A stretch of 64,000 nt of DNA from Neodothiora populina (taxonomy: Eukaryota), in NCBI RefSeq assembly GCF_041146345.1, contig NW_027191413.1:2604001-2668000 (forward strand), read 5' to 3'. Made by a program: the position numbers and the translations under genes. The number at the start of each line of letters is the position of its first letter. The first letter of the stretch is position 1. The notes under the pieces are model-generated. The model did not search any database. It was not told where the DNA came from and saw nothing but the letters and a program-made list of their open reading frames with translations. Shown here piece after piece: positions 1-64,000 of the stretch.

Positions 1-473
1 CTCTGCAACATCCCCCCTCCCCATTTGTCCCTTTCTAAGCTTCTCTGAAGACGCCTTTTATTAATATCTCCGAGACAAATGTGCTGTTGACTCCTCTGTT
101 GGAAACAGCAGCGCGTGATGAAGTCATCTTCACTGTATGCATTGGCTTTATGAGGACATTCTAAAGCGTAGGTTTTGTTCTAGAAGGCGATTCGAATAGC
201 CGCTCTCGGACTTGCTTTCGTACTCCGTACAGGTGAAAGATGCTGTCGGGATCCAGATCCGACCTCGTACCGACGCCAGAGGTGTGAGTTTGACTGGATT
301 CATGATACGAAATGTTCTGGACCAACCAAGGTTAAAGCACAAGTTCGCTGTAAGGTTTCTGCTCTTTTGTCTGTCATCTGTATTTCGATCAGATCCGATC
401 TCACTTATTCTCTGGTCTTACTAATGGCAAGAGGAAATATGCCGTCGTCTGTTATTGCCTCATTTGCACAATC

Positions 474-513
474 GAGATGAGATGAGATGAGATGAGATGA
501 TCTAATCTAATCT
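474..513. repeat. Pentanucleotide microsatellite (GAGAT)5 followed by (TCTAA)2
   Basis: gagatgagatgagatgagatgagatga tctaatctaatct read directly, upstream of TAF11. Confidence 0.9.
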
Positions 514-734
514 TAAACCGCCGTTGATCTCCGCATCACTGCATAATCCTGTAACACTGTGCGAGAGCACTTTCACTATTCTTTGGACCAAAGACGACAA
601 CAACAACATCGTCAACATCGCCATCATCCTCATCATCATCGCCCTCAGCTGCCCGACCGCGTGGCTACAACGAGACGGTCACTCATCTCCTGGAAGTCTA
701 GACAAAGCATACAGCTCGCGCGCATACCTTCGAA

Positions 735-1805
735 ATGGCGAGCAGTCCTCCAGGCCGCGCCCTTTCACCCCCGTCAGCGAACCCTCAGTTTCCAATGTCG
801 AAGAAACGTGCATCAGTCCAACTTCCGACCAACCAACCTTCACACAAGCGCCGGAAACCATCGACCGCATCACTATCAGCACACCCTCTACGGCAAACCT
901 CCTTTCCCCCTCCAGACCGCTTCGGGGGCCGCGCATACAGTCCTGACACTCAAGGCTCACAAGTCGCCTATTCACCCATCAGTCGCAGGAGTGAGAGCTT
1001 GGATATCGATGATGAAATCACAAGTGTAGTCTCAGGCAGGAACAATACCAGCGTCACATCATCAAAGAAAGAGAGGGCGAAGAAGGGCACAAAGACAGGT
1101 CGCGTTGGCAGACCACCAAAGGCCTCGACGAGGGACGGCACCTCCTCTATCATCGATGGAGACACTGCTCCTCTACGCAACAAGGCGGCTGCATCCGCTC
1201 ACGGTGCACAAAACGCAAACGATGCCGCAGATGACGAAGAGGAAGCAGACGACGACGATGCTGGCGAAGATGGTGCTGGTCCGGAGATGGAGGGTGGAGT
1301 CCGCTTGACCAAGGCCGCTGCCGAACAGGACAAAGCAAACAAGGCTACTTTCCAGCTGACTATGGACAAGATGTATCCCCCAAATGCTGAACAGTTCGGC
1401 GTGTGGAATTCTGTCCATTTGAGCAAACCTACCGTGAGGCGCTTGACCAACCAGACATTGTCACAATCAGTCCCGGCATCCGTGGTCAATGCTATTGCTG
1501 CTTATAGCAAGCTATTTGCTGGTGAGATTGTTGACCGCGCTCGAGAAGTACAGAAAGAGTGGGTCGCCGCTGCTGAAAAACTACCTACTGGAGACAAGAA
1601 TGAAGCGGCCTTTGGAAAAGACGGCGAGGGCGAAGCAAGGGTCAAGGAGATGGACAGAGGTCCCTTGCTGCCTGATCACCTAAGAGAGGCTCTAAGGAGG
1701 TACAAGCTCAGTCGAGAGGGCGGCACTGTCGGTTTCACAGGTCTCAGTCTGGAGGGTAAGGAAACCGTCGCAGCGAGGAACGGCGGCAGGAGGTTGTTTC
1801 GATGA
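735..1805 (+). CDS. TAF11: TFIID subunit 11 (TAFII28-like histone-fold protein)
   Basis: 356-aa ORF; disordered N-terminus, then LSKPTVRRLTNQTLSQSV...SKLFAGEIVDRAREVQ...GPLLPDHLREALRRY, typical of TAF11. Confidence 0.9.
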   Translation: MASSPPGRALSPPSANPQFPMSKKRASVQLPTNQPSHKRRKPSTASLSAHPLRQTSFPPPDRFGGRAYSPDTQGSQVAYSPISRRSESLDIDDEITSVVSGRNNTSVTSSKKERAKKGTKTGRVGRPPKASTRDGTSSIIDGDTAPLRNKAAASAHGAQNANDAADDEEEADDDDAGEDGAGPEMEGGVRLTKAAAEQDKANKATFQLTMDKMYPPNAEQFGVWNSVHLSKPTVRRLTNQTLSQSVPASVVNAIAAYSKLFAGEIVDRAREVQKEWVAAAEKLPTGDKNEAAFGKDGEGEARVKEMDRGPLLPDHLREALRRYKLSREGGTVGFTGLSLEGKETVAARNGGRRLFR

Positions 1806-4800
1806 ACATGGCGCTTGCAACCGCACGCCATCCCAACCCGACAGTGGTTGTTATCAGGTGTCAGCAGGCACCAAGGATTGCTCACTAAGGTCCAACCATA
1901 GCATGACTGCCATTACTTATGCTGCATCGGCGATTGATGATTATGATACCTCTTTTGATACAGACAAATGAAAAGCAGAACTGGCCATCATTCAACACCC
2001 TGTGAGACCCAGAGTCCACCGCAATAAATGAACGTTCCTTAGCAAAAGCGTGCTCTAGGCATCCTTGAGAAACATCCTGGTCTATACGCGAAATGGTCTC
2101 AGAGGCAATATGAATTGGGAACCTTGCAAGTCAAGACGATATCTCAACATTTCCCGACGAAGACACCAGATAACTTCGCACTCAACAGCATGCAGATCAC
2201 AAGCTGAACGTCGCCCGAGATCGTTTTCAGTTAGTGCCGAAGGTTTCCTCGAGTTCGGAGAAGGAGGTCATTGGCCCACTGTCCTGTCTGTTGAGGCAGC
2301 GAACCTTGACGGTGATTTTCAGATGCCGCGGATGAGTGTGAGCACCATAATCGCCACCGAACCTCAATCCATCAGTCCGCCTCAGTGACAAGGGTGGTCT
2401 ACCGAACATCGTAGGACATAATACCGTGGATTGCGTGAGAAGATAAGTGTATTGCAAAATGACCTGTTTCATCGGTAAGATTGACCATGTTCTACCTGAT
2501 CGGGTACTGCATCGCACATCGATGTGCTCTCCGTACCCCGAGGGGACTCCGAAAGGACTGACGCCTAGAACAGGAAACACTCAGTGCCCATCAACGTGGG
2601 TTTGATTGGGTACGCTGACATCTAAGTCAAGAAACCATGTGCGACAATCACATGCGTAGGTGCATCGGTTCACGCATGGAAGCACCAGCGACGAAAACCA
2701 AACGGAGCGAGCTCCATCCACAATGGGCACCTCGCCGCAGTTTGTCGTCTTGGACGAAATACGTGACAAGCGTGAAGCCGCTCAACCTACTCCATATCCC
2801 AGCAAATCGCTGAAAAGCACCCCAAGACGACCCACTCACTGTGGACCCACTGCCGCTAAATCGACTTTAATCATGCACAATCTTGCAGAGCACAATACAA
2901 GTATCACAAGCTCGCTCCAGCTGCCTATCAGTGATCTGCTCTAATCCAAGTCCGGCAAAAGCCGGGATCCAGAGTTTTCTTCTTCTGGAAGGACGCTTTC
3001 TCAGCTGGGGTGGTATACACGACGGAGCGTCGAAGCCAGTCTCGAAGTTGTCATAGATCCGAAGAGATCGACAATCGCTATGTTCGGTAGTGGAGGTACG
3101 TGACCCTTGGCTCAGTAGCTCAAAGTTCCCAAGCTTTGGGAAGCTTTGACGGGTAGATCCGCAAAACCAGGTACTCACCTACTGTAGATCTACAAGCTAT
3201 TGGGAAAGTGCAAAAAGCTCGGGGCAATTCAGAACAAGATAGCGCGAAACATACCCACACCAGCCACTTTGCCGTGACAGATCCTTATCTTATAAAACCA
3301 GGATGGGCTAGGAAATGCTACCACCTAAACCTTGACTCTTCATGAACTTCTGAAACGCCCGACGCACACCACACCACCCACGCTCAAGCCGTTGGAGGGT
3401 CGACGCGCTTCGGTAGCGTGTTTGTTCGGCTTCCTTGAGAAAACCCCGGCCTTTTGCTGTCATGCCTGTCAAGTGTCAGGTATCCTAAGCAGACGGACCG
3501 ATTTGGCAACCCACTCATTCTGCGTAATGTAGCCTCATCACCTGCCGTACACATTGATTGAAGATGTCATAATCGCCACATAGCGCAGTGCACAGCTACG
3601 TCTTATCTCCTCTTTTCGCCCACCAACAATCACCGTCATGTTCACTTGCGTACATTAACGGCTCAGTATTGAATCGCGATCTTCACCAACTCATGGCCCA
3701 TTAGCGCACAGAAACTGAAGCTCAGCCCAGAGACTTGGGTCAGTGAGTGTGCGAGGCGATGATGGACATGAAGAAAAAAACCAGCGTCACATCAAGGTCC
3801 CTTCCATGTGCATAATCTCGAATGCACACCCAGATTGCCGACCAAGGATGACCTTGCTGCGCATCCAATGATACCTGCCTTGCCAGAGTTCGCCCGCGGC
3901 CTTGGGAACAAAACCCATGCATGCCGAGTATTACGATAAAAACACGGAGTGCATGCATTTCGCATATTCTTCACATGCAACAATGGCCGAGAATGTTCAT
4001 CATCATGCACTATCCTTGCGCTTTTCCTTGCATTTCTAGTCAGTCGTGGAGCCCACTGCCCAAAGCTTACCACGCTATAGAACGACTTGTCTAGCAGCGG
4101 TCTACCGTTTGTCTCTCTTTTCTTTCCGGTCTTGGCTAAATGATAACGAAGATCATGATATGATGCCCAAAAGGCCGCCCGCAATCATGGCAATAATGCC
4201 AATTTATTATTTCGCTTGGCAAAAAAACTCCCCTCTCATCGTCATATACCATGTAAATGTTGAGCCACCGCAAGGATCCATGTATTGCATGGACCCCCCC
4301 GGAGTTCCTTGGCGCAACGCAACGACGTGTGGCCGCATTGATAAGTCTCACAAAGATAGATTAAATATTGAGATTTAATATGCAGTAGTATTGTATTTCC
4401 AATAACCCTCTCATCCCATCCCGTCGTCGTCGTCGCTTCATATATCATTTCACTATGCGAGCGAGCCGTCCGTGAGGTAATACTTAGTCCATGGGAAAGT
4501 ACCTTACTTGTGCTGTGCTGTGGCTGCGGCCCGGTCATCCGAGGGCCCAGTCTGCCTCGGCGGCGGGGCGTGCCCTCGCATATCAAAATCCAGTCGGTGG
4601 CCTTGCCGACAGCGCATCATCCTGGGGCTGCGGAGGAGAGGGGTTGGAAAAGTGGTGTGGGCATTTTCTCAAATTACGGTGTCTGAGAAATGAGAGAGAA
4701 GGAGAGAGGGCCCGGTCGGTTGGCCGGCCGGTCGCCGCCCACCATGAACCGTCATGGACGCACTTGTCATTTGGCCAGGCCAGGTCTCGACCTTGGGGAA

Positions 4801-5414
4801 TATCTTACACAAAAGTTGATATGATGCAAAGTTTTTTGATTTTTTATACTCAAAGTTTCATAATCTTACTTAACTAGAGGCTGAATGCCGCCCCCTCTTA
4901 CCCCAGGGTTACGCCGGGGCTGAGGCTGGCTTGAACCTTGGACTAGGTGAGGTCTTATTTCCTATGCCAAACAGGAACAAGGATATGCTAGACAGATGGT
5001 GAAAACACAATCCAAGAATCCATCATACACAACGATACCACGCTGGTATGAAGAGGACGTGACACACATCAGGGTGAAATGGAAAGAGTGGAAACTGTTG
5101 CAGAACAAGGATTATCACGACTGCCTATGCATTAGAAACCCCAAAAACTCCTACAATCGCCAGTCTCCCTTGGTGACCAGTCCACTGGTAACCAGATGAC
5201 CAAATGTACGCGCACGCGCAGAAGCTATCAAAACATCCGTACGCACAGCTAAAAGCATGCTCGTTACCGCTTCCAGAAAACGCCTGTTTGATCAATACCT
5301 CTGGACCAGTGATCTCCTTAATTTTACCCATTTATCCGAATGTCTCTCCGCTGTCGGTCCAGCCGATCGCGTCCCTGTTACCTGCTGCGGCAACGGTATG
5401 ATGAGTGTAGCTGA

Positions 5415-8028
5415 TCATACCTGCACTTCTCCATTCCTGCGATCTCTGGCCATCTTGCCAACCCCAGACTTCTGCATTGCATGGTCGTACCCACCCTCAG
5501 GGCTGCCTCTCTGCACAGTCCTGATTTTGGCAAAGTAAGCGGCTCGAGCATCTGGCTCCGGCTCGCAATCTTCCGAAGCATCCGTATAGGTCTCCCAGTT
5601 TTCCGAGCCTGAGACCGCCGAATTGGAAGTCATGACCGAGGATGTGTTTGAGATCTGTCGAGACATCGCTGGTGGCGGTGCTGGCGGGTAGTCGAACCTC
5701 GAAACAGGTATGGACATAGGTGTAGGGTAGTTGCTGAGCTCAGACGGAGCTCTCGAATGTTGGCGATATTCAGGCATCGAACGCAACGACTCATTGTCAC
5801 CGTAAACGTCTTCAGGATCAACGTGCCGCACTATACTTGCGCTACGTTCACCCATGTCGGCGTAGTTGATAGGTGTGGGTGTGGGAGGCATGTAAGCATC
5901 CTTCATCTTAGGTGCAGGCCCACGAGGCGGGCCCATCAGACCCCTTGTGCTGGCCTTGAAATCCTCTCGGCCGTGACCGACGATAGCAGGACGCGGACGC
6001 CGCTCGGGCGAGTTGTTGCCAAGGGGCATACTACTGAGAGGTGCCCTGGGCGGCATTGCTGGAATTTTAGACGGACTGCCCCTCCCAGATGGAGGAGCTG
6101 CCCTATCATGTGCGGCGATGGACGCACTGAAGTTGATGCTTGCAGCGGATGGAGGTCTAATTGATGCGCTGCCAGGATTCCGTACGCTGGTGGGAGTGTG
6201 GGACCTTGGAGGTGCAGTACCACGAATCGTGCCGTTGCGACTCGGAGGTGGAACGGTCCTTGCAACTTTCGATTGCGTAGTGGATGGGGGGAGGTTTGGC
6301 GTCTTAGATCGTGGTTGTGTCATCCCGGTCATGGATGAGTCTGGTAGTTCGTCTAGATAACGCTCGCCATGAACGAGGAAAGGTCGTCCATACTCGTCCT
6401 CCCAGCGCTCGAGAGTAGCACGCAGGTCAGCTTCCACTTTAGGCAGGTCTTTTGCAATGCGCTTTCGCATCTTCTCCTCGCGCAGGAGGCGTGTTGGGTC
6501 CCGTTTTTCTCCCTTCTGGCCTCGTGCCATCAAACGTGAGGCATCCTGTGATGAAGCAGCAAGATCATTACGATCTTTGATTAGTGAACGGTGTTTTTCT
6601 ATCATAAGGAGGGTAGGAGCCCGTTGCTCTTTCAGAGCTTCTAGACGAGCAATCTCAGCCTCGTGGGCAGAGAGCAAAGCATCGGAGTATACATCTGTTT
6701 GATTGGTGCAGTTAGCATGTCGTTGTTACTATTTGGTAAATAAGCGAGCTCGGATCTTGATGTTGACGTACCGGAAAATGCGGGGGTGAAGTCGAGCATC
6801 TCTTCTTCAGAAAAGTAAAGAGCGTCCCATAACTCTTGTAATTTGAAGCGAGCATCCTCAACAAAGAGATGCAAATTTTGTCGCTTTAGCTCGTTAAGTC
6901 GCGCGAGTTCATCTTCAAAATCATTGATCGCTCTCATGCCGCATCCGCGGGCTTTCATCAAGAATGCCTTCGACTCGGCCTCTTCCACCCCCAATTTCTG
7001 CCACAGAGCTGCTACGGTTTGTCGCAGATCTTTGAGTCTTCGCTCACGATCACGCTTCTCCTGCAAAAGCTTTTCTTTGCGTGCTCTCAACCTATTCAAG
7101 TCATCCTCGTGCAGACCGAGTTGCTCAGGTGCTTCTTTAGCGCACTCTACGATCTGACTGTCTACTTGTGCCTGAGGCGTGCCAAGCTCACCCCACAACA
7201 AGATGATGTCCTGCGCTAGCTGCTGTACAGTGACAATGCGTTTGTTATACTCATCATAGACACGCGAAAACTCGTCGTCAAGGGCAGCTACATATGTCGA
7301 TGAAAGATCGAAATTGGGTGCAAGTTTTGCGTTGGGAGAAGTAGGTGGTAGCTTGACCGAGACGAAGGATGGTTCCAAGTGTGATGCATATGATCGAAGG
7401 GCTTCAGCAAGTTCTGTTTTCTAGTCAGTAAATATGTTCGCTCTGGCAAAGCCCCTGCCAGGGCAAATGAGTAGGCGGGCGCGCACTTTTGACTTGCTCA
7501 TAGCGTTCGCGATGTAGTCTTGCGACTGCATGATGCTTCTCCTCGAGTGTTTGAATACAGGGAAGAAGAGGTATAGTAACCTGAAGTTCACCGCTTCCGA
7601 TATCATCTTCAAGGCGGTATTCAGTGTCATCTAGTGCGACTTCCATCTGTCGAATGGATTTTATGAGACGATGCGCCTCCTCTGTTAAGTCATGTTTCTC
7701 ACTGCATGTGATAGTCAGCTAATTTGTTGTTGCGTCCATGTCGCTGGAACTCGACATCTAATTCTCGACTTGACCCACGTTGCGACTAGCTTAAGTTGGT
7801 TATGTAATGTTTCCGATAATGCAGAAAAAAGCTACAGCTAAATGTCAGTTGGGCGATCTCGAATCATCAGTCATTGGGATGTCGAGTTGAACATTCCACT
7901 CGAGGTTGCTCACTAACCTCTGATTCTCGCGAATCCCTCTCATGATTGGGTAATCCGATCTCATCAAAATAGCTGTGCAGCTGATTTATGATGCTCGTAA
8001 CCTGTTGCGAGAGATATCCCGTATCCAT
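5415..8028 (-). CDS. ASE1: Microtubule-bundling protein, Ase1/PRC1/MAP65 family (multi-exon)
   Basis: Start MDTGYLSQQVTSIINQLH at 8028; exons in ORFs 7425-7646, 6641-7378 and 5415-6677; motifs LQELWDALYFSEEE and RDPTRLLREEKMRKRIAKDLPK. The 3' end is uncertain because the stop lies in a GTATGA donor-like site, so a last small exon is possible. Confidence 0.88.
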
Positions 8029-11000
8029 TCTGTTCAAGGCCTGCTAGCAGCGTAGCGAATTACCACTGTTAACACCTCGGATGGGATTGTGGTGTTGGAG
8101 TTGTGGAATGAAACGGTAACGCTTGCGCTCCGCGACTTCTGGGAGAGAGGCGGCACAGGCAGTGAAAGATTCAAGTCGCGTGTGACGCCGATACTAACGT
8201 GGTCAAATATGGCAATGTGTAAACGCTTTCGACAACAAACGAGGGTATGTGTATTTCATGTAACTCGCATTGATCTGGATACACGTTAAACATCTCAGGT
8301 AAAGCAAGCTGCAGTGGCAGACACAAAGCCCCAACGATGGCGACTGTTTTGAAATCTCAAGCGTCGTCAGGGCAACAAAGCCATCGCGCATCAACTACAG
8401 ATCTTCTCCATGGAAATCTCCCGCGATCCCACTCTATCTGACACCTAAAAGCTCGATGCTTACTCTGGAGTACTTTACCAACCTTGTCCCCGGACTCTTA
8501 TGCAGGCACTATAATCGATCTCTCTATGGTATGGCCTCGCCAGTACCTTCAGGTTGCCCTAAGCAGACACAGCGACAAAAATCAGCCTTCTAAGCTATCG
8601 CGTTGCGATGCATTATCGGTGTGCAGAACGAAGCCTCATCGAGGCTTCCACGATTCTAGATACTCAAAGGTTCGAAATGCTACATCTTGCGAAATAGACA
8701 ACCGGACTGGTAGTACATGCTGAATGCTATGGCGTCTTCTAGTATGCTGTCGTCATCGCCAGTGTAGCGATTTGGTATGCCTGGATCCGGTGAAAAGCCT
8801 CTAGGTGAGGTACCTACAGTACCTACCTCGCACCTAACATCCCCCCATCATTGATGATGTGACATCGATCATGCTACCCACCGTCCCGGTTGGAGGTCGA
8901 CACGATCATGCATCAATGCACCAATAGGGAATAGCACTGTTCAGAGAGTATAATATCAGCAGTCACTCGCTCGCCTTGCGATATAGTCTTGCGTTGCAGA
9001 CTGCGACGCGTATGGAAAGCCACTAAATCTGCATCTTGAGGACGCGCTCTCAGGCCCCTCACGCCTGTCAGTCAACATACAGCATGCAGTAGCGGCGCCG
9101 TTCATAGACGCACCTTCCACCAATTATGCGAGGACGGACATTCATACATACATTCACACCCGAATTAGTGTCAAAAGCGATAGACTCGATGTGTGATATG
9201 ATAAGTGCTACACTGGTTGTATTCTCGTATCCATTATTGTCTTGCGCCCCTGTGCCACCTGACGTGTAGCTGGATGATTGGTGTGTACACCACCTATACG
9301 GCTTCGCCTAGCTTATCTTGGCTGTGATGGGCTTTGTGCAATGATGCCGACGATTCGCCTTGACGAGTGGATCGGATGTGTTTAAGTGTTCTGAAATGCA
9401 GCTGAGATCGTACCAGGCGTTCCTGAATTAATAGGGGTAAGGTTTCTGTGCTGCTCGTTGTGTGAGGCGCTGTTATGGCTACCTTACCTGTGTAGTACAC
9501 AGCTGTACAAGGGGAACTGGTAGTGGTGGCGTGCCGAGAGGCTGTGCCTGGAAAGAAATGTCCGAATACGGACCAAGGTGCATTAGCGACGGGAAGCCAC
9601 AAAGCCACCTCGTGGGATTGGTATATCTCCAGTATCTATCTCGTCGAAGCCATACAGCAAGTCTGACAATGAGGGTTGCATGTCGGAGACACCGTTATCC
9701 AGCATTGTATTCCATTGAAGACATTTTGCCTCAACCCATGCAGCTCCTTTATCCTTCTACGCGCTCATGTATAGTCGGTATCCACACAGCGCATATGACG
9801 TTTACTACTAACAGCTTTATCACTCGCTACTTGGCGAAAATGTACGCCACTCCGCGACTTGTATCGTCTTTTTGCAACCAAAGTATTTCTTCTCGCGTCC
9901 AGCTTCAGCTGGTTGGGTTGAACGAGAACCGGACTATCATGTGGTAAGACACGACTAGCCTGCCCATCAGCTTGCATGCTTCGGAAGGTGTCGAAGATAC
10001 GTGATTCAGCAAGGGTGTCAACGGCGATGCATCGATGGAAAGCCTAGGAAGTTCTCCGTCTGTCTTCCGACGCTTCTCGCTACTCGCTACTGTATTCACG
10101 TTTGTCAGAGCTAGCGTCCGATACTTCCTCATATGCAAAGTAGAGAGTGTTCTGTATGCCGATCTCGACTATCAACCGGAGCGCGTAGCCCTTACGAGGC
10201 ATCGTGCTGAAGTAAAACAACTAAGGAGACGATCAAAGAACACGAGAGTTTTTGTGATTATCCCAGCATTTCAGTCCAGCTGAACAGCGCATTGACCAGC
10301 AGCACCGCCAGGCCACCAGCAAGTGCCTCGAAATTGTAGTGTCAGGAGGATTTCGCTTCGATCGATTGCGAACAAAGCCCATCTAAAACTATTTTCGCAC
10401 GCTCGCCGCTAAGTCCGGTGCGTTCACGTGCATGGCCGTCGGGGACGGGACTTAAAATTAAGCCAATGTTGAACCACGTCAACACCTTGTTTAAACCTGG
10501 TACCTGCATCAGTTTCTTCCTGACCCGGCAAACTGCAGACGACGGGGTCTACTGGAGTTTGTGAGTCGCTTAGCTTCAACCTAGAAATTTTGTCCGTTTG
10601 GTGGGACAGGTAAGCCGTGTTGTCTGTTTATGGCCGGCCCCCCCTTCTGTCATGTCAGAGGATGCGTTTGACCCATGTGTCGATCTCTCGGAACTTGCAT
10701 CTGATTTGAACGGCTTGTAGCAACAGCGCAAGGTGTACGAGACGCGTTAGCACCAACTCCACCAGATCCAAGTTCGAGTAAGTAGATACTTTCCATCGAG
10801 TCCGCGCCCTCTAGTGCGTCAATAACACTACGCCGAACACTCCCGTATTGAGAAAGACGCGAAGAGCAGGGATCTCTTCGCCAAGAATGAGGCGGCGTGT
10901 AGCACAAGCATCGATAAGAGATGTTGAGCTACCGAGGGATCCACATGTCCTGCAGTCTCAAAGACTAATCTTAGTGTTTCCTCTAATCATGATATCAATC

Positions 11001-11462
11001 CTCACCTGCATGTCGAGCGAGCGTGCATGCGGGTCGAGCGTATTGTTAGTCAAGTTCCTTGCGCAGCACCAGCAGACTTGCGTGACAGAGCCCGTTGATG
11101 TATCAAACCCACTTGTACACTTGTACTAAACGCGCCGATCCGTGCCATCAGAGAAAGATGGCAGCATGCTGCATCGTATACTTATAGCGGTAGGTCGAGC
11201 CAATCTCTTGAGATGGTTCAGCATTATCTGCTGTTCATTCAGCATCGTTATATGCGCAGATATTCTTCCAAGCACCTACATACATACTTTACACACTCGT
11301 ATCTCCCGTGTCTTCACACTCAAGCCATCCGTCCTTAGTCTGTTCTTGGGCATTGCGCTCGTTCGCTTGATGACTATACTACTGATAATACACTTTCAAT
11401 CTCGAAGGGTATTCTCAGCGCCTAGTGCACTTTTCGCTGTCGTTTAACACTCAGTGCTACCC

Positions 11463-11494
11463 GTACCACCTGTACCAACCGTACCACCGTACCA
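11463..11494. repeat. Four GTACCA copies ~200 bp upstream of the NRPS-like gene
   Basis: GTACCA at 11463, 11472, 11481, 11489. Confidence 0.75.
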
Positions 11495-11693
11495 GCCAGA
11501 CTGCCGGAGGTCTACCCGCCACGTCCATTGACCGTTGAAATTTCATCGGCATTGAATCTTATCAACTTTTATCAGAGGACAATACCCCTCTGGTCCTGAT
11601 CATTGTATACCTACCTGGAGCCATATCACTGCCTTGAAGGACACTTCGTTCGTATCATCACTGCAGGACTCTGTGAGCCTGCTAGGAGACAAT

Positions 11694-14600
11694 ATGAGCA
11701 AGTCCACACTCCTAGCATCTATCCCAGATGCTGCAATTCCATCTGCTGCTCCTCTCGAAGCTCTTTCAACGCTGCTCGACAGTGAAACGGGCACGTGGCC
11801 TACTTTTGATTTGCTTTGCTGTTATACGAGATTTTGGAAGCAATTGCCCGAGACCGCCAAAGCTGGCAAATCTTACGAGCATGCCGAATTGTTAGAACGT
11901 CTATCACATCAGATCAAAGCTACTTACAAAGGCATGCCTTCTTTGTTGCCCAATGCAGACTCGAGGAGTCCGGCAATAATCGACCCTACTGGACCAGGAA
12001 GACTAAGTCACAGAGACCTGACATCTTTCGTTCGCTCATTCAGTCTCCCTGTTCACAAAACACATGGATCGCGACCAGTGATAGCACTGGCTCTTCCTAA
12101 CGGTCCGTTAATTGGACTCGCTCTGTTAGCCGTGACCAGCTATTATGCTGCCGCACCTATGGCTATCGGTGCCGGAGGCGAACAGTTCAAGAGTGACATT
12201 CTCCAATCCGGTGCAAAGACCATTCTTGCAATTCGATCCGATATCACTCGACTTGGACTGGAAGAATCCTGGATACAGGAGAATGGCATCGAAGTCATTC
12301 TTCTCGAACAGAATGCCAACATGACATTTTCCATGTTCCGCATGGACAACAGCCCCGTTACCAAAACACAGCAACATGAGCCCAATGGACCCGACGACAT
12401 TGCGCTTATGCTCTTCACTAGTGGTACCTCTGGTACGAAGAAGAAGGTTCCTTACACCGTACACACTATGGTGGCGGGCATTGGATTCGTGATCGAGTCA
12501 TGGGGATTGACCCCTGAGGATGTCTGTATGAACATGATGCCTTTGTTCCACGTTGGTGGCATTATCAGAAATCTGTTTGCCCCCATCATGGCCGGAGGAT
12601 CTATGATCGCCTGCCCGAGCTTCGACCCTAACCTGTTCTGGGACGTTGTCGAGGATTGCCAGCCAACCTGGTACTATGCCTCCCCTTCCATGCACTCAGT
12701 CATCTTGGAAGAGGCGAAGAATCGACCCGAAGCACTCGAAAAGAGCAACATCCGTCTGATCTGCAATGCAGCTGGTGGCCTTCTGCCATCGCTGGCCATT
12801 ACGCTCCGTGATACATTCAGCTGTATCGTGTTGCCCAGCTATGGCATGACCGAGTGTATGCCGATCGCAAGTCCTCCTCTCGACTACAAGCTGGATCGTT
12901 CCGGAACATCCGGCATGAGTGTCGGACCTGAACTCGCCATCCTTGATGGTAATGACCGTGGCATGCCCACCAACCTGGTTGGTCGTATTGCAGTCAGAGG
13001 TGCCCCAGTCTTCGGTGGCTACCTCAAGGCCGATGACACGATTGATACTGCCTGTTTCCTAGATGGCGGCTGGTTCGACACTGGAGATATGGGTTACCTC
13101 GATGCCGACGGGTTCCTGTACGTGACGGGCAGAAGCAAAGAGGTCATCAACCGTGGTGGCGAATTGGTGTCACCTTTCGAGGTTGAGGAGGCACTCGTCA
13201 TTGCTGGAAGCCGAGAGGACTCACCTATATTCGGCCGTGTATCAGCTGCTCTGGCTTTCTCTATGCCCCACAAGGTCTTGCAAGAAGTGGTTGGAGTTGT
13301 GCTTGTAACGCCACCTGGCGCTAGGCGTGCCGATATCAAGACGGTGCACGCAGCCGTGGCAGGATCTCTGGAGCAGGCCAAGTGGCCTGCTTTCATTGTT
13401 TACATGGACGATCTCCCGAAGAACAACAACAAAGTCCTTCGTATTAAGCTGGCTGAACGTCTCGGCTTGCAAGAGATCACTGATGACAAGCCACTCGCCG
13501 AGCGACATTACGAAGCCATATGTCCTCCGAACAACACCGCCTTGAGCGTTCCAATTATAGGCTCGCCGTGTTCGTTTGATTACGACCATGTGTCCCGCAA
13601 AGTCTCTGAGGTTATGGGCGAAGATGTCGATGTTCATATCCGCATGGCTTCCCACGACAGTTATCCCGAAGCTTTCCTTGCTCCGCGAAAGAACTCCCTC
13701 TGGAACCCAAGCTCTGTCACTTTGCCTGTGTTTGACGAGGTCTTGCGCGAGCACCTCGATGGATACCTCATCCCGAGCAAGTTCCATTACATGGAGGATC
13801 CGTTGCCGCGTGATCATACAGGCTCTGTCGACAATTTGCAGCTCGAGGAGTTTGTCCGTAGCAACGACAACAGCGGCGCCATCGCCGGCGACTTGTCCCC
13901 TACCGAGCGTACTGTTGCCACAGTTTTCGTCAACATTCTGTCATGCGCAGCTGATGAGTTGAGTGCCGAGTCCGACTTTTTCAAGATGGGTGGAGACAGT
14001 CTGCGCGCTGGTCGCCTGCTATCTGAACTTCGTAAGGAGTTCAACATTCGACTCCCAATCAACATGCTCTTTGTGCACAGCTCTATCGGTGCGCTGGCCA
14101 GGAACATCGACGAGATGCGAGGTGATCGCGTTGACGAGAAGAACGGTAGCGGAACTGCGACCGAGGAGAGGCCTATGCAGCGAGGCTGTGAGAAGACATA
14201 CAGCTCGACCAACCCATTCCTGATGGTTCTTCAACTCTTCCCCATTGTCATCCTTTATCCTATGAAGCGAGCTCTCACTTGGACCATCTTCATGTACATG
14301 TTGACTGCGACCAAGGACTGGGTCACTACCGATACATTGGCAGGCCGTCTCTTCAACTTGATTCTCTCCCTTGGTATTGGCCGTATGGTCTCTAGGTGTA
14401 TCTTCCCTGTGGTCGGATTGGCGCTCAAGTGGATTATCATCGGCCAATATAAGGAAGGACTCCACCCCATGTGGGGACCTTATCACACCCGCTGGTGGAT
14501 GGTTGATAAGATTCTGACTGTCTGTGGCAGAGGTCACTTTGGTCTCACTGACATCACGACTATCTGGTACTACCGCCTGATGGGCGCCAAGATTGGCAAG

Positions 14601-16739
14601 AACGTCAAGATCAACCGCGCTGCGACCATTCGGGAGTTCGACCTCATCAATATCGAAGACGGTGCAAACCTTGACAAGTGTATCTGCAGAGGCTTCGCTG
14701 CTGAGCAGAACACAACCATGTTCCTTGGTAGAATCCGTGTTGGCAAGAACGCTAGTGTCGGACTGGCATCAATTGTTGCCCCAGGAACTGAATTGGCAGA
14801 TTCGATGTGCCTTGGTCCTAACTCGTCTAGCTGGGAGGCCCAGGAAGCTGCGGATGAATCCAATAGAGACCTTTCAAGCAGTAGGATCCCTGGAACGCAC
14901 AAGTTGCTCGAATTCCTCCTTATCCTTCCGATCTCTATGCTTGTCGTTTTCCTTCGCTCTGGTCCATGGATCGCAGGTCTTGTAGGACTTGTGAATGTTC
15001 AGCCTGAACCGTCGGTCGACCATGTCCGATCTATCATCGAGTGGTTCGCTCAGCCCCATCGTATTGGATATCACTACCTTGCTCTCATCCTCAATGCCTA
15101 CTTTGGTCCTATGGCCTGGTTCTTTGTCGTCTACTTGCTGAAGAAGATCCTCGATGCCAGCGTCGGAAGGCTGACGCCAGGACCTGCTGAAAGCAGAGGC
15201 AACTGGCAACGTTTCAGAATGGCTTTATTGAAGAAGATAATTCCCATGTCACAGTTCCACAAGCTCACTGAGATCTTTGGTACTCACTACGAGGTCACAT
15301 CTATCCTCTATCGTGCTCTTGGAGCTAAGATCGGCAATAGAGTTTACTGGCCTGGAACCGGTCCCACTGTCCAAGACTTCGACCTTCTCGAAATTGGCGA
15401 CAGCGTTGTCTTTGGCAGTCGTTCTCACCTAGTCACGTCTGACGGTACTGGCAGTGATTTCGTCAAGGTTAATAACAATGCTATGATCTCTGATCGTGTT
15501 GTCTTACTTCCTGGAGCTACGGTTGGCGAACGTACCGTTCTCGGAAGTGGTGCCTTGACCCGTCGTGACCGCCACTACGATTCCGATACCGTCTGGGTTG
15601 GTTCCAAGGCTGGTGAGGCAGTTTGCTTGACCTCTGGTACCCGTAGTCAGCGTAACGAGACAAGCAAACAGTCGAGCAACGAGAAGGACTACCCCAAGGT
15701 CACCACGGAGGGCCGACCGGATCTTACAGCCAACAGTTCCTCCACCACCTTGGCCGCAGGAAGAGACAGAGATATCATCACTGTGGCTTGGGAGTCCCAA
15801 GCCACTACTCCGAACATGTCCAGCAGGGTTTCTTTCGCCTCGGAGAAGGGCGCGGAGGTCGTCGTCGCATCTGACGAGCCGTCCGAGCCCAAGTCCTCAT
15901 CTCCATTCGGTCGCGCATTCTACGAAGGCAAAGCTGCCTACCGTGTGTGGGGAATGTGGACCATCTTCTTTTACTCGTCGTTCCTGACTATCTTCGTTTC
16001 GTTCTACTGGAACGTGGCGACGACGTCTTCCCTGCAAATCGTGGCAAGAGTAATCGAGTCAAACCACTACTGGGTGGCTGCTCATCACTCTTACCGCCCT
16101 CTCATGATTTACTGCCTGTTCTGCGCTTGCATTGCAGCTCTACACACGGCACAGGCTGTGGTCGCTATCGCTGCTCTAATTGGTGCCAAGTGGGCCATCA
16201 TGGGCAAGCGCACGGCTGGCAACTACGACTGGGACAAGAGCTCCTACAACCAGCGCTGGCAGCTGTACTTGGCTTGCGAGAAGCTGCGAAGACATTGCTA
16301 CGGAGGCGCCGGTATCCTCGGTCTTTTGACAGGCACTCATTACGTTGTCATGTACTTCCGCAGTCTCGGAGCCACCATCGGCAAGGATTGTGCCATCTTC
16401 TCGGGTGGTCTTCCTAGCTTGATGTTCACTGAGCCAGATCTTCTGACACTTGGAGACCGAGTCAACGTCGACGACGCTAGTCTGGTCAGTCACATCAACT
16501 CCAGAGGTGTCTTCAACCTCAACCCGCTTGTCGTGGGTGACAGGAGTGTCTTGAGATCTGGTTCGAGATTGCTTTCCGGAGCCAACATGGGCAACGATGC
16601 AGTCCTCCTCGAACACACTCTCGTTATGGCAGGTGACATCGTTGACGATGGTGCAACCTACCAAGGATGGCCAGGTGAAGAATTCGACGGGATCAGAGCT
16701 CCTATGAGCCAGAAGGCCGCGATGGCATCCAACATCTGA
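11694..16739 (+). CDS. Membrane-bound single-module NRPS-like polymer synthetase (A-T-TM/repeat x3; Pls / polymalate-synthetase type), 1681 aa, intronless
   Basis: First ATG 11694 (the ORF-track start at 11634 is TTG). A domain LFTSGTSGTKK, YGMTE, GWFDTGDMG, GRSKEVINRGGE, LPKNNNKV; carrier domain DFFKMGGDSL; three repeats YRLMGAKIGKNV / YRALGAKIGNRV / FRSLGATIGKDC, each preceded by hydrophobic helices; no canonical C, TE or R domain. Confidence 0.9.
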   Translation: MSKSTLLASIPDAAIPSAAPLEALSTLLDSETGTWPTFDLLCCYTRFWKQLPETAKAGKSYEHAELLERLSHQIKATYKGMPSLLPNADSRSPAIIDPTGPGRLSHRDLTSFVRSFSLPVHKTHGSRPVIALALPNGPLIGLALLAVTSYYAAAPMAIGAGGEQFKSDILQSGAKTILAIRSDITRLGLEESWIQENGIEVILLEQNANMTFSMFRMDNSPVTKTQQHEPNGPDDIALMLFTSGTSGTKKKVPYTVHTMVAGIGFVIESWGLTPEDVCMNMMPLFHVGGIIRNLFAPIMAGGSMIACPSFDPNLFWDVVEDCQPTWYYASPSMHSVILEEAKNRPEALEKSNIRLICNAAGGLLPSLAITLRDTFSCIVLPSYGMTECMPIASPPLDYKLDRSGTSGMSVGPELAILDGNDRGMPTNLVGRIAVRGAPVFGGYLKADDTIDTACFLDGGWFDTGDMGYLDADGFLYVTGRSKEVINRGGELVSPFEVEEALVIAGSREDSPIFGRVSAALAFSMPHKVLQEVVGVVLVTPPGARRADIKTVHAAVAGSLEQAKWPAFIVYMDDLPKNNNKVLRIKLAERLGLQEITDDKPLAERHYEAICPPNNTALSVPIIGSPCSFDYDHVSRKVSEVMGEDVDVHIRMASHDSYPEAFLAPRKNSLWNPSSVTLPVFDEVLREHLDGYLIPSKFHYMEDPLPRDHTGSVDNLQLEEFVRSNDNSGAIAGDLSPTERTVATVFVNILSCAADELSAESDFFKMGGDSLRAGRLLSELRKEFNIRLPINMLFVHSSIGALARNIDEMRGDRVDEKNGSGTATEERPMQRGCEKTYSSTNPFLMVLQLFPIVILYPMKRALTWTIFMYMLTATKDWVTTDTLAGRLFNLILSLGIGRMVSRCIFPVVGLALKWIIIGQYKEGLHPMWGPYHTRWWMVDKILTVCGRGHFGLTDITTIWYYRLMGAKIGKNVKINRAATIREFDLINIEDGANLDKCICRGFAAEQNTTMFLGRIRVGKNASVGLASIVAPGTELADSMCLGPNSSSWEAQEAADESNRDLSSSRIPGTHKLLEFLLILPISMLVVFLRSGPWIAGLVGLVNVQPEPSVDHVRSIIEWFAQPHRIGYHYLALILNAYFGPMAWFFVVYLLKKILDASVGRLTPGPAESRGNWQRFRMALLKKIIPMSQFHKLTEIFGTHYEVTSILYRALGAKIGNRVYWPGTGPTVQDFDLLEIGDSVVFGSRSHLVTSDGTGSDFVKVNNNAMISDRVVLLPGATVGERTVLGSGALTRRDRHYDSDTVWVGSKAGEAVCLTSGTRSQRNETSKQSSNEKDYPKVTTEGRPDLTANSSSTTLAAGRDRDIITVAWESQATTPNMSSRVSFASEKGAEVVVASDEPSEPKSSSPFGRAFYEGKAAYRVWGMWTIFFYSSFLTIFVSFYWNVATTSSLQIVARVIESNHYWVAAHHSYRPLMIYCLFCACIAALHTAQAVVAIAALIGAKWAIMGKRTAGNYDWDKSSYNQRWQLYLACEKLRRHCYGGAGILGLLTGTHYVVMYFRSLGATIGKDCAIFSGGLPSLMFTEPDLLTLGDRVNVDDASLVSHINSRGVFNLNPLVVGDRSVLRSGSRLLSGANMGNDAVLLEHTLVMAGDIVDDGATYQGWPGEEFDGIRAPMSQKAAMASNI

Positions 16740-18666
16740 GCGCAACCTTGGTTAGCTTGAATCCCACCGCGAACGGCTTGGGGGTTCAAGCGACCTGCTC
16801 ACTACTCCCTCATTCTAAATTCCCTCTCTATTTTCCTTTTCCAATTCCTTTTTTATTTGGCTTTATATACCCTCGTTGCGCAAAGGCAATATTATAATAT
16901 TACTAGATATGGGCGGTTAGAATTTCAGACGGGTGGTATTTGTTGGCTGGGGCTGGACAGTTTCGGATATCTTGATGATTATCGCACATGACGTCCTATG
17001 GTTTACCAATTATAGAGATGAATGACAACTTCTTAATCTCTCAAGTCGATGCCGATGATCCAGCGATGTGAAGCTGTAGTCTTTGGTATTGGGCACCATG
17101 TGCGTCTACTGTCGTGGTCACGTCGAGGTCAACAGGACCAAGTGGCGAATAACGACTGCCCGTGTATCAAGTCGTTCCATCGCTCTGATCTCATCTGCTT
17201 GGGCATCCAGAGCGTGTGTGCAGAAAAGTCATAGCGTATCGATTGAGAGGTGTAGTACAGTATGTGAGCTCAATGGGCGCTCTCGCTCGAAGACCGAACA
17301 GGTGCGTCCGGACGCCTCGGGATTTGCGGACAAATGCAAACTGCGCCTCTCGTCACGCCACCATTTCTATTCTCCGACTCCACGAATTGCATGAGAAGGA
17401 TGAAGGATTTGTACAATTAGCTTGCGACATAGATTGTACTCAGGCAGTAAATATTCAGTCGTGCTATAAGTGCTTTCACAAGGAGGGGACAGGCTTCTGG
17501 GTACTTAACTTGTGCGGATTATCGATAATTGTATCGTAGCTTTAGACTCTATATGAACGGTACCTGTGGCCCATTAATTGACTATGATAGATCTATTGCT
17601 AAACGGGAAGCTTTAGCAAACCGACAGACCGAAGAGGCGGGACTTGCATGATTTCGGTCAAGTGTGTCGGTATGGAGTGAAGCCGGCAGCGGCTTGGCAC
17701 GAAACAATCCCGCGACCCGATGCTCAGGGGAGATGAGATTGTTGTTGATTTCTAACCTGGTCGGCGTCCTGTTCCTGTCTGTGTGTCAACTGAACTCCTT
17801 TCGCCAATTTGCCTTTTCAATCTACATTTTTCCCTTCTGCTGCGACTGTCACCTCTGATTCACCTAGCAACACCCACCTGAGCACCTATACGACGGGGCA
17901 GCGAAACCTTGTTGAACAGGAAGCCACCATTGTTACATCACAGGCATACCTTGCTTGTAGCGCGACACTTCGGGTGCACCGGAGAGCACAGAGTCGAGAC
18001 TTGCACGCGACGTGTGTGTGTGGAATCGCTCGTGGAGTGCAGGTTCCTTGATCAACTGGAAGTGGTCGGCGCGATCGCAAACGGTAAGAACAAGCTTTTC
18101 CTTTTCTTTTCCAAGACGACAGCAAAAGTCAAGCACCGATCGAGGACCCAAACAGACAGGACATGACGCCGCGACTTGAATTGTTGTTGCAGCAATTGGT
18201 CACCAACAATGGCCTGTCTGTTGGATTATTTCATCTTCACTGGATTCATAAGTGGTCGCAACGACATGGGGAAACTCGAGCCGCGACAATCTCCTGTTAT
18301 TTGTTTTGCTAGGAGATAGCGGCCCGGCAGCCCGGGGCGTCACAGAAGGGAAAATGAACACGAGAGGCTCCCATTTCCATCCGGAAGGCGCGGAGGCGAA
18401 GCTTGCCGCCCGCAATCAATTTCGATCCTGTCCAGCCTCCATGTCATCATCATCATCACACTAATAACTCGAAACCCTTTTACCCTCTACAACATCTCAA
18501 TTTCGCTGTTGTTCTTCTCAGCGTCTTACTCGTCGTCTTCGCCTGTTTTTTCCTTCCAGCTCTGCCAGCGACTACCCATCCACCCACACACTCATACATA
18601 TCTTGTCCTCGCATACACTGATAACTAATCTTAATACTTAATTTATAGTCGTTGTATATCTAAGCC

Positions 18667-20673
18667 ATGCCGATACGCAACATCAATCCCTTCAGCTCCA
18701 ACTCTCCCACGCCGGCGACCTTCGATGTACTGAATGAAAAACAACCAATTCAACCCCAGAAGACGCCAGTGCAGAAGACCAACAACCGTCTCGCAAGTTT
18801 CTTCTCTACGCCAAAGTCATCGGCGACATTGCAGCCGGCGTCGACAAACACTTCCTCTTTCCGCCCTCCATCTCCCCAGGTCAACGGTGCAACTCTATCT
18901 CTTCCCACCATTAATCTGACGACTGCAACTGGTGAGAAGTCCAAGCAGCTCGAGAAATCCATGACTCTCTTCCAGCCTCCTTCGCCTGAGGAGGCTCGCC
19001 GCATTGCGAAAGCTCATGCAGCGTTCGGACCCATCGGCTCGCAAGAGCACCGCTACTCGAGTAGATACGTTGGCGGGAAGTTCCCGGAGTCGATCGAGGA
19101 CAGCCCTCCTTATTACTTCCTTCTCACCACATATATCAGTTACCTCATTCTAATCATCTTCGGCCATGTGAGGGATTTCTTTGGCAAGCGCTTCAAGCAG
19201 GAACAGTACAGCCACCTGCGCGCCAGAGATGGCTACGCTCCTCTCAACAGTGATTTCGATAACTTCTATACGCGAAGATTGCAGCTCAGGATCAACGATT
19301 GTTTCCGCCGCCCCGTCACTGGCGTTCCTGGCAGATTCATCACCCTCATCGACCGTGTCTCTGACGACTTTAACTTGAGCTTCCGTGCCACTGGTACCAC
19401 CACTGAGACCTTGAACATGAGCTCTTACAACTATCTGGGGTTTGCACAATCTGATGGAGAGTGCGCTGATGCCGTCGAATCCACCATCAAAAAGTATGGT
19501 GTCAGTTTCTCAAGCTCAAGAGGTGACGCAGGAACATCAGAGTTGCATCTCGAAGTCGAGGACATCATTTCCAAGTTTGTTGGCAAAGAATCCGCCATGA
19601 TCTTCTCCATGGGTTTCGGTACGAATGCAACTGCGTTCCCCGCATTGGTTGGCAAGGGCAGCCTGATCATTTCCGACGAACTGAACCATTCGTCCATTCG
19701 TTTCGGAGCGAGACTTTCTGGAGCTGTCATTGACATGTTCAAGCACAACAACATGGAAGATCTCGAGCGTGTCCTCAGAGAGAGAATTTCTCAAGGTCAA
19801 CCCCGCACTCACCGTCCCTGGAAGAAGATTCTGGTAGCTGTGGAGGGTCTGTACTCCATGGAGGGAACCTTGTGCAATCTTCCCGCTGTTGTCGCCCTCA
19901 AGAGAAAGTACAAGTTCAACCTCTTTGTTGACGAGGCCCACTCCATTGGTGCCCTGGGACCGCAAGGCAAGGGTGTGTGTGATTACTTTGGTGTTGATCC
20001 AGCTGAGATCGACATCCTTATGGGCACTTTCACCAAGTCTTTCGGCGCCAACGGTGGTTATCTTGCGGGCGACAAGGCTTTGATCGACAAACTCCGTGTT
20101 ACCAACGCTGGTACTCTGTTCGGTGAAGCACCATCTCCGCCCGTTCTCGTTCAAATTGCATCCTCTCTAAAGATCATCATCGGCGAACTTGTTCCGGGAC
20201 AGGGCCAGGAGCGTCTGGAACGTCTTGCTTTCAATTCGCGCTACCTCCGTCTCGGTCTTAAGCGTCTTGGTTTCATCGTCTACGGTCACGATGATTCGCC
20301 TATCGTTCCAGTCCTCCTCTACAACCCCGCCAAGATTCCCGCCTTTTCACATGAGATGCTGAAGCGCAAGATCGCTGTCGTCGTCGTTGGTTATCCTGCA
20401 ACTCCCCTTATTTCTTCTCGTGCACGCTTCTGCGTATCTTCAGCTCACACGAAGGACGATCTTGATCGTCTGCTTGCCGCTTGCGATCAGGCTGGCGAGA
20501 TCTTGCAGCTCAAGTTCTCTAGTGGTGTTGCTGGCGGCAAGGAACCTGCATCGAACTTGAAAGAGATCGAAGTCCGCGAAGACGCGAAGACATCGCCTGT
20601 CGTCCCTCCTCGATGGAGACTCGAGGATGTGATCAAGCGAGGTGTGCAGGACGCCAAAATGCCCTTGTTATAG
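18667..20673 (+). CDS. LCB2: Serine palmitoyltransferase catalytic subunit
   Basis: NMSSYNYLGFAQ, SDELNHSSIRFG, DEAHSIGA, PLP-lysine motif GTFTKSFGANGGY; 668 aa. Confidence 0.95.
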   Translation: MPIRNINPFSSNSPTPATFDVLNEKQPIQPQKTPVQKTNNRLASFFSTPKSSATLQPASTNTSSFRPPSPQVNGATLSLPTINLTTATGEKSKQLEKSMTLFQPPSPEEARRIAKAHAAFGPIGSQEHRYSSRYVGGKFPESIEDSPPYYFLLTTYISYLILIIFGHVRDFFGKRFKQEQYSHLRARDGYAPLNSDFDNFYTRRLQLRINDCFRRPVTGVPGRFITLIDRVSDDFNLSFRATGTTTETLNMSSYNYLGFAQSDGECADAVESTIKKYGVSFSSSRGDAGTSELHLEVEDIISKFVGKESAMIFSMGFGTNATAFPALVGKGSLIISDELNHSSIRFGARLSGAVIDMFKHNNMEDLERVLRERISQGQPRTHRPWKKILVAVEGLYSMEGTLCNLPAVVALKRKYKFNLFVDEAHSIGALGPQGKGVCDYFGVDPAEIDILMGTFTKSFGANGGYLAGDKALIDKLRVTNAGTLFGEAPSPPVLVQIASSLKIIIGELVPGQGQERLERLAFNSRYLRLGLKRLGFIVYGHDDSPIVPVLLYNPAKIPAFSHEMLKRKIAVVVVGYPATPLISSRARFCVSSAHTKDDLDRLLAACDQAGEILQLKFSSGVAGGKEPASNLKEIEVREDAKTSPVVPPRWRLEDVIKRGVQDAKMPLL

Positions 20674-21363
20674 GGTTCCTGGAAACCTTTGTCCTGAATG
20701 ATTTATGCTCTGCTTGTTTAAGAATGTTATTCGGGAGTTTCGGGAGTTACATGGGGCTACTTAATCAAGTCGCGATGTCTGGGGCATGTACACCCATGAA
20801 TGTGGGCTGGAGTTTTGGGAGGGTCATAGCAGGCTTATGGGGACTCCACATATATGCCTTGGTCGAAGCTCGTTATGTTTCTTTCTTCACTTTCTCAAGC
20901 AGGCGGTGAGCGCAATTCTTTCGCGTGCTGGTATGCATTTTCGCCAGCCGCAAGCCACCGAACACATCTTGTAATACCGGCAATGTCCAAATTTTGTACA
21001 AGCATGCTTTAATACCATGAATTTCTATCACCTACTATTGCATATCTTACTGTACAACTCACATGACGATCAATAGGTGGACACGTAATTGATCACGGAT
21101 TAGAGGGGACTAACCTCGAAGCTTCAGTACCGTGCATCACGGTCGGTGGGCAACGAGCATTAATGAAGTCATTGGGGTTCTAGCCTGATAAGTAATGTCA
21201 TTTATATATTACCTACCTTGGAGACAGTGCCACTGCCTATGAGGCCAGCAGGTACGGTATATATATGAGACACTGACCTACAAAATCTTTCGACACAACT
21301 TTGTGCTGTGATTGACTCGACTGCTGTCATCTGAGGTATATAGCTACTCACCTCATCTGCACA

Positions 21364-22599
21364 ATGGCGCTCTACAACAACTCAGTGCTCAATGTGACAA
21401 ACACAGCGACCCCAGATCCATATGTGATTCACGCAAATGACAACTATTTTCTAGTGAGTAGTACTGTATTTGACCTTCGGCAATTGTTACTGAGAAGTGG
21501 ACAGACCTTTACTGCCGGCGATAGAGTCGAGATCTGGTGCGCAGACAGTCTTCTGAATTTTAACGACCGATGTTCAAAGCATGTTGTGTGGTAAAGCTAG
21601 CCTCAGGCATCTAGATAGGTACCCAGTTCGGGAGCTGACACGTTCGTCATTATAGGCGTCCTCCACCAGACACAGACTACAGCAACGATGTCTGGGCTCC
21701 AGAGCTGCACAGGCTGCAGGGACGATGGTACATATATGTTGCAGCATGCAATCCACACAAGGGCAACAAGTCTCATCGAATGATCGTCCTCGGTGGACCA
21801 CCAGCTTACCAAGACCCCGTACAAGGGCCATGGGAGTTCTTAGGACCAATTCGAGACATGGATCAAAGGCAATGGGCCATCGACGGCACCGTCATCGAAC
21901 TCGATGGCCAGATGTACTTTGTCTACTCTGGCTGGCCGTTTGACAATCCGAACGAGTCAGATCTCATACAGAGGCTGTTCATCTTGCGATTAAGTGATCC
22001 AATCACCGCGAGCTCTCCAGCTGTTGAAATCTGTAGACCAGCTGAACCATTTGAGCGTACAGGCGATCATCATATCAACGAAGGTAATTTTCCCCCTCAT
22101 GTACGTTAGGTCCTCGTTGAGGAAACATGAAGTTAATCACTCCTGAGTAGGACCCCAATATCTGGCAAGCCCAGATGGCTCATGGAGGGGCATTGCCTAT
22201 AGCTGCTCGGGAAGCTGGACCAATGAATACAAAATGAATACATTACGGTTCCGTGGCGGTGATCCTCTGAACCCCGGAGCATGGGGGAAGAGCATGAATC
22301 CGCTCGTCCAAACCGGGACGAATGGCAATGGACCGTGGGGCCCTGGTCACGGTTCTTTCATGCATATCGGAGACGAAACCGTAGCTATCTATCACGCAAC
22401 AGACGGCCCCAGCGATGGCTGGAACAACAGAAAGGCAAGGATGCAGAGAGTTGTGTTCAATGATGGTGGACCTTTCATGGGAGGGGGCGTGGGTGTTCTG
22501 ACAGACGTGCATACTTTCATGGGTGCTGACCATGGCTCGGAATCACACAGCAGCAAGAAGCATGGCATTAAAGGTCTGCTTCACAAGTTGCTGGACTAG
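21364..22599 (+). CDS. Glycoside hydrolase family 43 (arabinofuranosidase/xylosidase-like), no signal peptide
   Basis: Motifs PDPYV, VWAPELH, WAIDGTV, INEGPQ, GPGHGSF, IYHA; introns ~21454-21504, 21591-21655, 22084-22150 with GT..AG ends. Confidence 0.87.
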
Positions 22600-24379
22600 A
22601 CTTGAAATGAGTTAGGCTATCCTACAGACTTCCAAATATCGGGCGACCGGCTTTCTCTTGCATAAAGGCTCAAATTCGGCATGTCTAAGATACTAAGACA
22701 TTCTACGCAAGGGAAGGATTGCTTTTACAATTGAGCAGCCGACCGGCCACCAGCCACCTGCCACCTTATTCCCTGCAGTCCGAAAGTGCTGGATCTAGAC
22801 GCACGCGGTATTGACATATGAAGCCGCATACCATCCAATTGAACAGATGAAAGCAGCATCTTCTGACAGGAGATGACAGTCGTCCGCTTTGGGATCGCAT
22901 CCATCTTCACACGTTGTTTCCGCTTCCTCTTCGCTTCTGAGCCCGGTAACCCACGGCCATGTAGCCATCTGCTGTGGAGCTGCTCATTAACTGCAATAGG
23001 AAAAACAAGGTGTATACGCAGAGGTACTGTGTAGTACGTTTCTCCCATGCTAGCTGATTGTGTGCCTGGCAATACAATTTCAGACCGTTTCGCAACGGTT
23101 TACCCAAATCCACGGCGACACCCCCGGCAAATTTTGCCTTGCCGAGTGGTGACATGGGTGGCGAAGTCGCTGCTGAATAAACGTGTCTAGCAATCCTGCC
23201 CAGGACGGAGATTTTCTTGCAGGGATTAAGTCTGGAAGAGATAAAACAGATGGGGATCATAGATGTTAGTAGCAACGTCGCTTGTCTGTAGAATGCCTAC
23301 TGACTTGCATCTACTTTTGTGACTGGGGTTCGATCGCCAAGAACTAACTGTTCATTCCCCTGTCGGTACCCCACGAACGACAATTCTCACATTTCACATC
23401 AATTGGCAGCTTCATGTTGTCAAATTGTTTGTAGTCAACAACATGATAGTCTTTAAGTCCAGTAGTCATTTATTGATCAACGCATTTTATGTTGCTTCCC
23501 TCGCAAGGTCTAGTTAACGTCGGCACAACGAGCCTATTTCATGCCGGAAGTTTCAAGCTAGAGCCTCGTGCCAAACGAGGCGAGCCCAGAACTCACATAC
23601 AGTACGTGAGCATCTGTGAGCTCGAGGCAACACACAGTGTGCATGCCAAATAGTTTTTCAAGACATCAACGCTGGAAGTGTCCACCTGACCGGTCGGAAC
23701 CACCTCTCAGCAACGTCACCAAAGCCGAAGTTTCTGCATGGTCTTTCCGTCACATTTTAAAGGATTAGAGACAGGCGCCGTTGCATGCAACGGGGACATG
23801 AGCCGCACAACGTCCAGCAACGGAAGACTTCTCGGCGCCGGGCGTGGTCCGGATGATGGTCATCTACAACATACCATGACTACGATTCATGGTCTCAAGG
23901 CCTCGGCTGCCGCATCATGCAAGGACATAGCTGATGTGCATATCAGCGTGGTCATTGCCACAGTTTTCAACATGCTATTGCCAGGAGTCGACATGATCGG
24001 ATGCTGTGTATAATAAATCCACTATTGGTAGGTACTCATGGCTGATGGTATCTCTACACATGATTGACATGTTGTTTCTGCCTCGTCAATCGTAAAACCG
24101 GAGTATCAGTGGTCGCCGTTACAACAGTATTGAATGTCTTAAAGCAGCCTTGGTCTTCCAACCGGAGAACATCGACCTTTATCAAAGTCGGTCTTCAATC
24201 TAATTCAAACGTAGTAAGTACTGCGTTCAGCCTGGAACGCTATAGCACCCAGGTGGGTATCGGCTTCTTTAAGTGTAGTCATGACGCTCGTAAGTCTGCG
24301 TAGATCGTTCACCTACAAATCCACGATGCCCCTTGAGTAGTTCCCTCCATCGTTCGTTCGTTTGCCCTGTAGCGAGCAC

Positions 24380-27300
24380 ATGAACTACAATATGTCTTTC
24401 AGGAATCAATTTATGAGGGAAAGCCCTCTGGAGGTGTTGGCTGAGCATGACGATGACCTTATGCAAGTCCGATCTGAAGATATCGGACCTATGGATGCTA
24501 GATCTTCTGTTTCGACCGATGTATCAACGACATCCAAATCACACAACCGCTCCAACTCAATAAGCACACGCAACTTCAGTGCGCCATCCTGGTCCGACCG
24601 GTATCATCGCAAGTCTACATCAATGGAGGCACCAAGGCGGTTGATTGGAGGAACCACAGCGGCGATTGACTTTGCAAGAAGATCAAGCACAAGTTCAGAT
24701 GAAATCGATTCATTGGCTCCCGAAGACTCTCACAGACACTCATCAAGCACCAGAAGAGCATCTACTGCCTCGGTATTGTTTTGTACAGGCCGTACGGGTC
24801 AGCATAAGAACCAGCGGAGCCGTGGCGATTCCGTAGCGTCTATGGCATCTATCCCCGAAGTCGAGAAAACACAGCCTCGCCAATCAATCTCCGTTCAAAA
24901 CGTAGTCATACCAGCATCGCTTATCAGACACATGGAGACCTCATGGGCACAAGAGAAACCCACGAAGAGGAAGGATTCGTCTGCGCCTCGAAATGATTCG
25001 GAGGGCAATTTTGATGTTGCAGCCATAGCTCGTGAACAACAACGTGAAGTCGAGAGCGCAGTTGCTGGCGCCGTCATCGCCAGTGACAAGGACCTTGAAG
25101 CATCGGAGCTCGAGAGATACGACACCAATGACTCCTCGATAGATCCTGCAATGGTTTCCCAGAAAAGCTCGTTCGAGAAGGAGCCGAGACGGCCGGAGCC
25201 TGTGTACAACAAGCGTAACGGAGGTCTTTTCGGCGATTTCTCGTTCACTCCAGGACAAAAACAGCAAGAGGAAGACGAAAAGTCAACGATAGGAAGCATT
25301 CCTGAAGCCCATACCCGCAAGGCATCCAGACTTCCGAGCCTTTGGCGAGCGCCTACTGCAGGGACTATGAACAGTTCAAGAAGGGGGACCATCTTCGAAC
25401 GAACCGTTTCCGCATTAGAAGATGTGGCCGAAACAGTCCGCAGAAGTACGATGTGGGATATATACGAGAACGCCAAAGTACGGCAAGTAAAGCTGCAACG
25501 CAAGCGTTGGGTTCAGCTGTTGTTTCAGTACTCTGTGTACACATTCATCGTGGCGTTTATATATCTGGTGCTTGTTGGACTGCCTCTCTGGAAGGGCGCA
25601 GTCTACTGGTTCTGGTACGCCTTCTCGCACAAATTCGCAGTACCTGGATCATGGGCCGTGGTGATCGGAGTTGCCTTTGTGTAAGTCTTCCCTCGCGTTA
25701 TACCGAGTGTTTGACAAATCTAACTTGACAATAGTTATGCATACACGCCACTACTCATCTTATTCGAAAAGGACCCGCCAATGCCCGAAGATCTGGATAA
25801 AATTGACGCCACGAAAACCCCTGGAGTGCAAGACTGCGCCTTGATGATTCCTTGTTATAAGGCTGCAACATTAATCGGCCCAACCCTCGAGGCAGCTACT
25901 AAGATTTTCCCACCCTCGCATATCTTCGTAATCGCCAATGGTATGTACCAAGCTGTGTGTTGGTGGTTTTTGTTGTCTCTAACACCCAACTAGGTAACAG
26001 TCCGACGCCCCTCGACAACACGGAGGAAATCTGCGATAAATATGGTGTCAACCACATCTGGAGTCCTGTAGGATCCAAGATTGTGGCGCAGTTCGTGGGC
26101 TGCCATGCCATGAAGGGATTCAAGAATGTTCTTCTGATCGACGACGACTGCGCGCTGCCGCCTAATTTTCCCATCGTGACAGACCGGATGACGGACCGGA
26201 TCAAGTGCATAGGTTACACGATCAAATCCGTCGGTCCTAATTCGACCCCAGGCACACTGTGCCAACAATCGCAAGATTTGGAGTACAAGCTAGCAGGATT
26301 ACAACGAGCCCTTGCAGGCAAGATCGGCTCAGCGACGTTCCCTCACGGTGCCATTTCCTTGTGGGATCGCGATTTCCTCGTTCGCACCTTCAACGAGCAC
26401 CCTGGTTTCAGTGTGTCCGAGGACTGGTTCTTCGGTCACGTTGCAAGAGAGCAGGGATCTCGCATCACCATGTGCACATCCGTTTTCATCGAAACCGAGA
26501 CCCCAGACGCTGTCTTCTTCAGCTCTGGCGGAGAAAGAGGTGGTTTCGGTGAAATGACAGTCTTCAAGCAACGATTCCTACGCTGGAACTTTTTCTTTGT
26601 CAATGGCATGTACTACAACCTTATGTATATCCTGACATCTTGGAAACTGGGCTGGTGGGAATTGGGTGCCAAACTCTTCGTCTTCCAGGAGACGTACGAG
26701 TCACTACTCTGTAAGGTTGCTTCTTTGCAATTGTGCTGCCAACGCTGACGAAAGCAGATATTTTCACTCCATTTGTTTTGCCCATTTCACTTGTCGTGCG
26801 ATACCAGTTCACCCTTGAGCTTCTGGCTGGTACATTCGGCTTGTACTTTATCAACATTGTCATATTCAATGAGATCCACTTACGACTAAAGGGCGAACGC
26901 GTCGGTTGGAAATGCGTATATCTCTACTACATGCCATACAAGTTCATCATGAGTTTGGTGAATGTAGCCAGTTGCTACTGGGCCATATACAAGTACGCGA
27001 CATACTTCGCCAAACGCCACGCTAAAATCATCGAAGACGACAAAGCGGTCAATGTCGTTCTTCAGCTCGAGGAGAACGGTACTGATAAGCAACGTCTGGG
27101 CCGTCGCATGACCGTCACAGCCATTGGAACACAAACCGAGTTGGCCACCAGCTCAGAGCCTGGAGCTCGCAGAGTCACAGTCACCACCCTCGGATCACGC
27201 CTTGCCGAAGCAGAGCCTCTGAAAGAGGACACCTTCGTACTCGAAAGAGAAATGTCCATGTCTCGCATGCCTACGTTGACGCTTGTCACGTCGCGCATGT

Positions 27301-27578
27301 CTGACCAGCGAAAGATGTCCGTCACTTACGGAGGTCGCAAGGCCAGCGCGATAGCGTTGAACACTGCGCTAGCATCTCGCGAGATCGAGGTTGTCGACTT
27401 CGCAATGCAAGGGGCTGCCGATGACTCGGCATCGATCATCAAGAAGGGGGTGGAAGAGGTCGAGGAGCTGTCTGAAGATGAAGACAGCAGCGACGACGAC
27501 GAGAATGAGCATGAGGACGACGATGCTCCTGTTGTTGAAGATCCGAGGAAAACAGATGATTCAAGAAGCATTGTTTGA
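24380..27578 (+). CDS. Membrane-bound glycosyltransferase family 2 (processive synthase-like)
   Basis: Introns 25681-25734, 25941-25993 and 26711-26757 join the ORFs in frame; motifs IPCYK, LLIDDDCALP, SVSEDW, KQRFLRW; TM helices on both sides of the catalytic domain; exact start ATG uncertain. Confidence 0.85.
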
Positions 27579-28170
27579 AAAGCCTTGGACTGGATCTTTG
27601 CCTCACGTTTTATCAAGCCATCATCGACTGCGTCGCGCCTGGTAGCGAGACGTTCTCTACGGCCTATTTAATCACTTTTATGTCGATATACAGTATATAC
27701 TATAGTAATCACTACAACGTTGCTAGGCGTCTATTGATGCATTTCAATGTTTCCCTGACTTTATTGATTATGACTGCGTCGACACCTAAGCCTTGTGCTC
27801 GAATGTTTGCCATGGTCTCCGTGGTCATGAATGACACTGCGTACATGTGGTGCGAAGGACTTGTGAACGATTGGACTTGTGAACGATTGTGTAAGGTACC
27901 TTAGCATCAACAATAGAATAAGATGACGGACGCCGCCGACGCCCGGAGCCCGCGGTCGCCGAATGCATCTACTGAATCTACCATAGCTCTCTTATCAATT
28001 GACCATCCTTATCACTATAAGCTGTAAATGCTACGAAGACAGACACGAACATCTTGTCTACATTATTCTACATTCGTATCTAATCACCCACCAGTCCATA
28101 CCATTCCCTCATAACCCAACATCAAGACATATAATCCCCCAAGTAAAGAAGCGAGGTTACAACCAAAAGG

Positions 28171-29670
28171 ATGCCCTCAGCAACAGCCCCCTCAGGAACA
28201 ATGGCCTCGATACCAGTAATCGACATTTCAGCTTCGAATCCAAACGCTGCGACTGATATGCTCTGCGCGGCCATCGATTTTGGGTTCGTGTATGTTGAGA
28301 ACAATGAGGCTGCTGGAGTTCCCGCTCAGGATGTGGCGGGGATGTTTGAGTTGGTGTGTATTTTCTTCTTTCATTGTTTAGAGGTGAATAGGTGCTTGTA
28401 GGATGCTTGTTGTTGGACTATATATCTCAGCTGCCTGGGTTGATATGTCGACATTTTGATGTGTGATGCCCTTGCTTTTGATTACTTGTGCTCAGAGTCT
28501 CCAATAAGCCTTCCCTTGTCACTTTCAAGTATCTCATTCCAACATCTCAGCCGCGAAAAGAAAAAGAAAGAACAAATCACCACCATTTCCTCAGCATCCC
28601 CTTAGCTCTAGACCTCTTGCCATTTCCCTCTGATCTCTTATGCGCAACGTCAAGATCCACCAGCCCAAAAGACTAACGCCAGGGACCAAAAACGCAGAGC
28701 AAACAATTCTTCCAAAGCCCGACAGAGATGAAAGAAACATGCTCGATAAACTCGAATAAAGCGGGCAAGAACAAAGGTTGGCTGTCGATGCACACCGAGA
28801 CGCTTGATCCGAGTCGTCAGAAAGTGAGTCTTGTTTTGGCTCCTGCCCCCGGTTTCTCCTTTCTTTCCTTCTCCAGCCAACGACGACAAGTTGAAGGCAG
28901 AGGTGTGACGAGACGAGATGAGCCGAGCTGGGGATTTGTCGGAAGTTTCATCTATGCAAGTGTGAATTCGAGGAAAAGTAAGCTGACGAGTATACGCGTT
29001 CCAGAGAGGTGATTTCAAAGAGTACGTCTGCCTTTCCCTTGCACTTATCATTCTTTCGCCAAAGAGAAGTAAACCGCAGAGTAGAAGTAAGAGGAGACCT
29101 CAAAAGTACAGAACCACTAACCCACCACAGAGCATTCAACCTCGGCGAGCCCGTCTCCTCCACCTTCCCCCAGCCCCTAGCACCACCCCTAGACTCCAAC
29201 ATCCCCACCCTCCTAACCTTCACAACCCAATGCCACAACCTCTGCAAGCGCATCCTGCAACTCTTCGCCCAGGGCCTGTCCCTGGGCGACAAGAACTGGT
29301 TCAGCGACCGGCACGACCAGAGCAAAGGTCCGTCGGGGAGTATTCTGCGCCTGCTCTACTACCCCGACGTCGGGACGATGGAAGGAGGACAGGAAAGCGA
29401 GAGAAGCTCAGACGACATCCGAGCCGGCGCGCACAGCGATTACGGGAGCGTCACGCTGCTGTTCCAATTACCCGGTCAGCCGGGTCTTCAGATCCTGACG
29501 CCAGAGGGCGAGTGGGTTGGTGTGCCTGTTGATCCGTCGTCCTTGTCTGAGGCGGAAAAGGAGACGAGCAGGAAACCACTGCCCATCCTGGTCAATATCG
29601 GCGATTTACTCGCTTACTGGACCAATGGCCTTCTGAGATCTACCGTCCACAGAGTCGTTTTCCCTCATCC

Positions 29671-29702
<32 letters not shown>

Positions 29703-29914
29703 CCGAAAGTGACAAGATGGAGAAAACGGGAGACAGGTACAGCATAGCGTACTTCTGCCACCCGCTCGACGACGCCCGCTTGATACCAGTGCCGAGCAAG
29801 ATGGTAGACGAGTACAAAGGCGGCGTCAAGGGCATGACGAAGAACGAAGGCACGTTGACCGCTAGAGATCATTTGAACGAGAGGCTGGCTGCTACTTATG
29901 GGATGAAGAAATAG
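28171..29914 (+). CDS. 2-oxoglutarate/Fe(II)-dependent dioxygenase (IPNS/DIOX_N-like)
   Basis: Exons 28171-28353, 28698-28823, micro-exon 29005-29021, 29131-29914; IPVIDIS, GFVYV, LRLLYYP, RAGAHSDYGSVTLL (HxD), STVHRV (H), RYSIAYF (RxS). Confidence 0.88.
29672..29701 (+). repeat. (CAG)10 coding polyglutamine tract
   Basis: Perfect CAG run inside the last exon of the 2OG oxygenase. Confidence 0.95.
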
Positions 29915-29931
29915 ATCGGAAAGAAGAGGCT

Positions 29932-30117
29932 GCCACTTGTGGGATGAAGAGATAAGGCGGAACAAAACTACCCCCATCGCTCGACGACGCCCGCTCAATA
30001 CCGGTGCCGAGCAGATTCATAGACCAGTACAAAGGCGCGCTAGGGGCCACTTGAACGAGCAATTAGCTGTCACTTATGGAATAATGAAGAAGTAGTGAAA
30101 AGAACAGAAGACTGCCA
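29932..30117 (+). pseudogene. Decayed tandem duplicates of the 3' end of the 2OG-Fe(II) oxygenase gene
   Basis: 29978-30117 aligns by eye to ~29763-29935 (LDDARxIPVPS...YKG..ARxHLNExLAxTYG..KK*), with a frameshifting internal deletion; 29932-29955 is a third short copy of the stop region. Confidence 0.8.
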
Positions 30118-30345
30118 TACTCGCTCGCGAAGGAAAGCGCATATCAAGAATCACAACAGGATGAAGAATCTAGGTCATGAAATTTGATGGAATGCTATGA
30201 TTATCGCAGGTCCCTTCAAAATGGTATGCATATATTCTTGGGTAATATAAAGGAGAAAAAGAGCCTTTTTGAATCCTGATGCTGTCGTTTGCCTCATAGT
30301 ATCTGTTTCTTCATGGACATATATTCAATCTACTTCAAGTACCCA

Positions 30346-32169
30346 TCATCCCTTCTTGCCACCGTCGCCATCATTGAATGACTTTTGTCGTGATCGTGAG
30401 TTCCAGTTCAGCGTGCGCGAGATGCTGTCGATCCAATCCTCGCTGCGTCTGTTCAGCGGCAAGATGCTGGGAAAGGGATATCTAGATGCTGATATGGTGA
30501 CGTAGTCTCCAGGGCACAATTCTGTTCTGCAGAAACGCAAAAGGTTAGCTGAAAAGAATCTATCGTGGGGTTGTCTAGAGGGTAACTTGCCTTTCCCTAC
30601 CGTCAAAACTTGCCCACGAACTAGTTCGTGCATCGTACGGTACTCCGATGCGCAAGACTATCGTATCAGGAAGGATGATGGGTCTGAAACTCAAGGTGTG
30701 GGCGCAGATGGCTGTGAGCAAAATGACTGGGTTATCCGGATGACAGAGACTTCCGCCAGCAGCGAGATTGTAAGCCGTGGACCCCGTAGGCGTAGCGACA
30801 CAGATTCCATCAGCCTGTACAGTAGTGAAAAACTCCTCGTCGCCAAAGACTTCGATGCTGCTCATGGTGGGGTTCGGGCCACGGTCGAGGACAACCTCGT
30901 TGAGTATGTTGTAAGTCCTCTCGGGACGATGGGTCCGGTTGTCATCAGCTTCCTCTCCGATGAGCTCCTCGACAAGATCACGCTTTTTGTGATCGGCGTC
31001 TGAGTGCCCAGTCCTTCGACTCGAACGCATGATGGTGCCCTCGAATCGCAGGCGCAAGGAAACAGTAATACCTTCGTTGAATGCGCGGGTCAAAGTCGGT
31101 GCATATTCGTTATAGTCGAACTTGGTCAAGAAGCCAAGGGAGCCTAGCGCAAACGATAATACCGGAGGAACAACCCCTTGGAACAGCGAAGACGCATACA
31201 GCACTGTGCCATCGCCACCCAGCTTTAACATTTGCCTATCAGCATTTTGTTTCTGCGGATCCATTCTGGAGCAAGCAGTGCGACTTACAGCGACAACAAT
31301 GTCAAAAGTATGCGGGCGTTTTCGACACAGGTCGTCATTCCAGAACCTCAGCCGTGACTTCTTGGAAGAGTCATCTTTGTAAATGGCAGGTGCGTCGAAC
31401 GCCTCGTTATGCTTCATCGTATCCTCTACCCAACTATCATACCCATATTGATCAGCAGATGGACTCGGCCGAGGAAGAGTAGTTCCACGTACACAGTATA
31501 CTGGCCACCATGTTGTTCCAGCAGCCACTCGGTGATCTCCCGAGTGATCGCTACGAGGTGAACATCGTGTACTTTCGTAAGCAAGAACACATTCTTGACT
31601 TTGAGTCTTAATCTGACGTGACCGAGTCGTTTTGACAACTCCCTGATGCCATATGCCATATCTGACAGTTGTTTCTTGGTAAGCAGTCTCGACTGAGTTT
31701 GAGCCTCACGGTTCGAGGATGTATCTGAAGCCTTGTCCGTCGGTCTTTCTTGCATCAGCCCTTGGTGATTAGGAGTGGCGGTACCCGAGCCTTGCTTTTC
31801 TTCGAGCAGCGCATGGACGAAACACGAAGTCGGAGTGCGCTTGTGGACCGGCCTCGTGGCTTGACTGCTGACGAAAGACGACTTGCGTCTTGAAGGGTTG
31901 GTGTTGTCAAAACAGACCTGATGATGAAATCAGCTCACTCTGTCATTATTTGTCCCAAGTCGAATCGCGTTGTCAGGCACGGCAGGCACGCTACAGTACC
32001 TCTAGGGCCCGTTGGACTTCCGAATCACTTCCATCGCTCTACAACATGCTGTTAGTATATGCTTGTCACATTGGATGAGTGTGTGCGATACATCTCTACG
32101 GTCTTGGCTGTCCATGCGAGTCAATCCTGCAAGTACATCTTCTGGGTCTTCCAACCGGGAAGTTGACAT
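30346..32169 (-). CDS. UTR1: NAD+/NADH kinase (Utr1/Yef1-like)
   Basis: [45 protein letters not shown]; several GT-AG introns; start gccATG at 32169 inferred. Confidence 0.88.
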
Positions 32170-32837
32170 GGCGAAGTCGCTTCAGAGTGCACCGATTCGT
32201 TTCTGTTATCGCAAAAGAAGGAACTGTCGACGCTGATCGCGACTGAAGAAACTAAAAGGCCCGCTTACACTAGATCGGATCGCGCAAGAACAACAAGTAT
32301 AAGGAAGACCGGGTAATTGTCTGATATGGGATAGGGTGATCTTTTGTGACGAGTAGCTGGGGTGGCCAGTTATTTCGTCACTCGCGCATTCCACTTCCGC
32401 GGGGCATGAAGAATGCCCCTTATCGATAAAGCTGTGGATGTGGAGTAACCTTGTACATCAAGCATCATAGCGCCAATGACGGTGTGTTATTCCCTACCTT
32501 ATGGAATGTCTATCTGGTACATTGAGCCTCGTGGGCTGACAGATTTTCACAATAGGCTGGCAGGGTCAAAGGTAAAGTATAAGGTACAAGAATTCCAGAC
32601 GCCGTGTGCCCAAGGTCGGGCAGACGTGCCCTCGATAGGACCCGGGCGATGGGCCCCAAAATCAGATCGGGGAGAAAGAGAAGCCCTCTGCTCTCCCCCC
32701 CCCCATATTACTATCGATCTCCCGCCCGCCTCTATCCGTCCTCATGTAAATAAGCCCGTTGAAACATAATTAACCGCCGCCGTATTCCCACAAAGCCTTT
32801 TAAACGAAAGCACTAAGTCGGGCATCCTTATGTTCCG

Positions 32838-34764
32838 TTATGCTCCGCTTTCATCCTGCTCTTCGCGAACAGCTTCTCGAGCCATTTCATCTACGGGCCG
32901 TGCTCTACGGCTGGCTCCGTGATCGAAGATGAAGGGACCCGAATCATTCATTGGTGTTGTGGGACCGCCCTCCCCTAACACACCTGCAGCCAAGGCAAAT
33001 TGTGCGTGCGAGGTCGGGGTTGCTGAACGTGCCATGATGGACTCCGGCAAGGTGGAGTTGACCGGAGCACGGGTAGATGCGAGGATGGGAAGAGGAGCTG
33101 AAGTCGACGTCGCGGACGGTCGTCCTGCATCTCCCTCTAGGTCAGAGCCAGACCCGGAGACGTCGGAGGCGTCAGTCGTCAGCTGAGACGACGTGGAAGA
33201 GTCCCTGACCAAGTCCTGATTCATCAACTCGGTCAAATCCTCATCGTCCGCATTGACTCGTTCTGTAGCAGCAGTGTTGCCTTGGGCTGAATTTGCTGTC
33301 GAAGCTCTCGAGTGTTCCGAGACATCGCCATTGTTGTTGTCAATACGTTCCGCATCTAGGCTCTGCGGCTTTGCCTCTTCGAGTTCTTCCTCTTCTTCTT
33401 CCTCTTCCTCCTCCTCCTCCTCTTCCGGCTGGTCCACGTCTGCTTCGAGATCTGCGTAGGCGCGACAATTGGGACATTGGAAGCTTGGCCAGTTCGGATA
33501 GATCAGCGTTCTTATACACTTGTAATGCCAGACGTGCGAGCAAGGCGCAACGAAGAGAGCTTGACAGGGCGCGACCGGGCATAAGCAGATGGAACACTCT
33601 GAGCTGTGGGTAGATTGCGCGTCGCTGTCCTTAGAAGCTCCGCCCTGTGTTCGTTTCAGGAGACGTTTGTGTGTAGATGTGCTGTGACATGTTAGCCGCT
33701 AGATTCAATCAGCGGAAAAGTAAGGAGACGACTCACTTGAACTGGTTCAGACTCTTCTGCCAGCCTCTGTTGCACTCGACTCGTATCTTGACGCATCGGA
33801 AGATCTGCTCCTCGCCTCCCTTGAAGTCTATTCCCAGTTGGACGATATCGCCGTCGTTGACGGGGTAGGCGCGTGACTCGACTCCCGGACTACTGAGGCG
33901 CACGTGATTGAGAAAGGTTCCGGAGCTGCTCTTGACGTCTTTGACGAACCATTGGCCAGACTCGCACCACAACTCACAGTGCCTCCGACTGACCACCTTG
34001 CTCTTGAAGCCCACAGGAGCCGTCGACAAGGGATTTGTAAGCGCATCCGCTGCGCCACTGTCACGCTCGGAGTATCTCCCCACGCGGACCCGAGTGGCTG
34101 AGGTAGGAAGGCTTCGAGTGATGATGGGGAAAGTCAAGGACGGCCTGTTGGACCGTGGCTCGTGGTGCGGAATCAGACGGAGGGTCGGCATATCTTTCCT
34201 CGATATCGGTGCAGCGGTAGCCGCAGCCGAGTCGGAAGCATCAGCAAATTCGAGGCCGGTGGGAGGTGCGACGGAAGTGGTCTCTTCGACGCTGGTGGCA
34301 GCAGGACGTCTGGTCATGGCAACTGGGTCAGAGGAGATCGAGTCGGTCGGAGTGGGTTGTGGCTGCGGTGCGACTCTCGATAGTCCGCTCTGGCCGCCGA
34401 CGGTGGGAAGCCAACCACTGGTGGGTGAGTCGCCGCGCGTGGTGTTGTTTCTCTGAGGACTGGGCGCAACGTGGGGTTGATCCTGCAAGTTTTGCTGAGT
34501 GCGCGGGTGATGGCGACTGACGGCAGGAGTACTGTTAGATCTGGACAGCGGCTGTCTGTTCGGAGGAGAACCCGGAGGAGGGGAGGTGGATTGTTGGGAC
34601 CCGTGATGATGCTGATGGAGGTGATTGTGGGTGTAATTGCGCAAGTAACTCAGACCTCTCAGCCGAGACGGTCTTGTGGGGGATGTGGGAGTGGCGTTAT
34701 GTGTTGTGGTTGACAGCGATGTTGTCGACGAAGTGAGAGTGTGAGGGGAGAAGCTGCCAAACAT
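32838..34764 (-). CDS. DMA1: FHA + RING E3 ubiquitin ligase (Dma1-like)
   Basis: FHA: VGRYSER...SKVVSRRHC...DVKSSSGTFLN; intron 33682-33736; RING: ECSICLCPVAPCQALFVAPCSHVWHYKC...CPNCR; poly-E acidic tail. Confidence 0.92.
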
Positions 34765-36425
34765 GATGCAGATGTGTAATAGAGAGAGCCGCCGGGGCTG
34801 TTCCTGTTCCTGGTAGGCGTCGTATGGAAAGCAGAAGGATCAAGTCACTGTCGCCTGGATGCAGATAACATCAAGGGTGAGGACTAATACAGATGGAGGG
34901 GTGCTCCTTCCTGTCCCTTTTATTATGGTAGTCGTTATTTTGGTTCAAGTCGTCGTCGTGTTCGTGGAATTGTCGTGATAATTGTCGTCTCGTTTGGCTG
35001 GTCGGTTGGTTGTTGTTGGTGGCGGCTACGGCTGCTCACACAAGGACTTATGTCACAGACACAACACCCCCCGGTCTATGATCAACACCTGGTTTCGTGG
35101 TTAAAGGGTACTGTACAGGGAGAAAAGAAGGGTCGAGACAGCGGCACACATGCACACATGCGTCGTGGGGAGGGGGGATCATGCGCCAAGGACCAAGGGT
35201 TATTATCAGAAGCGCAGTGCAGTAAGCGCGAGAGATGCAGAGTTGCAAGGCCTCGCCAATCGGCCACGAACCGTTTGATGAAGTGTCGGGGATACGGTGC
35301 AGATGGCTTGGGTGAAGGGAGTAGAGTCAGGACCTTGATATGGACAAAAGTACAAGAGGTTGCGACAATGGCAATACTTGCAATACTGTAGAAGGGCAGC
35401 AGGTTGAGAGAGGGAGAAAGAAAATGCGACTATCAGCAGACATTAATCATGAACGTAATTACAGTAGATGCAGCACTGACGTCGATGTCTGTTCTGGTCT
35501 TTGCGCAATGCGTAATGCCGGTTCTCTCGGTTGAGGGACGGGGTTGCAGGCGCGTCCAGTCTTGCGCCCAAGGCACACTGCACATTTTGTGTGTGCGTTG
35601 CGATCTACTCTATTTGTACTTGTACCTGTCTTATGGAGAAGTTACCTTAGTGTAAAAGCAGATGGCCTTGCGATTGAATTGATGTGTGCGTATGACGGGC
35701 GACTTTTCCAGGAAGTCGTTGCCTATGCGATTATCATGGATTCAGTACTCAGGGTCTGACAAAGTATAGCCGTCCTAGAGGGCACACGAAAGAGGGCGAT
35801 TTGTCCAATATTTGATACTTGATCGTTGCAATCGGTAGTAGCGCCGAGGACTGCGGGCATCAATTTCCACCTAATATGCATCTATCAGCCCTCGCTGTCT
35901 TTAGGGTGCGCTTGGAAATGTGGCATTGCGAATCCCCAAGGTGACGCTGCCTCGAGAGGCTCGTGGCACTTGGGGTGCTGTAGCATGCTGTACTGTAGCG
36001 TCCACCGGATCACAAGGACTTGTACCTAGACCTTAGCTCGGCAAAGAAAGACCGTCACAAGTGCCTGGCCATTGCACCCTCATTAATGGTTCCAAGAGGA
36101 GGGAAGAAGATGACTACCTATCCTGCCTTTACCTTTGATTTCCCACGTGGACGGAAGACGGAGAACGGAGGACGGCAGGATCGGTGCGAGTTGATTGATC
36201 GATAGGGCTGAGATAGCTGATAAAGAGGTGTACACGGAAGGGTCCGAAGGGTCTGAGGGTTCGGCGGGTCGGAGGAAAGAGCGTCTTGTTCTTGTTCTTG
36301 TGACGATGACTTTCTTGACACAACTATTATCGATTATCTATCATCTATCCTCTGCCTTGCACACTATTGCATCTGCATGATAATACGACCATAACATATA
36401 TTCTATTCTTGAATCATATTCCGGC

Positions 36426-38171
36426 ATGCTTCGCCCCTCGCAGCTGGGCCGACTCGCACAGCGCTCCCCGGGACTGTCTCGATCTGTTCCTTCCCGAATC
36501 AGACAATATGCCACAACGGGGACGAAACCCTCAGAAAAGGTGCGGAATCATCAAGTGCAGGGCACTCAGGATGCTGCAGAGCTCGACAACGTGACGACGC
36601 TGTCCAACGGCGTCAGAGTCGCCAGCGAATCTTTAGCAGGTCCCTTCTCCGGCGTGGGAGTCTATGTCGACGCGGGATCCCGATACGAAAACGATGCTCT
36701 ACGCGGCGTCTCTCACATCATCGACCGTCTGGCCTTCAAGTCGACGTCGAAGAGAAGCGCAGACAACATCCTCGAGACGATAGAGTCATTAGGCGGAAAC
36801 ATCCAGTGCGCCTCGTCGCGCGAGTCTCTGATGTACCAGGCTGCCACCTTCAACAGCGCCGTCCCCACCACCATCGGTCTGTTGGCCGAGACCATCCGCG
36901 ACGCCAGAATCACCGATGAAGAGGTCGACCGGCAACTCGAGACGGCAGAGTACGAGATTGGAGAGATCTGGAGCAAGCCCGAGCTCATCCTGCCCGAGCT
37001 GGTCCACATGGCTGCATACAAGGACAACACCCTCGGAAACCCGCTATTGTGTCCCGCCGAGAGACTGCCGCATATCGACCGACGCACCATCGAGGCCTAC
37101 CGCAGCGCCTTCTTCAAGCCGGACAGACTCGTCGTCGCTTTCGCCGGAGTCGAGCACGCCGAGGCAGTCAGGCTCGCCGAGCAGCACTTTGGAGACATGA
37201 AGTCCTCTCTATCATCCTCCACATCAGCATCGACTTCTACCGCCGAGCACACTACCATCTCCTCGCAAGCGTCACAAAACCTCCCACCCCAGGACAAGTC
37301 CCGCCTGATGTCCAAGATCCCTTTCCTCAAGAACCTCTCCACGTCCGCCTCCCAATCAGCGACCGTGTCGCCACTGGACCCCTCCCACATAATCCCCCAC
37401 CCCCTCGAGGCGCCGATAAACTACACCCGACCCTCAAAATACACGGGCGGATTCCTGACCCTGCCCGCGCTCCCCATCCCTCCTAGCCCCGCTCTCCCCC
37501 GCCTCTCGCACATCCACCTAGCATTCGAGTCCTTCCCGATAAACTCCGACTCCATCTACGCGCTAGCAACTCTCCAAACCCTCCTCGGCGGCGGCGGCTC
37601 CTTCTCCGCCGGCGGGCCCGGCAAAGGCATGTACTCGCGCCTCTACACCGGCGTGCTGAACCAACACGGCTGGGTCGAGAACTGCGTCGCCTTCAACCAC
37701 GCCTACACGGACAGCGGCATCTTCGGCATCCAAGCGAGCTGCAGCACGCAATTCACCATGCAGATGCTGCAAGTCATGTGTCTGCAGCTCATGAACCTCG
37801 GCAAAGAAACGGGCATCGGCCGCCTCACAGAAGGCGAGGTCAAACGCGCCAAGAACCAGCTCAAGTCGTCGCTGCTCATGAACCTCGAGTCGCGCATGGT
37901 CGAGCTCGAGGACCTCGGCAGACAGGTCCAGGTGCACGGCCGCAAGGTCGGCGTCGCCGAGATGATCGCCCGCATTGACCGCGTCGATATCCCTGAGCTC
38001 AGAGAGGTCGCGAGACAGGTTTTCGGAGGGCTTGTCAGGAATCCCGGGGGTGGTAGTGGTGCGCCTACCGTTGTGGTGCAGCAGGGTGAGGAGGAGGGCG
38101 TCAAGCTCAGGGAGATCAGCTGGGATGAAGTCCAGCAGACTATCTCTAGGTATGGACTCGGAAGGCAGTAG
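36426..38171 (+). CDS. MAS2: Mitochondrial processing peptidase alpha subunit
   Basis: Arg-rich presequence, TTLSNGVRVASE, HIIDRLAF (no zinc-binding HxxEH), glycine loop GGGGSFSAGGPGKGMYSRLY. Confidence 0.96.
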   Translation: MLRPSQLGRLAQRSPGLSRSVPSRIRQYATTGTKPSEKVRNHQVQGTQDAAELDNVTTLSNGVRVASESLAGPFSGVGVYVDAGSRYENDALRGVSHIIDRLAFKSTSKRSADNILETIESLGGNIQCASSRESLMYQAATFNSAVPTTIGLLAETIRDARITDEEVDRQLETAEYEIGEIWSKPELILPELVHMAAYKDNTLGNPLLCPAERLPHIDRRTIEAYRSAFFKPDRLVVAFAGVEHAEAVRLAEQHFGDMKSSLSSSTSASTSTAEHTTISSQASQNLPPQDKSRLMSKIPFLKNLSTSASQSATVSPLDPSHIIPHPLEAPINYTRPSKYTGGFLTLPALPIPPSPALPRLSHIHLAFESFPINSDSIYALATLQTLLGGGGSFSAGGPGKGMYSRLYTGVLNQHGWVENCVAFNHAYTDSGIFGIQASCSTQFTMQMLQVMCLQLMNLGKETGIGRLTEGEVKRAKNQLKSSLLMNLESRMVELEDLGRQVQVHGRKVGVAEMIARIDRVDIPELREVARQVFGGLVRNPGGGSGAPTVVVQQGEEEGVKLREISWDEVQQTISRYGLGRQ

Positions 38172-38779
38172 AGAAAGAAAACGAAAGGGAAGCTCAAAAG
38201 GCGCCGAAATAATCACGTTCAACCCTGTCTGTCACAAGGGCAGAACAGGCAGATATGACAAAAAAGGCATGACGGAAAGAAAGAGAAAAGGCCCCCGAGC
38301 CGGTTCGAGCGGTATCGTCCGCTCCATTGTATTTTACACTCAACTCTAAGAAGACGAAAAGGGGCTGCTGTCGAGGCCAGTTTAGATCACGACATCTAGC
38401 AGCAAGGTCACGCACTCCAATAGTCAAACAATCACACACCAGGTTTATACAATATAACACGTATAGAAAGAGAAAGATCCTTACGCATACTTTCAATAAT
38501 CGAACATACAGCCTTCAAATAAGTGTTTACGAATACAAGAAAGGTATCTTTTTTGGTTCTTCTCATGTCAGAAAAACCCAAACGAAAGCAATTTTCCCCT
38601 GCATCACAGGCAAAGCTCCATCGAGGTGTCATGTACAAAGAGATTGAGGTTGAGAGTGAGACAGAGAGATAGAGAAAAGAGTGCAGCGCAGGCATGGAGA
38701 GAAGAGGATGATCAAGCAAAAGAAAATTGCCTCGTAGTCAATCGCATAGCTGGGATGAGAAAGGTCTGCCAAAGCAGGA

Positions 38780-41222
38780 CTACACGGGGGTACCGGTGCC
38801 GTTGCTGTTGCCATTACCGTTGATCAGGGGAGTACTCGGTGTGCTGGTGCCCGAGCCTCTCTTGCTCTTGAGGTTGAGGGTTAGCGGGAAGGGTTCGTCT
38901 TCTGCGTCTTCCTCTTCACTGTGATAATCTGTCAGCGACTGAATACGATCGTATTCTCTAGTGGGTTCCACATACGGCAGCTTCCAGGCAATGTAGTCCT
39001 CTGTGCTCAGTCCTTCTCTGCCCTCCTGGAGCGAAGCGAAATCACCAGGCGTCATCATTCCAGATCGGTCTCGTGGCGATCCGGGTACGGAGAGCGGTCG
39101 GGAAATCTTCATCTCGGTGCCGTCGAAGAAACCAGGCTCATCTTCGCCATCGAAAGAATCGGGATATGCTAAAAGATCATTGTCAGCCTCCAGCACATGT
39201 CGCGAGCAAAATTAGAAACTTACCTCGTCTGAGAGCCAGTTGGCGGGCCTTGACGTACTCCATACCCATGCGCTTCCAATCCAGGAGATCACTCAGACGC
39301 TCCGTGCGGTTACGCTGGTTGATACGCTGGCGTCTGCTCTTGACTGTGAACTGGAACATGTACTCGGACAATTGGTTGACACTGTCGTCAACGCCCTTCA
39401 TCCGTCGGTCGACAATGTAGATACCGTAATCCTGAGCGTTCTCTATCAACTCTTCCATGTAGCAGCCGAATCCAGACAAGTTAGTGGTGATGGAAGGGAC
39501 GCCCATGACTGTACATTCAGCGGGAGTGTAACCCCAGGGCTCGTAGTAGGATGCAAAGACACCCAAATGCGTGCCACGGACAAAATCATCGTAGTCCATA
39601 GGGAGAACAGGATTTGCGGAATTGAGGAACTCGGGGTGGAAGACGACCTTGACACGGTCGGAAGGGTGGTTGAACAGCTGGCATCTGCGGATCTGGTTGA
39701 GAATGGGGTCCTCGGCGTCGTTGACCATGTTGTGGGTGACAATGGGTGGGAAGTTGTGGCGCTTCATGGCGAAAAGTCGGCGACGGAGCAGAACCTTGTC
39801 TTCGGACGTCAACAGACCCGTCTCATCTGGCGGATCCTGGCCCTCGGTCCATTTGAGAGAGCGCTCGAAAAGCTTCTGCCCAATTCTCTTTTCGATTGAG
39901 TTCACCGTGTCATGCAGAGACTTGACAACCGCTTGGCCCTTCAAGGCTTCGACTGCCAGAGAGGTAGTCTGAGCAGGCATGATGATGAAGGCGACGACTG
40001 TCATGTCTGATCCGGCAGCCTTGAGTCTGTGGTTCAGACGCGCCAGCGACTCAATGAACATGTCGACACCTTTATTGCGGTACTCGTAGCGACCTGCAGT
40101 GAAGAAGTAGAGAGTCTTGTCTGGGTCGAAGTCGTTGTGACCATAGAAATGTCCGCGCACGAAGTCGTTGATCCTCTCCTTGTTGGTCTGATGCAGATTT
40201 TGGAACTCGTGGGTAGCGGAGAATTTCTTGACGTTCAGACCGTTGGGCAACACGCCGTCTGGCTTGCGCTTGAGAAGATGCTCGCTCTCGTATGCGGTGA
40301 TATGTGAGACTGTGGTGAAGACATCGGCGGCATGCGCAGCACCGCGCTCTATGCAGTATCTGTGGTAAATGCCACGCTTTCCAGCCTCGGCATCGCAGTC
40401 GAACCACTGCAGGTTGTTATAGAAATCGACCGATCCCGCACAAAGATAACGACCGAGAAGAGTGGCGTGGGTGGTGAAGATTGTGGTGACGTCGATTCTT
40501 CGCTTCTTGCAAAGAGGGAGGGCCACACCTGCTAGCCACTCGTGGAATTGTGCAACAACAGCTCGCTCTTTCTCGTGGTAGACGTACTAAGCAATGATCA
40601 GCGGATGCACGGCGGAGCAATGTAAAGAACATATCGGAGAAATGCTTACCTCACCCAAGAACCAGGCAATCAGGTAGCCGAAGACGATAGCTTCGTTGGT
40701 TTCATGGTCATCAGGAGGCGACGGAATGCCAGCAGTTGACCAGAGATCTCCCTTCCACTCGTCCAATTTGAAATAGCCACTGCCGGTATCGAAAAGCAGG
40801 ACTCGGGGAGCTCCGTCAATGAGCCATCTGCCGTAGAGTGTCTTGATGCCTCTGTCGTTCATCGACTTGATTGTCGCGATGAGAGCAGGATCCTTCGGAG
40901 CGATCTCTTCCACCTCAACCGCTGCCTATTCTGTTTGTCAGCATGTGGACTGATGATTTATATTCCTGTGAGCTGTAGCAAAGATCCAACTTACGGAAGC
41001 GCGGTTGAGAGGACCCAGTAACGTGTATCTGGATCCATACTCGGCTGTTGTCACCTGAGCTTTGGATTTGAGCACTGAGTAGATACCACCGACTATATCG
41101 CCTTACGTTAGCCCAGACACTTCAGCATCAAGTCAGAATTGGAAAGACAAACCTCTGTTGGCGACTTCGGTAGCAACCTCGAAAAGAACGTGGTTGCGCA
41201 CGTCCCGCTTTGGCGCCGCCAT
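38780..41222 (-). CDS. GSY1: Glycogen synthase (GT3)
   Basis: Start [79 protein letters not shown]-terminal SVPGSP phosphosites; four introns. Confidence 0.97.
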
Positions 41223-42609
41223 TATGTTGAGAATAACGAGACAAAGAGAGGGAGAAAGTCGACTGTATTGTATGAGTGTGAAAGGTATCTCGGAGCAAAT
41301 GACAAGGTATGGGCGATGTCTTTTAGCTGCAAGAAAGAAGAAAGACGTCAGTCAAAATTGGACAAAAGACAAGAAGTTGGGAAGGCGCAAGGTCAAAGGT
41401 GGAAGGTGGACCGATCGACAGTGATGTGCAGCGTGACATGTGGAGTGCGGAGACCGTCGATTTCCTCGTATCCTCTTTTCTACTTCAAAATCACTCACCA
41501 ATGCAATTCCACCAGGTCCTTTGAGTACAGCCGCGTCTCGATCTGGAAATAGCAGTACGAACACTTGACGAATGTCCTACCAATGGCCAAAGGAAAGAGA
41601 GAGAGCCTGATTTGAATTGAGAAAGATGAAAGAAGATGCTCATACAGCTTGCTGAACAAGCTACCTCACATTAGCTTAGCTTAGGCAGGGCAATAACGGT
41701 TAGCATGCCCCGTGTGCGGTGCACAGGTGGCTGGAACTCACCCAACGTCATGGTGCACGGCTCGCCAGTCGTTCGCGCAATTCTTCCTGTACCATGTACT
41801 TTCCGCTAAAAGCCCATAAAACCCAGCCGGAGACTCGGAGCGGGCAGCGTGAGCCTCGCTTCGCTGTAATCTCCTTGTGGAGTTGTGGGACCTGTTTTTG
41901 GAACATGCCACCCTATGTTCAGTCCGTGGTGAGCCGTCTACTTGCGATAGTGCTTCTGCTCAGTCTCAAGTGTCGAAATATACTATACAGAAACATATCC
42001 TCTCATCTCCCTACCTGGGTTGACACCCCAAAAGCTCCCTTTCGCGAATCTCAGACCCAGCAGAGTCATCCTCCAACCTTATGAACCTTGCCAACGTCTT
42101 AGCCAAGATGTGGAGACTAGGGCCTGACACATCCATCGGCTAAAGTAGTATCGACCCCAAGCTTTCCCCCCAGGAAAGTTAGGATACATCGATCTGGGGC
42201 ATGATGAAGCCGGACCTGTTCTCGGCGAAATATTTGTGGCAATAACCACGTGAGCGTAGGCGAACGGCTGTGAAACCTGGAGCAATATTTTGAGTACGAG
42301 GTACGGTATGCTTCCCCATGGACACCAATAAGTTTGTGAAAGATGGGGAACGGGGGTGGAGAGGTGATCTCAATGCCATATTATGAAGGTGTTTGATTAT
42401 GATCATGAGAGAATTTTATGCGACTATTGTCACTCTCGACTCGTAGACGTGCTGTGCCATCTGTTCTCGTGAACTCTTACTTCATAGTCTCCAGGACGGA
42501 GGTACAGTAAATGTCATCATGCGTTCGCAATCCCCCTCATTGCTGCAGCCACAACGCCATGTTCCAGAGCGAGCCGGCTTCGTAACTCGTGAGCGGTCTT
42601 GGTCCCGTT

Positions 42610-43044
42610 TCACGGACAAAAAAGCATGCCGCTCACGTGCGTGAAGCTTCCACCGTCCAGGACGTGATCATTAATGCAGGTTGTTTTGTTTCCACTGGGA
42701 ACAACTGTCTCCTTCCACGCACCACTACCGAGGCAGTCGTTCACCCCAGTCCACATCTTGAAGATGCACTCGGAACCAGGAAGCTGTTGGACACCCAGTG
42801 CCTCTGTATGCAGAGTGTAGCAAGAATTGACTTCCATTGTACCATTGGACACTTTAAGCCCACACGTCGTGTTGCTTACCATTGATGCCTCCTGGTACCA
42901 GATTACAGAAGTAGATGGTGGCGCGGCTCTGGCGACGTTGACATCATGGACAGCACGTCCATATGTAGCATGTGGGAGAGCGTCGGTGAGAGCTGTGCAA
43001 AACACAGCGATGAGGGTGGGTACAGACACGCTCAGCAGTTTCAT
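42610..43044 (-). CDS. Small secreted cysteine-rich protein (144 aa), function unknown
   Basis: Signal-like MKLLSVSVPTLIAVFCTALTDA; six Cys in the predicted mature part; uninterrupted ORF. Confidence 0.7.
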   Translation of the reverse strand: MKLLSVSVPTLIAVFCTALTDALPHATYGRAVHDVNVARAAPPSTSVIWYQEASMVSNTTCGLKVSNGTMEVNSCYTLHTEALGVQQLPGSECIFKMWTGVNDCLGSGAWKETVVPSGNKTTCINDHVLDGGSFTHVSGMLFCP

Positions 43045-44042
43045 GATTCCTGCGTCGGTCATAGATTCTGTCGGTCGCGAATTGGATTTGTTGTCGATGT
43101 GTCGGAAGAGTGGTCAAAGTTTTCAAGAGACGCAGGTCGGTTTGACGGAATACCGAGAGGATGCAGCAGACACACACGTCTTCCCACCTCTCTTCTTATA
43201 TGCACGAGTCTCATAGCAAAGGGGTCTCACACAACAATGACGAAAACAACGTCTTCGACTTCGGAAAGAGCTACCAGTGCACGAGTCCGCGTTTACAGGG
43301 ACCACGGGTACCTTAGCATGGTCCGTCTACAAGTATCATCCTCGATCATATATTGAATGAAGGTCGACGATGAACCCATTCCTCGGAAGTCATGACTTGG
43401 TCCATTTGCACGTTTGATTGGACGACTCGAGGAATCCCTCGGAGGCCTGAAGGTAATCTTCAGGTTGCACAAGCAGCAACCATCATGCTGTTTGCGTCTC
43501 AATCTTTTTCGAGAAGTCACAACAGCCAATGGCGGTGAGTTCACGTTGTATCTTCCGATGTACGTGAGGTCTGATCCCGTCCGCAAACGGATAATTAGAT
43601 GGCAATGAGTTGTGGGTGGAGCGTACGTTGGCCCAAACAAGAGAGGTCATTGTTTGTGCGATGATTCAATACCCGAGGCCTCCGTTATCAGAGTGGCGGG
43701 ATGTAGGATGATGGATGTCCCTGATATAGTACCTGCTTCGTGCTCCCACGCTTTGCACTTCTCCAGCACCATAATTGCAAGAACGTAGACATTATTATTT
43801 GTGCTTCGGCTTGCCTTGATATCTGGAGCATGTGCTTGGTCTGTGCACAGACACTGTTTGCTCGACCTCGGCAACCCCACAGATTGACTGTATGCCTCAT
43901 GCTATACCATGACCGAGGCACGTTGACCTAGTATACCTTACAAAACATATCATGAATCCATCTATTGCTATGATACACTTTGAACCCCTTCTGTCTTGAC
44001 AATATCATATGAATTGTTTTTAACCTTCGTGGTATTCCAAAG

Positions 44043-45344
<1,302 letters not shown>

Positions 45345-45650
45345 GTTTATTGCATAGAGATCCTGAACAGTCTCGGGATGACTTGTCTTTGACAAGAGGA
45401 TTCGCAGCTTATTGCAATCTCACGAGGATTGAGGATGTATATAAATCCACGATACAGATACATTATGCCATCAATCTCATACTCTCGCAACCAAGCAAAA
45501 CCAAACTCAGTGGTACTATCAAGTCGTACTTCAACGACGAATCTGCAGCACTCAAAGCGATTGCACAACACAGGATTGGTATCTTGAGATTCTTCTTGCC
45601 TCGAACGACTTACTGTACGCAACATATAATAACTGGCCGAATACCATCAG

Positions 45651-46070
45651 ATGTTCAAGCCAACCGCTCTTCTCGCCCTATGGGCACTGCTAGTCCTGAC
45701 GGTCTCAGCCATTCTGCCCGTCGAAGTCAGCTCGATGCCGCCTCTAGTCTCTACCAGAGTTCTCCCTCACGACGCCAACCATACACTGGTACTGGCAAAA
45801 CCACTTCCAGTCATGATCCAGACGAGACATGTCAACAACACTCAGACGGCCTCAATTACGGCAGCGCAGGCTACGGGAGCCTCATTGTCGCTCGCTAGCA
45901 GTCCGATGTCACTTGGGCATGCCGAGAGGAGAGCACTCCTCCCCATATTCCCCGAAATCGATAATTCTGTCTACGTGCCTCCTGCACCGAATGCAGCCGC
46001 TGAGCGGGCAGGGAATCGGACTCCCGCGTTGGCTGCGGCGGTTCTGATGCTTGTGATGGTGGTTTTGTAG
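45651..46070 (+). CDS. Small secreted, putatively GPI-anchored protein (139 aa)
   Basis: N-terminal hydrophobic signal (LLALWALLVLTVSA), Ser/Thr/Pro-rich body, C-terminal hydrophobic tail (ALAAAVLMLVMVVL) after small residues; tatataaa ~210 bp upstream. Confidence 0.65.
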   Translation: MFKPTALLALWALLVLTVSAILPVEVSSMPPLVSTRVLPHDANHTLVLAKPLPVMIQTRHVNNTQTASITAAQATGASLSLASSPMSLGHAERRALLPIFPEIDNSVYVPPAPNAAAERAGNRTPALAAAVLMLVMVVL

Positions 46071-46302
46071 GATGTTCATTCTGTCCTATCTGCTAGTAGT
46101 GACATGATGCACTGCGATGGGACCATGGCTTTTTATTGTTTCTATTCCGGTCATTATTACAATATGAATGCTTCGCAGTATATGAGAACAAGAAAGCGGA
46201 GGAGTGCGTGGTCTCGGAAGATGTTAATATACAATGTCCTGTATGAACATAAATATGTACAGTATGCCCCACAAAGCCCCCAGTTGTGCTTTGGATGCAT
46301 AT

Positions 46303-46496
46303 GATAAGACATTGTACAGTAGTTCATATATAAACCTGCCTTATCGGTTCACATCAAAGAGCTTATCAATAGGATCTCATCTCCTGATAAGCTGTATTGC
46401 AGCTCAGTGATTCGCGAATTTCATAGCATTGATACGATACGAAGCCAGCGACAATGCGATAAGAAAGATCTTTGAACTCGACATGAGCTCGTTATC
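46303..46496. promoter_or_regulatory. Cluster of GATA-factor sites (5x GATAAG, 1x GATAAC)
   Basis: GATAAG at 46303, 46386, 46458; CTTATC at 46340, 46362; GTTATC at 46491; 450-640 bp upstream of the tautomerase ATG. Confidence 0.6.
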
Positions 46497-46940
46497 ACCA
46501 CCCGGAATTTTTTGACGTTCTCAGAGACCGGAAACGTACAGTGTATCCCTCCAGGTTCGACATCTTCTTCGCTGGGCTCCTATCAGGAAGAACGCAAACG
46601 AATAGCATTTCCTTCTGTCCGCCTGTTCGCCGGGCGTCACGGCCCGGAGCTACAGACGACTGTTAGGTACCAGACCCTTACTTGACTACATCATCAGCGT
46701 TTTGTTAGTCATCGCCGAGGATAATTGAGAGAATGAAGCACAGCACATCGTCAGGTGAAGTTAGAGTTACACGCCTTGTATATATAATGGGCGTCGTCAT
46801 GTAGTTGCCGAATATATGACTTTTTGATCCTCTCCTCTCCTGTATTTCGATCTCTGTTTTTACTTTTGCGACCACCACTATCACCACTACCAGTATTACT
46901 ACTATCACATAAAAGCAGAAGCAAAAGACAAGGAAAAAAG

Positions 46941-47630
46941 ATGCCTCTCGTCAAGATTGATATGGTCAAGGGCGTGAGATCTCCCGAGGAGATCAAGCGT
47001 CTGGCGGATGTGGTTCAGGAAGTCATGCTTGCCAAATTCAACGCTCCTCCCAGGGACAGATATCAGGTGAGCCGTGATGAGTTTCCTTTTTTCCGCTTTT
47101 GTCTTTGTCAAGTCTTTCATTAAGACATAGTCCGATATGTCGAGGTTGTAGTCCTTGCTATTTCATTGTCATCTATTCGACTTGTCAGTCGAAACACATG
47201 AGAAGAAAACATGCATTTTAGCTCCACATCTCCACCTTCAAATCAAGACAATCCTCAATCGCCCCTCACATCACGACCGCACCCCCTTTCTAACCTCTCC
47301 TCAAAGATCATAACGCAACACGAGCCCTACGAGCTCATAATGGAAGACACGAACCTGGGCTTCGAACGCACCGACGCCCTAGTCTTCATCCAGATCTTCC
47401 AGCAAGGCCGCACCGCCGAGATGAAAAAGGCCATCTACGCCGAGCTCGCCGAGCGTCTTAACAAGGAGTGCGGTCTGCCCAAGACGGATCTGATTATTAG
47501 TGTGGCGAGGAATGAGAGGGAGGATTGGAGTTTTGGACTCGGACGGGCGCAGTTTCTTGAGGGGGGATTTGTAGATGAAAACAAGGGGATGGGAGATGTG
47601 GAGGGGGTGAGTTGGTCTCGTTCTTCATGA
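46941..47630 (+). CDS. Tautomerase-superfamily protein, malonate semialdehyde decarboxylase (MSAD)-like
   Basis: M-P-LVKIDM (catalytic Pro1), DRYQ, EDTNLG, QQGRT, EDWSFGLGRAQFL; intron 47067-47306; ancestral stop is probably TAG 47572-47574 (see findings). Confidence 0.88.
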
Positions 47631-47795
47631 TTTGTAGACGGGTCTATAGAACGCGTGGAGAATACAAGTATACACAAAAAGTGTGCGAAAGATTTAGATC
47701 GAAGTATTGCAGTCAAGATTTTGGAAGCATCTCCGTCACTCTATTGTATGTATTGCCACCAGATGGCCTTGGAAAGAAGAACAAGAATCCACTAT

Positions 47796-50700
47796 CTACT
47801 GGATATGGTGCTGTCTAGAGTACTCGTACAGCACACAGCCACATGCCGTCTGCACATTCATACTCCTCGTCACACCGCGCTGAGGGATCTCGACAAGGAT
47901 ATCACACTCACCGAGCACCATGGCCGGGATACCTTCCTTCTCCGCTCCCATGACAAGTATCGTCTTGGGAGGCAATTTGGTCCCTCTATCGCCCAAAATA
48001 ACGCTACGATCGGTCTGCTCGACACCGACGACAGAGTAGCCCTGGAGTTTCTTCTCGGTGAGAAACGCCGGAACGCCCCCCACAGAGAGCTCATGGATGG
48101 GCAGGTGATTCTGTGACGCCACCGCCACAGACACAAAGTCCTTGTTTGCTAGCACAGTCTTGGGCTTGTTGATGTGAAGCGCTGAAGCACCGAATATCTC
48201 TGATATGCGCGACAAGCCGCCGAGATTGTAGGCGTTGTCCACGAGTGAGCCGACCACGATGAGATCGGTTGGCCGAGTGCTTGCTTCTGCTTTTGTGTCG
48301 TTGGCTGCCAGATGGGCTGTGCCCTTTGTCTGCAGAGCAGCAACAGCTTCTGTGCGCGCTGACTGTTGTGCCTCTTGCTTGTTCGAGTCAACGACTGTGG
48401 GCTTGCTTGATTCGACGGTTTCTTCTGTCAGGCTGACGCCAATTGGAAGAGATCCTGCTGGCAATGCTCTTGGTAGTGTTTTGCTCGTAGTATCGCTTTC
48501 GAGCAATCGCTGTACATCTTGTCCCGAAACCAGAACCGCTGCAGGTGGATCTAATCGCATGAAAGCCCCTTCAAGAAGATTGGAAAGTGTATGCCCTTGT
48601 ATCGGGTCTATCATTTCCAGCTGTCGATCGGTGGGCGGCGTGGTGAAGCGTTCAAGACTTCGGATATAATCGTTCAACGAAGCACAGGCAGGATTTTCTG
48701 TGATCTGGACCAAGCCTTGCGCTTCTGCAACATCCCACAAGATAGGGAAAGACCATTGTGCTTCGTGGCGAATGATGATCTTCGAGCTGGAAGACAGTGC
48801 GACCAGTTGACAAGCTAGCTTGTAAGCAAATTCCTCGGAGCAGTCTTCAAGACACGCTACCATGAGGCCGAGTTTTGCTAATGATGCCAGATACTTTGGA
48901 TTGGAGTGGTGATCGATAGTGGACAATCTCCGAAGGATGTCATCGTTCGTTTCAGGATGCTGGATCACTATCCGTGCGATCATCCACATGATCAACAACC
49001 TATAGCGAGGCAGCGGCTCTAACGAGAGCATGTTATGTAGGACATCCATATGGTATCGCGCTTGAGCGATAGTCATGGTATTCAGGAGATTTTCTTGCAA
49101 GATCAACATAATCTGCAGCTGAACAGTTGTCTTCCATTTGTTCACAATGGGCACGGGAGGTGTCTGACTAGCCCATGGTTCAAGCAGGGTTTCGAAAGTC
49201 TCATTGGCTACGTCGCCATCGATTGCTGGAAGGCGGTTGATTAGATCGAAGAACGCTGCAAAACCCGCTTCGTCGTTGCTACCATAGTAGTCGATGTACG
49301 TGGCTTGTGGCAGGAACTGGGTCACCGCGGCCTCTAGCAAGAACTCTGTTTTTGCAGCTGGAGGCTTATTGGCCGTACCAACAATGATATCTGCGATGTT
49401 GAGTCTGCTTGCAGCCGATGGACAATTCAGCAGGGCAGCTCTTAGCGTTGTCATGAGAGGAGTCCACATGTAAACGCGGCCTGTACAAAAGCTGTGCAGT
49501 TCGGTGAGGTACGAAGATAGCATCTCTGCCACATCCTCGTTTGACAGGCTGCATGCGACACAGGTTGGGTGAAACACAACACTCGGCAGCATTATCAAGA
49601 TGTTCTTGGGATAGTCTTGTATCTCTAGCTCAGACCACACAGCTTCAAGAATTTGACAGAGTTGATCAGCATCCACCGACGCAGGGTCCGCAAACTCAAG
49701 AAGTTTGATGATCGATGTACAAGCGCCTTTGAAGCGTCCGCCAGCTAGACAAGCATGCTTTGAGCTGCGAATGTCCTCCATAGCGCCTTCAAGACTTTGC
49801 CATTCGGTTGCGGCCATTGCGTCGCCATCAGCTGGTCCCAAGCTCAAGTGAGCGACTCTATTTTCCAGAAGCTCTAGTCTCGAGTCTGCACTCCGGGCAC
49901 TAGAGAGTGCTTCTGGTGTGACTGATATCGACAGCTCCATACAGCATCGTTGAACGACATCGTTGGAGACTTCCGGGAAGGCCGTACCGGTTGGGAGAGT
50001 CAGTAAGATTTCGAGCTCCGCAGCACCCATGCAAGGTTCGCTCTGGTCCTTCAGCCCATCGACCAGGCCCTGCAACACATACACGGCTGCAAATGGAATG
50101 ATGCGAGTTTTATTGCGATGTAAATAGTCCAGAACGGCCTTGGCGATACACGATCGAGCATTTAGTCCTTCGTTAATGGAGTGATTCCTCAGTAGTCTTT
50201 CGAAAAAGCTAGCGAGCCTAGCTCCATGCTCGCATTGCGCGTTCTTGGTTTGGCCTCTGATGCTTCCAGTGAACAGCTGACCCTGACAGGCCCATGGTAG
50301 GAACGACTTTTGGAGGAGACGAGCGAAGTCTACTTCGTAACCAGAGATGTCGATGTCGGTACTCATTACCCAATTACCTAGCATCTTTCGAATGCTGTCC
50401 TGTGTTACATTTGATAGAGCAGGCTCGAGGAGCGCGAGCAACCATGACTTCTTGACTAGTGATCGGGAGGATGCCAGGACATCAAGGTCTCCCATGCACT
50501 CCTCAGCCTGGTTGAAATACCTACCAACAATGATAGTCTCATAAACTGTGCAGAATCTTTCATATTCCGCTTGCATTGAACGTAATCCTGGAGATGATTA
50601 GTAAAACGAGAATGTCGTAAGCCTACAATTCACGGATAACCACACAGCCTCTGTTGAAGAAGCCATAAAAGAACAAGCAAGGCCGTGAAGCCAACTAGGG

Positions 50701-51677
50701 ATTCATCGACACATACCGGTGCTGCTCTCATTGATGGTTAGCACCATGTTCTTGGTGCTAATATTGTCTTGCGCGCTGGCTAACGACGCTCTGAGGATAT
50801 GAAGGCACAGCTTTCGTTGCTCCGTGTCTCCGCCAGCCAGAGCATCAATCAGGTACTCCCAATAGGCGTCCGTCAACATAGCTGGCTCGGAAGACTTCTC
50901 TGATACAGACAGAGACAGCCAGCGTAGCCAGATTGCGTATGCCGTTGTACGATAGGCGCTCCTGGACTTCTGGCCAAGAAGTATCTCGATATAACGCCAC
51001 ATGTAGCTGTCGAAGACAGTTGAGTCGTCATTTCGACTGGACAGCTCAACAGTCTTGTTGTTCAACGCTGCCAGAAATGCAAAGCAAGAATCTCTAGCAG
51101 CGGAGGCAATAACCGAATCGGTTGCCGCTAGCAGGCCAAAGATGACAGCAAACGTGCCATGCGAGACGACAACAAGACTGGTGCTAGCAGATGCGCGGAA
51201 CACCTGTCCCAAGAAAGCCAGGTTTACCGCCGTCAGATGAGCGATATCTGCTGCGTTGTGGCTCGCCACGTCCACTGAACCGAGTTCCTGCACCGTGGAG
51301 ACCAAGCTTGATAATTCCGTAGTCGGCACAATGACACCCTCATTCCTCGGCTGCTGCAGTAGTAAAGTCAGGTATAGGACCAATGCATTTCCCACGCGCC
51401 TCAGCAGAGGTTTTTCCAGGTGAGAGTATCGAAGATAGATGGACGCAGCTGTAGCGAAGTCGCCGCTCTCAATTGCTCGAACCAAGAAATCCAATACAGC
51501 AGCGTGAGCCTGCTCGTCAGGGCACTCGCTAGTGAGAGCGGCAACAAGGTCGAGGGTATCATTGTCGACGTGAGTGGCTAGGTCCCGAATTACATTGCTG
51601 CGCTCCGCTTGAGGAATGCGAGTAAGAAAAACATTTGCCAGAGCTGTCTGTGCCGAGCGACTTGGTTGCACCATCAT
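47796..51677 (-). CDS. TRM3: tRNA (guanosine-18 2'-O)-methyltransferase, SpoU family
   Basis: Large helical N-terminus; C-terminal SPOUT domain LIVVGSLVDNAYNLGGLSR, VGVEQT, LVMGAEKEGIP, EIPQRGVTRSMNV; intron 50588-50716. Confidence 0.9.
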
Positions 51678-52063
51678 CCCTATCTGACACGCCTCTACCT
51701 CCCGTCGTCCAAGTGCATGTCCTGACTTTCGAAAATCGTCTGCCTGCGTAAGGTAGCCTCGACTGGCTTATACCACCTACTCTCTACTGTGCACCTTGTC
51801 GCAAACCACGCTATCGATAGCGACTCAAGAAAATTCACGACCACTGATTCGCACTAGCGCGGCCGTCGCCGTCGCAACAGCCGATTTGGGGTTTTGATTA
51901 TAGTAAAAGAGACGAGTTTCCCTCTGCACTGACGTTATCAGCCAGCAAGCGTGGGCGATAAGGGCATCAAAACGTCCTTGCCCACATGTTCTACGCTCTT
52001 CGCGCCCGTTATGTAAACGCGATTGAGGAAGTTATTGAACTGTTGGAAGAACATAATAATACT

Positions 52064-53948
52064 ATGACTTCTGTCAGTCTTCGCGCGACTCGCGCTCTAA
52101 CCACTCCGGACATTGCATATCATCATTCCTCAGCATCTGCTCCTTCCTTGCGCGCCACAGAAGCTGCCGTGCCTGCGTCAACAACGGCATCAACAATGCG
52201 ACCAATGTCTGCTGGCGGGGACTCTGGCAATGTGAAAGTGGTGGTTCGAGTGAGGAAGTTTATCAAAAGAGGTATGTTCAACTGGAAAGTAATTGGTGCT
52301 AAGAAAAGCAGCAATGCTAAGTTGTTGTTATTGTTGCTGTCCGGTAGAGCTTGAGAAACATTCGCCATGTCTGATCGAAATGGACCCCAAGACGCAGACA
52401 ACAATCATTCATCCTCCACCACAGCACGAGCAGGACATTCGAGGCCATCGTAAGACTTATGAGGAGAAGTCCTTCACCTTCGACAAGTCCTTCTGGTCCC
52501 ACGACGAAAACGACGCTCATTATTCCTACCAGAAGGACGTCTATGCTTCCTTCGGTGAGGACTTCCTTGACCACAACTTCGATGGCTACCACACTTGTAT
52601 CTTTGCTTATGGCCAGACTGGATCTGGCAAATCATATACCATGATGGGCACTCCGGAAGCGCCTGGCCTGATTCCACGCACCTGCGAGGGTCTGTTCGAA
52701 AGGATTAATGTTGAACAGAACAGCAACATTACGTATGGCGTACATGTCTCTTATTTCGAAGTCTACAATGAGCATGTGCGAGACCTTTTGACCCCCCGCA
52801 CCAATCCGCCAGCCTACCTCAAGATCCGTGAGAGCAAGACGGATGGCGTCTATGTCCAGAACCTCACGGACTCGGCCGTCAAAACATACGAGGATGTTGA
52901 ACGCTTGATGAAGATGGGTGATCAGAACCGAACTGTGGCAGCAACCAAGATGAACGATACTTCTTCCCGCTCCCATTCCGTCTTTACCTTGACGTTGAAG
53001 CAGATCCAGCACGACATTGCAACCGATAGTACGATTGAGAGGACAGCCCGGATGCGCCTTGTTGATCTGGCTGGATCGGAACGAGCCAACAGAACAGAAG
53101 CATCGGGTCAACGCCTCCGTGAAGGTGGAAACATCAATCAGTCCCTCACAACTCTCGGGCGAGTGATAGCCGCCCTGTCAGATCCCAAGCGGCAGAGGGC
53201 TGCCCAACGTGGCACAAAGCGAAGAGGGGAAGTCATCCCATACAGAGACTCGGTACTGACCTGGCTCCTCAAAGACAGTCTAGGAGGCAATTCCAAGACC
53301 GCCATGGTGGCCTGCATAAGCCCCACAGACTACGAAGAGACCCTCTCCACGCTACGTTACGCAGACCAGGCGAAACGCATCCAGACTCGCGCTCACGTCA
53401 ACCAAGACGCAATGTCAGCCGCCGAGCGCGACGCCCAGATCCAGGAAATGAGCGAGACGATCCGTCAACTCCAGTTATCAGTCAACGCTTCCGCCGCACG
53501 CAAGCGAGACGAAGTCGACCGCGCAGGCCAAGAGATGGAAGACTACCAACGCCAAGTCTCGAAAATGCAAAGAGCAATGGAAGAATCGCGCGCCGTCTCA
53601 GACGTCAAGATCCGTGCTCTGAACGCCGAACTCGAAGAGCTGCGTCCACTCAGCGAGAGATTACGAAATGAAGTGCAAAGTCTGAGGAGACATCTGACCT
53701 TGGCGCTCAGCGAACTGAAGAACCCCATCGTGCTTCCCCCAGAAATGGACAAGGAAAACGAAGAGCCTGATGTTCACGTCTATGCCAGCGACGACGAAGA
53801 CGATGAATACAGTGGTCAGCATGCCGATTGGCAGAACGACATCGACTCTCTGATGAAGGACCTGGGTCTGTTCAAGCGTAAAGTCGCCGATGATCATGCC
53901 CGTTTCGGCCATCATGGAGTGCCCTTGGGTGAGGTACTCGCTAATTGA
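52064..53948 (+). CDS. Short fungal kinesin-3 motor (Nkin3/UncB-type)
   Basis: NVKVVVRVR, FTFDKSFWSHD, FAYGQTGSGKSYTM, NDTSSRSH, LVDLAGSE, LKDSLGGNSKT; short coiled-coil tail with no FHA/PH domain seen; intron ~52272-52347; start could be 52064 or 52196. Confidence 0.88.
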
Positions 53949-54580
53949 GGGGTGGTGACGGGGATGAAGAGAACAAGATTGTTACGATTGCGACGACTAG
54001 AACAGACCTTGCTGCAGTATTATTGATGGATGAAAAAGTCAAGTTAGAAGGTCTTGATGATGATGACGGCGATGATGGATGTTGCTCTGGGTGTTTTCTT
54101 GTTTCGAACTTGCCAAGCGATTGTTTGTATTGCTGGCTATTGACTGAAAACTGAAACGCATACATAGCTTGCATTGCATGGCGTTTTTTCTTCTTCCTTC
54201 CGCGGAACTTTTGCCGAACCAAACGACCAGATGAGAGATGGTACGAAGATGATGATGATGCGGTCAGCGGATGGGAGAGAGAAGGAGAGGTATCATGGAA
54301 GTTCATTTCCACGCTGTCCTCATTTTTCTCCTTTTGGTTGTTAGAATCACGAAGAACTCCTAGCGAGGTAGCGAAGCAGTCAAATAGTGGCTGTTGTAAT
54401 TAATATTGAGCAGTCCCGAGTTCATGGGCTCAAGCTGTGTTCCTAGTACTTTTGTCTTCGTTTCGTGCATCTTGTACAATTATTGAATGGTTGAGTTTGA
54501 TTCGATCATATCCATCGACAGCGATAGATGTCAAGGTATCGCTGCAGACTATCTGTCAGCAGACAAAGTGAAAGCCTCCC

Positions 54581-56440
54581 TTACTCGCTGTCGTCGACTC
54601 TCGCTCTTTTGCTTTCCCGCTCGGGTTCATTCAGACCATAGCGCTTGACACCAGACGTAGCAGCAGCACCAGCTTCTTTGGCACCACCGCTTCCCTTTTG
54701 TGCGTCCGCGATCATCTGGTCGACGCCAAAGGGATCTTCATTGTCTCTCTCGAACTGCACTGGACCCTCGCGGGCCTCGGCGGTGCCGGCACCCTTCATG
54801 CCCTCCTTGGGTGCTCTGCCCAGCGTCTCGAATCTCTTCGTGTTCTGGATTTCATTGAGCGTTTCGCCGCCGTCGTCTTCGTCGTCATTGTTCAGACTCG
54901 GGCGATAGATACTGTTGAGGGCGTCTCGGTCGGCGAAAAGCGGTTTGTCGTAGGCCTGGTCCTCGTTGAAGCCCGCGGACGCGAAGCCGCTGCTTTGGTT
55001 GAACAGGCGCGAGTCGTACATTGTTTCCTTTGACTGCGTGGGCTTGGCGAGCCCCAGGGCGACTTTCTCGCTGATGTCGCGGTTTTGCTCCCGCGCCATC
55101 ATCTGGATGCGTCGCTCGTGGCCCATGTTCTTCTGGCGCATCTCGCGCTGGGCTTCGCGGCGGCGCTCGGCGCGTAAGCGTTCGCGCTCTTTTCGGTCGA
55201 CTTGCTCTTCGTTGACCGAGGGGGAGCGCGAGGAGCGCGATGAGTAGCTGTCTATGCTTCGGCTGCGGCTGCGTGATGCATCGTCTCGTGATGAGCGTCG
55301 GCTCGATGCTCCTGCTGCGGCGCGCGCCTTGTCTTCTCTTGCCTTCTGGGCCAGGAGACGCAGGTTGTCTTCTTTCTGTTGCTTCTCCTTTTCTGCCAGT
55401 CGCTGTTGCATGAGTGCGCGTTGCTTGACTTCCTCTCTGGCGTGTCGGTCGGCGGTTCCCAGGGCTTCGGCGAATTGGGCGAATTTGTCGTTGATGGTGA
55501 CGTCTTGCAGTCCACGCCCGTCGGCTGCCAGTCTCTTGTCCAGCGGTACAGTGTAACCCTTTGGATTCTTCCAGTTCGACACGGGCGGCGGAATCCTCCA
55601 GGCTTCTTGGTCTTCGGCTGTGAGTTTCCGCGGCGGCGAATGCATGATCGGGGGTGGAGGAGACGGCGGTCCTCGGGGAATCTTCTTGTGCTTGAATTTT
55701 GGCGGTTCCATGGGGTCTTGCTGTCTCTCGACAATCTTCATGATGCGGTCCTGTTTCTTGGTGCTGTCTCCCATCTGATTGTTCGAGGGTGTGTAGCGAA
55801 CATAGGTGGGCTCCTTTCTTGATCCCCCTTTGACGTTCTTTGGTTTTTGCGCTGCAACTGCGCCCGACACCAAGGCAGCCAGAGCAGCCTGCGTCCTTTC
55901 TTTTGTGGCTTGAACCTCCTCTTCAGACGGTCGCTGCAGTGAGATGTCGCCGACATCCGCGCGTTGTCGGAGGGGAATCAGGTCCTTGAACGAAGCATGC
56001 ACGATGCGTCCTTCGCCGTGTCCTCGTTTCGCAAGCGCGTCGTATTTGACCTTGCCTTCGCCATCGACCTGAATCGCCAATGCATTTGAACTCGAAGCGT
56101 GTTTGCGACCCATGTCCAGGGGGTATTGCGCGACGGGAACCTCAGGAAATGCGCCTCCATCGCCAAAGTCCTCTGGGTTTCGAGGTCGCCATCCGCTGCG
56201 TTGGCCATACGCAGGCGGTCCGCTCCGCTGAAGCACATCCCTCATCAGTATACAGCTATTGTCATCATGTCCGAATGAATTGATTACCTTGACCACGAGT
56301 TGCTGTGATTCCACTTCAGATGCTCCCACGATCCTCGGTCCTTTGGGTTGCGCGTGCGCGGGCGCCTCCTCGTCTTCTCCCGTGTATCGTGGCTTGGGTA
56401 ACAAGCTCGACAGAGAAGATCGCGAACCTGCCAACGCCAT
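54581..56440 (-). CDS. PRP45: Pre-mRNA splicing factor SNW/SKIP
   Basis: DFGDGGAFPE, DPMEPPKF, poly-Pro, SNWKNPKGYTVPLDKRLAADG, RDISEKVALG; predicted 60-nt intron 56228-56287. Confidence 0.96.
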   Translation of the reverse strand: MALAGSRSSLSSLLPKPRYTGEDEEAPAHAQPKGPRIVGASEVESQQLVVKVINSFGHDDNSCILMRDVLQRSGPPAYGQRSGWRPRNPEDFGDGGAFPEVPVAQYPLDMGRKHASSSNALAIQVDGEGKVKYDALAKRGHGEGRIVHASFKDLIPLRQRADVGDISLQRPSEEEVQATKERTQAALAALVSGAVAAQKPKNVKGGSRKEPTYVRYTPSNNQMGDSTKKQDRIMKIVERQQDPMEPPKFKHKKIPRGPPSPPPPIMHSPPRKLTAEDQEAWRIPPPVSNWKNPKGYTVPLDKRLAADGRGLQDVTINDKFAQFAEALGTADRHAREEVKQRALMQQRLAEKEKQQKEDNLRLLAQKAREDKARAAAGASSRRSSRDDASRSRSRSIDSYSSRSSRSPSVNEEQVDRKERERLRAERRREAQREMRQKNMGHERRIQMMAREQNRDISEKVALGLAKPTQSKETMYDSRLFNQSSGFASAGFNEDQAYDKPLFADRDALNSIYRPSLNNDDEDDGGETLNEIQNTKRFETLGRAPKEGMKGAGTAEAREGPVQFERDNEDPFGVDQMIADAQKGSGGAKEAGAAATSGVKRYGLNEPERESKRARVDDSE

Positions 56441-56771
56441 GTTTGTGTGATTTGTGGATTATTGTGATGTCCAGATTGATAACCTGAAGTGAGGATGGCG
56501 GGTTGTATTGATGCATCTCCGCCCAGAAATCTCAAGATGGGTATCGCCACGTGACTTGCTCCTAAACGCCGAACTCCATACTTTTGACCACCCGAAACTC
56601 TTTGATCAATTGAATCCATTGATCTACCTTGTTCATATATCGTATTTGACTTTCGCTCATCCGGTGGCATTCGGTCTAGCTCTTGAGATCTGTAGTATTG
56701 AACAACCTCGCCATAATATCACGCAAACGATGTTTGGCGGTGGTTTATAATTCTTGCGACTTGACAGTGAC

Positions 56772-57677
56772 ATGGATGATGCCCTGGAGGACGAGATCCT
56801 CTCTATAAACGCGATATATTCTGAATCTACCTTGACTGTCCTTTCGAGGAATCCCATAATCTGTGCATTGGCACTGCCTGGAGAGCACTCAATCACGCTA
56901 CGACTTGAGTTCCCAGACTCATATCCGGACGCACCGCCGTCCATCCTCGGCACTCAATCAGTCGGTGAGAATGTGGGCAAAGGTGAGGGCACCCAGGTGG
57001 TCGAGATATCCCGCTCTGTGCTCGCCGAGATCTACCAACCAGGCTCGCCATGCATTTTTGACCTGGTCGAGGAGTCCAATCAGAGACTTCAGGACTTCTT
57101 CGAGAACGTCGGCCAACATCAAGGGTATCAAGAGCAACAAGCTTTTGAAAGGAATGGTCAGCAACAACCGCACTCCCCCGCTCTGGTGCACCAAGAATTT
57201 ATAGATCCTGATGAAGCGCAGTCGTCGGATCTGCTGGATCACGAACCCCCGTGGATCTTGTCCGATGTCTTCACCGAGAAGAAATCCGTCTTCTTGGCTC
57301 GTGCTGCTAAAGTCACTTCTCCTGGAGAGGCCAAGTCGTTTTTGCATCATTTGCTGGTTACCGATAAGAAAGTAGCCAAAGCGACGCATAACATTACTGC
57401 TTGGCGAATCCATGGACCCAACGACACTTCCTACCAAGACTGTGATGACGACGGTGAGGCGGCCGCAGGCGGTCGCCTTTTACATCTCATGCAGCTGATG
57501 GATGTCTGGGACGTTATGGTCGTTGTCACACGCTGGTACGGTGGCATCCATCTCGGTCCTGATCGATTCAGACTTATCAACTCCGCGGCCCGAGACGCCT
57601 TTACGAAGGGTTCGTTCGTCAAGGAAGCCGGGAAGGAGTCCAAGTCTGACGGCCACAAGAAAAAGGGCAAGAAATGA
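56772..57677 (+). CDS. YIH1: IMPACT family protein (RWD + UPF0029), Gcn2 regulator
   Basis: RWD: EDEILSINAIY...YPDAPP; ancient domain KKSVF, ATHNITAWR, DDDGEAAAGGRLL, VVVTRWYGGIHLGPDRF. Confidence 0.93.
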   Translation: MDDALEDEILSINAIYSESTLTVLSRNPIICALALPGEHSITLRLEFPDSYPDAPPSILGTQSVGENVGKGEGTQVVEISRSVLAEIYQPGSPCIFDLVEESNQRLQDFFENVGQHQGYQEQQAFERNGQQQPHSPALVHQEFIDPDEAQSSDLLDHEPPWILSDVFTEKKSVFLARAAKVTSPGEAKSFLHHLLVTDKKVAKATHNITAWRIHGPNDTSYQDCDDDGEAAAGGRLLHLMQLMDVWDVMVVVTRWYGGIHLGPDRFRLINSAARDAFTKGSFVKEAGKESKSDGHKKKGKK

Positions 57678-58348
57678 TCTCGTCTTGTTTAAGTGAAGTG
57701 CTGTGAAGAAACTCACTTTCTGTAGAGGGCGGGAGCAGATAGTAACGATACAGATCCTGCTACTACGTCGGATGTGGTCACCTGATTATCATGGCTGCCA
57801 ACGTGGTTGTAATCACACTTTGAATCAACAAAACACTCGAGCCGCCGGAAACCAGGATCCAGTAGCGGGGCACAAATGGCCACTTTGCCGTTGTCCTGTC
57901 GCAGCCGATATGGACAGGATATATCGGAATCAAAACAGCATCATTGCCATTACATAGGCAATGCCTTGCCTGACCGGCCCAGAAGTGCCATTGTCGAAGA
58001 ACCACTGTGCAACAGTGGAGCTGGAATAAAGGGCCATGAACAGGAAATGAAAACACTCGGGAATGGACATCGAGTTCACCAGAAGGTGATCGCGGCGTCA
58101 GTTCTTTGGTGTCCATGAACATTGCTGAAGTGTTCTGGCTACTACTTGCTCTCGATCTCGAACCAAGTTTATTATATATTTACGATCTAGACCTGGTAAC
58201 ACAGAAGGAAGGGGGGTCTCGTGTCTAAATACGGCCTATTAATCATCTCAGCGCACCAGCCACCCAAGTCACATCCAAGTCTCTTCTTCTCTCTCACTTT
58301 ATCTCAACTCAGCTCCCACCACCTCCACACATATTCCAAGCAGCATCC

Positions 58349-60144
58349 TCACCCCTGCCGAGCGAGCCCACTATCGATAAGCTCCGTTGCAAAATCCCTC
58401 AAATCCAAAACAACCTCGTCCGCGGCCTCCCAAGCCGGCCAACGACAGCAACCAGCCCCTCTCGGCCCACTCGCCTCTCCCGCCATCGCTTCTCTACTTC
58501 CCCTTCCCCCAATCCCCACCCCCTGCTTCATCCGTCTCCTGACCCATAGACTCTCAAACTGCGCACTCGCCCACGGCGGTAAATGTCTGGTATAGCCGCT
58601 ACAGAAGCATCTGAAGTGCGTGATCCCTAGCGTAACAGAGAGACAATCAGGGTTCGTAAACGGAGGGTGTGAAAGGGCAATAGACGCGTTGCGCAGCCAG
58701 CGGAGCGGCGCCTCGGGGCCGGGCAGCCAGTACATCATTGTCCAGAAGATGAGGTCCTGGGGGACCCAGAAGGGGTGTGGGGATGTGTTTACTGTTGTTG
58801 TTTCTGTTATTGTTGTTAGGGGAGGGGGGGGTTGGTAAGGGTTGGTAGGGGGGTGGATTGGGGCCGGATGAGGTCTATTATGAAGGCTAGAAGTCCTGTT
58901 GGTGAGTCTGCGAGCGCATAAGCTAGAGTGCTGGTTTCTGTTGCTAGATGTTCTATTGACGATGACGATGTGTACTGCGCGTGAGGTGTCCACCACGGAG
59001 GCGAGGCGCGGTGGTTTGCATTGTCGTCGTCGTGTGATGTGCTAAAGTCCTCTGGCGTGTATCCGAAACTGAGCCATGGATATTTCGCCTCGGTGAGTCT
59101 TGCAATCTGATATCTGAGCCAGAGTAAAGGTGTGTGGCGTAAAGTGGGTTTGGGCACGACGAGTCCAGCCGTGTGAATTGCGATGCAGCTTCGTTGGTGT
59201 CGGAGAGCTATCGAACGAGCGACCAGGAACCCCCTATCAGTCGCGAATCAGCATAAGTTGTGCTTTGTAAACGTCAAATTTTCAACGAACCAGTTCGATC
59301 CGTGGACCATATATCGTGAATACCCCAACTTCTGCATAAGCGCATCCAACACGTCCGCCGCACCCTCGATGCCGAAGTTTGCATCTCCAGCGGCATCACT
59401 GAATCCAAATCCTGGTATACTGGGACTCACGACATGGAAAGCTTGCTCGCTGGTTCTTCCAGGCGTGGGCGTAGTCACTGGGTCGCAGAGACTCTCTATC
59501 ATTCTAGCAACCTCTATGAACGTGGCGCCGAAGGAGTGGATGAACAACAGAGGGATCGCCGTCGCAGAGTTCGACCTTCGATGGACAAAGTGCATATTCG
59601 GGAAGTACGAGAGGGACGCGCCAAATGAGACTGTCTTCTCTGAGTAAGGTGTTGTGGAGGGTATCGTGATATTCGTCCGATATTGAGGCAGTCGCTCGTT
59701 GTATTCTGCTTCCATGTCTCGATGATCATAAGACTCCAGCCTGGCAAGCAGCACATGAACGTCAATATCTAGATATTCACACGAGAATCATGATGCTCAG
59801 CAAGAAAGACAGGCATCTTCCTCACGTCGCGCGTACTGCTTACCAGTAATCCAGGATACTGACCAGCATATCCTTAGAAACGCCTTCCCCAGAGCGTTTC
59901 GTGGTGTCTCCCCTTCCATTATTTCCCGTCACTGGTGGCTCTCGTGGTATACGGGCCAAATCGAGCTTTCGATTCGTGAGATCAAGATAGCGTTGTGAAA
60001 CCTGGTGACGAATGAGTATCAGGACATGGTTCAAGGCATAGTCGACAATTGACTGGGATCGGGGAGCCCTACGTGTAGTCGATAAGGCCGGGGGTCACTG
60101 CCGAACCCTCCGCCCGGATTGAGATCAGGCGCGGGAGATGCCAT
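58349..60144 (-). CDS. Microsomal epoxide hydrolase-like alpha/beta hydrolase with degenerate active site; one frameshift in a G8 run as assembled
   Basis: EHN-like N-terminus (PRPYRLHVSQRYLDLT..KL), MHFVHRRS...AIPLLFIH, FHVVSPSIPGFGFS, LMQKLGYSRY, AYALADSPTGLLA, TMMYWL; three introns; frame change near 58824-58831. Confidence 0.8.
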
Positions 60145-61769
60145 GTGCTGAAGGGAGCTAGACAGCAGTGATGATGAGAATGCTGAGATTGATGACAGAC
60201 GAGTGAGACAGAGCCTCCATGAGAACAAAAAGGACGAGGCGCAGATGACCTAGTCAATCTACCCGAAATACAAGAGGGTTCAAGGGTAGAAAATTGAGAA
60301 GAATCAGAACAACTTAGTTGCTACTATAGACTTGAAGCAAAATTGCCAAAGAAAAATGCTGCGGCAGACTCGCGTGACTTCTATTACCAAGCACAGAGGG
60401 AAAGTAATATAGAACAATTAAGGACGAGGACTAGAGCAGTGATAAGCCTGGGGAATCGAGGTAGGAAGAAAAAAACAGGAACCACGAGCCAGCCTACCGT
60501 ATGATCTACATGCACATGGCAGAGAGCAAAGATGCAATCTTCCCTCTCTGGCCGAGTTCGACTACAGTACTCGACTTTCTCAGAGCTACAGTAAGGTTAT
60601 GGTTCCTGTGCCTTACAGGTATCAGGACAGAAAGTGTCGAATAGCATCCGCAGACTTCAGCTCCACACTGCGCCACAACAACGATCAATCCATGGTTCGG
60701 CGCATGCCTAGTCCCAGGCACAAGACTATAAAGTCATTGCACCAAGACACAGCACGTTTGCTGGAAGAACGAAAGAAGCACTATCCCGCGATGATCACCA
60801 CTTCACTTGAACCTGTGGATCAAGCAACCATGCTCTCGGCAGAGTTTATTGCGTGAGGTTGACCGGTCATTGCCTTGAGAGCAAGGAAGCCGACACGGCG
60901 ATGCCGAAGGGACCTGAGGCGCGAGAAGTAAACAGTGTAGTCTGAGATATGTGTACGTATTGTGTCAAAGAAATGGCACATAGCATGGTGGGATGTAGTA
61001 AGTTTTGTGGACCCGAAACCGTCTTGGCTTGAGAGACGCTGATCTGATTGGACACCCAGGACTGATGATCGTCAGGAACCTTGGCTTCGCCACTGTACAA
61101 AGCACAGCCTCTGAGGCGGAACGTGAATTTGCCACATAAATGTGGCTTTGCTCAAGGTTCTGGCCGTGGCTGCAGCTGGCATGTGACATGTGCTAATTAT
61201 CGAGTACCGCACAGTGCCATATACCGCAATTCTCTCACTGGACCAGTGTGGAACATCACACTACTCAGATTATCTACATTGTTTATAACAGCAATTCCAG
61301 GACAAATGTGGGACTGCAATCCAGGATCGATCCAACAGATCCGACGGGGAATATCTTAGTGTAGGACTCATTCAACTTTGATACGCCATGGCCATCGTTT
61401 GGTACTCGTGCTGATTGTGGGAGCACACGTTTCTTCGGCCTTACCGACTTAGTGGATATAGTTTCCTATGAAGTTCAGGGTTGCTTACTCGCGTTGCACA
61501 CACAGTACCTTAGTCTGCTTCGCTTCCCTTTGAATCAAAGCAATATAGTTATGTAGCATGGTCGTTGATCACAACGTAGCTTTGCGTCAACGAAAGTCCT
61601 GGAGAAAGCTGCAGGTTTAGAGGAAATTTTCTTCCAACAGTACTGCACAGGGTTGACGTGTTCTCAAACTCCACCTTAAGCTTCATCATAGGGTATTTAT
61701 GCCTGCAAGATAATTATATAGACCAGTAAACCTCATTGTGTAATCTGCTTTGAGAGGGAGATGCTCTCC

Positions 61770-64000
61770 TCACGACTCCGAAGCTCCAGCATTGGTACCA
61801 GTCAATCCTTGACGAGCTTTGAGAGTCAGATTCTGCAGCCCTGTGACAAGTGACTCACCCACTGCGTCTACTGCGCCTTTCGGACTGAAGAGAGATGGCG
61901 CTTGTACCTGGCCGGCTTTGATTCTGAACAGCTTGATCTTCGTGTTGCTCCATATACCGCTTCCAGATACAGCTGCACGTTCGACATCCTGTGAAGCCAC
62001 CAGGCCCCAATAAAATGCCGCATACATGGCGGTGAAGGGCGGCTGAATGTAGAATTTGTGTAAAAGATGTTTGCTGGGCTCCAGGCAGGTACTCCCACAT
62101 TCACGCACTGGTTTTGTCACTTCCGGTACCGTTAGTGCATCCATTGCCGCACGAGTTGGTTCCGTTCCTATGGCTGACAACACATGGTCTATCCAGGCAT
62201 CGAGAGAAACTACAAGGCAAAGTGTTGTGCTAAGTGGCATCTGCTGAAACAGCGCCTGGACCTGATATCATCAGTAGGAACATGATTGGGGCGTTGAGAT
62301 GGCTTACAATGTCTAGGTCACCATTTGCCATGGAGGTATCTTTGGGGTTGTCGCCTGACACACTTTGAGGCTTTTTTCCCATAGCCTTCGCAGATAAGAT
62401 AGAGACCTTCTCGGCGTCTAGAATCTGGCGAGATCCCCTACGGCTTCGAGGTTCGAGAGGAAAGTCTGATAAAGAAGCGATGGAGTTCCTGGGGCTACCG
62501 AGTTGGTCCCAGGGATCCGATCGATAGTCAGGTCTTTCGAGGCGGCGTTTGTTCATCTCTACAATATGCGACGCCTCGACCAGAGGGATTAGTACAGAGC
62601 CATCAGGAGATTGCAAAGGATCAGTAAAGCCTTCCTGTCGGATAGTCTCTGCGAAGGACTTGAACGATTCATCGGAGCACATGCGGAGATCAGCGAGATG
62701 CTCGAATGTGCGACCATACTTCCATACGGCCCAAATTATGTTTTCATTCTCTACTATGTCGTCAGTAAGAGCACTGTAGCTTGGATATTGAACACGTACC
62801 GTGGCCAGCTTTATGTTCTTCGACAAATGTGTTGATTGCCCTCACGAGGTTGCTTGTGATGACTGTATTCAGCTCGGTGGTCACCAGCGTCCGATCGCGA
62901 GAAACCAGATCCAAGACTTGCATCATCTTCAAACTGGTCGCACGGCCTAGTTCCACGACGTATGGTGAGATGTTGACGATTATACCCACGATGGAAGCAG
63001 ACATGGCATTGATTCGTCCGTGATGATCAGGTTTGAGAATGGTACAGAGCCACTGTCTGGTGTCAGCAATAAACTCTAGGGTCCTCTGAGCAAAGACGAA
63101 CATACTGTTAATAAGTAGTCCGCATATGACCCATGGAAGTTCTTTATCTGCATGAACGTAGGCAGGTTGTCGTGGCCTTCGAAAGGCTTGTTCAACGAAG
63201 ATGCATACGCAGGGCTTTCGCTCATAACCTGTAGGCACAGGACGCTGACCCTCACAACGCCTTCCATGCTAGAGTTGGGGTCAAGAATATAGAATAACAG
63301 GAACACAGTTAGCTCGAACTGTCGTCCAGTCTCACAGACGAAAGCGCGAAAGTATTTGTTGCAGTACATGGCTTCCCACAACAGGGGCAGGATTTCATGA
63401 GCCCAGTTCAGGGGTCTTTGAACGATGTGCAGCGCATTGCTGCTCGCTTCCAACTGCAGGTTGAATCAGTATTGCGTGATGTTCGGGAAGAAGGAATTAC
63501 GTACTGGCTGACGCAGTATTTTCGCAATGCCCTCGGCAAGGAACTGCAGATGGGTTGCTTTGTGTAGATGAGAGAACAAATCGCGGAATTTGTTTTGGGG
63601 TGGATGACCCTCCGGGTCGCTCCAAGGAGCGCGATTCAGGAGGTTGACAAGCAGGAAGTGTAAGCAAGTCCGGACATGAGTCTCATGCACCTCCTTCGGA
63701 CTTTCACCGTAGCGGATATATCTCGCATCGGGTTGAAACTTCATGACGGTGTTCAAGAGAGAGCACAGAAGATACTGGACCTTCTTACGGTCGGGATGGT
63801 TAGAGATACACAACACAGCCTCACCTCCGCCAAGGGAGTATTCGCCTGCAGGTCATTCAGCATCGCCTGACGGGGTCATATAGGAGTAACGTCAAAGACT
63901 GCTCACCTGTAGTCATGTATATACTCTTGCTTTCGAGGGTTAGTAACAACTGCAATATTTCTGTCCTTCTACTTTCGAACTCTTTGCTTGTGTCGAGACG
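61770..64000 (-). CDS. HID1: HID1/Ecm30 family Golgi protein (5' part lies outside the window)
   Basis: Exons with QYLLCSLLNTVMK, LNKPFEGHDNLP...FHGSYADYL, IIVNISPY, IWSNTKIKLFRIK; several introns; truncated by the window end. Confidence 0.8.

What the first reader, a model, noticed from the sequence alone, without database searches (positions are those of the whole stretch)
11694..16739. Stand-alone membrane NRPS-like polymer synthetase with a dicarboxylate-ligase-type A domain (candidate poly-malate or new polyester synthetase)
Seen: intronless 1681-aa ORF with A domain, phosphopantetheine carrier (GGDSL) and three TM-anchored 'R-x-L/M-G-A-x-I-G' repeat domains, with no C, TE or R domain. 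Established: this is the architecture of epsilon-poly-L-lysine synthetase (Pls), and a similar enzyme is reported as the poly(beta-L-malic acid) synthetase of Aureobasidium. The A domain (PLFHVGG, PTWYYASPSMH, SYGMTE) resembles oxalate-CoA ligase/Pcs60-type acyl ligases more than amino-acid A domains. Inference: the monomer is a small hydroxy/dicarboxylic acid and the product is a secreted polyester. The flanking genes are housekeeping (ASE1, LCB2), so the pathway may be a single gene. If the host is not a known PMA producer, this is an undescribed polymer capacity.
Basis: partly seen in the sequence, partly recalled or inferred. Interest (0 to 1): 0.8.

Follow-up and report, generated by a model that had tools for sequence, protein, structure and literature searches.

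The report
Polymalate synthetase orthologue in a fungus
This fungal gene is the counterpart of the known Aureobasidium enzyme that links malic acid into a biodegradable polyester, and relatives with the same substrate pocket occur in many fungi, algae and some bacteria, so this ability may be more common than reported.

Summary
The 1681-aa ORF and its domains are as described. It is the single-copy orthologue of the Aureobasidium polymalate synthetase (PMAS), not a new polymer synthetase. The four published PMAS knock-out primers map in order onto the gene in locus L010 (0-2 mismatches). That protein is 64% identical over its full length and matches at 38 of 38 pocket and catalytic positions checked. 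It has the same upstream neighbour, ASE1, and sits in the sister clade (support 1.0). The A domain is closest to oxalate-CoA ligases but lacks their oxalate-binding residues and the Asp of amino-acid A domains. Two things were not found in the papers searched. First, a second A-subdomain lacking its catalytic Lys resembles that of Pls/PosA, which suggests a Pls-type protein that gained a whole acyl-CoA ligase. Second, an 11-residue pocket signature is identical in 227 of 236 relatives from asco- and basidiomycetes, chytrids, green algae, diatoms and bacteria. Product and expression in this host are untested. Verdict: new member of a known kind.

The parts
11694..16739 (+). Polymalate synthetase (PMAS) orthologue, 1681 aa, uninterrupted ORF, single copy in the genome
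11694..11933 (+). N-terminal helical extension (residues 1-80), function unknown
   Evidence: model; 49% identical to L010 over residues 1-90
11964..13148 (+). Adenylation core (91-485), oxalate-CoA-ligase-like fold with a changed pocket (H286 G288 G289 R292 N358 A359 G384 C388 M389 P390)
13149..13478 (+). First A-subdomain (486-595) with the catalytic Lys580; CoA-ligase type
   Evidence: K580 in 235 of 236 relatives; profile hits the genome's own oxalate-CoA ligase L002 at E 1.6e-11
13566..13868 (+). Second A-subdomain (625-725), Pls/PosA type, without the catalytic Lys (probable relic)
   Evidence: model; profile hits 3 of 3 Pls/PosA subdomains at E 1e-12 to 2.5e-10, L002 only at E 0.15; Lys at the equivalent place in 9 of 236
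13899..14120 (+). Carrier (T) domain, Ser769 at 13998-14000
   Evidence: Ser in 233 of 236
14220..14843 (+). C-terminal repeat 1: helix pair plus left-handed beta-helix
14895..15629 (+). C-terminal repeat 2: helix pair plus beta-helix
15636..15887 (+). Poorly conserved, probably disordered loop (1315-1398)
   Evidence: pLDDT below 50; 20% identity to L010
15903..16703 (+). C-terminal repeat 3 with His1600 (16491-16493), candidate catalytic base
   Evidence: His in 235 of 236 relatives and aligned to a His in repeat 3 of 3 of 3 Pls/PosA proteins
5415..8043 (-). ASE1 gene (several exons), divergent upstream neighbour; marks synteny with Aureobasidium, not part of the pathway

Best explanation
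The protein is a membrane-bound poly(beta-L-malate) synthetase, orthologous to Aureobasidium PMAS. Shown here: the domains, the orthology and an unchanged pocket. Taken from papers on the Aureobasidium gene: knock-out removes polymalate, and the proposed route is malyl-AMP, then malyl-S-phosphopantetheine, then ester bond. Inferred: (1) the A core and first subdomain adenylate L-malate; replacing the oxalate-binding Ser and His by Ala359 and Pro390, and His216 by Gly288, makes room for a four-carbon acid, while invariant Arg292 and Asn358 could hold the free carboxylate and hydroxyl; (2) malate is loaded on Ser769, primed by a separate Sfp-type PPTase that the genome encodes; (3) the three beta-helix repeats fold into one pseudo-trimer like a sugar O-acetyltransferase and transfer the acyl group to the 2-hydroxyl of malate, with His1600 as probable base; (4) the six helices anchor the enzyme and may pass the chain out, which would explain the lack of a TE domain.
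For: Primers designed on the characterised gene (GenBank MN551082, PMC9909216) match L010 in order with 2/27, 0/23, 0/17 and 1/22 mismatches; the first primer also matches the window at 12483 with 3/27. Window protein against L010: 1082 of 1681 residues identical, 38 of 38 chosen pocket and catalytic positions identical. ASE1 lies divergently upstream in the window and in 2 of 2 long Aureobasidium-type loci. Tree of 58 proteins: window clade plus Aureobasidium clade support 1.0, Myriangiales next at 1.0. Single copy. Gene length 5046 bp against 5049 bp reported. The genome's own stand-alone ligase L002 keeps the oxalate residues, the window protein does not. C-terminal model: 5 of the 7 Foldseek hits at E below 0.001 are sugar O-acetyltransferases. 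AASDHPPT-type PPTase in the genome. In bacteria a PPTase gene follows the relative in 6 of 7 loci scanned.
Against: The characterised sequence QHD40385.1 was not retrieved; the link is through primers, and L010 is 1690 aa against 1682 implied for the characterised gene. PMAS function rests on genetics: the enzyme has not been isolated and complementation restored only a third of production (review passages). 36% of residues differ. The Crz1-type site CAGCCAC lies about 90 bp upstream in L009 and L010 but is absent from the 3650 bp upstream in the window; only one GNGGCKCA match 2.4 kb away. The gene is conserved in many fungi not named as producers in the reviews read. Fold hits for the C-terminal part are weak (E about 4e-4, covering one repeat). 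Pocket roles come from alignments, not from docking.
Confidence: 0.72

Rival explanations
1. The enzyme activates malate but mainly transfers malyl or short oligomalyl groups to a cell-wall sugar or lipid. Bulk free polymalate would be an Aureobasidium speciality due to high malate flux and Ca/Crz1 induction.
For: The C-terminal repeats resemble sugar O-acetyltransferases. The family is wide although few producers are named. A review says fungal polymalate is found embedded in membranes and is probably branched and bound to polysaccharides. PMAS knock-out changed pullulan size and yield. The proximal Crz1 site is missing here.
Against: The same C-terminal domain polymerises amino acids in Pls and PosA, and the repeat-3 His is shared with them. 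Knock-out removes free polymalate in A. pullulans.
Confidence: 0.15
2. The enzyme has shifted to another small hydroxy or dicarboxylic acid (tartrate, glycolate, citramalate, oxalate) and makes a new polyester.
For: Closest solved structures are oxalate-CoA ligases. No assay exists for this protein.
Against: 38 of 38 pocket and catalytic positions equal those of L010. Ser289 and His319, which define oxalate ligases, are replaced. Oxalate has no hydroxyl to form a polyester (general chemistry).
Confidence: 0.08
3. It is a Pls/PosA-like synthetase of a cationic amino-acid polymer.
For: Homologous C-terminal domain, 22-33% identity to proteins annotated as Pls/PosA family.
Against: No Asp for the alpha-amino group: the three Pls/PosA proteins read FD where this one reads FH. 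The A-core profile scores Pls/PosA at 13 bits or less against 266 for the oxalate ligase. The family A cores form their own clade apart from Pls (support 0.998).
Confidence: 0.02

Closest known systems
Polymalate synthetase PMAS of Aureobasidium melanogenum ATCC 62921 (QHD40385.1 / MN551082; Wang et al. 2020, seen only through reviews and PMC9909216)
   Same: A, T and a six-helix membrane domain without TE; 64% identity to the primer-identified gene L010; same pocket; same upstream gene; sister clade; near-equal length.
   Different: Host is a different Dothideales lineage, nearer Delphinella. About 37 residues shorter at the N-terminus. Proximal Crz1 site absent. Downstream neighbour differs from L009. 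Reviews place the six membrane helices at the N-terminus; here they follow the T domain.
[quoted passage not shown]
   Same: T domain followed by three helix-pair plus beta-helix repeats; repeat-3 His; the second A-subdomain resembles theirs.
   Different: Below the family cut-off; A core of the acyl-CoA-ligase type without the amino-binding Asp; about 350 residues longer; ester rather than isopeptide bond (inferred).
Oxalate-CoA ligases AAE3, Pcs60 and LsOCS (PDB 5IE3, 8AFF, 6QJZ)
   Same: Best sequence and fold match for the A core and first subdomain (27-29% identity).
   Different: Ser289, His319 and His216 are replaced; the domain is fused to a carrier and a membrane polymerase; the genome has a separate true oxalate ligase (L002).

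Membership tests
PMAS (Aureobasidium polymalate synthetase) | A-like, T and C-like membrane domain, no TE | tested here: met
PMAS (Aureobasidium polymalate synthetase) | Orthology to the characterised gene | tested here: met
   primer mapping, 64% identity (54), ASE1 synteny (33), tree (74, 95), single copy (13, 87); QHD40385.1 itself not retrieved
PMAS (Aureobasidium polymalate synthetase) | Same substrate pocket and catalytic residues | tested here: met
   38 of 38 positions identical to L010
PMAS (Aureobasidium polymalate synthetase) | Six transmembrane helices | tested here: met
   six long helices in three pairs in the model; hydropathy 1.4-2.1, 4 of 6 above 1.6
PMAS (Aureobasidium polymalate synthetase) | Activates L-malate; needed for polymalate production | not testable with these tools
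   needs an assay and a knock-out or complementation
PMAS (Aureobasidium polymalate synthetase) | Crz1 sites in the promoter (a reported regulatory trait, not an enzyme feature) | tested here: inconclusive
   CAGCCAC about 90 bp upstream in L009 and L010, absent here; one GNGGCKCA 2.4 kb upstream; no chance control was run
Pls/PosA amino-acid polymer synthetases | TIGR02353 above cut-off | tested here: not met
   200 bits against 423
Pls/PosA amino-acid polymer synthetases | Amino-acid A domain with conserved Asp and Glu | tested here: not met
Pls/PosA amino-acid polymer synthetases | Three membrane-anchored beta-helix repeats after the T domain | tested here: met
Oxalate-CoA ligase (AAE3/Pcs60) | Ser289 and His319 of the oxalate pocket | tested here: not met
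   Ala359 and Pro390 here; kept in the control L002
Oxalate-CoA ligase (AAE3/Pcs60) | Stand-alone soluble enzyme of about 520 aa | tested here: not met
   1681-aa fusion

The most novel reading that the evidence does not exclude
PMAS is one studied member of an old, wide family of polyester synthetases that arose when a whole oxalate-CoA-ligase-like enzyme replaced the amino-acid A core of a Pls-type polymerase, leaving a Lys-less second subdomain. Because the pocket is nearly invariant, many ascomycetes, mushroom-forming fungi, chytrids, green algae, diatoms and some bacteria (Novosphingobium, Kitasatospora, myxobacteria) would make polymalate or malylated polymers unnoticed. The small bacterial synthetase-PPTase pairs would offer a tractable system, and the family gives a search image for the long-sought Physarum enzyme.
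Probability: 0.4. Interest if true: 0.68.

Novelty: new member of a known kind. Interest (0 to 1): 0.4.

Why it matters
For this genome alone it adds one more probable polymalate producer among the relatives of Aureobasidium, which is a modest result. The wider value is for people working on polymalate, a biodegradable drug-carrier polymer whose synthetase has not been isolated. The analysis gives a domain map, candidate residues to mutate (Arg292, Asn358, Lys580, Ser769, His1600), a model of ester formation by a beta-helix acyltransferase pseudo-trimer, and a list of fungal, algal and bacterial relatives with the same pocket that could be easier to express.

Tried and rejected
Retrieving QHD40385.1: not among the listed cluster members (at most 15 of 126 and 15 of 52 members are listed per call) nor in the supplement of PMC11905612. 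Expression: no RNA holder listed; the one run laid is probably DNA and covered 8 of 30 bins, so nothing follows. A scan of prokaryote genomes with the window protein found no relative; the bacterial query found 4 full-length and 2 A-domain-only loci. The A-core tree (19 sequences; L004, L007 and L052 dropped because the cutting motif was not found, L051 badly cut) does not resolve the family as sister to the oxalate ligase (support 0.54); that closeness rests on similarity scores only. The reverse test of the second-subdomain idea was weaker: a profile from only three Pls/PosA subdomains did not hit the window protein significantly (E 0.63); among 236 relatives its best hit scoring 8 or more lay in the second subdomain in 65, in the first in 11, unclassified in 31, and 129 scored lower. 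The same stretch also matched linear gramicidin synthetase, so it may be of general NRPS type rather than specifically Pls. A biosynthetic cluster was looked for and not found: 14 other window ORFs scanned gave housekeeping or unrelated families or nothing. The ESM Atlas returned only unnamed Hexapep clusters. The 50%-representative search gave unnamed hits and was not analysed further. Earlier findings were not available. I did not try to name the host species. No Physarum sequence was searched, so the Physarum idea is untested.

Full report
Observation. The window holds an uninterrupted 1681-codon ORF at 11694-16739 (+). Pfam finds AMP-binding (92-444), a phosphopantetheine carrier (740-803) and a hexapeptide repeat, and nothing else. 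The Pls/PosA terminal-domain model matches three times but at 200 bits, under its cut-off of 423. The three repeat motifs are at 961, 1207 and 1556. The gene is single copy in a 24-Mb genome; the next match is a stand-alone 34% identical ligase, L002, and the C-terminal part matches only itself.

Identity. Of 8000 candidates scored, 716 matched; the 120 listed include a Delphinella cluster at 76%, Aureobasidium at 64-65%, Myriangiales at 55-56% and many other ascomycetes and two chytrid genera near 50%. Reviews state that a 5049-bp NRPS-like gene of A. melanogenum ATCC 62921 with A, T, a C-like part, six membrane helices and no TE is the polymalate synthetase. I could not fetch that sequence, so I used the knock-out primers that PMC9909216 designed on it. 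All four map in the right order and orientation inside the homologous ORF of locus L010, with 2 of 27, 0 of 23, 0 of 17 and 1 of 22 mismatches; the next-best sites have 4 to 11. L010 is 99.8% identical to an A. pullulans protein. The same paper reports that the knock-out strain's product is free of polymalate. The window protein is identical to L010 at 1082 of 1681 residues, with 58-79% in each folded domain after the N-terminal extension. ASE1 is the divergent upstream neighbour in the window, L009 and L010; the downstream gene of the window was not found in the 10 kb downstream in L009. In a FastTree tree of 58 proteins that I chose from about 270 held, the window protein's clade is sister to the Aureobasidium clade (1.0) with Myriangiales next (1.0), which fits the accepted relationship of these orders (recalled). 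This is an orthologue. One loose end: L010 has 1690 codons against 1682 implied by the published length.

A domain. Best matches by sequence and by fold are oxalate-CoA ligases. PMC8905533 names Ser289 and His319 as the residues specific to oxalate ligases. In the alignment these fall on Ala359 and Pro390, and His216 on Gly288. The genome's own ligase L002 keeps all three, a useful control. The Asp that binds the amino group in Pls and PosA is absent. So the monomer is probably neither oxalate nor an amino acid. All 38 pocket and catalytic positions that I chose are the same as in L010, which points to malate. The roles of Arg292 and Asn358 are inferred from conservation only.

An extra subdomain. 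The model of residues 1-820 (mean pLDDT 87) shows two small A-subdomains before the carrier, at 486-595 and 625-725. Profiles from a 42-sequence alignment separate them: core and first subdomain hit L002 (E 1e-82 and 2e-11) and barely hit three Pls/PosA-type proteins, while the second hits all three Pls/PosA subdomains (E 1e-12 to 2.5e-10) and not L002. The catalytic Lys is kept in the first (235 of 236) and mostly lost in the second (9 of 236). The simplest reading is that a complete acyl-CoA ligase took the place of the amino-acid core in a Pls-type protein. Against full confidence: the reverse profile was weak on the window protein, the stretch also resembles other NRPS subdomains, and the A-core tree did not resolve the sister group.

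Polymerase part. The model of residues 840-1681 (mean pLDDT 85) has three helix pairs, each followed by a run of short strands, and one disordered loop. This matches the model described for PosA: three left-handed beta-helices packed as in sugar acyltransferases. Foldseek hits are weak but consistent: 5 of 7 hits under E 0.001 are galactoside or maltose O-acetyltransferases, 2 a designed protein. His1600 is present in 235 of 236 relatives and aligns with a His in repeat 3 of all three Pls/PosA proteins. A His base in this fold family is recalled, not tested. I infer ester formation at the repeat interface and release through the helices.

Family range. A search seeded with a 33% identical bacterial relative listed members named from Novosphingobium, Kitasatospora, Acidimicrobiales, Myxococcales, Coccomyxa, Mesostigma, diatoms, a pelagophyte, a chytrid and many Agaricomycetes. 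Across the 236 proteins (best-scoring lists, so biased to close relatives), an 11-position pocket signature is identical in 227; 6 differ only by gaps and 3 by one substitution. In bacteria a PPTase gene follows the synthetase in 6 of 7 loci whose downstream ORF I scanned. No neighbour that I scanned pointed to the monomer.

Literature. I saw passages of PMC9210645, PMC11286673, PMC11905612, PMC9909216, PMC10751350, PMC10522769, PMC7179176, PMC8905533, PMC8403587, PMC10989895 and PMC10864419, the whole supplement table of PMC9909216, a term search of the supplement of PMC11905612, and a term search of PMC6941272 with no hit. I did not see Wang et al. 2020, Qi et al. 2021 or Rathberger et al. 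1999, only their titles in reference lists; they may already describe the spread of PMAS homologues or more producers. Producers named in what I read are Aureobasidium, Physarum and Penicillium cyclopium. Searches listed no paper on the wide distribution or on the doubled subdomain; the library lacks most subscription journals, and I judged most listed papers by title and abstract start only.

Verdict. The feature is real and most likely a polymalate synthetase (0.72). Interest 0.4 rests on the family-level points, a nearly invariant pocket across kingdoms and a probable chimeric origin, both testable with ordinary expression and assay work.

Noticed in passing
P0035, P0046 in the tree: Chytrid proteins (Geranomyces, Thoreauomyces) fall inside the ascomycete clade (1.0) and group with Trypetheliales and Capnodiales-type sequences (0.97), while another chytrid (Zopfochytrium) lies outside: possible gene transfer from a dothideomycete.
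   Followed up: partly
P0070, P0050 in the tree: A Dactylellina and a Xylariomycetidae protein sit among Hortaea, Zasmidium and Fulvia sequences (clade support 1.0): transfer, hidden paralogy or contamination.
   Followed up: no
P0211, P0224, P0227 and other Mycena, Favolaschia and Crassisporium proteins: Many agaric members carry added RING-type zinc-finger Pfam hits (PF00097, PF13639, PF13920; family names recalled), and Mycena species hold several copies.
   Followed up: no
L024, L026, L031, L036: Bacterial synthetase-PPTase pairs lie beside transposase, integrase or pSAM2-type replication genes, suggesting mobility.
   Followed up: partly
L047:3293-5932, also L048 and L049: In three Novosphingobium genomes an 880-aa ORF with no Pfam match and a two-component pair lie directly upstream of the synthetase.
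   Followed up: no
L032-L044: Intron-rich relatives at 28-60% identity per exon in 13 metagenome contigs with shared exon layout; lineage not determined.
   Followed up: no
L009 and L010, about 90 bp upstream of the start: A reverse-strand CAGCCAC site is conserved in position in both Aureobasidium-type loci and missing in the window.
   Followed up: partly
G000:C18:141632-143011 (L002): Stand-alone oxalate-CoA ligase with the oxalate pocket intact; my longest-ORF translation lacks a normal C-terminal end, probably because of an intron.
   Followed up: partly
L057:5697-7334: A fumarate hydratase gene follows a Pls/PosA-family gene in Azospirillum thermophilum, but that protein has an amino-acid-type A domain, so the link to malate is probably chance.
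   Followed up: no
window 21780-22599 and 24341-25684: A GH43 glycoside hydrolase gene in pieces (exons) downstream of the aminotransferase gene, and a 447-codon open frame with no Pfam match.
   Followed up: no
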